Shown piece after piece: positions 1-64,000 of a DNA stretch of 64,000 nucleotides. Source of the DNA: Paraphysomonas bandaiensis. Its lineage: Eukaryota; Protista; Chrysophyceae. The notes below the pieces were generated by a model, which had not been told where the DNA came from, searched no databases, and saw only the letters and a program-made list of their open reading frames with translations. The DNA lies in contig CBFFRP010000029.1 of the NCBI GenBank assembly GCA_965644295.1, forward strand, positions 1-64,000, read 5' to 3'. Numbering within the stretch: position 1 is the first letter of the stretch; each line of letters begins with the position of its first letter. The position numbers and the translations under genes were made by a program.

Positions 1-697
1 ATTGTCATAGTCATAATATATCATATATCTTAGTGTAGAAAGCAGCAAATACAATATAATATTCAAATCTATGTTTGCACAGATAGTATGTACAAACTTA
101 AGCATATACAATAGAGAGCTTGTAGACTAGAATAACTTAATAGCTGGTTATTACATCGTCCAATCAGCAAACTCCTTACCGCATGTCAAGTTATGACACA
201 ATTGGATGATTACTAAGTTAACTGGACGTGTATTCACTCATGATTCAAGTTAAGATAAGAGAAGATTAAAATAAATATACCAAGCAATATATCACGTTAT
301 CTCTACTACCACTCATTTCTAGTACGATCTTACATCATGATATCACTTCTATAATACAGCTCATCACTACTGTATTCTCCAGTGCGTGGATATCAAACCC
401 GGAATTCTCCAGTAAACTTCTCCAGCCTTAAAGTCAATATATATATATAATAAGAACATATATATATATGTATCATCCATCATCATTATCATCATGTCTT
501 TCTTTGTCTTTTGAATGATTATGTAAATATCAATGATAAGCATGAATTGTCATAGTCATAATATATCATATATCTTAGTGTGAGTTATGGCAATAATAAT
601 AATATTCAAACTATGTTTGCACAGATAGTATGTACAAACTTAAGCATATACAATAGAGAGCTTGTAGAATAGAATAACCTGATAGCTGGTTATTACA
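1..697. repeat. Direct repeat pair (1-155 and 546-697); second unit is LTR-like, 522-697
   Basis: About 150 bp of near-identical sequence, both copies ending GCTGGTTATTACA. The second unit can be bounded TGTAA(522)...TTACA(697). No PBS or PPT was recognised. Confidence 0.7.
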
Positions 698-705
698 AAG
701 TTTAC

Positions 706-853
706 TGTAGTCAAACTAGATAGACACTTTTATTATATTGCGTACTCAATGTAGAAACGGGTAATCGTCATTATACTACAGGTAAAGATATCATCTAGGA
801 TAAAACGGATGTGAAATCTTCATAAAGATACAAAGATACTGTGTACATGATAC
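706..853 (-). mobile_element. Partial LTR related to the Copia 5' LTR at 19085-19279
   Basis: The reverse complement GTACGCAATATAATAAAAGTGTCTATCTAGTTTGACTACA-GTAAACTT matches GTATGCAATTATAATAAAGAGTTTATCTAGTTTGATTACA-ATAAGCTT at ~19240-19287. Confidence 0.55.
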
Positions 854-1140
854 TGCCCCATTCTGAGCGCGTACTTAGGTAGATTCGGATGGGGGTCGGG
901 TGGGTACCTAACTAATACTTGATTTAAGTCCCATACGTTATTTGCTAGCTACCTACTGATCCCAACTAGCTACATCATTATCACATGGTATTCAGCGCTG
1001 AATATGCAGTGAGACCCCGGGTGGGGTAGTGCTGAACTAAGCAATGTGTACATAGATAGAGGCGATCAATCGCAGCAGCACTCAGCCGCACCCACTAGGG
1101 GGCCGCACGCAGTAATTAGTTACGCTGTCAATATGGGGCA
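854..1140 (+). mobile_element. Solo-LTR-like repeat, family A copy 1 (287 bp)
   Basis: Termini TGCCCCAT...ATGGGGCA (TG..CA with an 8-bp inverted repeat). Near-identical copies at 5169-5710 and 12082-12344. Confidence 0.8.
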
Positions 1141-1151
1141 CTGACGTCTGC

Positions 1152-2573
1152 TCAAGAATCGTCATCACACTCATAACAATTCGCAAAGAATTCAAAATCT
1201 TGTACATCTCGAACCAGAGCTATAGTAGCGCCCAAACCTCCGATGCACACGCCACCTATAAACACTCCTGCCGCAGCAACCCAGTTAAAAGCGAACATAT
1301 ATGGCAAATGCACCCATTCAGGTGGTTTCTTCACCATAGATTCCTGTTCTTCCGATTTTTGATATACAATGTTGTATGCGACAAGAGGAATAATATAAGT
1401 CGATAGACTTACGCCGAATGCCCCGAGAAGTGTATTCACTGACCCATAAAACGGCATCGCCGCGGCTAACATTAGTAAAAACATTGCCAAAGGTATGCGG
1501 CATAAAATTCTTTTGTAATAGTTCTCATTGTAAACATTCCAGTATTTTTCCCACATGTGATACAGCGGCCCAGAAAACAGTCCAAAGGCAACCATTTGGT
1601 GGATGACCATCATTACAATACCTACATCTCTCTGTATAGACGTGTCATAAAGACTGAAAGCATTCGCATTATATCGGGTTTCTTTTCCGAACATATAATA
1701 CGTAGAAATTGCGTTAGGTAACGTCAGGGTAAATACATAAAGATAAGAGTAAAAGTAGCATTGGTCATACGCAGCCGGGTCGTCCATCACATCAGCAACC
1801 TCAATATTAGAGCTATGTCCACCGAATGTGAAGAGTATTCCCACCATACCCTGAAAATAATTAAGTATACCTCCAGTAGTGTAGTTGACATCGTCTACTT
1901 GTCCTTCCTTTATCGACTCAAACGTCATGAACCAAGACACATAAGTTGTTGTAAGAACGCCAAACACAGACATGACTCTATAGTGGCGAAAATTTGGTAT
2001 GAACAGCATAAACAGAAATATACACCCCCATATAAATGTCCAGCTCCGTTTGCTTAAACGTTCTTCAAGGAGGTAAAAATTTGAAGCTGTTGCAATAATT
2101 TGAACCGCCGATAGTCCAACCAGAGATATGTACACCACGATTTGGCTGAGTAGTCCCATCCTTTGACCAACTAAATTATACATAAGTTCAGAGTATGAGA
2201 CAATGTGAAATGGATCCCGATGATGCGGATGAGTTGAATCCACATCTATTTTGCGACGATAAGTTGCATGGAGACTGACTAACAAGAAGTTCGTATAGAG
2301 AGCTAATGTGGCAAAGAGAAATTGAAATATGATCCCAGAAGCCAATCCGGTCAATGAAAACATGAACGGAAGGGTCAAGATAACTTGACCAACTTCCTGT
2401 GAAGCAGCTAGCAGGAACCCATCAAATATCCCACCACCATCTAGTATGAACCCCAGTAAATATCCCCCACTACTCTCTCTGTGTCCTTTCGACAGTAAAG
2501 ATGTTCTTGTTTCTGATAATCGACACTCCGATAGAGCAGAGTCTCTCCTACAAGAGACAAGAGGGTCCTCCAT
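1152..2573 (-). CDS. AUX1: AUX1/LAX-like amino acid/auxin permease (AAAP family), intronless, 473 aa
   Basis: Colinear with plant AUX1 motifs as recalled: GGGIFDGFLLAASQEVGQVILTLP (GGSVFDAWFSCASNQVAQVLLTLP), QIIATASN, KRSWTFIWG, FIPNFRHYR, TFGGH, YVFTLTLP, HQMVAFG, PLYHMWEK, YIIP, KPP and C-terminal FANCYEC (FAKCYQC). Confidence 0.9.
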   Translation of the reverse strand: MEDPLVSCRRDSALSECRLSETRTSLLSKGHRESSGGYLLGFILDGGGIFDGFLLAASQEVGQVILTLPFMFSLTGLASGIIFQFLFATLALYTNFLLVSLHATYRRKIDVDSTHPHHRDPFHIVSYSELMYNLVGQRMGLLSQIVVYISLVGLSAVQIIATASNFYLLEERLSKRSWTFIWGCIFLFMLFIPNFRHYRVMSVFGVLTTTYVSWFMTFESIKEGQVDDVNYTTGGILNYFQGMVGILFTFGGHSSNIEVADVMDDPAAYDQCYFYSYLYVFTLTLPNAISTYYMFGKETRYNANAFSLYDTSIQRDVGIVMMVIHQMVAFGLFSGPLYHMWEKYWNVYNENYYKRILCRIPLAMFLLMLAAAMPFYGSVNTLLGAFGVSLSTYIIPLVAYNIVYQKSEEQESMVKKPPEWVHLPYMFAFNWVAAAGVFIGGVCIGGLGATIALVRDVQDFEFFANCYECDDDS

Positions 2574-3011
2574 ACTAACAATACTCAGTCGCTACTGTAA
2601 TGTGGCATATAGGAGTGGTGTGATACTGGTGTATCATTGTGTATCATGCACACACAGACTGTCTCTGCATGGTGCGTCATGTCCAACCTGCTGTGGATAC
2701 ACACCACAGCAGATGCATGTACTGCTGCACAGCAGGCGGTGTAGAAAGATACCATAAAACAAGCATTTTCAGGGATCGTATTGTCTAAAAGTCGTTATTT
2801 TTATGAAACCAGCAGCACAGCGTACTGCAGCACAGCACATGTTTGTACTGCTGTATAGTGTATGTGTATGTATGCACGTACAGCGGCAGTGTGTATATAT
2901 ATACGTGTGTTCAGTTATATAGAATCGTTGCTTATAGGTACGTTATGACAGACAGCACACTCATCGAGCATTCCATAATTGCATCATAAGCACTAGTTGA
3001 TCAAACCCCAA

Positions 3012-4481
3012 ATGCTATTGCCACTTCTCCTGTGCATTCCAGTGGCTAGTGCCTATGTATATCCACTGACTACAAGCAATTTCAGTTCATTCATCGAGTC
3101 GTCCCCTATAGCTCTAGTTGAGTTTTATGCACCATGGTAGGAATGATGCACTTCACTCATGCAGATATCTCATTGTGATATCACATAGGTGTGGACACTG
3201 CAAGAAGTTAGCCCCTATATATGAAGAAGCTGCTGCTGTGTTGGCTGCGGATAATATTCCTCTTGCAAGTGTGAACTGCGTTGAAGAAACATCACTGTAT
3301 TACAAGCATGATATTCAAGGCTATCCTACAATCAAGGCCTTCCTTTTAGGTTATACGTGTATTTACATTAGTTTTATTTGAAGTAATGGTTATGTAATAG
3401 GTGAACCAATACTCTATGATGGTGCACGGGAGCTACAGGATATTGTAGACTTTATGAGAAATATGGCAAGCCCTGGGACAGTAGACGTGGATACCGATGG
3501 TCTTCAGGCGTTCACCGCGGAGCATCTTGCTGAGAATCACCCCGTAATGGTAGCATTTTTACCTCCGCCCTCGGAACCAATGCACACCGATACGCTGAGG
3601 GCGTTCCAACTAGCCTGCAAGCGCGTTGGTATATTCTCCTGTGGAGTATCACAAAATGTCGCCCTACTTAAGGTAGGTTACTCCACATATCACTTTTATT
3701 TCTCAACAACCAAAATGTAACTTTCAGGGTATTGCTGGTGATGCTATGTCGGTGCCATCACTTGTGATGCTGCGGGCATTCGAAGACCCCTTCGAACAAC
3801 GTCATCTTGTGGGGCCATCGGTCTCTGACCTATTCCCTACAGAATCAGTCAGCAATAATATAGGGGCAGCAGCCCAAGCCATGGCCCAGTGGATGGTAAA
3901 TTACGGCTATCCTGAAGTGACCGTCTTCGCTGAGAAAAATGCAGAATTAATGTTCTCGGACAAGCGCCCGGTATATAAATACACCCTGTAGAATGTTGTG
4001 TGTGTATTGTCCAGTTACTCCAATACTTACTGCTCTGATATATTTTGTTCTGATGATATATTATTAAGGGATTCGCTACACACATTCTGTTTTTTTTCGA
4101 CAACAGTTCCCCCACGGAGACTGCTGAAATGAAAAGATTTAGAGAACTATCTCGCCGTCATCGAGGAGAGGCGGTGTTTATTCTGGTCGATACAGCCACC
4201 GTGGATACTAATGATTATGCCTCAAGTAATGTGTACTACTGGCTCAGACTCTTTATTTATTGATTATTTCTGTAGGTGTGATGGAGGATCTTGGGGTCGT
4301 GGGACACGCCCCTACTGTGATTATCATTCGATCAGCGAAGACGCAGGTAGAGTTCTACCGCCTCAGCTCTGAGTCTGAGGCAACTTCCTTCAACGTGGAT
4401 GCAATGACCACTCACATTGAGAGTTTTTTTTCCAACAGTCTTGATCCAACAAATGTAGTAAGTCAGGAACCGTCAACTTAA
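3012..4481 (+). CDS. Protein disulfide isomerase-like protein (signal peptide, one active thioredoxin domain plus b-type domains), multi-exon
   Basis: ATG at 3012 gives MLLPLLLCIPVASA. VEFYAPW|CGHCKKLAP is joined across a GT-AG intron, followed by IQGYPTIK and YDGAR. TAA at 4481. Confidence 0.85.
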
Positions 4482-4690
4482 GTATGCAAATGTAAAAATT
4501 GTTGTAGGGGTTGTTACCTAACGAACTTAAAATAACGATTGGTACTTTTCCCAGTATTATATTTTTGAACACGTAGCGTATTGTGATACAGGCAATATCA
4601 AAATCAAATATCAAAAGAAGTCATAGAAATGTTGCACCTGACTTAAGGGAATATGAAACCCGATAGTGTATTATAATGAACTATACAGCT

Positions 4691-4789
4691 CAGGGCCTGG
4701 TAACCATTAACCCTTAACGGATTATGGTAGACCAGTTCCCGGCAATTATAATGGCTTTAGCCATTACCACTAACTGCTATTAGGCCCTG
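4691..4789. mobile_element. 99-bp hAT-type MITE
   Basis: Perfect TIR CAGGGCCT/AGGCCCTG with an exact 8-bp TSD ATACAGCT (4683-4690 and 4790-4797). Confidence 0.85.
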
Positions 4790-5168
4790 ATACAGCTATA
4801 CAATATACTATAGCCTATAGCTATTAGGAAGTTAGGAATATTATGTGAACTACGCAGTTGTTCCTATTTAGTAAATATTAAGTATATGTAAAAGTATAAG
4901 TATGTAAATGATAATTTGATATGCATAGAGTATGCCACAACTTAATCGACTTAAATCTCCTTAACGTGTGAAAAAACTGTTGCCAGATGGGCACAAGTAA
5001 ACAATTTAGACGCAAACGATATTTTCTGTATCAATCTTTATTTTTCAAATGTGAATTCCTTATGGGTTATTTTACAAGAATAAGAGGAATAGCTACTCAT
5101 AGAAGGGAATATACTCAAGCAAATAATTTGGAGTTATCCCACAATATAATATGTAGTCCTATCTTTGT

Positions 5169-5710
5169 TTCCCCATTCTGAGCGCGTACTTAGGTAGAGC
5201 CGGGTGGGGGCCGGGTGGGTACCTAACTAATACTTGATTTAAGTCCCATACGTTATTTGCTAGCTACCTACTGATCCCAACTAGCTACATCATTATCACA
5301 CGGTATTCAGCGCTGAATATGCAGTGAGACCCGGGTGGGGAACCGCTGAACTAAGCAATGTGTACATAGGTAGAGGCGAGCAATCGCAGCACTCAGTAGC
5401 ACCCACTAGAGGGTATTGAGAATTGCTCATTTTAAGCTAGATCACAGAGAGAATTTGTCGTAAGACTAGATAGATTTATTAATATCGTTTACACGAAGTT
5501 GTGATATATATCCTACATATGCGAACCTCTCGTTACTGAACATATCTTGAAAGATCAAACTATTTCAGTTTCTCAATATCATCACAGCATTTGTACATCA
5601 CTATATTCTCGTACATTGTCGTCAAGTGACATACTGAATATACTAGAATAAGATCCATATTCTAATAGAGGGCCGCACGCAGTGATTAGTTACGATGTCA
5701 ATATGGGGCA
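5169..5710 (+). mobile_element. Family A LTR-like repeat copy 2, interrupted by a nested insertion
   Basis: Matches 854-1140 over 5169-5413 and 5668-5710. Confidence 0.8.
5414..5667. mobile_element. 254-bp nested insertion, probable solo LTR with TATT..AATA ends
   Basis: Absent from copy 3, which shows the empty site TAGAGGGCCGC. TSD GAGGG (5409-5413 and 5668-5672); imperfect TIR TATTGAGAAT/ATTCTAATA. Confidence 0.75.
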
Positions 5711-6024
5711 ATATGAACCGAGTAAACTGTGATTAGCCCGATTAACTAGTACCACTTATAAGGCTATCGTAACGCAAGTATATTGTTGCTATATTGGTGC
5801 TTACTTAGATTTTAATACAATACTTTGGATTCGTTGGCGACAATTATGTTTTATATATTTTATTCATAACATCGTCATGTCTGATACGTTCGGTGAGTTT
5901 TCATCACAATTCTTGTTTGGGAATTTCCTCGATTCACTGCCTCTAGTGCAGACAAGAATACTTAAAATTTACTCACACGTTTAGAGTGCTTCGCGAGATA
6001 TCACTACTTAGTTAGACAAGTAGT

Positions 6025-9000
6025 TTAAAGACAAGCATTTCTCTCATCTTGAACTGCCATCTCTAGTGATTCCATTTTGTCATCTGAACTTCTTTTTACT
6101 ATCTCATAGCCTTCTCCTTTCTGTTCTTCCCTATCGCTCACCATAGCATCAGGAGTTCCAACTGAAGACTCTGGCTTGAACGGCAAAAGAGGTATGGTTA
6201 ACTTATTCGTCTGGAGAGCGAACAAGAAATACTGAGATACTCTGAAAAATACGACATATGCCAATAACACCCCTAACATGCCCCAGGCAGGGATATCTCT
6301 AAGGTTGAAAATTTGGTCCAACACCTGCTTGCCAGTCATTTCTATCTTGGGGTCGCTCCCAGAGACGGTGAAGTCTTGGTCACGAAAGATCATCCACGTG
6401 AATCCGTTAAAAGACCACTGCAAGAGTAAAACACATCAGGAACACCGACAACTGCAAATCGCATCTAGCACAAATATAAAACTTAACAATGAACTTACAT
6501 GGAGCGGAACCACAGAGCACAACCAGGCCACAGCTTTAGGCATTGCCGACTGCTCACGAAAAAAACCTGAAAAAAGCATATTCGTTCCAATAAATATCAT
6601 TCCTGCCGTCGTACTTAAGAAATCGTTCTTCAGAACCTCTACTATGACCATAATTGCACTCTCTTGTAGTATCAAGTGACCCCATGAAATGAAAATGTCA
6701 TACAGGAAAGTTTCTCCATGAGGATTGAGGTCCACCAACCAGTGAAAAATACACACAAAGATGAACGCTGCAAAGAGATTGTAAACAGTCGACACGATAA
6801 ACTGGGCAACGACGTATACTCCTGGAGAGTAGAAGCCATTGGCAACTCTATCTACTGCCTCACGTCGGTCACGGGCAAACAAAGAGGTACTTGTCACCGC
6901 GCACAGCATAACAGCCACGGCAGTAGAACACATAGCTCCCACATAAGCATTAATCTGATCTGTCTCAGTATCGAGATCAAGGAATAAAGTACCCTCAAAG
7001 ACTGCTACGATAATCAGTGAATACACACGGTATACAAAATACCCTGGCTCTTTCATGAAGTAATATAAAAAGTGGAGAATCATAATGATCAGGCGATTCA
7101 GTATACTCGGTGGGGTCCGAGGTTCGACAGAGGATGTCACTTTTTTCGATGCCTCAAACGCTGTGTAGTATTTGTTTCCATATTCAGACTCATTAAAAAG
7201 CTCTGTCCAAGTCTTATCGTGGCCTTTCGGATCACTCTGCACAAGATCCAGGTAATAGTCCGCTGGATTAATTTTCTCCGGGTTAGTATACCCCAGAGAA
7301 GAGAAGTAATGCTTTGCGTCGGCAATGCTCCCACCGTAAACCATACGCCCTGCTTCCAAAAGAAACAAGTCATCCAGCATCTCAAAAACCAAAGCCGAGG
7401 GCTGGTGGATGGTCATAATAATGGCGATATTCGTCGTTTTAGCCACAGATGCTAGATACTTCACTATACTGTAAGAGGCGGTACTGTCAACACCAGTGGT
7501 AGGCTCTATACACAATTAGGATTATATAACGTAATAATACAAGTAATAACGTATAAGATAGTATTAATAAACACCATCGGGCATACTATATAGGCGCTTA
7601 CGTACCGTCTAGGAAAAGTATAGAGGGATTGGAAATAAGTCCCACTCCGATGCTGACCCGTTTTATCTCACCACCAGACAGGTGTCTGACTTGAGTGTCT
7701 TTCTTTTCTGTCAATCCTAGCACCTTCAAAATCTCCATAGCCCTAGCTTCCATCTTGGAACAATCATGGCAGGTAAGTCGGCCCACCAACAGCACATGCT
7801 GGAAGACGGTTAACACATCGTTGACCTCATCAAACTGAGGCACATAAGTGAGGTCATGTGATGTCATGTCTTTCCCCAGAAACTTTACAGAACCCTCAAG
7901 TTTGGCATAAGAGGCACGTTTTGCTAAGCCGCTGCAGAACACACACTATTAAAAATCGAATGACTAGCGCATGTTCAGTAGGACAGTGCAGTTACGTATA
8001 AAACTATCGCGGCAAAAAGCATATATTGTAGAATATAGAATACGTATATCATTTCCATCACAGAAGTAACTAGTAGGCAATTAATCGTACTTGAGTAGCG
8101 TTGTTTTACCAGCCCCAGATGGACCCATGAGTGCAAGCACACGCCCAGGTTGAACATATCCAGACACGTCATCAACAAGCCTCTGCCCTGTTTTTGATAG
8201 TACTACGCTTAAGTTTGACCACGAAAGTGATCCGTGGCTTTCTTCATGAAACGAGCCTTGGCGTACCGTTCGGCCTTGGATTTGATCGGCAGGAGACACC
8301 ACTGACTGAGACTGCACACTCGTGTATATACTCTTTTCAGCCGCAGAGTTACTGTTATCGTTTCCACATGACGCATTGCTTGCTGCTGTAGAATTATCTG
8401 CTGGTGTTCTCACATAACAGGACTTTGCCCAGTAGAAAATACTATCGACCGGGTAATACGTCAGAAATGCAACCCCAAGTTTCAGGCCCACAAATATGAT
8501 ACACATGTATCCGAAATATTCCCAGTAACTCTCATCTCTCTGTATTCCCTGGTTAACTTCCAACATCTCACGGCCATTTACTTCACACCCCGCGTTTGTA
8601 TCGTGGTAATAGTCGCACTCATACCGAATGCCCGTCCCTGGCTCTATACACTGTCCCTCGGAGTCAACTTCATCGCACCTAAAGTCCATGTACTGAAAGA
8701 CTTCCATACTGATTGTGCGACTTCCTTGAGCAAAGACAGTAGCCTCTTGCAACCATATCCAGTACCTACCATATATATGACACATATATTAATACAAATA
8801 GAAGTGTGTGTGAACGAGGAGTATACGATATAGAATGGTTTGTAGACAATACACCTACTACCTTGGACAGTCGTTCCAGGCAACAAACACACCACCACCA
8901 AACACCTGAAGGTTAACAAGGCATATTTGGGCGAACACCATCGATGTTGTAGGATTGTTGGACAGCAGAGTTACAACAGCAATCATCGCTTCTGCAGTCA

Positions 9001-10577
9001 TGAACACCTGAAGTACACTGTAAGACGACGGTATATCGTAGACATAGATTTACATTATGAATTACACCACTAACGATGTATTCTAACTTACCATCCAACC
9101 TGCCAGAATGAGAAAAGGGTATGCTCTGGCTGGGAAGCCCATCATGAAGTACATTATCACACCTACAGGGAAAAACATAACTCCCAATGTGGCTGTCGAG
9201 ATCGTGTCCGATAAGAGGACCGCAAACTTGCTGTACTTGGCATTGTAAACCTCATGAGTAGCACGCTTGGTGGAAGAGCTTAGGTAATACACCTTGAAGG
9301 CATGTACCCAACAATAGGAAAGTACAATCCATAACAGCGCAGATGAAAATATGTTGAAACTCCCATCAACTTGGCGGGGGAGGTTCCAAAACACAGCGCC
9401 AATAAGTACTGCAAAGGAGAGCATTAAATTGAGTTGAAAGTGGTACAATGTAGGATCCCTATAGGCCAGAGTGTAATCTCTATATATCAGCAAATACAAT
9501 TGCTTTATAAAAGGTACTGTATTTTTGGGCACGTCGACAGAGTGCGTGCCAGTCTCACATATCTTCTTATGATTTTCAAGAGTATTCCGCAATTCGACCC
9601 CCTCAGGAGCGGCGTGGAACATACAGCTAAAATCCGTTTCCTGGTCAATAGAAAAGCTCTTGTCTGTAATCTGGAGAAAATAGTCAGTTGGGGTGACGGA
9701 AGTAGGACAGGAAAAGCCATGTCGAGAAAAGTATTCTTCACACTCTGATAGAGCCCCAAAAAATACCCCTCCTCCACTTTCCATGAGCATAATGTGATCG
9801 AATAATTGCAACATGCGAGAGTTCGGTTGATGAATGGATAACATGACCGAGAATTTTCCTTCGCTTGATTTGACCAAATCGTGGATACATGACAAAACTT
9901 CAAATGCAACGCTTGAATCTAAGCCTGATGTGGGCTCGTCTAAAATGAGAATGCTTGGTGATGCTATGAGCTCGCATGCAATCTCCGCCCGCTTTTTCTG
10001 ACCCCCACTCAAACCACGCTGCAAGTCATTCAGAGCGGTTAGAAAACATACAAACCATAGAATGACACAAAATAATAACCCATAACATGAAATCATTACA
10101 GAGCAGACAACGTACAAAGATGAGAGTGCCTATGATTCCATCTGCTACATGATCGATACCGAGCTTTTTCAACAAATCCGCGACATCCTTTTCAATAACT
10201 TCTTCCGAGTCATTCCTTTTAAACATCGCCGTATATTTAGTGACCTCTCTAGCTGTGAGTTCGCCCAACACGCTGTCATTCTGAGGCACATAAGCTACTG
10301 GATTGTGTATATTCTTGGGATTAACAATTCGACCATTCATATACACATCTCCCAATACATCCAGATCTTGAATACGCCCTGAAAGGGTTTTTAACAGCAC
10401 ACTTTTCCCCGCTGCAGAGGGTCCTAACACAGCTGTTATTCCGCCTTTCACGACATATCCAGAGACATTCTTTAATATATAATTGGAATCAATTAAACTG
10501 TACACAGAGAGATCTTTAAATCCAACTGAGATGTTCTCTGCCTTAATCCCATAGCCACTTTCAGGATCCTGTGACAT
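6025..10577 (-). CDS. Full-size ABCG (PDR-topology, NBD-TMD-NBD-TMD) transporter, multi-exon
   Basis: NBD1: GPSAAGKS, LSGGQKKR, ILILDEPTSGLDS, SIHQP. NBD2: GPSGAGKT, LSGGEIKR, ILFLD|EPTTGVDS, TIHQP. Two ABC2-type membrane domains; the ORF pieces are joined by GT-AG introns. Confidence 0.92.
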
Positions 10578-10997
10578 GACTTTATCAGACACAATATGCA
10601 GTGAGTTATGGCACTTGAGAAGTAGTGAGTTATCATCTCAGTTGCTTCCATCCACTTGTTTGAGTGTCAAATTATTTTCTGAGTAAATTCGGCTTCACTT
10701 TTTACATCTTTAATGTAATTTTGTCTATACATGCTGTCAATAACCATTTTCTATAGTTCATATTTTTGTCCTATGTTTTTAAGGTATTTTTACATTTTTC
10801 GATTCTAACTTATATTGTCCTGGAATTCCAAATCCTAGAATCCTATAGGAGCATGAGCGATATATCTATTCAAATGCAAATACAGCACATAGCACTACGT
10901 CGTTCTTGATTCGCCTGGGGTGGCCTCTACACAAAAACATGTTAACGTTTTTGCTATCGCAGTATGTATGGCAGGTTTTTGAGCATTCTCAACACAC

Positions 10998-11342
10998 CGT
11001 ACCTTACGGTTGGTCATAAAAAAAGATAATATGACATGATGAAAACATCCATTTTTATAGGAGAAACTGTCAAAAACATGTGTTTTGTAAAGAAAAGTGG
11101 GATTTCAGGCCATATATATTGGATGCATTATGCTAGATCCAGGTCACCGTTTGTATCACGACAAGCACTCAGCCTACTCGACATAGGCTTGATAAAACTC
11201 GTGATAACAACATTATGACTCGAGGTTCCTAATATAGGCCGCAATATTATTTCTTACCATGCCATGAATGTTGGAAAGAAATGAAATCATTTCTTTCCAA
11301 GGTCCAAAATATTTTTATTTGATTTACCCACCGTAAGGAACG
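10998..11342. mobile_element. MITE-like element with ~15-bp TIRs and an internal perfect hairpin
   Basis: CGTACCTTACGGTTGG versus CCACCGTAAGGAACG. Internal 14-bp stem TTGGAAAGAAATGA-AA-TCATTTCTTTCCAA at 11271-11300. Confidence 0.55.
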
Positions 11343-12081
11343 CACTTAGCATGGCAGTTTTTTGAAACAGAACACACTTCTTTTCCAGCCTTCACTTCTA
11401 CTTGTATGTATAGATACGGACACAGGCAGGTCACTACTTTACAGTTGAACTTCAGGTACACTAAACTTGCTGTGGTGGACACGATGACGTTTAGAGATTT
11501 TTGATTGGTGTTCTACTACTTTCAGGGGGAGCGAATTGGAAGGAGCCCCCAAGAATTCGAAGATCACTCAGTGTTGCTCGCACAGGGAGCTGGAGAGCAC
11601 CCGATAGACTCTCGAAGGGTCGCTAATGAGTCTATTAGAGTATTATTAACATTGAAGCCTCGTATAATGCACCTGCTGTGCAGTTATAGGGTCCAAACGA
11701 CCTCGATAGGCACATGTTGCATCATTTCCCCAGCATCTCAATGGGGCAGCGAACACCCCAAAAAGGCTATGAAGTCCATTATGGTCCGTAATGGTCATAT
11801 CAAGCGCATTCTAGTTGGATCTTGTTTAGCGATGGAGCAGGAGTGTGTTTACCGGCTTCAGTTCCTATCTATATATATATATTCAATTCAGGCGCCCTGT
11901 TAAAAAATAAATATCTAATCTTGTCCCTAATTGCAGAACTGGACTAGTCAACCACGATGATGTATGTGCGGCCTGGACCACGGTGACATAGGGACGTAGG
12001 GTAAGAAAAAAGTGGTCGTCAAATGAGTTATGTGGGACACTCTCCTTAGTCACCGTGACCGAGTTGATCACACATGGGGGG

Positions 12082-12344
12082 TGCCCCATTCTGAGCGCGT
12101 ACTTAGGTAGAGCCGGGTGGGTACCTAACTAATACTTGATATAAGTCCCATACGTTATTTGCTAGCTACCTACTGATCCCAACTAGCTACATCATTATCA
12201 CACGGTATTCAGCGCTGAATATGCAGTGAGACCCCGGGCGGGGAACCGCTGAACTAAGCAATGTGTACATAGGTATAGGTGAGCAATCGCAGCACCCACT
12301 AGAGGGCCGCACGCAGTGATTAGTTACGCTGTCAATATGCGGCA
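12082..12344 (+). mobile_element. Family A LTR-like repeat copy 3, preceded by a PPT-like G run
   Basis: Matches 854-1140. GGGGGG immediately before the TG is consistent with a 3' LTR. Confidence 0.8.
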
Positions 12345-12449
12345 TCCGTGATATATGACCTCGTAGAACTAATCCCACAACATAACTACAAAAGACCTTG
12401 TAATATCACTCAAGATAAGCATTAAAACTTTCATACACTGATCTCATTA

Positions 12450-13453
12450 TTAGAGATCGGCAAGCTTCTTGCCTGCTACAAATCTAACAACTTTAGGAAC
12501 CGCATCACTGAGAGACTGAGCAGCTGTCCCAAGGTTCTGTAAAAACTCTTCATGAGTAGGTCTGTCTCCATCGACGATATCAGTCACAACTTTGACACAG
12601 AAGAAGGGAAGATTTGCAAGGTGTGCCACCCAGGCAATACCAGCACCCTCCATGTCTTTCACTGACGCATCTGTCACGTACAATTATTCGAAATCAAATG
12701 CTGGTAATGTATAATGGTACCATTCTCGAGCATGATTTCATCATCCACAGAATGGTGATCCAGTGAGTTAGATGTAGTCAATACGCCCGACTTGTACCCC
12801 AATAACTGCAACGTTGACATGAATACAACACATACACATACACATGGGTACATCATTTACCGAGATAAGGTTCGGTGTGTCCACGGAGCGGTAGTGTCCG
12901 CGGGCATACTCCTCGAAACCAGGAATAGGAATTCGTCTATCATGGTTGCGGACGTCAGTTGTAATATAAACGTCCCCAATAGCGCCGCCCTTGCGGCCAA
13001 AACCGCCAACTGTACCAGCATTGATAATGATATCAGGGTGCTTGCTCTGGATGGCAATATAGGTGTTGACAGCTGCCGCGACAGTGCCGACCTGAAAAAA
13101 AATGTAAATCCGATTAGTATAAAGGGTGGTTGATTACCTCGTCGCATCCGTATACAGGACATTTTCCGTTAGTAATGAGGTTGATTTTGCATCCACTGAA
13201 TTCGCCGCAATACATTTCACATTTACTGATGTTGCAAACACTGGGCTCACGAACAAGTCCAAACTCAGCAATCATGGGAGCAGCTTCGGCTACAGAGAAT
13301 TGATTATATAAAAAGCAAGACGATTTTCGCCCATACCTTCCATTGCAACGCATATTAATATATTGGACAATACCTTATCTTCTTTAGGCTCCTGTATTCA
13401 AACCATGAAATACGCACAAGTCTTGACATGCACCATACCTGAGGGGTTGACAT
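12450..13453 (-). CDS. MTN: 5'-methylthioadenosine/S-adenosylhomocysteine nucleosidase (plant MTN-type), multi-exon
   Basis: Spliced motifs ICVAME|AEAAP, INAGTVGGF, VKDMEGAGIAWVA and KVVTDIVDGDRPTHEEFLQNL match the MTN/PNP_UDP_1 family. The start at 13453 is inferred from splice sites. Confidence 0.88.
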
Positions 13454-13992
13454 TTTCAACTGAAGTAGTGTGGTGAGAGAATAGTCCTCTGATTAGAAAA
13501 TCTTTAATTGATATGATTAGAGTAGAGGCATATATATGCATACATACATAGATTTGATTTGTGGACATGAACTACCCCTCCTTGAGGAATACGTGGTATA
13601 CAGTCCCCGTATACCATCGTTATCTGCTCTGGACTTCAACTCCTATATACAACGTATTCTACTGTATACAGCATTGTAAATGTTCCCTTCCAAAAATTCA
13701 AACTTTCCCCTGCTGGGAACCCCCGCATACTCTCGTAGGAATACTGCTGCTGTACAGCAGTATGTACTGTATGTGTACATCTACTGCTGTAGAGTCCGTA
13801 GGGAAGGAGACAAGAAGTTGGTCTTCGTGTGTAGTGAAGTGTACCTGTAGGCGTGACACAGATACATGTGATCTTAACATACGGCACACACACACACCCA
13901 TCTATGTCCAGTGTATATATATATGCTACAAGCAGAGGAGAGTAAACACACTACTATGAGAATTCTCTTATAAATCCTGATAGTTTCCCATC

Positions 13993-16900
13993 ATGTCGAT
14001 GTCTCCAATCCCTCTCCTGCTACTGCTCTGTCATATGGCGGATGCTATCAGTCTGTTGCGGCTTAATCGTAACTTTGAGACAGAGTCGAGTAATATGGCT
14101 GATTATGATATCATATCATGCTCAGGTGAAGAAGATGAACGTGAATGTGATCCAAACAGTGAGGGGTTTGCTGATTATGCTGAGGTATGTATGTTTTGGT
14201 TGCAGTAGCGTTACGTTGTAACTGTATTATGGTTATACAGGCAGCTGTGGGGTTATATGTCGGTATTAATATCATTGGACTAGTGGCTGTCTTAATAGGA
14301 ACTGTATGTTTCATATTGTATTTATTGGTACGATGCTGCATGACCTGCTGTGGGTGTCATAGTCAGAAAAAGGCAAGTGGGGAAACTGTGATTCCAAGTG
14401 ATGAGGATGCCGCTGACAATGTGGAATATATTAGCACTCGTAAACCCATAGCCAACCCTATAAAATTAGTTTGTGGGTCTTTCGCTGTGCTGGGTATTGT
14501 AATTATGTGTATTGTGAGTAATACGCTTGGTAACAATGGCCTCACTGAGGAGAGTTCGGGAATAGTGAATGCACCAGCTGGGATTCAGCGAATATCCCAA
14601 GACTTTGAGCCGAAATTGACGCAATTGGTAATCTCTATTTCGAGTGGTGTTGTAGTCCCAACTATGTTGTCCTTGAATCGAACTATTAATGATGCAATTG
14701 ATATTCCTCTTCTTACAGAAAACATGCTTATCATTAATGAAAGCATACCAGAATTACCTGATGTTGGCGTTATGCTGGATGTACTGTACAACATCGATAA
14801 CATTACAACTGGTAATATTACATCTGACCTTGTAAACGAGCTTGGGGACCTTTTAGAGGCTTTAGATGATTCTAGAGAACGTGCCGTTGAGCTGGTTGAC
14901 CTTCTACAGGACGATGTAGATGCGATGGCGAGCGCAAACGAAGAGATGCTCGAGGCAATTGACCAGGCAAACGAGACAGTCATTGCTGCTGATGACTTTT
15001 GTGGTGAACTCATCGGCACTGATGAGGAGACAGGGGTTGCTGCAGAGGTGCACAGTGACTTGACAACCATTCAGCGCTCCCCTGCCGGTACCGTCCCCTC
15101 TGTCGGAGTGTTTGACGAGGCATCCAATGGTGAGTATGGCAGCACCAGTGAGTTACTTTCTGGTGACATGAACGGGAACTCATCTAACATTCAACTCATG
15201 AATGAGCGACTCACACTTATATACGCTAATATGTCTAGTCTTCCGAACTACTCTGTTACTGCAATGAATATCGTGGCATTGAACGAGAGTATTAATGAAG
15301 CTCTCAGCAACTCTGGTATCTTAAGCAACCTTACTGATTCATTACTTGAACTTGAGTCTTCGACGGATAGCTATCCCGATCTAAGCGCCACAGCTAGTTA
15401 CGTTAACGAGCTCTACAGTATCGTGCAATCTGTAGATGTAGACCTTGATACCGCACTGGACATTTTGGAGCAGCTAGATGATATGTTCAATACCATACCA
15501 AGTGACCTGGCTGTGTTGTACCAAGAGGTGGAGGCAGTGCGCGTTGTTAGCAAAATCCTCTCTGCATTTGAGGTCCTCACCGATCAGTTGCTTGGTGTCA
15601 ATGAAACTCTTGTAAAATTACCATCGTCTCTCGACACATTGACTGATGTTTACAGTGATATAAATGAGACCACTTCTGAATTACTGGATGACATAGACGA
15701 TATACTGGATGACATAGTGGATGCAAACGAAACTGTTGTCGGGTATTTAGACGATGCTGAGAAATATTTGGAAGATATAAATGAGATGGACGATATTCTG
15801 AATACCTCTCTTAGTAAATATGATTTTAATGCCTTCAACGACACTATAAACGATGCCTCGGAACAACTTCAGGCTGTTAATTTTAGTAGCACTTTGAATG
15901 ATGTGAACTCTTTGAGGGGTTCTCTGGAGGCACTTAGTCTTAGCAACGATCTCGTGGATGCACTGAGAGCTTTTCAAATTGGTGTGGAGGGCATGGTCGG
16001 TCTACTTCGCCGCGCTGTGGACCCTATTAATGGGGGTCCTAGTGAGGACAAAGCAGGGGATTACCTCCAACTGGCAGGGGGCTACTGCTCTGATGACAGC
16101 ACTGTGATATGTGATAATGATACTCCCTGCTTCGGGAGCTGTGTAGGCAAAGGTACTTATCGGTGTTCCAACGATGGCTCGACTCCATGTAGTAGTGATT
16201 CAAACTGTTCCGTTAGTGGTTCATACTGTCTCGTAGACTTTAGCAGGGCTGCTGATCTTCATGTTCGTCTTCGTTCTCTGTCCTCAACTGACAGTGATAT
16301 CGATGTGTCTTCCGAGCTTGACAGTTTAGATGAAGTTCTAGAAACTGATGACGTGGACTTCGATGCTGCGCATGATGCGATTACTTCTGCTGAAAACGCA
16401 GTTACCGCTGTTAACCTCACGGATGTCAACAGTATGCTATCTTATGTAGAAGACGGGCTAGATCAATTCAACATCACTGGAGCTGTTGGGGAACTAGACT
16501 ACGACTTCACTGATCTTGGAATAACTGATATTATAGAGCAGCTTGAGCCGGTAGAAGATGATGTTGCTGATTTATCTGATGAGTATCACCCCATAGTTCG
16601 CGACTACTCAACCACAATGATTGCATTTAGAGATTTTATGTTTACTGAGCTGCAGGGGTATATAAACAACCTATCCTCCAGTGCGTTAAATGCAGAGCTG
16701 AATTCTAGGGGCCCAAATGCAATGATCAAATTTATTGTGAGTCAATTTGACTCAATTACGCACTATTTCGACGAGAATCAGGATGGAATAACTGTAAAGA
16801 CAACTAGTTTTAGGGATGACGCCGGCAATTCATTCAAAGTGCTCGATAAGATGGGAGCATATGAGGTATCTGGGTATGGGGATATAGATAAGCATGGAGC

Positions 16901-18245
16901 TACGTACTATTTCCTCAGTTTATTGCGGAATAAGTCTATTGTCCAGTGGAATCACCCAATGCTCATGGGGGTGTTTGTGAACTCCGATTATGAAAAGTAC
17001 GAGGATGGAGATGTCTGTGTGACAGAGAAGTGCGAGGATCACACGATGGAGGTTCTAAACTCTGCCCCTTTAAGCGACTGGGACGATGAGTTTCCTGATC
17101 TTGATCTGTCTCTATTTCAGACTGTAGACTACACGAGAGAAGAATTATTGATCTATCTGTGGTTAGCGCCATTGTGCATTGCATTTCTTGGTTTTTTGTC
17201 GTTGGTACTTCACGCTGTACAAAAATGCACAATGGCAGAAAAGATTACGAATGGCTGCTATTTGGGTTGCATTCTATGCCAACTTCCATTTCTTTTTCTT
17301 CTGACAGCTTTTTTCTTCGCATTAGCGATTGTGATATCGGATGGATGCAACTCTTGGTCAGCGATTGGTGAGTCGTACATCACATCTTACGGTGATCCTT
17401 TCTGTGAAAATAGTCTTAGTGGTGACGGCACGTTGAGAGAGTGTTCCTTTGATACAAATATACCTGATTCAATGGGAGGAGGGAATATTACTGCTACGGT
17501 AGACATCATTTCGTGGTATCGTGGTATATTTGCCAATGATTGCTCTGGACGGCCAGACCCTTTCGCTACGCTTCTCAGATCTCTGGCTGATCAAACGAGA
17601 GATATTCCTGCTGGTGCAGTTGATCACGTTATGGAAGATAATGAATTAAACCTTCGTGACGCGCTGCTTGATATTATGGACACTGCTGCCGCAGATACAG
17701 GCACGATGATGCATAACTTTTTTGACAGCCTTGCCGATGAGGTGCTGACATGCGAAAAGGTTGCGGGGGTGATTGCGTCCGTAGACAGAGAGACATGTGA
17801 CTCGTTTGCTCCACCTATTTTCTGGATTATAGCTCCCTGGTATCTCTGTGCTTGGATAATTTGTTGTCTGGGCATTCCCAGTGCGTGCATGCGGGCTAAA
17901 ATGGAGTTGGAAAAAGTATCCCCAGAAGCTCACGTTCCGTTGCATGAAATGCCGGGTGGGGAGGAGGAAGAAATGAAGGCAGACAGTCCAGCATATCGCC
18001 CCTCGTCCACTAATAGCAATCAAATCACAAGATTTCAATCCGTCAGTAGAGATGACAGCTCCATTGGCGATGGGTTTGTGAATATTGCAACCGCTGCAGC
18101 ACTGGAAGTCGAGGATGTTGATGATACGAGGCGTTCTTTCCAGAGAAGGGAAAATGAAAGATTGAGGAAGCAAATGGTTAAGGGAACCTTATATGATGAT
18201 AAGGATGCTGTACAGATAAGGAGGGCAGGTGAAGAGGCTTTGTGA
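13993..18245 (+). CDS. Giant prominin/tweety-like five-pass membrane protein (~1398 aa; intron 14185-14240)
   Basis: Signal peptide; TM1 followed by RCCMTCCGC; TM2 followed by GN; ~870-aa acidic helical ectodomain with many N-x-S/T sites and a Cys-rich insert; TM3-TM4 followed by SDGC; second Cys-containing loop; TM5; cytosolic tail. Confidence 0.75.
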
Positions 18246-19084
18246 TACGAATAGTAGTAAACATGAGCATAGTTCGGGAGGTAGTGACATAGTATTTATA
18301 TGGTATCTCATTTGTGCTCCTGGAAGGAGTGTTGGTTCAGTTTTCTTAGATCAAATATTATTCAATGGTATAGAGATATTTTATAATAATTATTTCAGTT
18401 GTGTGATACTAGGATACTAGGGTGCTTGTCCTACCTCATCTAGCACATTGACGTTGTCCGCGACGGGGCCTGGCAATCATAAACGATAATGCCGTAATAA
18501 TTGCGGAGACATATTTTCTTATCCCCGTTTCGTCTCAAAAAAAGCTTTTTTGACCTGAATTGGGCTCAACAGAGCGCTCATATTAGCCCAGGCAAATACA
18601 GACCTTCAACTTCAATATTCAGTTCAACAGAAACTCACTTCTATCTCAATTATGATATTGACAGTGAATTCATTATAGCACACCATAATAGAGAAACGAC
18701 AGTGATGATCCAACTTTTGAAAGCAGATCATCAAACAGTCTAAGTCTTCTTCCATTCTTAGTCGGATGCAGAAGATCATAATGATGTCACTGCAAGCGAC
18801 CTATCGTCATAACCTGAACTTCGAAACAACTTCAAGAATATTACAGAAGCGTTTAAGTGCCATATATGATGCTGTATAGGTGGTTAAGGGCAGCAGCATT
18901 CAGTACTCTCAGGATTTGGGTCACATGGTCACATCGTACTTATATCAGGATATTGTGTGCCACTCATATCATACACACTTCATTCAATCAGTTGCACTAG
19001 CAGAGGTTAAGCGTGTTGGAATGCATATGGTTCTCTACGAGAGTACTGTAGAATACGTTAAATACAATCTGAAAAAGAGTAATA

Positions 19085-20130
19085 CGTAGTCAATGATATT
19101 ATATAGCTAAAACTGTGAAACTGAAGTATTGTAACATGACGATTCAAGATAAAATATAATGAAGTTGAACTGTGGTTGGTATGAACGAAATAAATTATCA
19201 TGTCGTTGACATATTTTACATGACAACATACACATTTGTGTATGCAATTATAATAAAGAGTTTATCTAGTTTGATTACAATAAGCTTCTCTTGACGATCC
19301 TAATTTTGAAAATGACCAACAGTCAATATGGTAGCGGATGCGGAGGAGAGGAGGATAGCGTCGATATACCATGATGGTTCGACGAGAACAATGTTGATCA
19401 ATGGATTGAAGACTTTAAGACATTTCTGATGCATAAAGAGAGCAGAGTGAGGTCGTCACGAATGGCCACCAAGAGAGGAGGACTTCGGACTTCCACCGCT
19501 GAATAAGCTCGAGGCGAAGAAGTCATACAAGCAAGCGATAAAGATTACTGGAAGGCCAATGCCATCGCGTATTCGTACTGCAGGGAGGCGGTGAAGTGTT
19601 CCCTAAAAGACACTCCAGAAGTTTTATCTGAAGCGTGGGAAAACAAGTTCAGTGTGAAATCTTGTTTCGAAGGTGGGAAGCAGTACAAGATTGGAGACCT
19701 TCTTATACTCAGTATATGGATATATTGAGATGAAGCCGGAGGAGACGCCAAGGATTATGTACTGCGGTTTGAACTGCTTCTCCGAGAACTTCAGGCACTG
19801 AATCAAACGGCAACAGAGAGTTCGAAAATAAGTCGCCTAAGGGAAGGTCTTGTTAATGATGAATATGATGCATTGAATTGTGCTCTGTATTTGTTACCTG
19901 ATGATGTCTCATAAGAAATTCTATCTAAAAGATTGAGAAATTTGACGATACGAAGGCGGGGAGACGAATCCTCGACAAGAAGCGAAGGATTACGGAGGAG
20001 GAGGTATATTACACTGACAAGCCTCGCAAGAAGGAGTGAGTATCTACTTTATCGAAGAAGTGTCGTCACTGTTCAAGAAGAAGAGGTATTGTTCGTAATC
20101 ACACTACTGAACAATGCAGATCGAAGCAGC
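19085..20130 (+). mobile_element. Degenerate Copia relic: 5' LTR (19085-19279) plus gag pseudogene
   Basis: LTR-like ends (C)GTAGTCAA...TTGATTACA. Frameshifted gag with LREGLVNDEYDAL and a knuckle-like CRHC-x9-H-x4-C at ~20060-20118. Confidence 0.6.
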
Positions 20131-21249
20131 AGGAGACTTGGCAGCAAGGAGCACTCTTTCTTTTTTATACATTTTTGTTTTATTAGATCGTCTTATTAAT
20201 ATATATCTCTCAGTGTGGTATATACCACCACAACAGGTTTCCATTTTAACAGAAGTACAGGTTATTACAATTCTTCCTTCGTCAATTCTAATATAGAGTT
20301 CTGATGCTTTATTTATGAAAACCACACATACATATACGCTGAGAACAAATTGTATATATTACACAAAGTATCATTCCTCCAAAACTGGAGTATAATAATA
20401 GTTTGTTATTTCTTCAGCGCATTTACGAAGTTGTAGGTATACTACTCTTCTGCTAATAACTCAGTAGTATTACATTAGTACAATGAGGGGCACCCGCTTA
20501 CTGGTACAGCACTACGTAAACCGGTACAACTTAAATTGTAGTACTATTATCTTAACGGCGGATTAATGACTGACAAAGCCATACTGCCATACAATGCCAT
20601 AAATAATGATCTTCAGCATAATATATGCTGCTTCTATCCTTAAATGGTGATAGCTCAGTACAGCGGACAGCTTACCTTCATATATATCATGGGTGGCATG
20701 GCATACATGTAAATGACATACACTATTTTTCTCAGAGCTCAGCGTTAAAAGTGATTACTCTGGAGACAAAAAAATTGAGTGGGGAATTGCAATTTTCATT
20801 GACGCATTTCATTGTGATTTAATGATATGGTACATTGATTTGGTGTCAATAGAAGCCATTGTATTTTGTGGCTGGAGACATGCTGATTTTATTAAAAGCA
20901 CGTGTTTGAAAGGAATGGTTTCACTTCCAATCCTTTTAGTATCAGCTAATAGGCGTATACATGTATCTATATTCTATATATGTTGTTATTTTATTATCAT
21001 TGTTTTCAGTGCATTTAGGGCTGCTAACTACTGGTTTAATAATCAGAAAAGTTTATTTGAGAAAAAATTACTTAGAAATGTAATATTCATTAACCTGAGT
21101 TCAAATGGGGATTGACATCGCTAAGTTTAATACCCATTGGATGCTTCCGAAATGGATTTGTGCTATTGGGCTGGGAACCCAATTGTTATGAATCTTCAGA
21201 AGAATTTTCAAGTAATGCACACTAGACCCCCTGTAGCAGTGTAGTATCT

Positions 21250-22760
21250 TAATTAAAACTGACGTTTTGCAGTATATTACGCATCTTCTCCGAGTATTTA
21301 TTCATTTTCCCAACCCATTTCTCAACTGTTGAGCAGCTGATCTTAGTGGTACGTTCTTCAGACGACATTTTAACTTGTGTCCGCAACAAAACATGATATT
21401 CAGACCACACTCATCGGGGAACTCCTTGTAAAAAGTTTGTTTAGCGCTCCCAATCAAATCCGTGAGCACCAAATTATTATAAGCATCCTCACAAAGACAA
21501 ACGTTTTTTCTTTGTTTAGCACCAAGTCGCGCAAGACAATGCCACCGTTCAGGACTAATCCATCTATTGTTTGGAATTTCCACGCCAGAGATTCAAAAAC
21601 GAGCCACTCATTCACCTCATCAGCTGATGCATACACTGGACGTAGCAAAGATTTTCTGCGTTTGATAAATTGCTGTTCCCACAGCCGTTGCAAATTGCAA
21701 AACATATGCACCAATATCACTTGGATGGAGAAATCCCACTTTACGTGGGATTACTGTGTCCTCAAAATATATCACACCCTGGTCCAGCTCATAGCTTTGT
21801 GCAATATCGCTGGGAACAGTTCTGAAATTCGACAGAGAGGCCAAATTAAAGTCACTGGCGGCAAAAGCAAAGCCTGTCCCTGCGTCTTGCTTGGTTTGCA
21901 TCCACGCGTCAAACATATATTCCATGTAGTCGATGTGCGTTTGATCACCAAATATTCGATTGAAGTGATGTGTCCTTTCAAGCCGATCGATTGAAGTGAT
22001 AAAAGTTATCGATCCAGCTCGCCAGTCCCCGAGACTTCACAAACATTTCCTCAATGCTGCTCACGGAAGAAGGAAGAAGAAAAGCCTCCGAACCAATTGC
22101 TTCTGTCGTCGCTCGAATGTATCGCTTGGCAATGCAGTTCACCCATTTCGCGGAGAGTCCTAATCGGCTTTAAGTGTAGATCCTTGTATTTCCTGTCGTT
22201 CAAACTGTGAAATCTCAGATAAGATGGGTATTTGTCTCCGATATGTGGGGCACCAGGAATACAGGAAATGAGAGATCGAAGCACTGCTGCGCTTCCGCTC
22301 AAAATTACTAACACAGGTCGAGGACCAACTAATTCACCAAGGAAGTGCAGTTCACCTAATATTTGTATGGCCAACTCATCGTCTGGGGATTTGCTATACA
22401 AGCACTCCACTTCGTCAACAACAAGAAGCACGTTGATTTTATGATCAAGCAAGAAATCCACTAAATCATCACCTCCAATATCACTTACATCTTCATAATC
22501 ATATTTTTCGGCAGCCGTGCTGTAAATCAAGGTGAAGATACTTTTCATCGACTTGTCGTCTTTCATATTCCAATAAATTGTTAGCGAACTAGAGGAAGAG
22601 TTTAAAACAAATGCACACATAACCGATTTGATAACGAAGGAACCAACTCCACCGGGACCCAAAAATTATAAAACAATTTTTCTGACCTCGTAAGCACGAT
22701 GGATCGAGCTGAGTGAGTCTTGGAGCCAATTCTGACATTATTTCGCGACGGGATGTATCA
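21250..22760 (-). pseudogene. Frameshifted P-loop NTPase + PD-(D/E)xK nuclease gene (Crinkler/RHS-type effector architecture)
   Basis: Degenerate Walker A GPGGVG, Walker B VLLVVDEVE and ILSGS. Downstream frames give NEWLVFESL, FPDECGLNI and LLRTQVKMS (QxK). Split over four or more frames. Confidence 0.55.
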
Positions 22761-23362
22761 AAAACTGTTCGCTCATGACGAACAGTTTCGACTCAAGTCA
22801 AGCGACTGTCGTCGGGATGAAACTCTCGGAAATAACGGAGCCAATGCTTGACTGAGACTAGCACAATCTCTCCGTGTTTCCAATCTACTTAATGGAAGAA
22901 TCAGAAGCTGCCGTGCTGAGTTCGCTCGTACCTCGTACCTAGTACATCATGAGTTGAGTGTGCAGGTACGATAGGTAGGTACTGCTATAGGTAGGTACGT
23001 CAGACACAGGTGGACGAATATGGGCAGGAGGGTAGGGGAAGAGTTCTGCCCCTATCTCATTGGTATACAGTGTATTCAGCAGAGTATTTTATGGTATTAC
23101 GCAACCACAATATGCTACAACAGTCATCAGAACTGACATGTGCTCTATAACTGTACAGAGAACTAGCTGTACGCATACTCTGTATATGTATGTATGTGCA
23201 TATATATGCAGCAGTGTGTAGGAGGTAGTTGTATAGTAGCACACTATGGTGATATAGAGAGAAAGCACGCCACTATCAACACATACATTACTGTACTCGT
23301 AAGACCGTTGCTACTATCAGGTTACAGTATATTCCTTTCCATTACACCACTACAGCTCATCT

Positions 23363-26136
23363 GATGTCTCTCCAGAACGTTTATCTCATTCGTTGATCGT
23401 GTTATGTGAACGGACTGGTCATACATATATAGATAGATATACATGCAGCAACAGGCGAGATCAGCCGTTATATATAGTATCCGTTTCGTGATTAACTGGA
23501 TATCTTATCAGGGTAACTCATCGCGTGGACACAGACGGTTTCAGTCCGAGCCGCTCTATTCGTCCGAGTTTATGCAAGGTCACAACACACAATACACCTC
23601 ATACTATATGATACACCTCATACTATATGATACACCTCATACTATATGATACACCTCATACTATATGATACACCTCATACTATATGATACACCTCATACT
23701 ATATGATACATGTGATTATATAGTGAGATTCATGTCGTGCCTTCTGAGCCGCTATTTTCTTATATATAGGAACTTTTGATGATCTTGATTTGGATGTCAT
23801 TGGAGAGCATCACATGTTAAACGGTATGTATTCTATTGCTAGTGTGTACAGCGCTGAGATGATAGCAGTGGATGATTCTCTGGATATGTCTCTGGGATCT
23901 GGTTTGGATTTATCTCACACAGCTATTCTGGAAAATATGAAAGTAAGAGCTCTGCATATTTTACTGTAGCATGTAATATAACTTCTATGTAGTCCGATAG
24001 CACACATGAGGAAGAGGAAGGGAACTTAACTGGCCTCAAACACAACCGGAGTGTTGATCAGGAAGAACAGTATGGTCATTCGTATATGCGAAAGGTTGAT
24101 GTACATGTTACCAATAGGCTAATATAAAAGCATATGCATGTACGTAGGATTCTAATAGTCAAAAGATCAACTTTCCTCCTGCCAAGGCTCCGTCCACGGC
24201 CAAGCATCGGCGCGCACGATCTATGCCTGAAGTTGATATGAATATAATGGACCTTTTCCAGCCCGCCCCGCAAGCACACCCTCATCCTCCACTAAACCAC
24301 TCCTCTTCGGCCACTAGTAATGCGAGCTTCGACGCCATGCTACCGGCGTTAGGAAGGTAATTTTCTTTTCGGCTGCGATTCAATGGAAAGTCATTCAGTT
24401 TGCCGTATTTTCATAGCATGTCGATGGATAATGTCGACGTTTTTAAAGTTACATCAGAAGACTGGACAGAAGCGTGGAACCAGGTCGAGTTCGTTACATA
24501 TGTATCACCTGTGTGAATACAGTATGCAACTGCTCCTGTGAATTCACACGATAGGACTTTTTTCTTTCGTGTTTCATGTATGTTATGCATGTTTAGATTA
24601 AAGATGACGGAGTGACAGCCCCGAAATCTACAGGGAAGAATGGAAATTCATTTCCTGGGTTTTCGTCCTCTTCTTCTTCAGGGGAGTTCATGTCAACGGC
24701 TAACAATACTGTCATTCGACGCCTTCATGGAGACGGTATGACAACGGTACGTTGATGTCAGACCAGCAAGTATTGTCCGTATGTTATTTTAATAGATCGA
24801 ACAGGGCACCACGTCACCTGGCAGCCATGTCCACGAGCAGTCGCATTATGAGAAGACAGTGGCCACTGTGAGTACCCCTACGACTGATGTAGTTTTGTGT
24901 GATAGATGTGAGTAGGGCCCCCTTACATCCTGTATCCCGAATACGAAGGTGTCAAGTGACCCATTCATGAGCTTCCAGAATCCTGTTGCGGTGAGTTTCC
25001 GACTCTTGTCCTTCAACAATGGCCTATTGTATGATTATATTGTTCAGAATTTCTGTGCGTATACATTGCGTATATACTACCTGTATAGTTGTTTCATTGT
25101 GGAGATTTTCAAAAACGTAATGCTTATTGTTTAGACCACTTCGAGGAACCAGTCTGACCAAACACCATTCGACATTGCTTCAGCTGTCTACCACCCTGGG
25201 AAGCCGGCCAGTGATAGCAACTCCTCGGTGAGGTGCATCTTGTGATATATATCTGAGATAAGTGTGTATGTAGCTGTCTATTCCGAAGCATCGTCGTAGC
25301 AAAACAACTGGAACGGTAAGCTTATAATCGGATGCTGTTTCATTACGGTTTACAATTATAAACCCTGTCTTGCTACAGATATATAGTGATTTTCTTAATC
25401 AAGATACTCTTGACGGATCTCGTAATATTAAGGGTAGTGTCTCTCACGTGACTGGAATTTCAGATATGGGTATGTATGTGTGGTATTGTATACGCTATGA
25501 ACATCGAATTGTTATGTACACGTTTGCAGAATACCACCCCACCAAAGTACAGAGGTCTTTCGACACGACAAGCGATGATGTAAGTAGTCATGCGATATGC
25601 TAGTGTTTGCGCCGTGCTTAATAATAAACTGCTTGATATATAGGGTTTGGATCGCAAGGGTAACGCCCGTGGTCGTTACAGATGTGGTCGATGTGGTCAG
25701 CCAAAGGTATTACACCCCAGTCCGATTGTATGTGCATTTTTACATTCCCTACTTGTCTTTCAGGTCAATCATGAGTGCCCATATGTGGCAGAGACATCCA
25801 TGCGTTCTATAGCTACCCAGGCGGAAACTCAAATATACACATCAAAATCGCATCCGTTCAATACTGGTGTGAACTTATATGCATATGATTTAACGCGTTT
25901 GAAATTAATGTATAGAGCGAACGATTACTGTTGGAGGGCGCAAGGCACAGAAGGAACATGCGGATGCAAGAGTCGTGCCTCCTCAGCCATCTCGTGCTGC
26001 AACTTCTTCAAATGCGTCCAGTAAGGGAAGCAACGTAAAAGGATCGTCAAACGTACTAGAGATGGACAGATTCAAGGGAATTCGTATCTTACATCCATCT
26101 ATGATGCCGGGAGCTTCGAATAACTCCAGCGTATAG
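23363..26136 (+). CDS. Micro-exon-rich gene encoding a low-complexity protein with a C-terminal CxxC-type zinc finger
   Basis: A dozen or more short GT-AG introns. Spliced GRYRCGRCGQPK|VNHECPY; the last exon is open to TAG at 26136. The start is uncertain. Confidence 0.6.
23592..23710. repeat. Perfect 19-bp minisatellite x6 (ATACACCTCATACTATATG), intronic
   Basis: Six identical units plus a partial seventh, with no spacers. Confidence 0.95.
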
Positions 26137-26699
26137 AATGATGCAATATTAGTTGTTGTGTATTGAATGCTATACGCATTTTGATATCCATACTGCGTGT
26201 GTACGATATTAGTGATATTGGGTATGAAACTATTATTGCTTTGAAGCTTTGGTACTCATCTGTTTTGGGGTTACATTGATGACTTAAAATGAGAGTGTTG
26301 TTTTACTAGTAGTTATCTGAATAGTAATACAGTGTTCTGTCGCTGTTCAAGATTTTTTTTACTGTCTATGTTCTTTTGAGTACTTTTCTGGCTATAGTTT
26401 TTCGCCAGCTATGATTCCGCAAGATTTGATTTCTGTTTATATGAGACTTTAACTGCCGTAGGAGATGTACAAAGGGTGTCAACATATGCTCCTCAGTCTT
26501 ATCAATGGACTCACTTCAAGCTCGCCAAAATATGCATTTACTTTGTATTAAAGCTTACTCTGTCACTCAAAAGACATAGAAGCTGTAGTTTTTCCACTGA
26601 CAATACGCACAACACATTTTTTAATAGCTACAGCATCGTCACATAAATTTTTTATCATAATGGTAAGAATGATGCGTTGCATCAAGTTCTCGCAGTAAA

Positions 26700-28122
26700 T
26701 TACTCAACAAATAGCTTCTTATCCAATCGAACATGCTGGTCGGTTTTGGGATTGCTCATGTACAAAGTGAGGGAAGATTTCTCCGAATATTTTTCATTTT
26801 CAAATACAATCGAAAACAACGCAGTAGTCAATGTGTATCCTGAATCACTTTCTTCTTCCGAGGTAGCTGTACGATATATTGGCCACTCCTCGTCCTTTGT
26901 ATCCCCAAGTACAGTTAAAATGTCCTGCACACATTGAGGCGGGGGAAGTTCCGCTGCCCTCGCTATCCGGTGAGCAGATGAATCTGATGGGTCTTGCTCC
27001 ACATCAAGGAAGAGATAGGAGTTCGCATGAAACAGTGATGTTGCAGTCTCCACGTCGAGTGATTGCTCAATACGAGTCACAACATAGAGACTTGCCTTGT
27101 CTTTTTCATGCACACCAGGGGCAACTTCGACATTCACCAGGCGTTGTTCATGCTTAGACGCAAAGTTAAAAGAATGTCCAGTAGCTTGGTTAGGAATAGT
27201 GACACGAGAAATAGCATCATCGATATCAACAGCTCCAACCAAATGCCGGGAGATAAAGTTTCTACCGAGGCCCCCGTAGAGACATTCCACTGGATAGAGG
27301 CCATTCATTGTTCCCACGACCCCATGTTCGTTCCAAAAAAATGCGTCAGTGGGAAGCTCTCCTGCATATACGAAAGAGGTATAACGAATATTTTCACGGA
27401 CACCTTCTCCCTCCATATGTGCTGTTATTAACCACGACTCATCACGACTTTCCCAACCTCCATCCTCATTATGACCAATCACAATCTCATTCACACCATC
27501 TGCGGTAGACCCACTCAGAGCGTTCATTAAGTAGTCCGAGCAGTGTTCAACTTCAGGTTTTTCCTTGATGGTATCTCCTCGAAGGTGCTGAGAAGCTTTC
27601 TTGAAAGTTTTGAGCTCATTGCGAACATTCAATACGAAGAGAGTTTCAAAGTTGACGCCAGACCCATACGCCATACCTTCAAGTTCCGATACATACTCAG
27701 GAAACGTATTGTTGGCTGTAGTTAGCATCGCATCGTATGCGGCCTGTCCTTCCGGTGTGGAGGAGACCCACTGCACCAGCTGCATCACAGATTCAGAGCG
27801 CCTCAGACGATAGAGGATTGAGCTCCGTGTCGTGTATCCAATTTGCTGTCCCACCTACACACACCTTCACACACATCCATATATAGAGACATACATATAC
27901 ACATATATAGAGACATATGGACATATACGGACCATATAGAGCGATATACATATGACCCATAGGGGGGTGTAGGGGGGTATGTGTGTGTGTATGTGTAGAG
28001 GGTCTCACCGAGAAGTGGTCTCCGTGCACGAAGAGAGAGGGAAGAATACCAGTAGACAGAGGAGGGGACACCTGCCCGCTCACTGATGCTATGAGACACA
28101 CGTATGCGAGACTAATCAACAT
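26700..28122 (-). CDS. Secreted peptidase C45 / Ntn-hydrolase (tan/AAT-like)
   Basis: Signal peptide MLISLAYVCLIASVSG and one intron. Motifs FPEYVSELEGMAYG, EHCSD (catalytic Cys), GHNEDG, HANSY and SSAHR. Confidence 0.88.
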
Positions 28123-30033
28123 GTTTATAGTGTTATGGGGCTCTAGTATTATATATGTGTATGTTAGATGTGTGTAGAGGGCTGCTAGATGCCAAGATGC
28201 AACCATACACATACATACACATACATACACATACATACAGCTGTACACACTATGTGTGTTCTGCTGTACCATATGACCGTCTACAACATATGATAAAATA
28301 CAGTAGAACCATACAGATACTGCTGTACATACTGCTGTATACTGCTCCTGAAGTATCCCTATTTTTTATACTATGTGTGTTTTTTTCAAAAAATACAGTT
28401 TTTCAGAATTCTTTGTGCTGTATTTTGCATTGCAGTGGGATGTACGGGAGGTGGACACTGCATATGGATATGAATAGAGAGCGGAGTCCATCCAATGAAC
28501 AGCCACATCTTTACGATAGGAATCTATTGATAGTAATCTTGTTCATAATGATGCAGGAAAATGAGTCTGACATGGACCACCTCCCAATAGACATGCCCGA
28601 AAGGTTGCGGCCACTGACATCTTCATGAAGGTTAGACCATTAACTATCTTATCGCAGTCTAAAGGGATGTCTGTTGACTGTGCAGGAGAAGACATGGTAT
28701 TGCAGGGAAGTCATAGGGCCAGATTGCCCATGGTCTGATCAATTGACTACAAGAAGAGGGCTTATTAGACGATATGGTCTCTATCGCAACATTTTAGAAG
28801 GAATTTGAAAACACATGAGAAAACTGGCAGTGTTCTAGAGAGAGATAAACCACTGGGGTGCGATACTGAAGAGGCTAACGACCTGTTGTCAACTCTATCG
28901 AAGAGATTCCTTGGAAGTGTCCAAGTCAGAGCTGCGTGAACTGCTCTCGGGATCGTTCAAAGCAACAGCAAGGAAGAGGGGGAAAGTGAACCCAGAATTT
29001 GAATTGGTTAATTGGAGAACAGTTAACAAGTTTGTGAAATGAAAAGGACTAAACAGAGGCCAGTGATAAGGAATGCCAATGCCCATTAGTTGAAGCATAT
29101 ATAATTTGGAAAGTATACGAGGCTTCTTGTTGTCGTTCGCATCATCAACAAATTGAGTGCACTGGCTCAAATGTTTTTGTATGATAAGACGTACACAATC
29201 CTGATAAGCACTACTACTCTTGGAGAACTAGATGCCATTTACCTTCAGCAACAGGTGCGGCATATGAATTCTCCAGTACTATTCTTGAAGTGTTGCCAAG
29301 TCCTGGCTATTAAGGTAGATCGCTTGCACTGACATCATTATGATCTACCACGCACACAAAGGATGGAAGCCCTGTTTGATGAGCTGATTTTGAAAGTTCA
29401 GACATCATTGTTTCTTCCCTCTAATTGTGTAATTTAATCATATCACATATCATATACAAATGATGGTCAATATTCAATATCATGATTAATTATTAAGATA
29501 GAAGAAAGCTTATGTTTTAAAAAGTCAATACTTATGAACGACTTTCTGTTGATCCCAATTCAGGTCAAAAATAGGGATAATTACTTTTCGCCACACTTGT
29601 TCACGAACTTCTAAATTGTACATTATTTGTGATGAACGAAACTTTATCTACAAGAATCGAAGTATTCTTGTCGGATTTCTTTAAATCATACACGTCGTTT
29701 AATGTACAGTAAAATGACTGTGACTTCTATGTACATTCCCAATCAAGTCCTAAACGATAAACTACTACGTAGAATTCAGCGAGCATGTAAGTAGTAAGTA
29801 GCATACAATGGCCAAAATAAATACATAAAACTATCCACTAATGACGCCACAAATATATGTATAACCGCAGAAATTATTATAGAGGTTGTACGACACAGGA
29901 CACAGCAATGAAGATATTCAAGTAAATTGAATATTTCATTTTACCCACACCACACATATGCCAAGTATGCGCTTCTTGATATGTGATATACACTCGTATT
30001 CCTAGCCAAAAGAGAGGAGTTGTAATTAATATA

Positions 30034-31028
30034 TTACAGCTCACAGTCGATCCAGTTCGTAGTAAAGCTGAAGTCCAAATAGTCCAAATGATTTACTGCA
30101 GGATACACATAGCAACCGTTAACCAAACACATCAAAATATAAATTTATAGTGAAAAAAACATCCACACTAGAAATATAAAGTATGTACTAAAGAGAAGCA
30201 CACTCATGATACAAGAAAGAAATACTTACAAACATCTAGGGAAACGGTATACTGATTAGCGCAGGTCTCGTCTTCCCCTTCAATCGAGCATAGCTTCCAG
30301 TCGTTCTTGTCCTTCTCATAAAACACTTCGTACGCCATATGATGGAACCCCATATTTTGTGGAAACATACGAGGTACTGGATCTTTACGGTGGACCACAC
30401 GGAATGTTCCGGGAACAGTTTCAATGTACCACTTCTCAAAGGCTTCGTCCCCCACACGTGGCATACCGTAGGTGTATGCAGTTGTCATCGTCGCAGCAAT
30501 GCCCTTATAACTGAGGTCTGCCGCACAGTGAGATGCCAATGCAGCACCTAAGCTATGCCCCGTACAGGTGACTGTTGCTGATGGGTGTTCGCTTAAATAG
30601 GCAGAAGTTAAATTCCAAACTTGATCAGACACAGACAAATATGTCTTGTAGAATCCCTCATGAACATTGCATCCATCACAATAGGGATAGTCCATTTTGA
30701 GAAAGTCAAGATCATCAATCCACTCCTGAATGTCAAACGGATTGGTGCCAGAGAAGGCAATAATAATCTCATTATCATCTGGATAGTAACCCACATATCC
30801 AACCCCATCTCTGGAACTCGAAAACACAGTGGCATCTACACCTGGATACTTCTGACATGCTTTACACGTCCACTCCTCGACACCAGACTTTTTAAATCTC
30901 GGATCAGCGCAGTATGCAGCACCACTGAAGTATACATACTTCTCAGCTACACTTAACTCATAATTCGAATCATAAGCACACGAAGCACTCTGAACCAGAG
31001 CAACCGCTCCTATGATTAACCAATACAT
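30034..31028 (-). CDS. Secreted class 3 triacylglycerol lipase
   Basis: Signal peptide, AAYC, VHEGF, TGHSLG, TYGMPRVG and HRKDPVP. The spliced last exon LNHLDY supplies the catalytic His. Confidence 0.92.
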
Positions 31029-31567
31029 CCACACACTAACAATGTCGTGGGGGGATAATTATTCGACCAACTCTAGATCAGATGATAATATTTTGTTTAT
31101 AGCGTTTAATGACACTCACTGTGATATACATATATACATATACATTACACTGGCCGTACTGCTGCATATGAAGGCTACTCAAGTCACTGTAGTACACATA
31201 TACAACAGTATAGAAACTACACATCCCTCATATGTTGCATGTCATGGTATGGTATGCCGGTATGCCATATGCAGTGGTGTACATCCAGCAACCTCACCGT
31301 ACGACCGCTTCGTACACATGTTTTTTCCCTACTACATGCACTGGAGTAGAAGTGAGGCCCAAGACGTCAGTGAATATCTAGATGTGCATGTGCATGACTT
31401 GGTATGATGGATATCATTAGCAGAGTATGTATATATGTATGTGTGTGTGGGTATATATACATATACATACATCGCTGATCTATTAACACATTGCATAACA
31501 CACATAAAGAAGCCCCTCAAGGTCCTCGTGGTTCAATCAGAGGATGCCGTTCAATCTCATTATCATC

Positions 31568-33865
31568 ATGGCCCCTAAAATCGCTCTTTTAAACAGCGAT
31601 GGCGAGATAATAGTCCAGAGGAAGTACTTCACTAATGATGCCTATGCTAAGCTCATAGGGAGCGCTGGTAGCATAGATACGGGCACAACAGATACGCTCA
31701 TGTCAATGGACACCAATTCATCGTAAGAGAGTGTGTGTATGACTATATGTGTATGTATGACTGTGTATGCGTACAGGAGGAGTCTTATGAAGACATGTGA
31801 CTCCACTAAAACCATTAGACGGAATGATAGAGTGCCTTCATTTGTAGAAGATGATTTTAAGGGCATTAAGATCACAGAACAGGATCAAGAAGATGAAAAT
31901 GAAGAACCGAAGCCTTCTAAGAGTGACGAGAATATTCAACCGATTAAAGAGTCTGATCGATCTGCATCAGAAATGGTGCAAGATGGTGTGGATGAGCCAT
32001 CCGACGGGATCGTACATGAGATTAATGTGGAGAGCTATCTGATGCAAACTCTTGATACTCTTTATAAACAGGACTACATATGCACGGTACCTACGATTGT
32101 CACTGACCAAGGTGGGAACTCTCTTCAAGTTATGTTCGTGTGTGAGAAAGGAGTTGATGTGGACATGGTAATGGCCCATCTTGGTCATATTGGCGTTGGT
32201 TCTCTAGTTGGAAACGTTGACATCCTTCCCCTAGAAAGTTGTAAGTTCTATAAACGCCCAGTAGATACGGCTAAAACCGAGGAAGCCAAGCGAGATGCGC
32301 AAAGTGATTCTGTAGACTCCGAGGATGAAAAGGAGAAGGAAGAAAAGGCGGCAGAAGCGGAGAAGGAGAAAAAGCTATTTATGGAAGCCGCAAGTCAAAT
32401 TCGAGTTGAGCAGATTGTTGAGCAGATTCATGTACGTTTCTATTTGTATACAAGTATATATCGCCTTTGTGAGATGCATGGTGTGATACATCGAAGCTAC
32501 TATTATGTTATATATGGTTGACAATTTATTTTGTTTTCAGTCGTCAGCTACCTTTTCCTTCGACTATTTGTCATTATTACTAATCGCGTCTACCATTTCG
32601 GGTATTGGTCTTGCTACGAATAACACCGTAGCAATCGTCGCTAGTATGCTTGTATCTCCCATTATGGGACCAGTAATGGCCTTAACTTTCGGTACTGTCA
32701 TTAACGATCGATCTTTGACTCTTCTTGGTCTCAAGAGTGAATTAGTCTCGTTATTGTTGTGTGTAGTAGTAGGGTTCATTATAGGAATCATCTCGATTTT
32801 CATTGGTACAGCCGGACTTTGGCCAACTGATGAGGTCTATCCATGTGTATGTTTGTGTATATGCTGTAGAGTGGTGTAATTTCTTTATTAATTCACTGTT
32901 TAATGTTTTTGTTGGTCATGTAGATGAAAGGTCGTGGTCTTGTTGATGGACTGGCTATAGGTTTTGCTATTGCTATTCCTTCTGGAATTGGTGTGGCTCT
33001 GTCAATGCTTGGCAACAATACGTCTTCCTTGGTCGGGGTTGCTATATCTGCCTCCCTGCTACCCCCAGCTGTCAATTGTGGACTGGCTTTTGCCTATGCT
33101 GCTATGGGATTCGAATTCGATCCTAATGCGCGTGAAGACGATGACAACTTCGATTACACAACCCCTTCTAGTTTTGTTGATATGGGGGGAATATCGCTCG
33201 CACTTACTGTCGTTAACATAGGTGCGATTTATGTATCTGGCCTGCTTATGTTCAAGATAAAGGAAGTTGCTCCTATCAAAAATAAAACGGCTTTCTGGCA
33301 GAGAGATATCAAGGTACAGTAATTGGTTAGTTGTTTACCGTCATGAGTAATTATTTCTATGATTGTCTAGGTCTCCCGCCGCATCAATACTGCAATTCAC
33401 AAGCATCAGCAGCAAAACTACTATCGCACTCCTGGCAACCTTGATAGCGCAGTTATTGAGAATATTAAACTTCACCCAGAATTACGCCAGGAACTTCGAC
33501 AACTCCGGCGTGCCAATAGTGTTGATCTTCTCTCTTCTTCTACCGTGGGATCACCGGACAAGCCATCAGAGCGACCAAACCTCATGGATGTGTTTCGTCA
33601 GTTGGATGACGTAGATGATGGTATTAACATGAGAAACTTCAGCAGCAGTACCGTTCCTCCCCCAGATAATGCATTCCGACCACGTCCGGTTGCACCTGCT
33701 GATAGCGATGGTACAGGAACGTTAGATAGAGTCCGTGCTAAAAACCCCAGGAGGCACACACCTACTCCTCCGGCAGCGAAAGAGCTTCAGGATATAAAGG
33801 CACGATTCAGAGCGCAGGGGAGGGCAGTCAGTGTCAAATCTCTAGTAAAACCATCGAAACTGTAG
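31568..33865 (+). CDS. DUF389 (TIGR00341-type) membrane protein, multi-exon
   Basis: IVASMLVSPIMGP and LVGVAISASLLPPAVNCG, plus an N-terminal PII-like segment (LGHIGVG). Confidence 0.88.
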
Positions 33866-34494
33866 CACACTACAGACAATTTCTACACGCCTTTTATTCG
33901 TTACACCGGAAAGCTGTTTGGGAATATACTTGGAAGTGTGCTTTTATAAAAATATTTTCGTTATATTTGATGGCATGTCGTATTGCCATATAGTCTTGTA
34001 GTATTATTGGATTACACACTAAATGTTCACGATACCATGGGTATTCATGAAATGTCTATCAGCTGCTGATATTGCACAGAGTATTTGTATTTGTTGGAAT
34101 CCTTGATTTCGTTACACAGTTGTGTTTTTTCCATGGACAATGAACTGTAATAAATTTATACAACGACGTATATAATTAAAATCGGATTGCCCGAGCGATG
34201 TTAGTACGAAGTAGAGATAATTGGATTGATAGCTTCTTAAAACGCAAGGTCCGTGTAGATAGCATGTGTGGGACTAAAACACACTCATCTGGGAGTTAAT
34301 AGAGGTGAATGGGTTAATGGTAGTAAAAAGTTCTGAAACGTTTTATTTGGGAGAATTAAAGTGCATCTCGAGTATTAAACATGAGAGTCAAAAAATTATA
34401 AAAGAACACTAGTCTAATATATATATATATTATGTTGCCATTCAGCTCAAATCAGCGTGTTTGTGGTTTGTGGTTAGTGGACTTCTGAAATATT

Positions 34495-35850
34495 ATATGA
34501 GATATATTATTCAACCTAGTCAATTTGGTTGAATTTTCGGTGTAAAAAACTAGTCAAAGCAATAAATGACTCAACCTATAGTCAATTATAGTATTAAACC
34601 TAGTCATGAATTGTACTCGCATAAAGCTACGCATTACAGGCCTAGTAGTGAATGTCTGATTATTTAGCAATAGGCGTTGAGACCTTGCATCAATTAGTGG
34701 CTAGAAGAATGCTAGTCATACTAGTTAGACCACTACCCGTAACTAATCAATACAAACTCTTTTATCCTACTATTTAACGCTACGAAAGCTGCTTGTGCGT
34801 CGCCGCAAGCACCAAGGTGCAACCACTTCCGTTCTTTTGTGTGATATGAAATTCGCCTTTATCGTGTGTCCGTGGACTCACCGGCGCTATTGATCTGGGG
34901 GTCTCCCTTTGGGATGGGTCTCCATTGGTGTTGGAGGGGGCTCAGCGTTCTGGATTAGGGTCCTGAGTGCACCTAGTTCCAGATGTGTGGGTTGAGAGTG
35001 GTGGGGATTGTTGGGAGGAGGAGTTGGGTTTGTAGTCTGTGTTACTGTGCTCCTGTGGGGCCGCGGGTGTAGATAGAGTTGTCGAAGCCGTCGGCGTTGT
35101 GGAGGTCTGGGCAGTCCAGTGCTCTGTCGGGTAGGACCTGTGAGGTGTGCACGTGTGTCTGGAGTCGGGGACGCTGTGGGGGGTCTTCGTTGGACCCCTA
35201 GTAGTCGAAGGACTCTCGGACGTTGTCTTGACTGACTGCGTTTCGGACGGGGTCTCGGGAGTAGTCTGGGCGGCCTTTTGGACATGGTGATATAGCGACA
35301 ACCGCGATCCTGTAGCATAAGCTTCGCTGCAGTGTAAAGCGGTTGCAGGAGATTAATAACCGCTGTTTCTAGGTTCCGCTGTTTCTACGCATTACAGGCC
35401 TATAGCTACGCATTACAGAAGCATGAGGTCATAGCAGGTGACGTAGAATCAATGCAACATACAGAAATGAAAAAATTCTTCGCTGGCAGTGTCGGTTTTT
35501 TGATGCTTCTGATCACATCCTGGCTCATCCGAAGATTGTGGGGTTCAATTCCCATGAAATGAAGATTGCTGTGGAGCTACACCGGACTTGGTCATCAGAA
35601 ACAGCCCAATTTTCATTCGACTGTGACGACGAAGTGTGAGGCATATATCATTTTTGGCTACAGTATGCTCCCCTGTTTGACTACGTGAATACCTACTTCC
35701 ACCTCTAGTCACTGTAATGATAAAAATCTAATTATTTAGTTACTAGATTTTTCTACCTTTTGACTAGGTATTTACACCAATTTTGGTGTGACTAGGAAAT
35801 TCCACTAAATTGACTAGAGGTCGAAAAATAGATTCCATATTCCATATTCC
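34495..35850. mobile_element. Non-autonomous DNA element with ~90-bp imperfect TIRs rich in CTAGTCA; hosts the 34645-35384 insertion
   Basis: 34495-34560 is the inverted complement of ~35757-35842. Confidence 0.55.
34645..35384 (-). mobile_element. 5'-truncated non-LTR retroelement 3' end
   Basis: 18-bp TSD CTACGCATTACAGGCCTA (34627-34644 and 35385-35402). The ORF remnant ends PKGRPPDQ*. The 3' UTR is shared with 36287-36470 and 41560-41771. Confidence 0.75.
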
Positions 35851-35940
35851 ATACTGATGTATGTCAATAAGATATTTATACTCTGGTGAACATAAAATAT
35901 TACTATTATTATATTTACCTATTCGTAATATATACTATTA

Positions 35941-36245
35941 TGTTCTGGGGGAAAAGTACCGGAGATATTTCTTCGGAAAACTAACGTGAGCCGCACATAG
36001 TATTCTACCTACTCATAGCGGAATGCTTGTGTGGTACAAGGAACACTATCATAAATCTAAGTTTTACATGTGTAGACGTCCTTAGGCCTTGATAAATAAA
36101 CAGGCATCCGTGAATTGGCCCACCTGAAGTGTATTCGGGTTTTTTTGGGCTGCCTGCTGCTAAAGTCAAGCATCTGGGCTGTTCACCTTAAGGACTTAAT
36201 TATCCTGAAGTCAACATTCTGCTTGTGCTCACTGCTTTGTACCAT
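35941..36245 (+). mobile_element. Truncated inverted copy of the 541-bp short retroposon
   Basis: Inverted homology to ~36480-36793. Retains the P1'-P4-CTAAC-GTGAG part of the ribozyme. Confidence 0.75.
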
Positions 36246-36286
36246 GTACAAGGGTTAGTAATTTGCTCATCAATAATAATATATAT

Positions 36287-36827
36287 TGAAAGTCTTATTA
36301 TTAGCAATAGGCGTTAAAACCTGCATCAAGTTACTAGCTAGATGAATGCTAGACAAACTAGTTAGACTTCTACCTGTAACTAATCAGTAAAAACGTATTT
36401 TATCCTACTATTTAACGCTACGGAAGCTGCTTGTGCGTCGCCGCAAGCACCAAGGTGGGACCACTTCCGCTCTGAGTTATGAAGGTGAACATCCCGGATG
36501 CTTGACTTCAGCAGGCAGCCCAATACCCCGGTTACCTTTCAGGTGAGCCCTGTCCCGGATGCCCTTGAGGTGGGCCCATTCCCGGATGCCTGTTTATTCG
36601 TCAGGGCCCAAAGACATCTCTACACAAGTGACACTTATTGGTAGACATCTCTACACAAGTGACACTTATTGGTGTCCCTAGTACCACACAAGCATTCGGC
36701 TATGAGTGAGTAGAAGAATATCTGCTGACTATGTTTGCAGCTCACGTTAGTTACCCAGAGAGAATCTCCCCGGTACTTTTATCCCCCAAAACACCACGAA
36801 AAGGTGCGAGTCCGACTTTGTTGAGGG
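36287..36827 (-). mobile_element. Full-length 541-bp non-autonomous retroposon (ribozyme-headed, SINE/RIME-like)
   Basis: 17-bp TSD matching at 15/17 (36270-36286 and 36828-36844). No ORF. The 3' ~180 nt is shared with the LINE-like fragments. Internal 31-bp tandem duplication at 36612-36673. Confidence 0.75.
36741..36827 (-). ncRNA. Candidate HDV-like self-cleaving ribozyme at the element's 5' end
   Basis: Minus strand reads CCCUCAAC-AAAGUCGGA-CUCGC(P2)-ACC-UUUUCGU-GGU(P3/L3)-GUUUUGGG(P1')-GGAUAAAAG-UACCGGGGAG-AUU-CUCUCUGGGUA(P4)-A-CUAAC(J4/2)-GUGAG(P2'). Confidence 0.6.
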
Positions 36828-37524
36828 TCAATAATTCTATATATGTTTAATGTATCCACTTCTGTATATATATACTATAATGTATCCGCTCTGTATATAT
36901 ATATACTACAATGTAGCTGTGGTTAGAGTTTGTAATATTCTAACCATTTGGAACTGTAATTAGTATAAAACTTATTAAAAGTCGTTAAACATATACTTGA
37001 ATCATATGGTATTACTTATTCTATTTTCTTTGTTATTATGACTATGATTTAATATTTAGAAAAGACTCATTAAACAAAAGCGCTTTGTCTAAACGTCTAA
37101 ACTATTAACTACACTATAACGTTTGTATTACATTTCTCAGTAGTTTTAAACATATTCTGTTCTATCTCAATATCTACTTTAAAAAAATAGTTTTCTTTCA
37201 CGTCCACACTTTTACAGGCTTCATTCGACTTTAGAACTGTCTCTTTTTAGACCTTCATGTCCTGATTGTAATTGTTGTCCATCACTCTGATTACGTTCGT
37301 TGTGCACACAGGGATACTTCTCAGTTAACTACATGAATTTGCTGGGTTTACTACGATAATATTATATAAATATATTATCACAATTATGAAGGACGATCTA
37401 CATCAATTAATGCTACTGACAATTACATAAGCTGCCACCATTTCACAAGAAATATTGTAATTCCATATCGAATAATACAAGGACCATATTTTTATCTTCA
37501 GTATCGAAATGTGTAGTATCACTC

Positions 37525-40367
37525 TCATGAATCGGAAGCATTATTCGAATCCACATTAACCAGAATTCCAGTCCTGATTCACACAATTCAGTTACACATG
37601 GAAGAGTTACACTTAGACAGAGATGTCACCTTGCTTTGTCGAGAAACTTCTGTAGCGCATTGATTCGCTTATCAATGTCTGATATGTCAGCTGCTTCTTG
37701 ACGCTCTTCCTCCTCATTCTCATTCTCATTTCCTTCCTCAGCACATGAGTCCCTACTTTGCCTGCTTATGCCACTGCTGCGGGCATTTTGGTCCTTATAG
37801 ACCAATAAGTCACCAAGCTCCTCACGTGATTGGCGAATCTTCTCTTTCACAAATTCGTTGTGAGAGGACCTGGTGGAATAAACATTTTCCTTTTCAGCAG
37901 ATGAATAAGGGCTGGTGTGTTTGGGCGTGCCAGTAGTATCTGCTTCCTGGGGTTTTCCCATTGGTTCAGAAGAAGACAAACTCTCGTACGATTTCCGATT
38001 ATCACTATCCTGTGGCCCGTAGTTTTGAGAGCCTCCTTTCGAGGGTACATCATGTGATACATTCTTATGCTTCTCCAAAATTCCCCCGTCATCTTGCTCG
38101 CTGTCATCAGAAGGATTCGTCTCGATGTCATCTAGAGGAAGACGACCATGCGAGCGTGCCAAGGACTCCGGTGCACGAGGGGGGACCGCGCTCGCGGTAA
38201 GCGACCGTGGATCATAGCGATCATCATGCCTTCCATCCTGGCTGTTTTCGTATCTTTCCAAGGATTGTCTGAGTGTGTGCCGCTCCGATGTGTCATTGTC
38301 GCCATGCAAGTATCCTTCTAAGAGGTCACCCACAAACCTGTTGTCATCACGCCACATATCTACTGCTGGAGCTGGACGGTGTGATATAGACTGCTCGGAA
38401 ACGATCCTGTTAACAGCCATGTCATATTTAGAAGAAAAAATTCAGAAGTGTTTTTTTACATGACAAATAAACATTCAGTATTTGCACAGCATGTATATGA
38501 GATGTTCTATATGAGTGGCTTAAGTACATACCCGCGTTTCGGTACATCTTTATCTTTCTGCTTCTTTTTTCTCTTGCTCTTAGGCTTGGTCTTTGTTCTT
38601 CTTTTATCTTCCGTTTTCCATGATGTATTTCTACGAGAAGATGAATCAGAATATTCACCCGAGTATGCTGAACCACGACTGGATGCCCGGGATGAAGCGC
38701 GGGACGTCGTACTGCGTGCAGAGCGTCTCGAGCCATTCGATGACTGGGAGTTCGCGGAGGAGTACCCTGATTCCACATATCGGTCTCCCCCAGCGCCCCA
38801 AGCGCTCCGAGAAGACTTCGACTGGGAAATCCGCTGCTGTCTCTGCATGGCATATGCAGTGGGGTCGAATCTCCCACCAAGAGACGACGAAGGGGAGCGT
38901 GATCGAGACCGAGATTGAAGAGTGGAACGACGAGGAGGGGGTGTTCGAGAAGTTTGTGACCTTCCTCTACCTGCACCTGTTCGAGTACCACCAGCACTAT
39001 ATCCATATCCGGAGCTGTACCCTCCCGTGCTACTGTACGACCCACGTGTTGATCGGGGAACGGGAGATCGGGAACGTCCGGTTGATGGTACACCCGCAGA
39101 CATTCGGTTTGCAGCGGCAATTTGACGTGAAGACATCTGTTGCTTTGAGCTTCGCCCAGCTCCACTAGATGCCCCTGTAAGTTTCTTACGGGCAATTAAC
39201 TGGCGGGCATCTTCTAATTCCCGTTGAAGTCGCAATACTTCCCGTCTGTGCTCTATGCGCTCACTGTCCAATGCATGCTGTAACCCAACCGCCTTGGCTC
39301 GCCATTCCTTTTCTCTCTCACTCTGAGATGATGGTGTCTGAGCACGCCATCGAGCAGCTTCACGAGCCATTTCTACACGGAGACGTTCGTATGCTGCTGC
39401 CGAGTCTGCTAGCTCGCGCTTTAGAGTATCAATTTGTTTTCTCAGCTTCCCTACATGCGTTGCAGTGGTCAATAGTGCGTATATGGATTAGACGACCACA
39501 CAGTATATATTCAAGTCGTACTTACCCACTGTGCCAGATGGCTCAGATGACCCATTGGAAACTCCATTGCGCTTTTCTAACTGCCTGAGGCGATGCTTGA
39601 GTTCTGTGTTTTCCTGTCGGAGTTGTGTGTCGATTTGCCTCATTTCCCTATTATTCCGTCAAGGGGTTGTCAATAATATACGCACTATAGTCAAGTTACC
39701 TTTCTTTAAGAGATACCGGAGCAGCATCTGCTATTTCTTTCTCGTGTAGTTTTTGTCGGAGTCTCTTGATGGTGCGCTGCAAGGCATGCACGTTGGGGGT
39801 CTCCTCATGAGCGAGGGGCAATGGGAAATGAACCCTGTCAAATTCACCAGAGTAGGTAAGGATAATATATCGTTTCATTTGTGAACGGGAGGCGGACGAA
39901 GACAAACTAGAATTCAACGGTGCTGCTGTGCCCAATCGACGAGCCTTTAGCACTTCCAAATCATTGTAAGTCAGCAAGTCGACATATACACTCTCGCTCT
40001 CTCTTGAGAAGGCCGAAGAAAGCATTTTAACAAACACAGAAAACTTCTTAAAGTTTCCTGCCTTATGTGAAATGTCTTCTATATCTGTGTGATGTGAATG
40101 AGGGAGACGGCAGCGATATATACGCATACATACACTGAGATGTGAACTCTCCACTCCAGCGCTCTCCTGAGTCCACCTGCTCAATATCCACACTCAGAAG
40201 AGACTCAGCAGCCGACATATTGACGACAAAAGTTATCCTGTTATGTAATATGAGTCTCTGAGGTGTGTAGATGTGTGTAGATGTGTATATACGTACCCGT
40301 GAAACTCCATAGTCCACTCCCTCTCCTGACCCGCCCTACCATCTACAGGGGGGAACGATGAGTCCAT
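37525..40367 (-). CDS. CCDC61: CCDC61/VFL3 centriolar SAS-6-like protein, multi-exon
   Basis: Head domain WSGEFTSQ|YIEDISHKAGNFKKFSVFVKML, VDLLTYNDLE and KRYIILTYSGEFDRVHFPLPL, then a coiled coil, RFDPTAY, and C-terminal DIDKRINALQKFL. Confidence 0.92.
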
Positions 40368-41270
40368 CAGATGCTAGTTTAACACGAGATGAGAAGAATC
40401 CCCTGCAACTGCGGCTGTCGAGGTGTTATATATGTGTGTATATGCGGCAGATTGAATTCAAATTATCATACATGTATATGACACTGATCTATAATACATA
40501 CCGTATACCGTCCAGTACATACTTCGTAGTGCTGTATAGTGTACTTCTATATGGTGTATACCGCCGTATGCAGTAGTATCTACATATATATTCATATCTC
40601 GTATCTCATAAACCGTATACCAGTATACGGTATATCTGATATGTTATACTGCTGTATGTATAGAGAGCCGTATACTGCTGCTGTATACTTCGTATGTAGT
40701 CGTACGTAGTATATGTGCTCTGTTTGGGTGCAGCGTATCGTGTATATCTATGCAGTCCGGCTGCTGTATTGAGATGCATGTCATGGGATTGGAATGACAC
40801 CACTGTGTTGAACCATGATGTGATATAGCACGAAAAGGGAACTACTAAAACACTTCATGCTCTACTTGCAAATAAAAGAAGTTGCGGTTGTGACGGTTAG
40901 TGGTATCGAGTTTAGACAACATACAGAAGGAAGTCCTCACAGGTGGTGGATATCAATAGAGCACAGCACGTATACACTAGAGCTGTAATATAAAACTGTA
41001 TCAGGAGTAATGTAGAGAAAGGGGTAGAATACTTCTTGTAGTAATGCAACGACTATATAGCATTGAGCGGTAATGTATTAATTTAGAACAGTACTATATC
41101 TAAATGCTCAACAATCAACAATGCATATTGCAATATGTTGCCAACAGTATTGTAGTTTGTTACTAGACTACTGAATACTTCCCAACTTTATTACTTGATT
41201 ATTAAACGAAAACCCAAATGTCTCCCACTTTGGAGCCGATGGTGCCTCATATGAGAATCTCAGCTGGCAT

Positions 41271-41771
41271 ATGACCACTTCCCCTACTATTCTAACGCTT
41301 TCACACCCCCATACACGCAAACCTCAACGTAGACAACTCCACCTGCTCTTTTTACATCCAACTACTACACTGCAGTCAGCTGCGCCCCGAGACTATACAG
41401 ATCCTACGGCTCCACCTCGCACCATCTCACTTTCCCTCGGAAAACTATCCTCCCATGTTCATAACTGTGACCCTCCCTTGAGGACCTTCCCCAAAGGGTG
41501 TCCCCCTGATTAACCGCACCTATTGGTAATGAAGGACTACACATCCGTGATCAGCTCTAGCACTTACTTAAAGACTCACATTACTGAAGTCAGCAGATGT
41601 CAGGTATATCAATATTCAACATTCAACATTCTGCTTGCTCACGGCGTTTGCTTTGAGCATTCGTAGCGCCAAATAGCACGATATCAGAGTTTAGCGCTAG
41701 TTATTTAAATTGTTTTGCTACATTAGTTCTGACTCTTACACGCCTATTGCTAATAACAGACATTCACTACT
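41271..41771 (+). mobile_element. Diverged 3' end of the same non-LTR family
   Basis: The ORF remnant ends PKGCPPD*. The terminus CGCCTATTGCTAATAACAGACATTCACTAC matches the ends at 34645 and 36287. Confidence 0.65.
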
Positions 41772-42112
41772 TATTAAACGAATAGATCACTACTTCGCTG
41801 CATAGCCGACATTCTTTAGTGCGTTTATAATGATCTTTATCGTGAATGAATCCTCATCTTGGAAATGATAGAGTGATTGGTAGTTATATAAGCGGCTAAT
41901 TCAGATACCTCAGTAGAACTTCTTCGTATATTTTTATATTCGTAGTGAGAATCTACGTAATATTATACATACATTAGTGATCAGTGTGTATGCTCATTGC
42001 TCATGTAAATGTGTACAGTATATACATTATCAAATCTCAGTGCCAATATACGAAGATATAATGCACAAATATACAATAATGCCTCCAAACTACAAACTCT
42101 TTATTCTTCGAT

Positions 42113-44275
42113 CTACAATACGTCGAATCGTCGCTGTTGCATGAGTGTCTTGAGTATTTTCTCTTTGTCTGAGTCAGAGTGGGAAAATTTTTGAACCATA
42201 GGATCCGACAATCCAAAAGCATCTTGAAGAAAAACATTTTTGGAACGTTCATGTTGTCTGATAAATGTTGCCAAAGATGGTTGAGAAAGTAGGAAAACAA
42301 AGTAACTATTTCTTAGTGTCCCTCGTGTGGAAAATGACGACATACAGTCATCCGGTACATCTAGAATTTTGATAAGGTCGTAGAACGCTAAGACAGGTTT
42401 GAGCAAGACATTCAGCTCAGAAAAATTACATCCAGTGTTGTTGATATTAGAATTAACCCTTTGACGTTTTCGGCACGGAGAATCACGGTTCAAGGCACCC
42501 ATCTTTTCAAAATCCATCACACGATCACTGAGCAACTCTTGATCAGTAAAAACAGGAGGACGAGGAGAATGTGTGCCCACGCCGACTTGGGATTCCACTG
42601 CCTCACAAATACACTTCAGTGACGATATAATGCTCTCTTGCTGACGAAATTGGAGTAGTACCCGCTCTCGCAGAGCAATCAGACCAACATCCTCTAAAAA
42701 TGGTGTGTTCTGTGTACTACCCTGGTCCTCCGCATGTGTTTCTCTGCTGAATTCTCTTGCGCGCTCCCTATCTATTACTATTCGTTCCGTAAGAGGATAG
42801 GAGCACGATTCAACTTCTCCACACCACTCTATGTATGCATCACATGCTCGAACCACCCACAAAATAAACTCCACGTCATTACGTATCCCTAGAGTTGTAT
42901 TCCCACAACGCCTATGCCAGTGAGTGATGTCATCACACACAGCGTCTGCCTGTAATACAAGCTCTTCCTTCAGAGAGTCGTAGAGGCGTATCCAGTTGAC
43001 AACTGTAAGCTTTTGAGTAGCTCTCACCAGGCTCCCGTGTGGTACACCATCTCCAGTACAGTTTACATGCCTTTCAGAGGAGTGGGTCTTGGGCACGAAT
43101 AGAGATGATTTCCAGGTAGCCGAGAGGCGGTTGCGAAGCGATATTCGGAGCCAATGCCAGCTGTCGGCAAGTGACTGCCAGAGAGTGCGGTACAGACGAT
43201 CACTGTGAGATTGTTTACACCAAAAATACCATCTTCCTTGCGAATGAGCTCCACTACACGATGGCATTCCAACTGTCCAACTCTGTTCACAGCAGTTCTC
43301 ACTGCTCGAGTATTCCGTGGAGTTACCACGACCGGAGTAGAAAGTTTGTCCATGTGGCTGGACACTAGCATAATCCATAGAACTACTTGTTTCATGACCC
43401 GGACCATTTAAGCGGTTGCTTTCCATCTGAGCTGCAATGAGACGCCCTGCCGCACAAAGCTGTGCAAGTTGCGTTGTAGATGTAATAACTGTGTGCGCGA
43501 CAGGTGGGGATGTGACCACAGCGGATGTTTGTGTAGTTCTATTCGGGCATGGCTCTCCACACATTTCACACCATTCGCTGGTCGGTAGTGCCTGGGTAAG
43601 AGAACACCTCGGACATTCCCATGTCGGTTCAACCGATGGGTGTGTAGAAACTGCATTGTTCGAAATAGGAAGGTGAGATGTCAACGGAGACCTGTTCCTC
43701 CTCGGGCGCATTTCCGACTTTGCATTCAGAACATAGATTTTGTGCAGGGGTTGCCACAGCACATCACTTCTACACGTATAATGCCAACTCTTACACACAT
43801 TCATGGCACATCGAAGTGCAGCAATATCCAGATAAACAAAACACATTTGCACGAGAACATCTTCCGGTATAAGCGATATAAAATTTTCCCCACACTGGGT
43901 TTCCAGTGTACGATCAACTTTGTCACTTCGTAGGTATTGATCTTCATGCTCGTCATCAAAATCACTCATGAAATCTTCCAATATCTGCTCAGTTAATTTG
44001 TTTCGAGAATGAATTTCTTCGCACTTTCCATCAACTTCAATGCCCAGCCTCTTGTACTTAGTCTCTCGCACTGACGACTCTGCACCACATACTTCGCATA
44101 TTGTCGACTTTATATCGGCTTGGTTTACATGAGAGCAAGACTGACATATCCAGGGCAGGTCCAGGTCCACCTCTAACTGTTTAATGCGCTCATTCACTGT
44201 GCTGTTAGGAGCCTTCATGCCCCATACTTTTATCAATTCTCGTGTAACTTGAGTTTGTTTAAGATGTTCGATCAT
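42113..44275 (-). CDS. F-box protein with two RanBP2-type zinc fingers and a cullin-repeat-like C-terminal region, intronless 720 aa
   Basis: WICQSCSHVN..CEVCG; F-box LIPEDVLVQMCFVYLD..VCKSW..LW; WECPRCSLTQ..CEMCG. Confidence 0.8.
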   Translation of the reverse strand: MIEHLKQTQVTRELIKVWGMKAPNSTVNERIKQLEVDLDLPWICQSCSHVNQADIKSTICEVCGAESSVRETKYKRLGIEVDGKCEEIHSRNKLTEQILEDFMSDFDDEHEDQYLRSDKVDRTLETQCGENFISLIPEDVLVQMCFVYLDIAALRCAMNVCKSWHYTCRSDVLWQPLHKIYVLNAKSEMRPRRNRSPLTSHLPISNNAVSTHPSVEPTWECPRCSLTQALPTSEWCEMCGEPCPNRTTQTSAVVTSPPVAHTVITSTTQLAQLCAAGRLIAAQMESNRLNGPGHETSSSMDYASVQPHGQTFYSGRGNSTEYSSSENCCEQSWTVGMPSCSGAHSQGRWYFWCKQSHSDRLYRTLWQSLADSWHWLRISLRNRLSATWKSSLFVPKTHSSERHVNCTGDGVPHGSLVRATQKLTVVNWIRLYDSLKEELVLQADAVCDDITHWHRRCGNTTLGIRNDVEFILWVVRACDAYIEWCGEVESCSYPLTERIVIDRERAREFSRETHAEDQGSTQNTPFLEDVGLIALRERVLLQFRQQESIISSLKCICEAVESQVGVGTHSPRPPVFTDQELLSDRVMDFEKMGALNRDSPCRKRQRVNSNINNTGCNFSELNVLLKPVLAFYDLIKILDVPDDCMSSFSTRGTLRNSYFVFLLSQPSLATFIRQHERSKNVFLQDAFGLSDPMVQKFSHSDSDKEKILKTLMQQRRFDVL

Positions 44276-44917
44276 GTTTAAAGCGGTGTGAGACAGTCTT
44301 ATAGCAGTATGAGTGTAATCATAAGCGCATCAGTCATATCAACATACCACATACATATACACATACATATATACACATATACCACTACTGCTGCTAGATC
44401 TCCTACAACCCCCTCACACCACTATCACTCTCACTCATAGAGAGACGTAAATGATATAATCATCTCATCTTGAGTGTATATCACTCTATCTGTGTGATGT
44501 TAGAGGTGTGGTATGGTATGATAGGCCGGAGCTACATATACATGGACTGTACATATACATCCTTCCTGTGTGTACACTGCTGTACATGTCTATATATACA
44601 TAGAGAGGAGAGACTGAGAAACAGAAAGAACAAGATGACCAGAAATACATTGTGTAGTATACCGTATCACAATACACTGTACATCTTCTGTATTTAAATG
44701 GAACAAAAGTATTTCCCCCAGCCAATCATCTGTCTCGGTTTCACGGGCACCACAGGATGAATAAACTTCCCTCTGTATTTAACGCACGATACAGCAGTAC
44801 ATATACATGTACAAGTACATGGACCTGCCTCAAGCCTGCAGCCAGAAGGACCCCTCTAGATTATAGGCCCCTATAGACATACAGACCCATTGCCTATTTA
44901 CTATATAAGAAATTGGA

Positions 44918-46516
44918 ATGAGTTTGATTGGAATTGATTTTGGAAGTCACTGTGCGTCATTAGCACTGTGTAATGATGATGGCAGCTCTGTGGAGGTGTT
45001 TGCAGATGATATGGTTCGTATTCATAGTTACAGTGCATTAATATGAGTAACAGTGAGTCATATACAGGGATCAAGAAGCATTCCTTGTGTTGTTGCATTC
45101 AGAGGAGAGGAGATTCTTGTTGGTCATGCTGCACTTGTTCAGCAGCATAAGAATAGAGCGAACACATTCCCCAAGATACGTGAGCTCCTGGATAGAGCAG
45201 ATGGGGAGGGTGTCGAAGTGCCATTGTTAGAGAAGAGTTTATCTGTAGTTGAGCTAGTATCCCATTTCTTTCGTCATGTACATAATCAAGTAAAGCAACA
45301 AGTTGGTAAAGCGGTCAGGGACTGTGTTATTACAGTTCCTCACAATGCATCCGACAATTTCAAAGCACGCCTGTCTGAGAGTGCCAAAGCTGGTGGCATC
45401 AGAATCAAAGCGTTTATTCCTGAAAACATAGCCGCTGCATTAGGACAGAAGATTGAGAGCCCGCCAGCTTCTGGGTGTTGCGTTATGGTTGTTGATTTAG
45501 GGTGGTCCAAATCAGAGATTTCTTGCTTTCTTGTGTTGTCTGAAGGGGCGCTTATTCCCATTGCATCCAAAGTATCAACTGAAGTAACTGGTCAGTCTGT
45601 TGTCTCATCTCTTACTGCTCATTGTGCAAAAGACTTTCAACGAAAAGCCAAGTTCCCTTGTGTGGACAATGCACGTGCCATGGTACGTTTAGGGAGGGAA
45701 TGTGAAGCAGCCGTTAAGGTTCTATCTACTACTGCTGAAACCACAATTGGAATCGACTCATTATGTGAAGGCGTAGACTATACAGGCAAAGTATCTCGTG
45801 CAAGATTTGATGATCTCTGTGGAACATACTTTATGGGCGTTAGGGGAATTGTTAGAGAGGCCCTGCAGGGCGATGACATTGAGTGGACACTCGACCGAGT
45901 ATCCCACATTGTACTCGCAGGTAGAGTACCGAATGACATACTTGTTGTACAGCTTATAAGTTGTGTAGGAGGCTTCAGTGCGCTTCCACGTGCGCAAAGT
46001 ATACTCTCCTCAGAGATGCCTAATGCATCCTTCGTCCGTGGCCGAGTTGAGCCCGCTGAAACATTGTGTGTTGGCGCGTGTACACATGGTGCTGTACTAA
46101 TTCAAGAGGTATATTAATCCACATATATCGCGCTTGGTATTACTGACCTGTGATATTAGGGATGTCTGGAGTCTCCCCCTACGGAAAAATTATCTCTCCC
46201 TTGCTCTAGCACTGACATTTACATCTCCGGGGCCAACGATAGCAGTATCCTAGTCGTCCCTGCTGGGGCTCTTCTACCGTACTCGACCACGGTCAATGCC
46301 ACAGCCGCAGAAGGGCCGTCGTCTTCTCTTTTTATTCATACTACTCCATCTAAGGAAGACCCAATAGGTCGAATGGTTTTCGATGTGCCATCAGGTGATG
46401 CACCGTCAGAGTTGTCAATTGATGTCTCTATGACCTTAGAGGGTAGTCTCCGCGTTATTGTACGTAAAGGTAACGTCCACCTCGAGAAGATAGATATTTT
46501 AGCAACTAGTGAGTAA
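44918..46516 (+). CDS. HSPA14: Atypical Hsp70, HSPA14/Ssz1-like, multi-exon, lacking the lid domain
   Basis: MSLIGIDFGS, DDM|GSRSIPCVVAF, DCVITVP, VVDLG, RAMVRLGRECEAAVKVLS, IDSLCEGVDY..SRARFD and LA|GGFS, with a short C-terminus. Confidence 0.8.
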
Positions 46517-47176
46517 CTAAGTGTGTTATTGATCTGATTGAATTGAATGTCAACCTGAGATATGTCGGTTGGCTGATACTGTTCTTGTTTCTTATAATTT
46601 TTGTGCGTTGTGTGCACTGCGGTGTTCATTGCGTAAACCGTAAACATTTAAATTCTACAATTTTGAGTTAGTATCATTTTATTGCAATGTTAAAGAGTAA
46701 ACAGGTATGTCCCGAATCCTTATTGCTGTGATAGTGGTAGTAGGTTGCAGGTCTCAACATCTCAGCATTAGCTGGTGGTGAGAGTTGAATAGAAGTTTGC
46801 TGTACGCTGTGTACTGGACGGTGTATTACAATGGAGCCGTAAAAGTACTACTACGACGAAATTTTCTTAGTGTTTAGAATATATTTTCGTAAACTACAGT
46901 TCTCATAAGATAGCTACATTATACACAAGTTCTTTATTCAATGAAAAACGACAAGTCCTAAGAATAGAAGTACTACTAAAATATCGTCGACTTTGCGCAA
47001 AAAGATTATGAAATCTAGTGCTACTTAAACTTGAATTTTATTACATAATCTCGAATAGTGTCTACACTTCAATTACAGGATGGTAGAGGAGATCAGAAAA
47101 AGAACCACACATGCGTAACAAAGTATACGCATCAAGATGTCATTCCGTGGTACGCATCACGCCCTACCATATCTGC

Positions 47177-47663
47177 TTATAATTCAGCAGGATTCGGAGC
47201 TGGTTGGAATATGTCTTTAAATGTATTTGTGGCTGCAGTGAATCCTTCACGATACCCATGCTCGCACCACCTTGACACTGTTGGTTTAGGAAGCTCGTGA
47301 CTAGCCTCCATGCATGTCTGTGAGATTCTATACTGCGGCTTTCTCCCTTGGCATAAAGACATGCAAGACTAAGAATACAAGAATACTAATTAATGAATGT
47401 CAAGGGCATTGTGGGTACATACATCAAAGTATCCCTTCTCCATTGCAGAAGTGCAGTAGTCGCCTACTTTCGGACGCGGAAGTACCTTCTTCGCTTCACT
47501 ATATAGCCGTACATAAGAGCACACAACACCTAGCAGAGATTATTTACCTGCACATTTCAAGCGTAAGAATATCTCGCTTGAGATCATCACATGTCTTCCA
47601 GCAGTCCTCTTCTGCGTATGCAGCTGCAGCTAATATCGAGATAAAGAAATATTTGAATATCAT
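47177..47663 (-). CDS. Small secreted Cys-rich protein with two LP(R/K)P repeats, 3 exons
   Basis: MIFKYFFISILAAAAYA signal. Repeats EAKKVLPRPKVGDYCTSAMEKGY and EASHELPKPTVSRWCEHGYREGF. Two GT-AG introns. Confidence 0.7.
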
Positions 47664-48336
47664 ATTAATTCAGTGCACTGTGTTTATGATACTTGTCGTG
47701 GATGTTCACTGTTTGTGCCAGGAAATGTAGTAGATATATTGGCTATTGCATATGTTGCAGAACGTGCTGTATATATTCGTACGTGCACAAGCAGTTGAAT
47801 AGATAGGATAGATCCATATAGCAGTGTACGGTATGCTGTATTCTCTGTATGCATCATGTCCCTCAGAGGGGAATGCACTGTATACAACTACACGTATATC
47901 TGGATTCTCTAAAGAACTATTCAAGTCCGGAAATCGCACTACTGTCGTATGTCCGGTGAGAATACGCTGTATACCCACCCCCTACAAGGTTCCGTTGTGG
48001 AGCAGTTTCAAGCACTGCTTTAATTTTGATCCTATAAACTAGTGTTTTTTTCGTAAACTAGAGATTTTCAGCCACCGCCAGAGAGGTGAAATATACTGCT
48101 GTTAGATGCCCACAGTTACATATAGGGGGAGTATTATATGCATATGCCTACAGCACACATGAACTCCAACTAATAGAAGAAGTACCCTTAAAGTATATTG
48201 CAATAACATTCAGTGAGCCTATGCAGTATATATCATAGAATGGGCTTTATACTATACTATTGACGGCTGTGGAATACACGAGTTTCCTTCTTATTGGAGT
48301 GTATTATTTTTGTATTGTCTGATAATCTTTATCGCC

Positions 48337-49071
48337 ATGACGATTTCATGTTATATGAGGATCGTGTTCGGACTGGTTATGTTCTATATGGCTGAAGGAA
48401 CTATAGAAAGGTGTCAAGCGAACTGTGTCGCTGATGATCGTAAAGTAGGCCCCACAAAGCCGCAGCATACACGACCTCATCCTTGGAAGCCCGCACCGTT
48501 TCCCGTTGCATTCGATGGATTTTGTAAACTGGGGTGTCAATTGTTTTTCTCAGAAAATCCGTACAATGTCACTTGCAAGAGGTCGTGCGATTACGCTTAT
48601 AGATATGGAATTTCAGTCGAATATAGTGATCTTGGTGAAGTTGCCAAACTCGAGTGTAGAGATGGGTGTGACATAGCATTACTCACTTGTCAGACGGGGT
48701 ACTACTGCGTCAATGGAGAAATGAAAACTTGTCCGCCTGGACGTTTTCGTGAGAGCGACACTGAGAATATAACATCTTGTGTGGATTGCCCTCCAGGCCG
48801 ATACAGAGAGAGAGATAAAGGTACCAGTGCAGATACATGCACAAAATGTCCGATTGGGAAATATGCGAACACAACTGGCGCTTACGATCCTAATACTTGC
48901 TTGAAATGCCCAGCTGGGCAGACCGCTGAAGAAGAAGGCATGGCGATATGCAAGTGCATTACCCCTTACAGCTGTGATATGTACGTTGAACTTGAAGGCA
49001 ACACCACTCAATACTATAGTAATGGCGTTGATTTCTTCAGAGAAACAGTGCCATTTATAGGTCGGTGGTAG
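48337..49071 (+). CDS. Secreted Cys-rich protein with TNFR/ephrin-receptor-like (CPxG) repeats
   Basis: Hydrophobic N-terminus, three CxxGC/CxxSC helical motifs, and CPPGRF, CPPGRY, CPIGKY and CPAGQ repeats. Confidence 0.8.
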   Translation: MTISCYMRIVFGLVMFYMAEGTIERCQANCVADDRKVGPTKPQHTRPHPWKPAPFPVAFDGFCKLGCQLFFSENPYNVTCKRSCDYAYRYGISVEYSDLGEVAKLECRDGCDIALLTCQTGYYCVNGEMKTCPPGRFRESDTENITSCVDCPPGRYRERDKGTSADTCTKCPIGKYANTTGAYDPNTCLKCPAGQTAEEEGMAICKCITPYSCDMYVELEGNTTQYYSNGVDFFRETVPFIGRW

Positions 49072-49825
49072 AGCGTAGTATTATCATGTGTGGCAATCAT
49101 ATTTGAGAGGGCTGGTTAGGTGCTGTAGTATCGTTTATTTTACTCGTATTTTCATATGTTGATATATTGTTCTAATTGCGTATTTATTCTAATATCGCTT
49201 CTGCGAACAAAACGTTATTGATCCTGGCCATCGAGATGTCAAACATTGGAGCAATCTAAATCTGTATCCATTAATAACCTAGAGTATTTCGTGTATGTTG
49301 TCCATATTTTTTGTACTCCTCACCTAATACATAACACACAATAGATATATAGCTAAAACCGATCGTTATGAAATATGAAAGAATTATTTATAGTTACAGT
49401 GTATTGTTACTATTTTAGGTCATCCACCACACCACGACTTTTGATCGTTTGAGCAAAAACTAGTAAAGTGCAGTATATTGATACTGCACGTTGTTTTGCC
49501 CTATATGATGTTCATTTATTAAAAAAATTTGACAACGTTTTAGCATAAAAAGGTGGTTCTTTTAATATCAATTAATTGCAATTGATTGACAATTAATTGA
49601 AGCGAGCTGGAGTCAATTATAATTGCAATTATGAATTGATGTCCCAATTTCAATAATTGACAATTAATTGCATTAATTAAAAATCAATTAAGTTGTACGC
49701 AGCCATATAGTGGCAGTGAGGAAACTTAACTTGAAATACTATTGCAATGTACATTTATATTCAAACCCTTAGTGGTCAACTACTCAATAGTATCGTCGCA
49801 TTATATTGTCCATATTGTTCTATAT

Positions 49826-50046
49826 CAGGGCCCGGAACAATATATATTGATATATTGAATAGAAATATATTGCAAAATATATTGCTTGGTGGACCGGCCA
49901 AAAGTTACATCAATATTGTTTCTGTTAAAGTAACTCACAATTATATTACAATAGTAATGTTGGTCCGATTTTAAAAAAACATCAATAGTATTGAGGGAAC
50001 GCTATTTAACACTAGTATTGCAATATATTGCTCCCTGGTGTCCCTG
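49826..50046. mobile_element. hAT-like MITE; second copy at 51968-52147
   Basis: CAGGG...CCCTG ends with CAATATATTG subterminal motifs. The core GGTGGACCGG...GGAACGCTA...AGTATTGC recurs at 52021-52147. Confidence 0.55.
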
Positions 50047-50707
50047 GGCTACATCAGTACCATCGATAGATTTTCTTTCACTACATTAAGAAATAATATC
50101 TGCTATACTGAAGATAAATGCTAATATACTGCAATACGCAATCATGACAGATACACTTGTCCACCATACACATACTTAGTCCAAGGTTCCGTACTAGACC
50201 TACGCACTGCACTGTAGATAGATAACGGAAGAAAGGACCCATCTATACAGTAATTCTCCAACTACAGTGTGTCTACGTCGAAGGCGGTCCTACGGAATAT
50301 ATAAGAATAGAGGGTTTAAGATTCAATCTGACGATCGTCAGACCATTTCTTGTTCTGCTCTCTATATAATAACAGCAGATGTAATTCTCATGCCATGATC
50401 AATATACTCTTCCAACAACCGATTCGATATGCGATACATTGATCTCAGCACCTCAACCTCATTCACACGGTATAAAATATGTGTCCTTAGTCCTCATATG
50501 GAGACACAGGACTGCAGGAGTGTGTCTGGATACACACCTCCAATGCACAGCTTATCAAACACATTACTAACCAATAAAAAACAATGTATAGACATATAAC
50601 GCATATGATTGGCTATATAATTATACGAGTGTTGAGGCATATGTACAGTGCAGCAGTGCAGTGCATGACTTATGTCATCACATCACTGATGAAACACATA
50701 CACCGCA

Positions 50708-51211
50708 ATGAGTAAAGCATCCAATCATGTAGACGCCTCTTTCCTGACTGAGGTTGAAGACTATCTGTATATGCAAGATGACCTAGTCGATAATCTCACA
50801 GAATGGGCACGTAATAACTGCTCCTCCTTTACAGATAAAGACCCGAGATGCATCGAGCAGCCGCTGGAACACACCGAACTGCATCATGAATTTTGTGACA
50901 TATTTGAAAATATGCTTACAAAATTTTTAATAAGTCACGATGTGTCGATAACTGAATTTTACTCTCTCCTCAAACAGGAGCAAAAATTGGCTGAGAGCGG
51001 AAAAGCAGAGCTTCCTGTGTCAGCAACATTTGGCTCTATGTTACTCAGTGTTACAGATTTTTTTTCATTTTGCGAGATGATGTATGACGTTAATAGCGGC
51101 GGTGAGGTTGTATTTTGTCCACCACTGATTGATGATGCTAATAGAGTTGCCGGAGCGAAGTGTGAATCATCTGATGATGATGATTGTAATTATAAAAGCT
51201 CGAAAAAGTAG
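50708..51211 (+). CDS. BART (ARL2-binding/CFAP36-like) domain protein
   Basis: EQPLEHTELHHEFCDIFENMLTKFL..SITEFY..LLSVTDFFSFCEMM matches the BART pattern. Confidence 0.82.
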   Translation: MSKASNHVDASFLTEVEDYLYMQDDLVDNLTEWARNNCSSFTDKDPRCIEQPLEHTELHHEFCDIFENMLTKFLISHDVSITEFYSLLKQEQKLAESGKAELPVSATFGSMLLSVTDFFSFCEMMYDVNSGGEVVFCPPLIDDANRVAGAKCESSDDDDCNYKSSKK

Positions 51212-51546
51212 ATATCAACGATTGTAGTGATTATAGAAAAATAATTGTAATACTGGGGTGATATACTTGTGGATGTGATGCATAATGTCAATGATGTAAG
51301 CATGTAGAGCTTAAAACTTAATTTATCTAATTTTCTAATATGCTAGACCTGTTCATGACGTATCTATGATATTCAATTATATGTTTTTTTCGCATAACAT
51401 TTGGTGAATTAAAATCTCATCCCGAAGATGCCGATATCCACGTAAAAACATCAACATTTCAAGTGTCTAGGTGCCATTCGCTATATTATTATATATAATG
51501 TATAATGCTGCATGAGATTAATGTGTATACTAACCCTTATAACGTC

Positions 51547-51828
51547 TGTCCCATTCTGAGGCGTGGCCATAGAGTAGGCTCGCTGGCACACCATCTATAG
51601 TACCAAGATTTACTGATCTGCCACCCGCCTACCCGTGCATCAACGTAGCTGACCGCATAGATCGCGCGCAGATTCTGTTTCCGGCCCACCGGTGCAATCC
51701 TTCGCTAAGAAGAATTTCTCATAGCTATGTACGACTTATATATGTAGTTTACGTAGATTCTAGTAGGACCGTGTGTACCTTCCATTACCCTAAGATTACG
51801 TAGTATAGGGTATAGGTCTAGTGTGACA
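51547..51828 (+). mobile_element. LTR-like sequence distantly related to family A
   Basis: Starts TGTCCCATTCTGAG (family A starts TGCCCCATTCTGAG), ends GTGACA, 282 bp long, followed by TTGG. Confidence 0.4.
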
Positions 51829-52429
51829 TTGGCCGGCCCCCCTCCCCCAGAATGTGCGTGGTTTCTCGTAATCACATATAAGCTATGCAAGTATAGTGTA
51901 TATTGTAGATCTAGCTAGAACTTCTTTGGTGCCGACACACAAAGAACACGCTGAGATTAGTATTAACCAGGGCTAGGAAACAATATATTGTATTGCAATA
52001 CATTCTACAATATATTGATTGGTGGACCGGCATTATTATTCTGTTAAAGTAGCTCACAATATATTGATATATTGCAATTGTACTGTTGGACCTGTTTAAA
52101 ATCTCCATCAATAGTTTTGATGGAACGCTATGTAACAATAGTATTGCTGCAGTCAAATCTAACAATTACGAGGTAGCTTATGATTGAACATTCGAAATAT
52201 CTTTTTATATTATACGTTTATTACCGTTTCGTTGATTACTTTCCTGCGATATTGATTGATTATTCTTTAATTTAGTGATCACTTACACATACACACCTTA
52301 CACTCTCAGCGTAAACACAATCTTCTTCACTGTAGTTATACACTCTCAGAGGCTCCTCTTATATATTGCTGGATATAATGGTGCCAAGCTGTGATAGATG
52401 CGAAAGGATATGCCATTAAGTATTAAGTG

Positions 52430-53398
52430 GGGGGGTTTTATAAGAAGCCTAAAAATCAAGGTTTTGATACATTAATTAAGAAAATTTTCACCAATTTTTA
52501 AGCTGAATAGCTCATTAGAAAGCCCTAAAAAAACTACACATTTCCTATTATTAGAGTAATATCCAGTTTTTACATTTGCCGTCTTATACAAAAGCATGCG
52601 ACAAAACACAAAAAAATTGATTACTACGAATTTTTTTAGGGTTTGTCGTTTTGCCACCTTGCAACTTGTCGCTCTCCCACTTCTTTTTTTTAATCGCCAG
52701 CTGTCTGTTCACCCACATGAGAGTGTTCAGCATATCATATAGATATATGAGGGCTCTAGATTGTCAGTCTGTATTAGATATTGCAAGATGCTGGATACGG
52801 AAGAATTAGCTCTCTTCATCTTAACAGTTTCGCGGAATGTCGGCTTTACTGATGCAGTTGCTTGGACGCTAATCATTTCGCTATTCGCTGGATCTATAGA
52901 AGTATGTGGACTACTCCTCTAAAGTAGTAACGAAATGATTGATTTTCATGTAGGTAGTAAAGGTACTGAGAAGTAGAGACAGAAACCGAGTAAGAAATCG
53001 GCAGTATGCATTGGACGAAATGGACAAATTAACAGAAAGGGAGTTTAAGAGAATGTTCAGAATGTCAAGGCGTTGTTTCGACGTATTAGAGGTTAGTTAT
53101 TTACTTACAACTGTTACGTACTTTGTTTTACTTGAAACCAGGAAAGGCTGATAGACTACTACGGCGATGATTTCGACACCGAATTACATCGTCGACGAGC
53201 TGAAGCCAGCAGCGGTAGTGTGATTTCCATGAGAACACGTCTTGTGCAATGAAACCAAAAATTCTATGTGACAAGATGAGAGGAAAGTGTCGTTTTGTTT
53301 TGTATAAGGCCCCAAACGACACGTCGCACGACATTTCTACAAAAAAAATACTAAAAAAATCGTAGGACAATGTCGTTTTGTTTTGTATAAGACGGCCC
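52430..53398 (+). mobile_element. Internally deleted PIF/Harbinger transposon with a spliced transposase 5' fragment (52788-~53243)
   Basis: EFKRMFRMSRRCFDVLE and SSGSVISMRTRL are Harbinger transposase N-terminal motifs. The right end TATAAGACGGCCC is followed by TTA; the left TIR is degenerate. Confidence 0.7.
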
Positions 53399-53737
53399 TT
53401 AGTGAAATTTTCAAAAAACCGTTGTTCTTTTTTTTTTGACCGACCCTGTATATAGATATGTTTTCATGTATACCTGCTATACTGTACAATCCCATACACT
53501 ACTGCTATCCTGCTGTACAATCCTATACATCGATTGCTCCCATACAAATCTACAGCATCAAAACACATCTTATCACAATAGCACACAGCCCTGTATAAGT
53601 AGCATATTATTAGTACGAGTTTTTGCTTATTTATTGCTTATTTTTCCTCGTCCTGGTCGTTGCTCGTGTGAACTGTTCGAATATTCGTTCGTGTCGCGCA
53701 TTGCTGTCAAGTAATCATCAGCTGCAATTTTTCGAAA

Positions 53738-54166
53738 ATGCCCCCAAAGAAGAGAAAAGTAGAAGCTACCTCTGAATCTCCTGCTGATGATGTGCAGCCT
53801 GTCTCAGCACCTTTGGACGTCCCAGAGAAGCCCCCATTGATGCAAGAAGGATTGACGAAGTCGGCAGCAAAGGCTCTTTTCAAGGACCTACAGTGTATTT
53901 GGGGAGACTTCATCGAACATGGCCAGATATCGAGAGTTCGTAGATTTCTGAAAACAGATATTCAAAACGCGTTGACGAAAGCTGAGAAAGAAAGATTTGT
54001 TGCACAAGTGAAAGCACAGGATGAAGACCCTTCGCTCATGTGCGAAAAGATGGACATGGCGTCGCTATTTCCTGAAGTACAAGCCGTGATTGATTACAAA
54101 AGTCCTGTGGCAGCTTCTTCCACACCAAAGGTTTCCAAGAAGCGCAAGAAGCGCAGAAAATACTGA
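53738..54166 (+). CDS. Small hypothetical nuclear protein (142 aa)
   Basis: Clean ATG ORF with N-terminal PPKKRKV and C-terminal KKRKKRRKY. Confidence 0.6.
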   Translation: MPPKKRKVEATSESPADDVQPVSAPLDVPEKPPLMQEGLTKSAAKALFKDLQCIWGDFIEHGQISRVRRFLKTDIQNALTKAEKERFVAQVKAQDEDPSLMCEKMDMASLFPEVQAVIDYKSPVAASSTPKVSKKRKKRRKY

Positions 54167-54433
54167 TTTGTGGCAACGTGCTAGTTGTTGCCATTGAAGC
54201 AATTATAAAAATAACGCTTGTTATTTAGTCTCGGCTGAGCATTGCTTAATTACATCAGTCTTAAAATAATTATTGTTGGTCCCCCGTTCATTTCTAAGTT
54301 AAGAGCCATGATTTACAGCACAGCTTGAAGCGTATTTCATACACGCTTCAATATTACAATGCTTGGATTATTAACCATGCTTATTTGAGATTAAACAACT
54401 ACGGTGGAGGCAACATACATCGTGATTTTGTCA

Positions 54434-54636
54434 TAGAAAATATTTCTTAGTTTATTCATATTTGTTGAAGTACTATATTATTTATCATAATCCTTTGTTT
54501 GTCATAATTATCCTCAGTGGGGGACTAACTAACATAATTTTTATTAGTAGCTAGTAACTCCCACACTGAGGATATTTATAACAAACAAGGTCTCATGACA
54601 GTTGCAACAAATATATAAACTGAGAAATATTTTCTA
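54434..54636. repeat. ~200-bp imperfect foldback (long hairpin)
   Basis: Arms TAGAAAATATTTCT..TTTGTTG / CAACAAA..AGAAATATTTTCTA and CCTTTGTTTGT..ATCCTCAGTG / CACTGAGGAT..ACAAACAAGG. Confidence 0.75.
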
Positions 54637-56582
54637 AGTCAGCTACTCCATAGTCACGAACAGAATTGTCTTAGCACTTCCACATCTTAGCCACATAACA
54701 TATAACATTAATATGTATATAGAAATATGTATAACAAACTAAAGCCAAATTCTCGAAATAAAAATCTTGATTTAATGTTGTCACTACCAAGATTACTATG
54801 CTGTAGATATGCTTGGTTGATAATTCAAGCTTTGTTTCTCTCAGCCGCCTTGACAACGACACACTTGATAAAATTGTTGACTTTTTCAGAAGCTGCTTCA
54901 TAAATTAAAAGGGATCTATTATTGGACCTAGTAAATTGGTGTAATTTCCTAGTCACACAAGCATTATTCGTTATCTGTGTTTGAATATTGTCACTTACAT
55001 TATTTAGATAGCTTTTAACTCTATATATCCGATATCTGTACACCATCAGTATATATATATGCCCCTGGATTTATAATTATATCTGTGTCTATGGTGATGG
55101 TGTTGGTCTCTATGTTCTGTAGGTATATGTTGTTTTGGAGAAGAAAAATATGGGCACATTATCTTCTGAGATTTGTTGGAGAGGACCGAAAAAGTACCAC
55201 TTATAATTTAGTCCGTCTATATCCTTCCTTTGAAAGAGTAAAGACTGTGATTTGTGTTACTATGTTGAGTAGGGAGACTGTGTGTAATTAACAGTAGTGT
55301 AGAACACTAAAAATGATGATAATAACAATTATTATTGACTTCCAAAATATTAGACACCAGTCAAGAGTTCTTTGGCTGCTGCCTTATGTTGACCAACACA
55401 GATATATATGTCCCCTGGGGCACGTTGCAATAGGTGTGACTGTATACATATCCCTCGTTACGTATTGCATTTTTGTTTATCAAAAGTGGCACTTTCATTA
55501 CCATGTATTCGCCACGCTATCAACAATTGAATTCACTACCGTTATATATCGATATATCGTTAAGTATTCTAATAATGGCAAAGTCATCACATCAGTCGTT
55601 AACATTTATTTCCAACTGTGAGTGTTCGCAACATCCTAGCTGTAATATTTACACTACTGTCATAAAATTTACTAATGGGGGTGGAGCTGAAGCTACTAGT
55701 GAATACTATATATACTACGAACTACGAATAGATTTCATGGCTAACAGTTTTTATCTCATGGCTATACTTTGATGCTCTCATTGACGCAGCTAAATGGAAC
55801 TGCTTGAAGTCGAGGTAAAATACCAAAACCTGGTTTTTGATGTAAAACCTGGTGAAATTTTTGGTGATGGTCGGAAAAGGGTATAACTATGCGCAATAAG
55901 TAACTATGAAGTTAATAACAGTGTGAAAAGTATTATTTATAATATTTTTTACTAATTTCTTCCATATTACTTCAGTTTTACAGCAATAAAAGTAACCGAC
56001 TACACACATATATTATACAGTTCAAGCTATTCCGCCAAGCATAATATAAAGCTATTCTTTGTACGATACCCCACAACTACGTCGACGTTTTCCGGTCACA
56101 ACATTCTCAGATGAGATAGCGCCTTGATCCACCCATTCGGTTGTAGGCTCTGTCACTATTTCCCATTGCTGTTTTTTAGTCCTTTTCTTTGACGAAGTTA
56201 CTGTATAATATTATATAATATATTATAACGTTTACATAATAATCATATATATTATTATTATATATACTAACCTTTTATGTGCCTCAAGTAACTTGCCGCT
56301 AGGTTGTTGTCATATTGTCCATCATTATATTTGATATCATCGTAAGTATTGTCGCTGTGTACCTGAGTATATATATCTCTTACATTATTTATTGATTAAA
56401 TATATGTGTTACACATGTCGCTGCTTACCTCAGAAATAATACCTCTTAAATTGTGTATGTTAGAAACTAGTTCACCAAATGTACGGTGCATTGAGCACGC
56501 CTCTCGGTTCGTCAGGTAAAGATCCATCTGACTCTTGAATAACTAATCGTGGAGGGTTGCGCTTATTAATTGCAGCTGAGTT

Positions 56583-57559
56583 GTGCCCGCTGTATTGAAC
56601 AGTGGGTTGTGCTCTAACCGTCCTTATACCTGGACGGCCACAAAGAATGCATCTGAAATTATTCGCATGATGCCCACTCGGACCTATCGCGGATGGATGT
56701 CTCCCATATGGAGTGTGTACCTGGAGGTTCTGTCCCAGATTTATCCAGTTTGCGTCGATGGGGGTTTAAAGCTTATGTGAAGACTCCCAGGGGTGATCGT
56801 CAAAAAAATTGGCAAGACAAATCGCAGATTGGATATTTTTTAGGTCTCTCCAAAAAGAAGAGGGGATTCAGAATATGGCTAGGAGAGTCCGAAGTTGTGT
56901 CAGTACATGTGTCATTCGACGAGAGCATTCCCCCCAGAGAGAAGGAGTACTTCGAGGAGCTGGAGGCTGCGTTAGTTAAACATGATCCCCAGGCTCGACA
57001 GGTTGAAGAGTTCAACCATTTGATTGGATCTTACCATACCGATGAGGGTTTCCTGTTTAGGACTACGAGAGTCGTGGTTCGGAAAGGTTTGATCGTGGCT
57101 TATAGAGCCTTAGTAACTGCTGGTAGAGAGCAGTTGGAGGAGAAGACTCCGATACATATAGCTGATGTAGTGAAACTAACTCAGTCGTATAATTTGCGCA
57201 GGTGGCACGAAAATCCTGCGACCCGTGACGATGGGGCAGGTGGTGAGGAGCGATCGATGCCGGCTGAGGGTGGGACACCCAAACAGTCTACGGCAGATGA
57301 CTCATCAGGGAGTGAGCAGACTCCATGTGCCTTACCCGAGAGAAGCGTGAGCACTTCGTCTAGAGAGACAAGTGTGTGTGTCCCTAGTAGTCAAACTGCT
57401 AACCCGCCGGCTGCTATAAGCAAGAGGGTACGAACCCAAAGAGTGATGACCAACGTGTCTACTCTGGGTGAAATCAACTTCCTGTGTGAGGAAGATGCCG
57501 TTAATATGTGTAAGGCAAGTGATGACTCATTGATTACTGAACCGTCTGATTATAGGGAG
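56583..57559 (+). mobile_element. Copia pol relic (integrase C-terminus, SH3-like domain, linker to RT), truncated next to the Gypsy LTR
   Basis: WTATKNASEIIRMMP..SP (frameshift) PDLSSLRRWGFKAYV..KSQIGYFLG..VSVHVSFDE..EPSDYRE. Confidence 0.82.
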
Positions 57560-57606
57560 AAGTTTTCTCATGTAATAATCAGATCTAATTAATGATTATA
57601 GGGAGC

Positions 57607-58623
57607 TGTGACGTAACCCGGTTTGATAACCAGAATCACGGCTCGCAGTACAGGTATAGCACACAAACACGCAAGTGTGAAAACAATGTATAATTAATTA
57701 TGTTTTGACTGCTCTAGGAAAAACCTAATGCTCAGTAAATGATACCCGCCAAGTATCACCACGCAAGGAACACCGCCAGTGCAACAAGATCGTTGGCACC
57801 AAGCACTTCGGTTAAGCCTAAACAAGTGCATAACACCATAGCATACATGTTACACCCACTCCTACTCCTCAACAACATCACAACACCCTGCAACGTCATC
57901 ACTACCCACAGAAACGTGTTTATTCTATAAACTGAATACACACAGCAACCTAGGAGCAACGTATAACCGCATACTAATAGTACACTACATCCTACGTTTT
58001 ACTTTCTACCTAAATTCCCTTACAAAAACAGTATACCGCCACTTTGGTGTATTTTAGCATTCAAGAACCCAATATCCCTAATATCCAGGTTATGCGTAAA
58101 TACAACCTTGCATACCAGGTATTACATATCACAATTGATTCCCCACTGAGTCTGGTATGAACACTCGTACACCTCGAGTATATAATATCCATTCTCCGTT
58201 GATGTGATATGTACTTGCCCCCCTATAGGGTAGTATGAGTAATGCCAGTACGTATTCCTATGGAAGTATACACTGCAACTGCTACACTGGAATACTGACC
58301 CACATAACTTTATTATAAATTTGTGGCAGGTTTCACATTGCGTGAAGTCACCATCAGCAGATCATAGTGTACATCATCATCGGCAGATAAAGTGGACATC
58401 ACACCTGAACGTTGATTCAGTGTGTAGGTACATCATAGCTCATTAACCCATCTTAATGAGTATAACATAGAATATGCATCCTAGACATGGTATAGGGTCC
58501 TGATGATATAATGTTCTTGATATAGGGTCCTAAACTAATATCACAGGGTCCTGAATGGGCAATGCATGCAGTTCTGGTACTATAGCCACGTAGATAGGGC
58601 ATAGGAAATGCCACGTGGTCACA
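57607..58623 (-). mobile_element. 3' LTR (1017 bp) of the Gypsy element
   Basis: TGTGAC...GTCACA termini. Polypurine tract AGGGGGGGAGGCAG (minus strand, from 58624) abuts the LTR. Confidence 0.88.
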
Positions 58624-58794
58624 CTGCCTCCCCCCCTCGTTTTTGTGAGAAATCCATGGTCGCACACATGTCAATGGGACTAGGTTTGAAATAGCCATCC
58701 AAACGAACCACCATGGAGTATTATTATCATATTATAGATGTAATTCGGAGAATACTGAAAAATTTCACATCGTAAATTGTAGAGTAGGAACACT

Positions 58795-61700
58795 TTATAC
58801 CGACTGATTAACTTGTGGAAATTTGCTGGCAAATTCCTCGTCTACAAAGACCATTGTAGAAGAATCAAATTCTTTATGGGCAAAACAATGGATATGGTAA
58901 TTATCAAGTCGGAAAGTTTGTTTAGTCATCACATTTTTAGTTGAGAGTATCCGTTTGGAACTTTTATGATACCAATGTGTGAAGACAAAACGTGCAACAT
59001 AAGTAATAAAATGAGAATCCGGTAACTCCAGGCTTTCATACCACAGGTCCCCGAAAACTCTTAAGTCAACATAAGCCTCATCACCTGGCTGAAAACTAGT
59101 GATAGGCTGCTTACGGATTTTTGCAATATATTCCTTTGCCTCTTTAACCGGATAAATAAGATGATATAAATATCTTTTCTTAGAACAGAAATCGGCATAT
59201 GGAATAGAGTCAAAAATATCCTTACTGAATGGAATGTCACGAACATCACCATCCTGAAATTTCACAGTGAAAACTAGAGAGGTTCTGGTGTCTCTATCCC
59301 CTCTGTAGTATAGAATCGTGTCAATCACATGCTGTTCATGGTCTCTGCAAGCCATGTTATACGCTGTGTCTTGATCACCCGCAAAAAGTTTAACCTCCCG
59401 CACATCGACTTTCACAACTTGTCCTGTCACCAAATGTCTGCAATCAATGTCATTTTTATATTGAGATATGACTTTGAAAGGACCCATATAACGGTGAGAC
59501 ATCTTAGGATGTACTTTAGCACCCTTGTCGAACAAAACAAGATCTCCCGGCTGATATCTGTTCTGCTTGTCGGCCGGTATACCTTGGCTAGCCCGCTCTT
59601 GCACAAGACGCTGTTGATAAGCATGCGAAGCTGCCCTGAGCTCACGAAGGTTATCATTAAAACGTTTAAGTCGTGCATGCGCATCCTGGGAAAGAGAGTC
59701 GGTGTCCACGTTAAAATAACGCTTATCCTCCGATCCAAAAGTCAACTCGAATGGTGAGAATCCCGTCTCAGATGACACTTCAGAGTTAAGAATGTGTTGG
59801 ACACTGGCGATCCAGCTAGGATCTTCAAAAACATCTGTGCGCTCTTGACGCTCGCTAGCATCATATACTAGAGCTCGTAGGTGACGTACTACCTCACCTA
59901 TGATACGTTCTGAGCCATTCGCATGCCGGTTGGCTATACTGAACGTATGGCGCATTCCCATGTATTCCGTTAGCTGTTGGAATAGATCCGAAGTTAAATC
60001 CGGACCCTGGTCTGAAATCACGACATCCGTGTGACCGTAATAGGACCAATACTTCCACACAGTATTCGCTAAATTCAAAGCCGTTACTCCTTTTACTGGT
60101 TCCAGAAAAACGAGCTTTGTGTGAAGGTTCACTATCACATTGATATGAGTGTAACCGTCCTTGCCATGTGGAGTAATCTCCACTGCATCAATTCCAATAG
60201 CACTGCGAGCCCCCGGTGGTTTTAGGTTGCGCACTATGGGAATAAGTGCTTCCTTCATGGCTAACCGGGTTTTTACGCAAGTTGGACAGTTGGATATATA
60301 TTCTGCTACCACCTGATATGGTATTCCATGCCCTGGAAAACGTTTATTGAGACGAATCCAAGTAGCTTTCCCTCCAAGATGACCCACGCGAGAGTTGTGT
60401 ACCTCACGCAAGCATTCCTCACGAGATATATTCATGGAAGGTTGTTCTTGGTCACTGAGATCCGACGGGTCCATAAAATTTCCTAGGAATGAGAAATACT
60501 CAGAATCCTGACAGTCCTCTCCCAGAAAATAGGCATCATCCCACATAGAATCATCCAAGAACATGCCCGACAGATAAGCCAGTTGGTGTTCCCTGGATAA
60601 CCAGTCTGCTAACCAATTCTGTGCTCCCGAAATATGTCGGATTTTAAAATTGAATGATTGCAAGAATATTCTCCATCTAACAATTTTTGGTACCTCAGAC
60701 GCTTCCATCCAGAGCAAATTGTTATGGTCTGTTTCTATTGTAAACTGCTTTCCAACTAAGTAATACGCTAGCTGTTTAACCGAATAGTAGATACCATAGC
60801 CCTCCTGCTCTATAGTAGCCCATTTCATTGCTTGCTCTGAAAACTTTTTAGAGATAAAGGCAATAGGTTGCAATTGAGCTTCTCCTGACGGTAATATCTT
60901 CCGTTGTAGTAGTACAGAACCTATACCTAGCTCACTTGCATCAGTCCGTAAAATCCACTCTAACTCATAATCAGGGTAGAAGAGCTCACAAGCATCTTGT
61001 AAACCTTTTATGAAACGTTTGTACTCAGCTTCATAATCATGACGCCAAGTAGATTTATTCCAATTGAAAGATTTCTTGGTGAGGTCCGTTAGATGACCTA
61101 CTAAGTCAGAGTACTTTGGCGTGAAGCTGGAAAAGAAAACTCCCTTGCCTAGCAGAGATCTAGCTTGTTTAGTCGATGATGGCATGGGTATGTTTGCCAG
61201 CGCTTCCTTTTTATCCGGACACACTTCATACGATTTGTGTTTGCACACATATCCAAAAAAATTAACCTTTTTAAAACCAAGCCAGCTCTTAGCCATTTTC
61301 AACTTTATGTTTCTCTCCAGACATCTGTCAATAACTCGTTCCAACTTTTCATAAGCATCCTGGGGATCGTTGGCTAGTATTAGCATATTATCAAAAATGA
61401 CGATGGCCCAGTCTGAAAAATCAGCAAATATCTCCCGAACAACCTCTTGCAGTACACCAGTAGCAGGTGCTATACCCTCTGGCATGAAATTAGGTGCAAA
61501 CTGTCCCCATGGCGTTTGAATGGACAATTTCTCGGAAGTTTCCTCATCCAAAGGTATTTGATGAAACGCATTTGTAAGATCTATATCCAAATAATATGGA
61601 AAATTAATGATCTTGTCAAGTTCATGTTTGACATTGGGAATAGTGTAGTTTCCCACATGCATATGATCATTTATCTTAACGTAGTCCCCACAAAATCGAA

Positions 61701-62781
61701 TGTAAGGAGGTGTAGCCTTGGGCGCTACTACAAGGCAAGAAGCCCATGGCGATCTACTCTTCCGGTAAAAATACCCACACAGACGACGAAATTCTTTCTC
61801 TGATGCTTCCCATAGCTTCGGGTTAATAGGCCTCGCTTTGGGTTTGATCCGATCCGGAAGTGTATCTTTCCACTTAATTTTTAAAGGTTCAACACCTTTT
61901 ACACCAGACCACTCATCTGGTACAAAGACTTTAACCGCTTTAGTTCGTAGGAGATGCATCACATTTGTTTGTTCCTTCATCTCACTACTAACATGGGTCT
62001 CCAACAACTGCTCATAGTCTTTTAAAGCTTCCGCTCTAGTCTTTCCTAAGAATACCAAAGCTTCTTTAAATTGAACCGGCAATTCGGAATCCTCTTCCTC
62101 CGGTGCAATTTGAGTACTCGCTTTAGACCATGGTTCCACTATTTGTCCATGCTCTAAGCCAGACAAATCATGACTCGAAATCTTCTTGGTATCACTTTCT
62201 ATCTCATAAGATGTTTGTTCAAAAGCATGCCTCATCAATTCACACATAAAGGGATACAAAGTACCAGTAAGTGCCGGCAATCCAAGTATGACATCATTAT
62301 GTTTCATGTCAATAATTAGGAAATCCCCTTTGAACTGATACTGTTTTCCATAAGGGTCAGCCAACAAAAGATTGAGTCTGACTCCTTGTGTGACTGTTTT
62401 TATAGTAGTACTATCCGCCAATACTACTCTATGATTCGCATCGTATAAAAATTCGGGGTTTAGCTCTGGCATTAAACTCTCAACCAGACCCCTAGACACG
62501 TAGTTGGCTGAAAGCGCTCCCGTATCACAAAGTACGGTGATCAATTTTTCCGAATTCTCTCTCATATTAGTGTTCATTATTAGCCTAGCTACAGTATGTG
62601 CTGATGTCATTTTTCGCGTACTAGGAAAGCAAGCATACAGCTTAGCTTGCCCCTCGGTTTGCACAGAACACAATGCCGCCGTGAATGTAGACTCTTCAAA
62701 TTGTAAACAACAATCGTCATCCCCGTCACACCCATTAACTACACTGACATCCTGCGCTCCCCGCACGCAATGGTCCTTCCA
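58795..62781 (-). CDS. pol: Gypsy/Ty3 Pol (PR-RT-RNaseH-INT, chromo-like domain and extra C-terminal domain)
   Basis: PR LCDTGA; RT DLTNAFHQ, MPEG and IFDN; RNase H TDAS/EQE/TDH/ADWLSR; INT HHCC plus GIDA, SDQG and GSER; GPF motif. Uninterrupted over 1323 codons or more. Confidence 0.95.
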   Translation of the reverse strand, partial: WKDHCVRGAQDVSVVNGCDGDDDCCLQFEESTFTAALCSVQTEGQAKLYACFPSTRKMTSAHTVARLIMNTNMRENSEKLITVLCDTGALSANYVSRGLVESLMPELNPEFLYDANHRVVLADSTTIKTVTQGVRLNLLLADPYGKQYQFKGDFLIIDMKHNDVILGLPALTGTLYPFMCELMRHAFEQTSYEIESDTKKISSHDLSGLEHGQIVEPWSKASTQIAPEEEDSELPVQFKEALVFLGKTRAEALKDYEQLLETHVSSEMKEQTNVMHLLRTKAVKVFVPDEWSGVKGVEPLKIKWKDTLPDRIKPKARPINPKLWEASEKEFRRLCGYFYRKSRSPWASCLVVAPKATPPYIRFCGDYVKINDHMHVGNYTIPNVKHELDKIINFPYYLDIDLTNAFHQIPLDEETSEKLSIQTPWGQFAPNFMPEGIAPATGVLQEVVREIFADFSDWAIVIFDNMLILANDPQDAYEKLERVIDRCLERNIKLKMAKSWLGFKKVNFFGYVCKHKSYEVCPDKKEALANIPMPSSTKQARSLLGKGVFFSSFTPKYSDLVGHLTDLTKKSFNWNKSTWRHDYEAEYKRFIKGLQDACELFYPDYELEWILRTDASELGIGSVLLQRKILPSGEAQLQPIAFISKKFSEQAMKWATIEQEGYGIYYSVKQLAYYLVGKQFTIETDHNNLLWMEASEVPKIVRWRIFLQSFNFKIRHISGAQNWLADWLSREHQLAYLSGMFLDDSMWDDAYFLGEDCQDSEYFSFLGNFMDPSDLSDQEQPSMNISREECLREVHNSRVGHLGGKATWIRLNKRFPGHGIPYQVVAEYISNCPTCVKTRLAMKEALIPIVRNLKPPGARSAIGIDAVEITPHGKDGYTHINVIVNLHTKLVFLEPVKGVTALNLANTVWKYWSYYGHTDVVISDQGPDLTSDLFQQLTEYMGMRHTFSIANRHANGSERIIGEVVRHLRALVYDASERQERTDVFEDPSWIASVQHILNSEVSSETGFSPFELTFGSEDKRYFNVDTDSLSQDAHARLKRFNDNLRELRAASHAYQQRLVQERASQGIPADKQNRYQPGDLVLFDKGAKVHPKMSHRYMGPFKVISQYKNDIDCRHLVTGQVVKVDVREVKLFAGDQDTAYNMACRDHEQHVIDTILYYRGDRDTRTSLVFTVKFQDGDVRDIPFSKDIFDSIPYADFCSKKRYLYHLIYPVKEAKEYIAKIRKQPITSFQPGDEAYVDLRVFGDLWYESLELPDSHFITYVARFVFTHWYHKSSKRILSTKNVMTKQTFRLDNYHIHCFAHKEFDSSTMVFVDEEFASKFPQVNQSV

Positions 62782-64000
62782 TCAAGGTCGGGAATCGCCG
62801 AAGCGATCCCTTCTCAAGATAGAAGTTGGATTGGATCTACCAGTGGAACCATCCTCAGCTTTCAGGAAAGCATTGAGCTTATCCCTCATCTCAACAGCCG
62901 AGGTTCTCAAGCACTGAGAATTGTGGTTGTATTTGCACTGTGGCTTGTTGCATTTCCCATACAACATCTGCCTCAGGCAACCGAATTTCTCAACTCTCGA
63001 ACTCGTATCACCAGCAGGTTTATCCTGAGAAGAAGCCATAAAAGAAACCTCTTGCTCATTAACAACTGCTGTAGGATCAGGTTCCAGATCCTGCGATGAT
63101 GTAACGTCCTTGGCTGAGCCACGACGTAAATCAATGTTACCCTCTTCATCATCTGAAGAACTAGGGTATTCGAGATTTATCTGCTCCGGACCTCGATCAA
63201 AATCCGAATCATCAGAAACATATCCATCAATGTGAGTGAGAGCATGTGAATCTCTGTTATTCCGATGATCATAGTCCTTGTAAGAAGTAGACCGCATCGG
63301 AGACGGATGTTTCTCATTATTCTTGGAAAACAAATCCCTTTTCCGTTTGTTGTACTCATCAAGTTTGTTTTTAGCCTCAATGTTAGCCTCAAACGGTAAC
63401 TGACGAGCTGCTAAGCAAATCTGATAATGATCTACTAAAATGGCCGTAAATTCATCGAAAAACTCGTTCATCGTGTCAAACTGTAGTTTATTCATGCACC
63501 CAAAGACATAACGAACATAATCCCTATCGTTCAAGTTTTTGAATAGTCTTACGAGCCCATATTCTTTGTCATCTACTCTGGGACACCAATCCTTATTAAA
63601 CTCCAACATAATGGATAACATGGTTCGAAACAAATCAATAAGTTTCAACTGTTGGAAGTAAAACTGTTCGAACGTGACAGTTGTCACTTTCCTCCACTCC
63701 ATGATCTTTATGTGTCTAAGAGAATCTCGTAGCTCCTCATAGAATCCCACACAATTAAAAACCTGAGTTTCCTTTGGAATTACACGCAGTAAGTCGGACA
63801 AATCCATCTCTGAAATCTCCGCATGACCGAGATGATACACTTCTCTTAGATGATCTCTTAATTCTCCAGAGACAACCTTTTGTAGACGCACAGTGGTCTG
63901 TTCCTCTTCTTGAAAATCCAAGATTTGTTTGACAGCTCTAGCCACTTTAGAAAGCTTTAGTTCATTGATACGAACTTTGCAAGTCCTTTCCTCACGCATT
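62782..64000 (-). CDS. gag: Gypsy Gag (5' end outside the window) with a CCCH zinc finger
   Basis: Open for 405 codons or more, upstream of and in frame with pol. Contains CLRQMLYGKCNKPQCKYNH. Confidence 0.85.
   Translation of the reverse strand, partial: MREERTCKVRINELKLSKVARAVKQILDFQEEEQTTVRLQKVVSGELRDHLREVYHLGHAEISEMDLSDLLRVIPKETQVFNCVGFYEELRDSLRHIKIMEWRKVTTVTFEQFYFQQLKLIDLFRTMLSIMLEFNKDWCPRVDDKEYGLVRLFKNLNDRDYVRYVFGCMNKLQFDTMNEFFDEFTAILVDHYQICLAARQLPFEANIEAKNKLDEYNKRKRDLFSKNNEKHPSPMRSTSYKDYDHRNNRDSHALTHIDGYVSDDSDFDRGPEQINLEYPSSSDDEEGNIDLRRGSAKDVTSSQDLEPDPTAVVNEQEVSFMASSQDKPAGDTSSRVEKFGCLRQMLYGKCNKPQCKYNHNSQCLRTSAVEMRDKLNAFLKAEDGSTGRSNPTSILRRDRFGDSRP

Follow-up and report, generated by a model that had tools for sequence, protein, structure and literature searches.

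The window, a stretch of 64,000 nucleotides, carries on its minus strand an intact gene for a true relative of the plant AUX1/LAX carriers, and a specific homology, rather than generic similarity to AAAP transporters, is confirmed by alignment, predicted fold, and phylogeny. The protein belongs to a sister clade of AUX/LAX that is conserved, duplicated, and expressed across centric and pennate diatoms. Seven of its residues at positions that contact indole-3-acetic acid (IAA) in AUX1 are different. On balance, we favor a histidine/proton-coupled importer of an amphipathic carboxylate or an amino-acid-like solute, with a specificity that would be non-canonical for the family. The transcribed unit is laid out as follows:

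1152 to 2573, minus strand: coding sequence of the AUX/LAX-like AAAP transporter, intact and intronless, with an ATG start and 473 amino acids plus stop
2574 to 2625, minus strand: 5' UTR of at least 52 nt (positions 1 to 52 of contig L024 align to window 2625 to 2574)
940 to 1151, minus strand: 3' UTR of at least 212 nt (L024 aligns down to window 940)

The JGI contig L024 (1,687 nt) encodes an identical 473-aa protein. Since it is collinear with window positions 2625 to 940 (99.5% identity), the gene has no intron. Nine differences separate this contig from the genome; one is in the coding sequence and is synonymous, and eight of the nine fall in the part of the 3' UTR that overlaps a repeat. 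L024 is mRNA-sized, and JGI contigs for other MMETSP transcripts in the AUX/LAX-like family have similar lengths. We take it to be RNA-derived, judging from its length and from the kind of material in that JGI sample series, and this transcript-length contig suggests that the window gene is expressed.

The Pfam Aa_trans model (PF01490) matches residues 48 to 423 (E = 1.9e-44, 152.4 bits versus a curated cut-off of 25.6), while a search of NCBIfam returned noise only. The end-to-end colinearity with AUX1 reported in the earlier note is borne out by phmmer against PDB sequences, in which residues 21 to 470 align to residues 20 to 468 of Arabidopsis AUX1 with two small gaps only (E = 5e-86); LAX3 is matched at E = 2.6e-84 in the same search. 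Both AUX1-specific motifs to which that note had drawn attention are present, TFGGH at residues 249 to 253 and CYEC at residues 466 to 469. The latter is a feature of the C-terminus:

1167 to 1178, minus strand: C-terminal CYEC, residues 466 to 469, equivalent of the LAX3 Cys462-Cys465 disulfide after TM11

C466 and C469 are invariant in the alignment of 39 sequences from which an AlphaFold2 model was built (mean pLDDT 88.3, pTM 0.86). This model has 11 long helices, TM11 included, and a predicted disordered N-terminus (residues 1 to 32). Its top Foldseek matches are LAX3 (9h63 and 9h61) and AUX1 (9lva), with target-normalised TM scores of 0.95 to 0.96 and rmsd values of 1.7 to 1.8 Å. As modeled, the protein is shown to be an 11-helix carrier of the LeuT fold that superposes on AUX1 and LAX3. 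With the Arabidopsis proteins of the LAX D clade (9jdr, 9lva, 9h61, and 9h63) it shares the 11-TM LeuT/APC fold with the extra TM11, about 34% identity end to end, the coupling histidines, Q62, Q153, P332, TFGGH, and the position of the C-terminal disulfide. Unlike them, it has 45 unrelated N-terminal residues and belongs to a clade outside the green lineage. The next family in the Foldseek ranking, SLC38A9, reaches TM scores of only 0.6 to 0.7. SLC38A9 and other AAAP/APC transporters have the LeuT-type fold and fall in the same Pfam family, but at 11% to 14% identity and TM scores of 0.5 to 0.7 they have neither the H249 position nor TM11 nor the CxxC motif.

In a phylogeny of 48 sequences (IQ-TREE, LG+C20+F+G4, supports given as ultrafast bootstrap/SH-aLRT), the protein falls inside an AUX/LAX-like superclade and not elsewhere in the AAAP family. 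This superclade comprises land-plant LAX A to D, chlorophytes, and diatoms, is supported at 99/97, and sits on a stem of 1.56 substitutions per site; in a 70-row tree that includes two AAAPs of the same genome its support is 99. Together with the H249 position, the CxxC motif, TM11, and the fold match at a TM score of 0.95, this placement upholds the assignment to AUX/LAX over a generic AAAP. We consider it highly improbable that the gene encodes a generic amino-acid permease with family-level likeness to AUX1, or that its contig is contamination from a green alga or plant. Pfam recognises only the general Aa_trans domain and the same genome has at least 15 other AAAP loci, as a generic permease would lead one to expect, but those other AAAPs have neither the H249 position nor the CxxC motif, the stem of the superclade is long and well supported, and structural similarity drops steeply from AUX1 and LAX3 to SLC38A9. 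Contamination is at odds with several silicon-transporter loci, a second copy of the gene, and named nearest relatives that are all diatoms, and on these grounds an origin from a green alga was ruled out.

The host is most likely a diatom; failing that, it would be a close silicifying relative. Its genome contains at least seven loci for silicon transporters (PF03842), versus none in 14 bacterial control genomes, and the named close relatives of the protein are from Seminavis robusta, Cylindrotheca fusiformis, Pseudo-nitzschia multiseries, Fragilariopsis cylindrus, Thalassiosira exigua, Mediolabrus comicus, and Detonula confervacea. The earlier note was therefore right to place the gene in a non-plant host.

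Its description of the carrier as plant-type fared less well. The diatom clade (96/95) lies outside all green-lineage members and is sister to a clade of chlorophytes and land plants (78/84), and the AU test rejects a topology that joins diatoms to land-plant LAX (p = 0.0014), and with it a recent transfer from land plants. A topology that joins the diatoms to chlorophyte clade B survives the same test (p = 0.25), so that the phylogeny is equally compatible with an old exchange with green algae and with vertical descent accompanied by wide loss. Within the diatoms there are two subclades, C1 (100/98) and C2 (100/99); since each includes Thalassiosira and a pennate member, the duplication that separates them dates far back within the diatoms. 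The window protein and its own paralogue form a pair (100/100) that branches below all other sampled C1 sequences (82/83). Also in C1 are the "Auxin transporter-like protein" of Seminavis robusta and JGI proteins labeled "auxin influx carrier (AUX1 LAX family)", whose identity to the window protein is 45% to 55% and whose pocket signature is the same, although their labels are automatic and they lie above the branch of the window protein and its paralogue.

The paralogue is the only one found in a search of the whole genome assembly (62.6 Mb, 669 contigs). It lies at G000:C475:37528-38930 on the minus strand (loci L002 and L003), is 55% identical to the window protein, and has two exons separated by one intron of about 50 nt. 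An MMETSP protein (P0002) matches these exons at 100% and 99.7% and is the spliced product of the gene, which is therefore transcribed; it also follows that the host species has a sequenced transcriptome. At the position of AUX1 Asn58 the paralogue has Lys, and the window protein has Gln.

An exhaustive protein search of 1.84 billion cluster representatives returned 44 at E <= 1e-30. The named full-length representatives are from chlorophytes (Micractinium, Coccomyxa, Trebouxia, and Botryococcus), mosses (Ceratodon), Selaginella, and seed plants (Punica); the names of the Sphagnum and diatom homologues come from database word searches. No named member from other eukaryotic groups appeared in the protein search, in which many matches are unnamed environmental sequences, and a feature search of the ESM Atlas returned streptophyte AUX1-type clusters only. 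Some database entries among the green-algal sequences appear to be misnamed or misfiled. Three AUX/LAX-like proteins of Trebouxia (P0049, P0079, and P0242) are named "Lymphocyte transmembrane adapter 1" at NCBI, an apparent annotation error, and Bacillus vallismortis is given as the source of a 60-aa fragment of the Coccomyxa protein (P0237), probably because of contamination.

The binding pocket was mapped onto AUX1 through gap-free phmmer segments and two multiple alignments; AUX1 numbering is used below, and LAX3 numbers are lower by 2. The contacts of the ligand in this pocket are known from two structural studies published in 2025. In AUX1, the carboxylate of IAA bonds with Y244, Q62, and Q153, its indole NH bonds with N58 and T325, and its ring packs on A61, H249, and A329, with H249 serving as the pH switch (PMC12337342). 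The hydrophobic half of the LAX3 pocket consists of F143, L144, V249, F326, A327, and P330; IAA uptake is abolished by Y242F, F326A, A327F, H247A/F, and H319A/R, Cys462 and Cys465 form a disulfide, and there is no uptake at pH 7.4 (PMC12364708). Many of these positions fall in three segments of the window protein:

2385 to 2405, minus strand: unwound segment of TM1, ASQEVGQ, residues 57 to 63 (AUX1 56 to 62), with Q59 for N58, E60 for Q59, and G62 for A61; Q63 (AUX1 Q62) is kept
1809 to 1832, minus strand: unwound segment of TM6, FTFGGHSS, residues 248 to 255 (AUX1 244 to 251), with F for Y244 and S255 for V251; H253 (AUX1 H249, the proton switch) is kept
1566 to 1601, minus strand: segment of TM8, HQMVAFGLFSGP, residues 325 to 336 (AUX1 321 to 332), with A for T325, L for F328, and F for A329; H325, the second coupling histidine, is kept

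Residues kept relative to AUX1 are Q62, L146, Q153, H249, H321, P332, and both cysteines, and those changed are N58Q, Q59E, A61G, F145S, Y244F, V251S, T325A, F328L, and A329F. Both coupling histidines are thus present (window H253 and H325, corresponding to H249 and H321 in AUX1 and to H247 and H319 in LAX3). Only Q62 and Q153 are retained from the set of IAA contacts (N58, A61, Q62, F145, Q153, Y244, T325, F328, and A329); at positions 58, 61, 145, 244, 325, 328, and 329 the window protein has Q, G, S, F, A, L, and F. The altered TM1 motif described in the earlier note (ASQEVGQ versus ASNQVAQ) is present, but the change is not confined to TM1, as all seven of these contact positions differ. 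Two of the substitutions, Y244F and A329F, match the LAX3 mutations Y242F and A327F that abolish IAA uptake.

The same states prevail throughout the diatom-type proteins. Counts among 44 full-length diatom-type sequences, in AUX1 numbering, are as follows:

Position 244: F in 44 of 44
Position 325: A in 44 of 44
Position 328: L in 43 of 44
Position 329: F in 43 of 44
Position 61: G in 42 of 44
Position 59: E in 42 of 44
Position 251: S in 42 of 44
Position 145: A or S in 42 of 44

Among the retained residues, Q153 is found in all 44 sequences, Q62 and H249 in 43 each, H321 in 38, and the two cysteines in 43 and 42. A subgroup of diatom C1 proteins (P0034, P0035, P0036, P0039, and P0043, the last from Pseudo-nitzschia multiseries) has Asn at the position of H321, and P0038 has Gln. 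Mutation of this histidine abolishes transport in LAX3, and transport by the diatom subgroup may be coupled to another ion or to no ion at all.

Much of this pocket signature extends beyond the diatoms. Chlorophyte and moss copies, as well as the outgroup sequences P0151, P0160, and P0183, carry G61 and F244; in them, position 325 is mostly A, position 328 is aliphatic (L, I, or M), and position 329 is mostly F or Y. Because the diatom proteins share these states with the chlorophyte and moss homologues and the outgroups, G61, F244, A325, L328, and F329 are probably ancestral. Some chlorophyte copies and Selaginella LAX C copies depart from this older state at several positions. The combination of N58, A61, F145, Y244, T325, F328, and A329 occurs only in the seed-plant representative of LAX D (P0072). 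Chlorophyte and moss proteins are otherwise much closer to AUX1 (528 bits for Sphagnum P0055), and since the moss relatives of AUX1 lack the IAA-contact set, it seems confined to the LAX D line, which suggests that it was assembled late, within that land-plant lineage. The moss proteins P0055 (Sphagnum), P0218, and P0224 (both Ceratodon) are labeled as auxin influx carriers, yet they are without N58, A61, Y244, T325, F328, and A329.

The chlorophyte proteins (Chlorella/Micractinium, Coccomyxa, Trebouxia, and Botryococcus) and the LAX A, B, and C clades of mosses and lycophytes (Singh et al. 2018) belong to the same superclade as the diatom proteins. The older pocket, with G61, F244, and A325 together with L or M at 328 and F or Y at 329, is common to the diatom proteins, the moss copies, and most chlorophyte copies. 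In contrast to these green proteins, the diatom sequences form their own clade and have Glu59 and Ser251, where green members have Gln59 and a hydrophobic residue; Glu59 and Ser251 would accordingly be diatom innovations, as far as can be read from the alignment. In the nearest outgroup sequences (P0151, P0160, and P0183, from Logan), the C-terminal CxxC motif and the H321 position are already there and H249 is missing. This lineage could show where the AUX/LAX-like family came from.

The importer that we favor would work by secondary-active, alternating-access transport of a small, amphipathic, carboxylate-bearing solute. As in AUX1 and LAX3, its two histidines would take the place of sodium sites and couple transport to protons, and the two glutamines equivalent to AUX1 Q62 and Q153 would hold the carboxylate of the ligand. 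The candidate substrates are IAA and other aromatic or indolic acids, and tryptophan and other aromatic or neutral amino acids. Because the hydrophobic half of the pocket is in the older state and carries the diatom-only Glu59 and Ser251, the protein most probably does not have the high-affinity specificity for IAA seen in AUX1/LAX of seed plants.

If instead the protein were a true IAA influx carrier, functionally equal to AUX1/LAX, it would be the route by which diatoms take up bacterial IAA. We regard this as rather unlikely, though several observations fit it. The window protein resembles AUX1 and LAX3 in architecture and has their two coupling histidines, Q62, Q153, and the disulfide; the pocket is still amphipathic, and Gln58 could replace Asn as the bond partner of the indole NH. 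Diatoms respond to bacterial IAA, which is reportedly taken up (Amin et al. 2015), and Pseudo-nitzschia multiseries has a member of the clade (P0043). IAA (pKa 4.75) is almost wholly anionic at the pH of seawater, so that a carrier would be needed. Set against this are the seven differing ligand contacts, including the equivalents of two substitutions that each abolish IAA uptake by LAX3, although the effects of single substitutions in LAX3 need not carry over to a pocket with seven altered positions, where the volume freed by the missing F145 could be filled again by F329. An anion is also disfavored by the additional Glu59 beside the carboxylate site. LAX3 itself shows no activity at pH 7.4, and in the Pseudo-nitzschia protein and the rest of its subclade Asn replaces the second coupling histidine.

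Coupling through histidines with a pKa near 6 also fits poorly with import from seawater, whose pH is about 8, and therefore an acidic internal compartment, or coupling that uses another ion or is retuned by Glu59, is possible. Several AAAP members are lysosomal or vacuolar. The first of these options, in which the protein acts on an acidic vacuole- or lysosome-like membrane and exports its substrate to the cytosol as SLC36 and SLC38A9 do, would supply the acidic side that histidine proton coupling needs, in keeping with the alkalinity of seawater and the inactivity of LAX3 at pH 7.4, and the next-best structural match is the lysosomal SLC38A9. It appears improbable nonetheless. The AUX/LAX members characterised so far all reside in the plasma membrane, and in the window protein no targeting signal was identified. 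An oxidising exterior is also what one would expect for the conserved extracellular disulfide, although such a bond could form in the lumen of an organelle as well.

A more speculative proposal, which we think doubtful, is that the diatom clade provides the missing uptake route for bacterial IAA and related indoles in the phycosphere and is adapted to alkaline seawater by Glu59. Lying next to the coupling histidine, this residue could raise the pKa of that histidine or create a cation site. If so, auxin import by a carrier arose or persisted beyond the green lineage, and seed plants would only later have refined an older pocket for aromatic acids into one with high affinity for IAA.

While the homology itself is already visible in public databases, where automatic labels call several of the diatom homologues "auxin transporter-like", AUX/LAX has been called "unique to plants" in the 2025 paper on the LAX3 structure (PMC12364708), and IAA transport genes are not known in algae according to a 2023 review. 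Singh et al. 2018 described AUX1/LAX-like sequences from chlorophytes along with four clades from land plants, LAX A to D; they do not mention diatoms, and they stressed that there is no functional evidence outside LAX D (PMC6275028). Full-text literature searches, whose reach did not extend to the review by Vosolsobe et al. 2020, found no paper describing the diatom AUX/LAX-like clade. Diatoms are the group in which bacterial IAA has been shown to act as a growth signal, and the clade offers named candidate genes for the uptake of IAA or tryptophan-like compounds by diatoms and for their exchange with bacteria. Further, comparison of the pockets makes the ancestral substrate of the family a testable question.

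The surroundings of the gene bear on one further claim, that it is intronless among intron-rich neighbors. The first part stands, as described above, and the second holds only in part. A thioredoxin-like gene at window 3118 to 3991 is split over several open reading frames, as is a full-size gene for an ABCG/PDR-type transporter at about 6025 to 10592 on the minus strand, in which introns are therefore implied; the latter contains the ABC_tran and ABC2_membrane domains, each present twice. The neighbor at 14187 to 18245, however, is a single open reading frame of 1,352 aa. The last ~165 nt of the 3' UTR of the AUX/LAX-like gene (window 940 to 1102) overlap a dispersed repeat of about 165 to 200 nt, further copies of which lie at 5255 to 5414 and 12157 to 12344 (88% to 93% identity). 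Downstream of the gene, near the end of the contig, a 90-nt direct repeat occupies positions 66 to 155 and 608 to 697, its two copies 96% identical and 542 nt apart.
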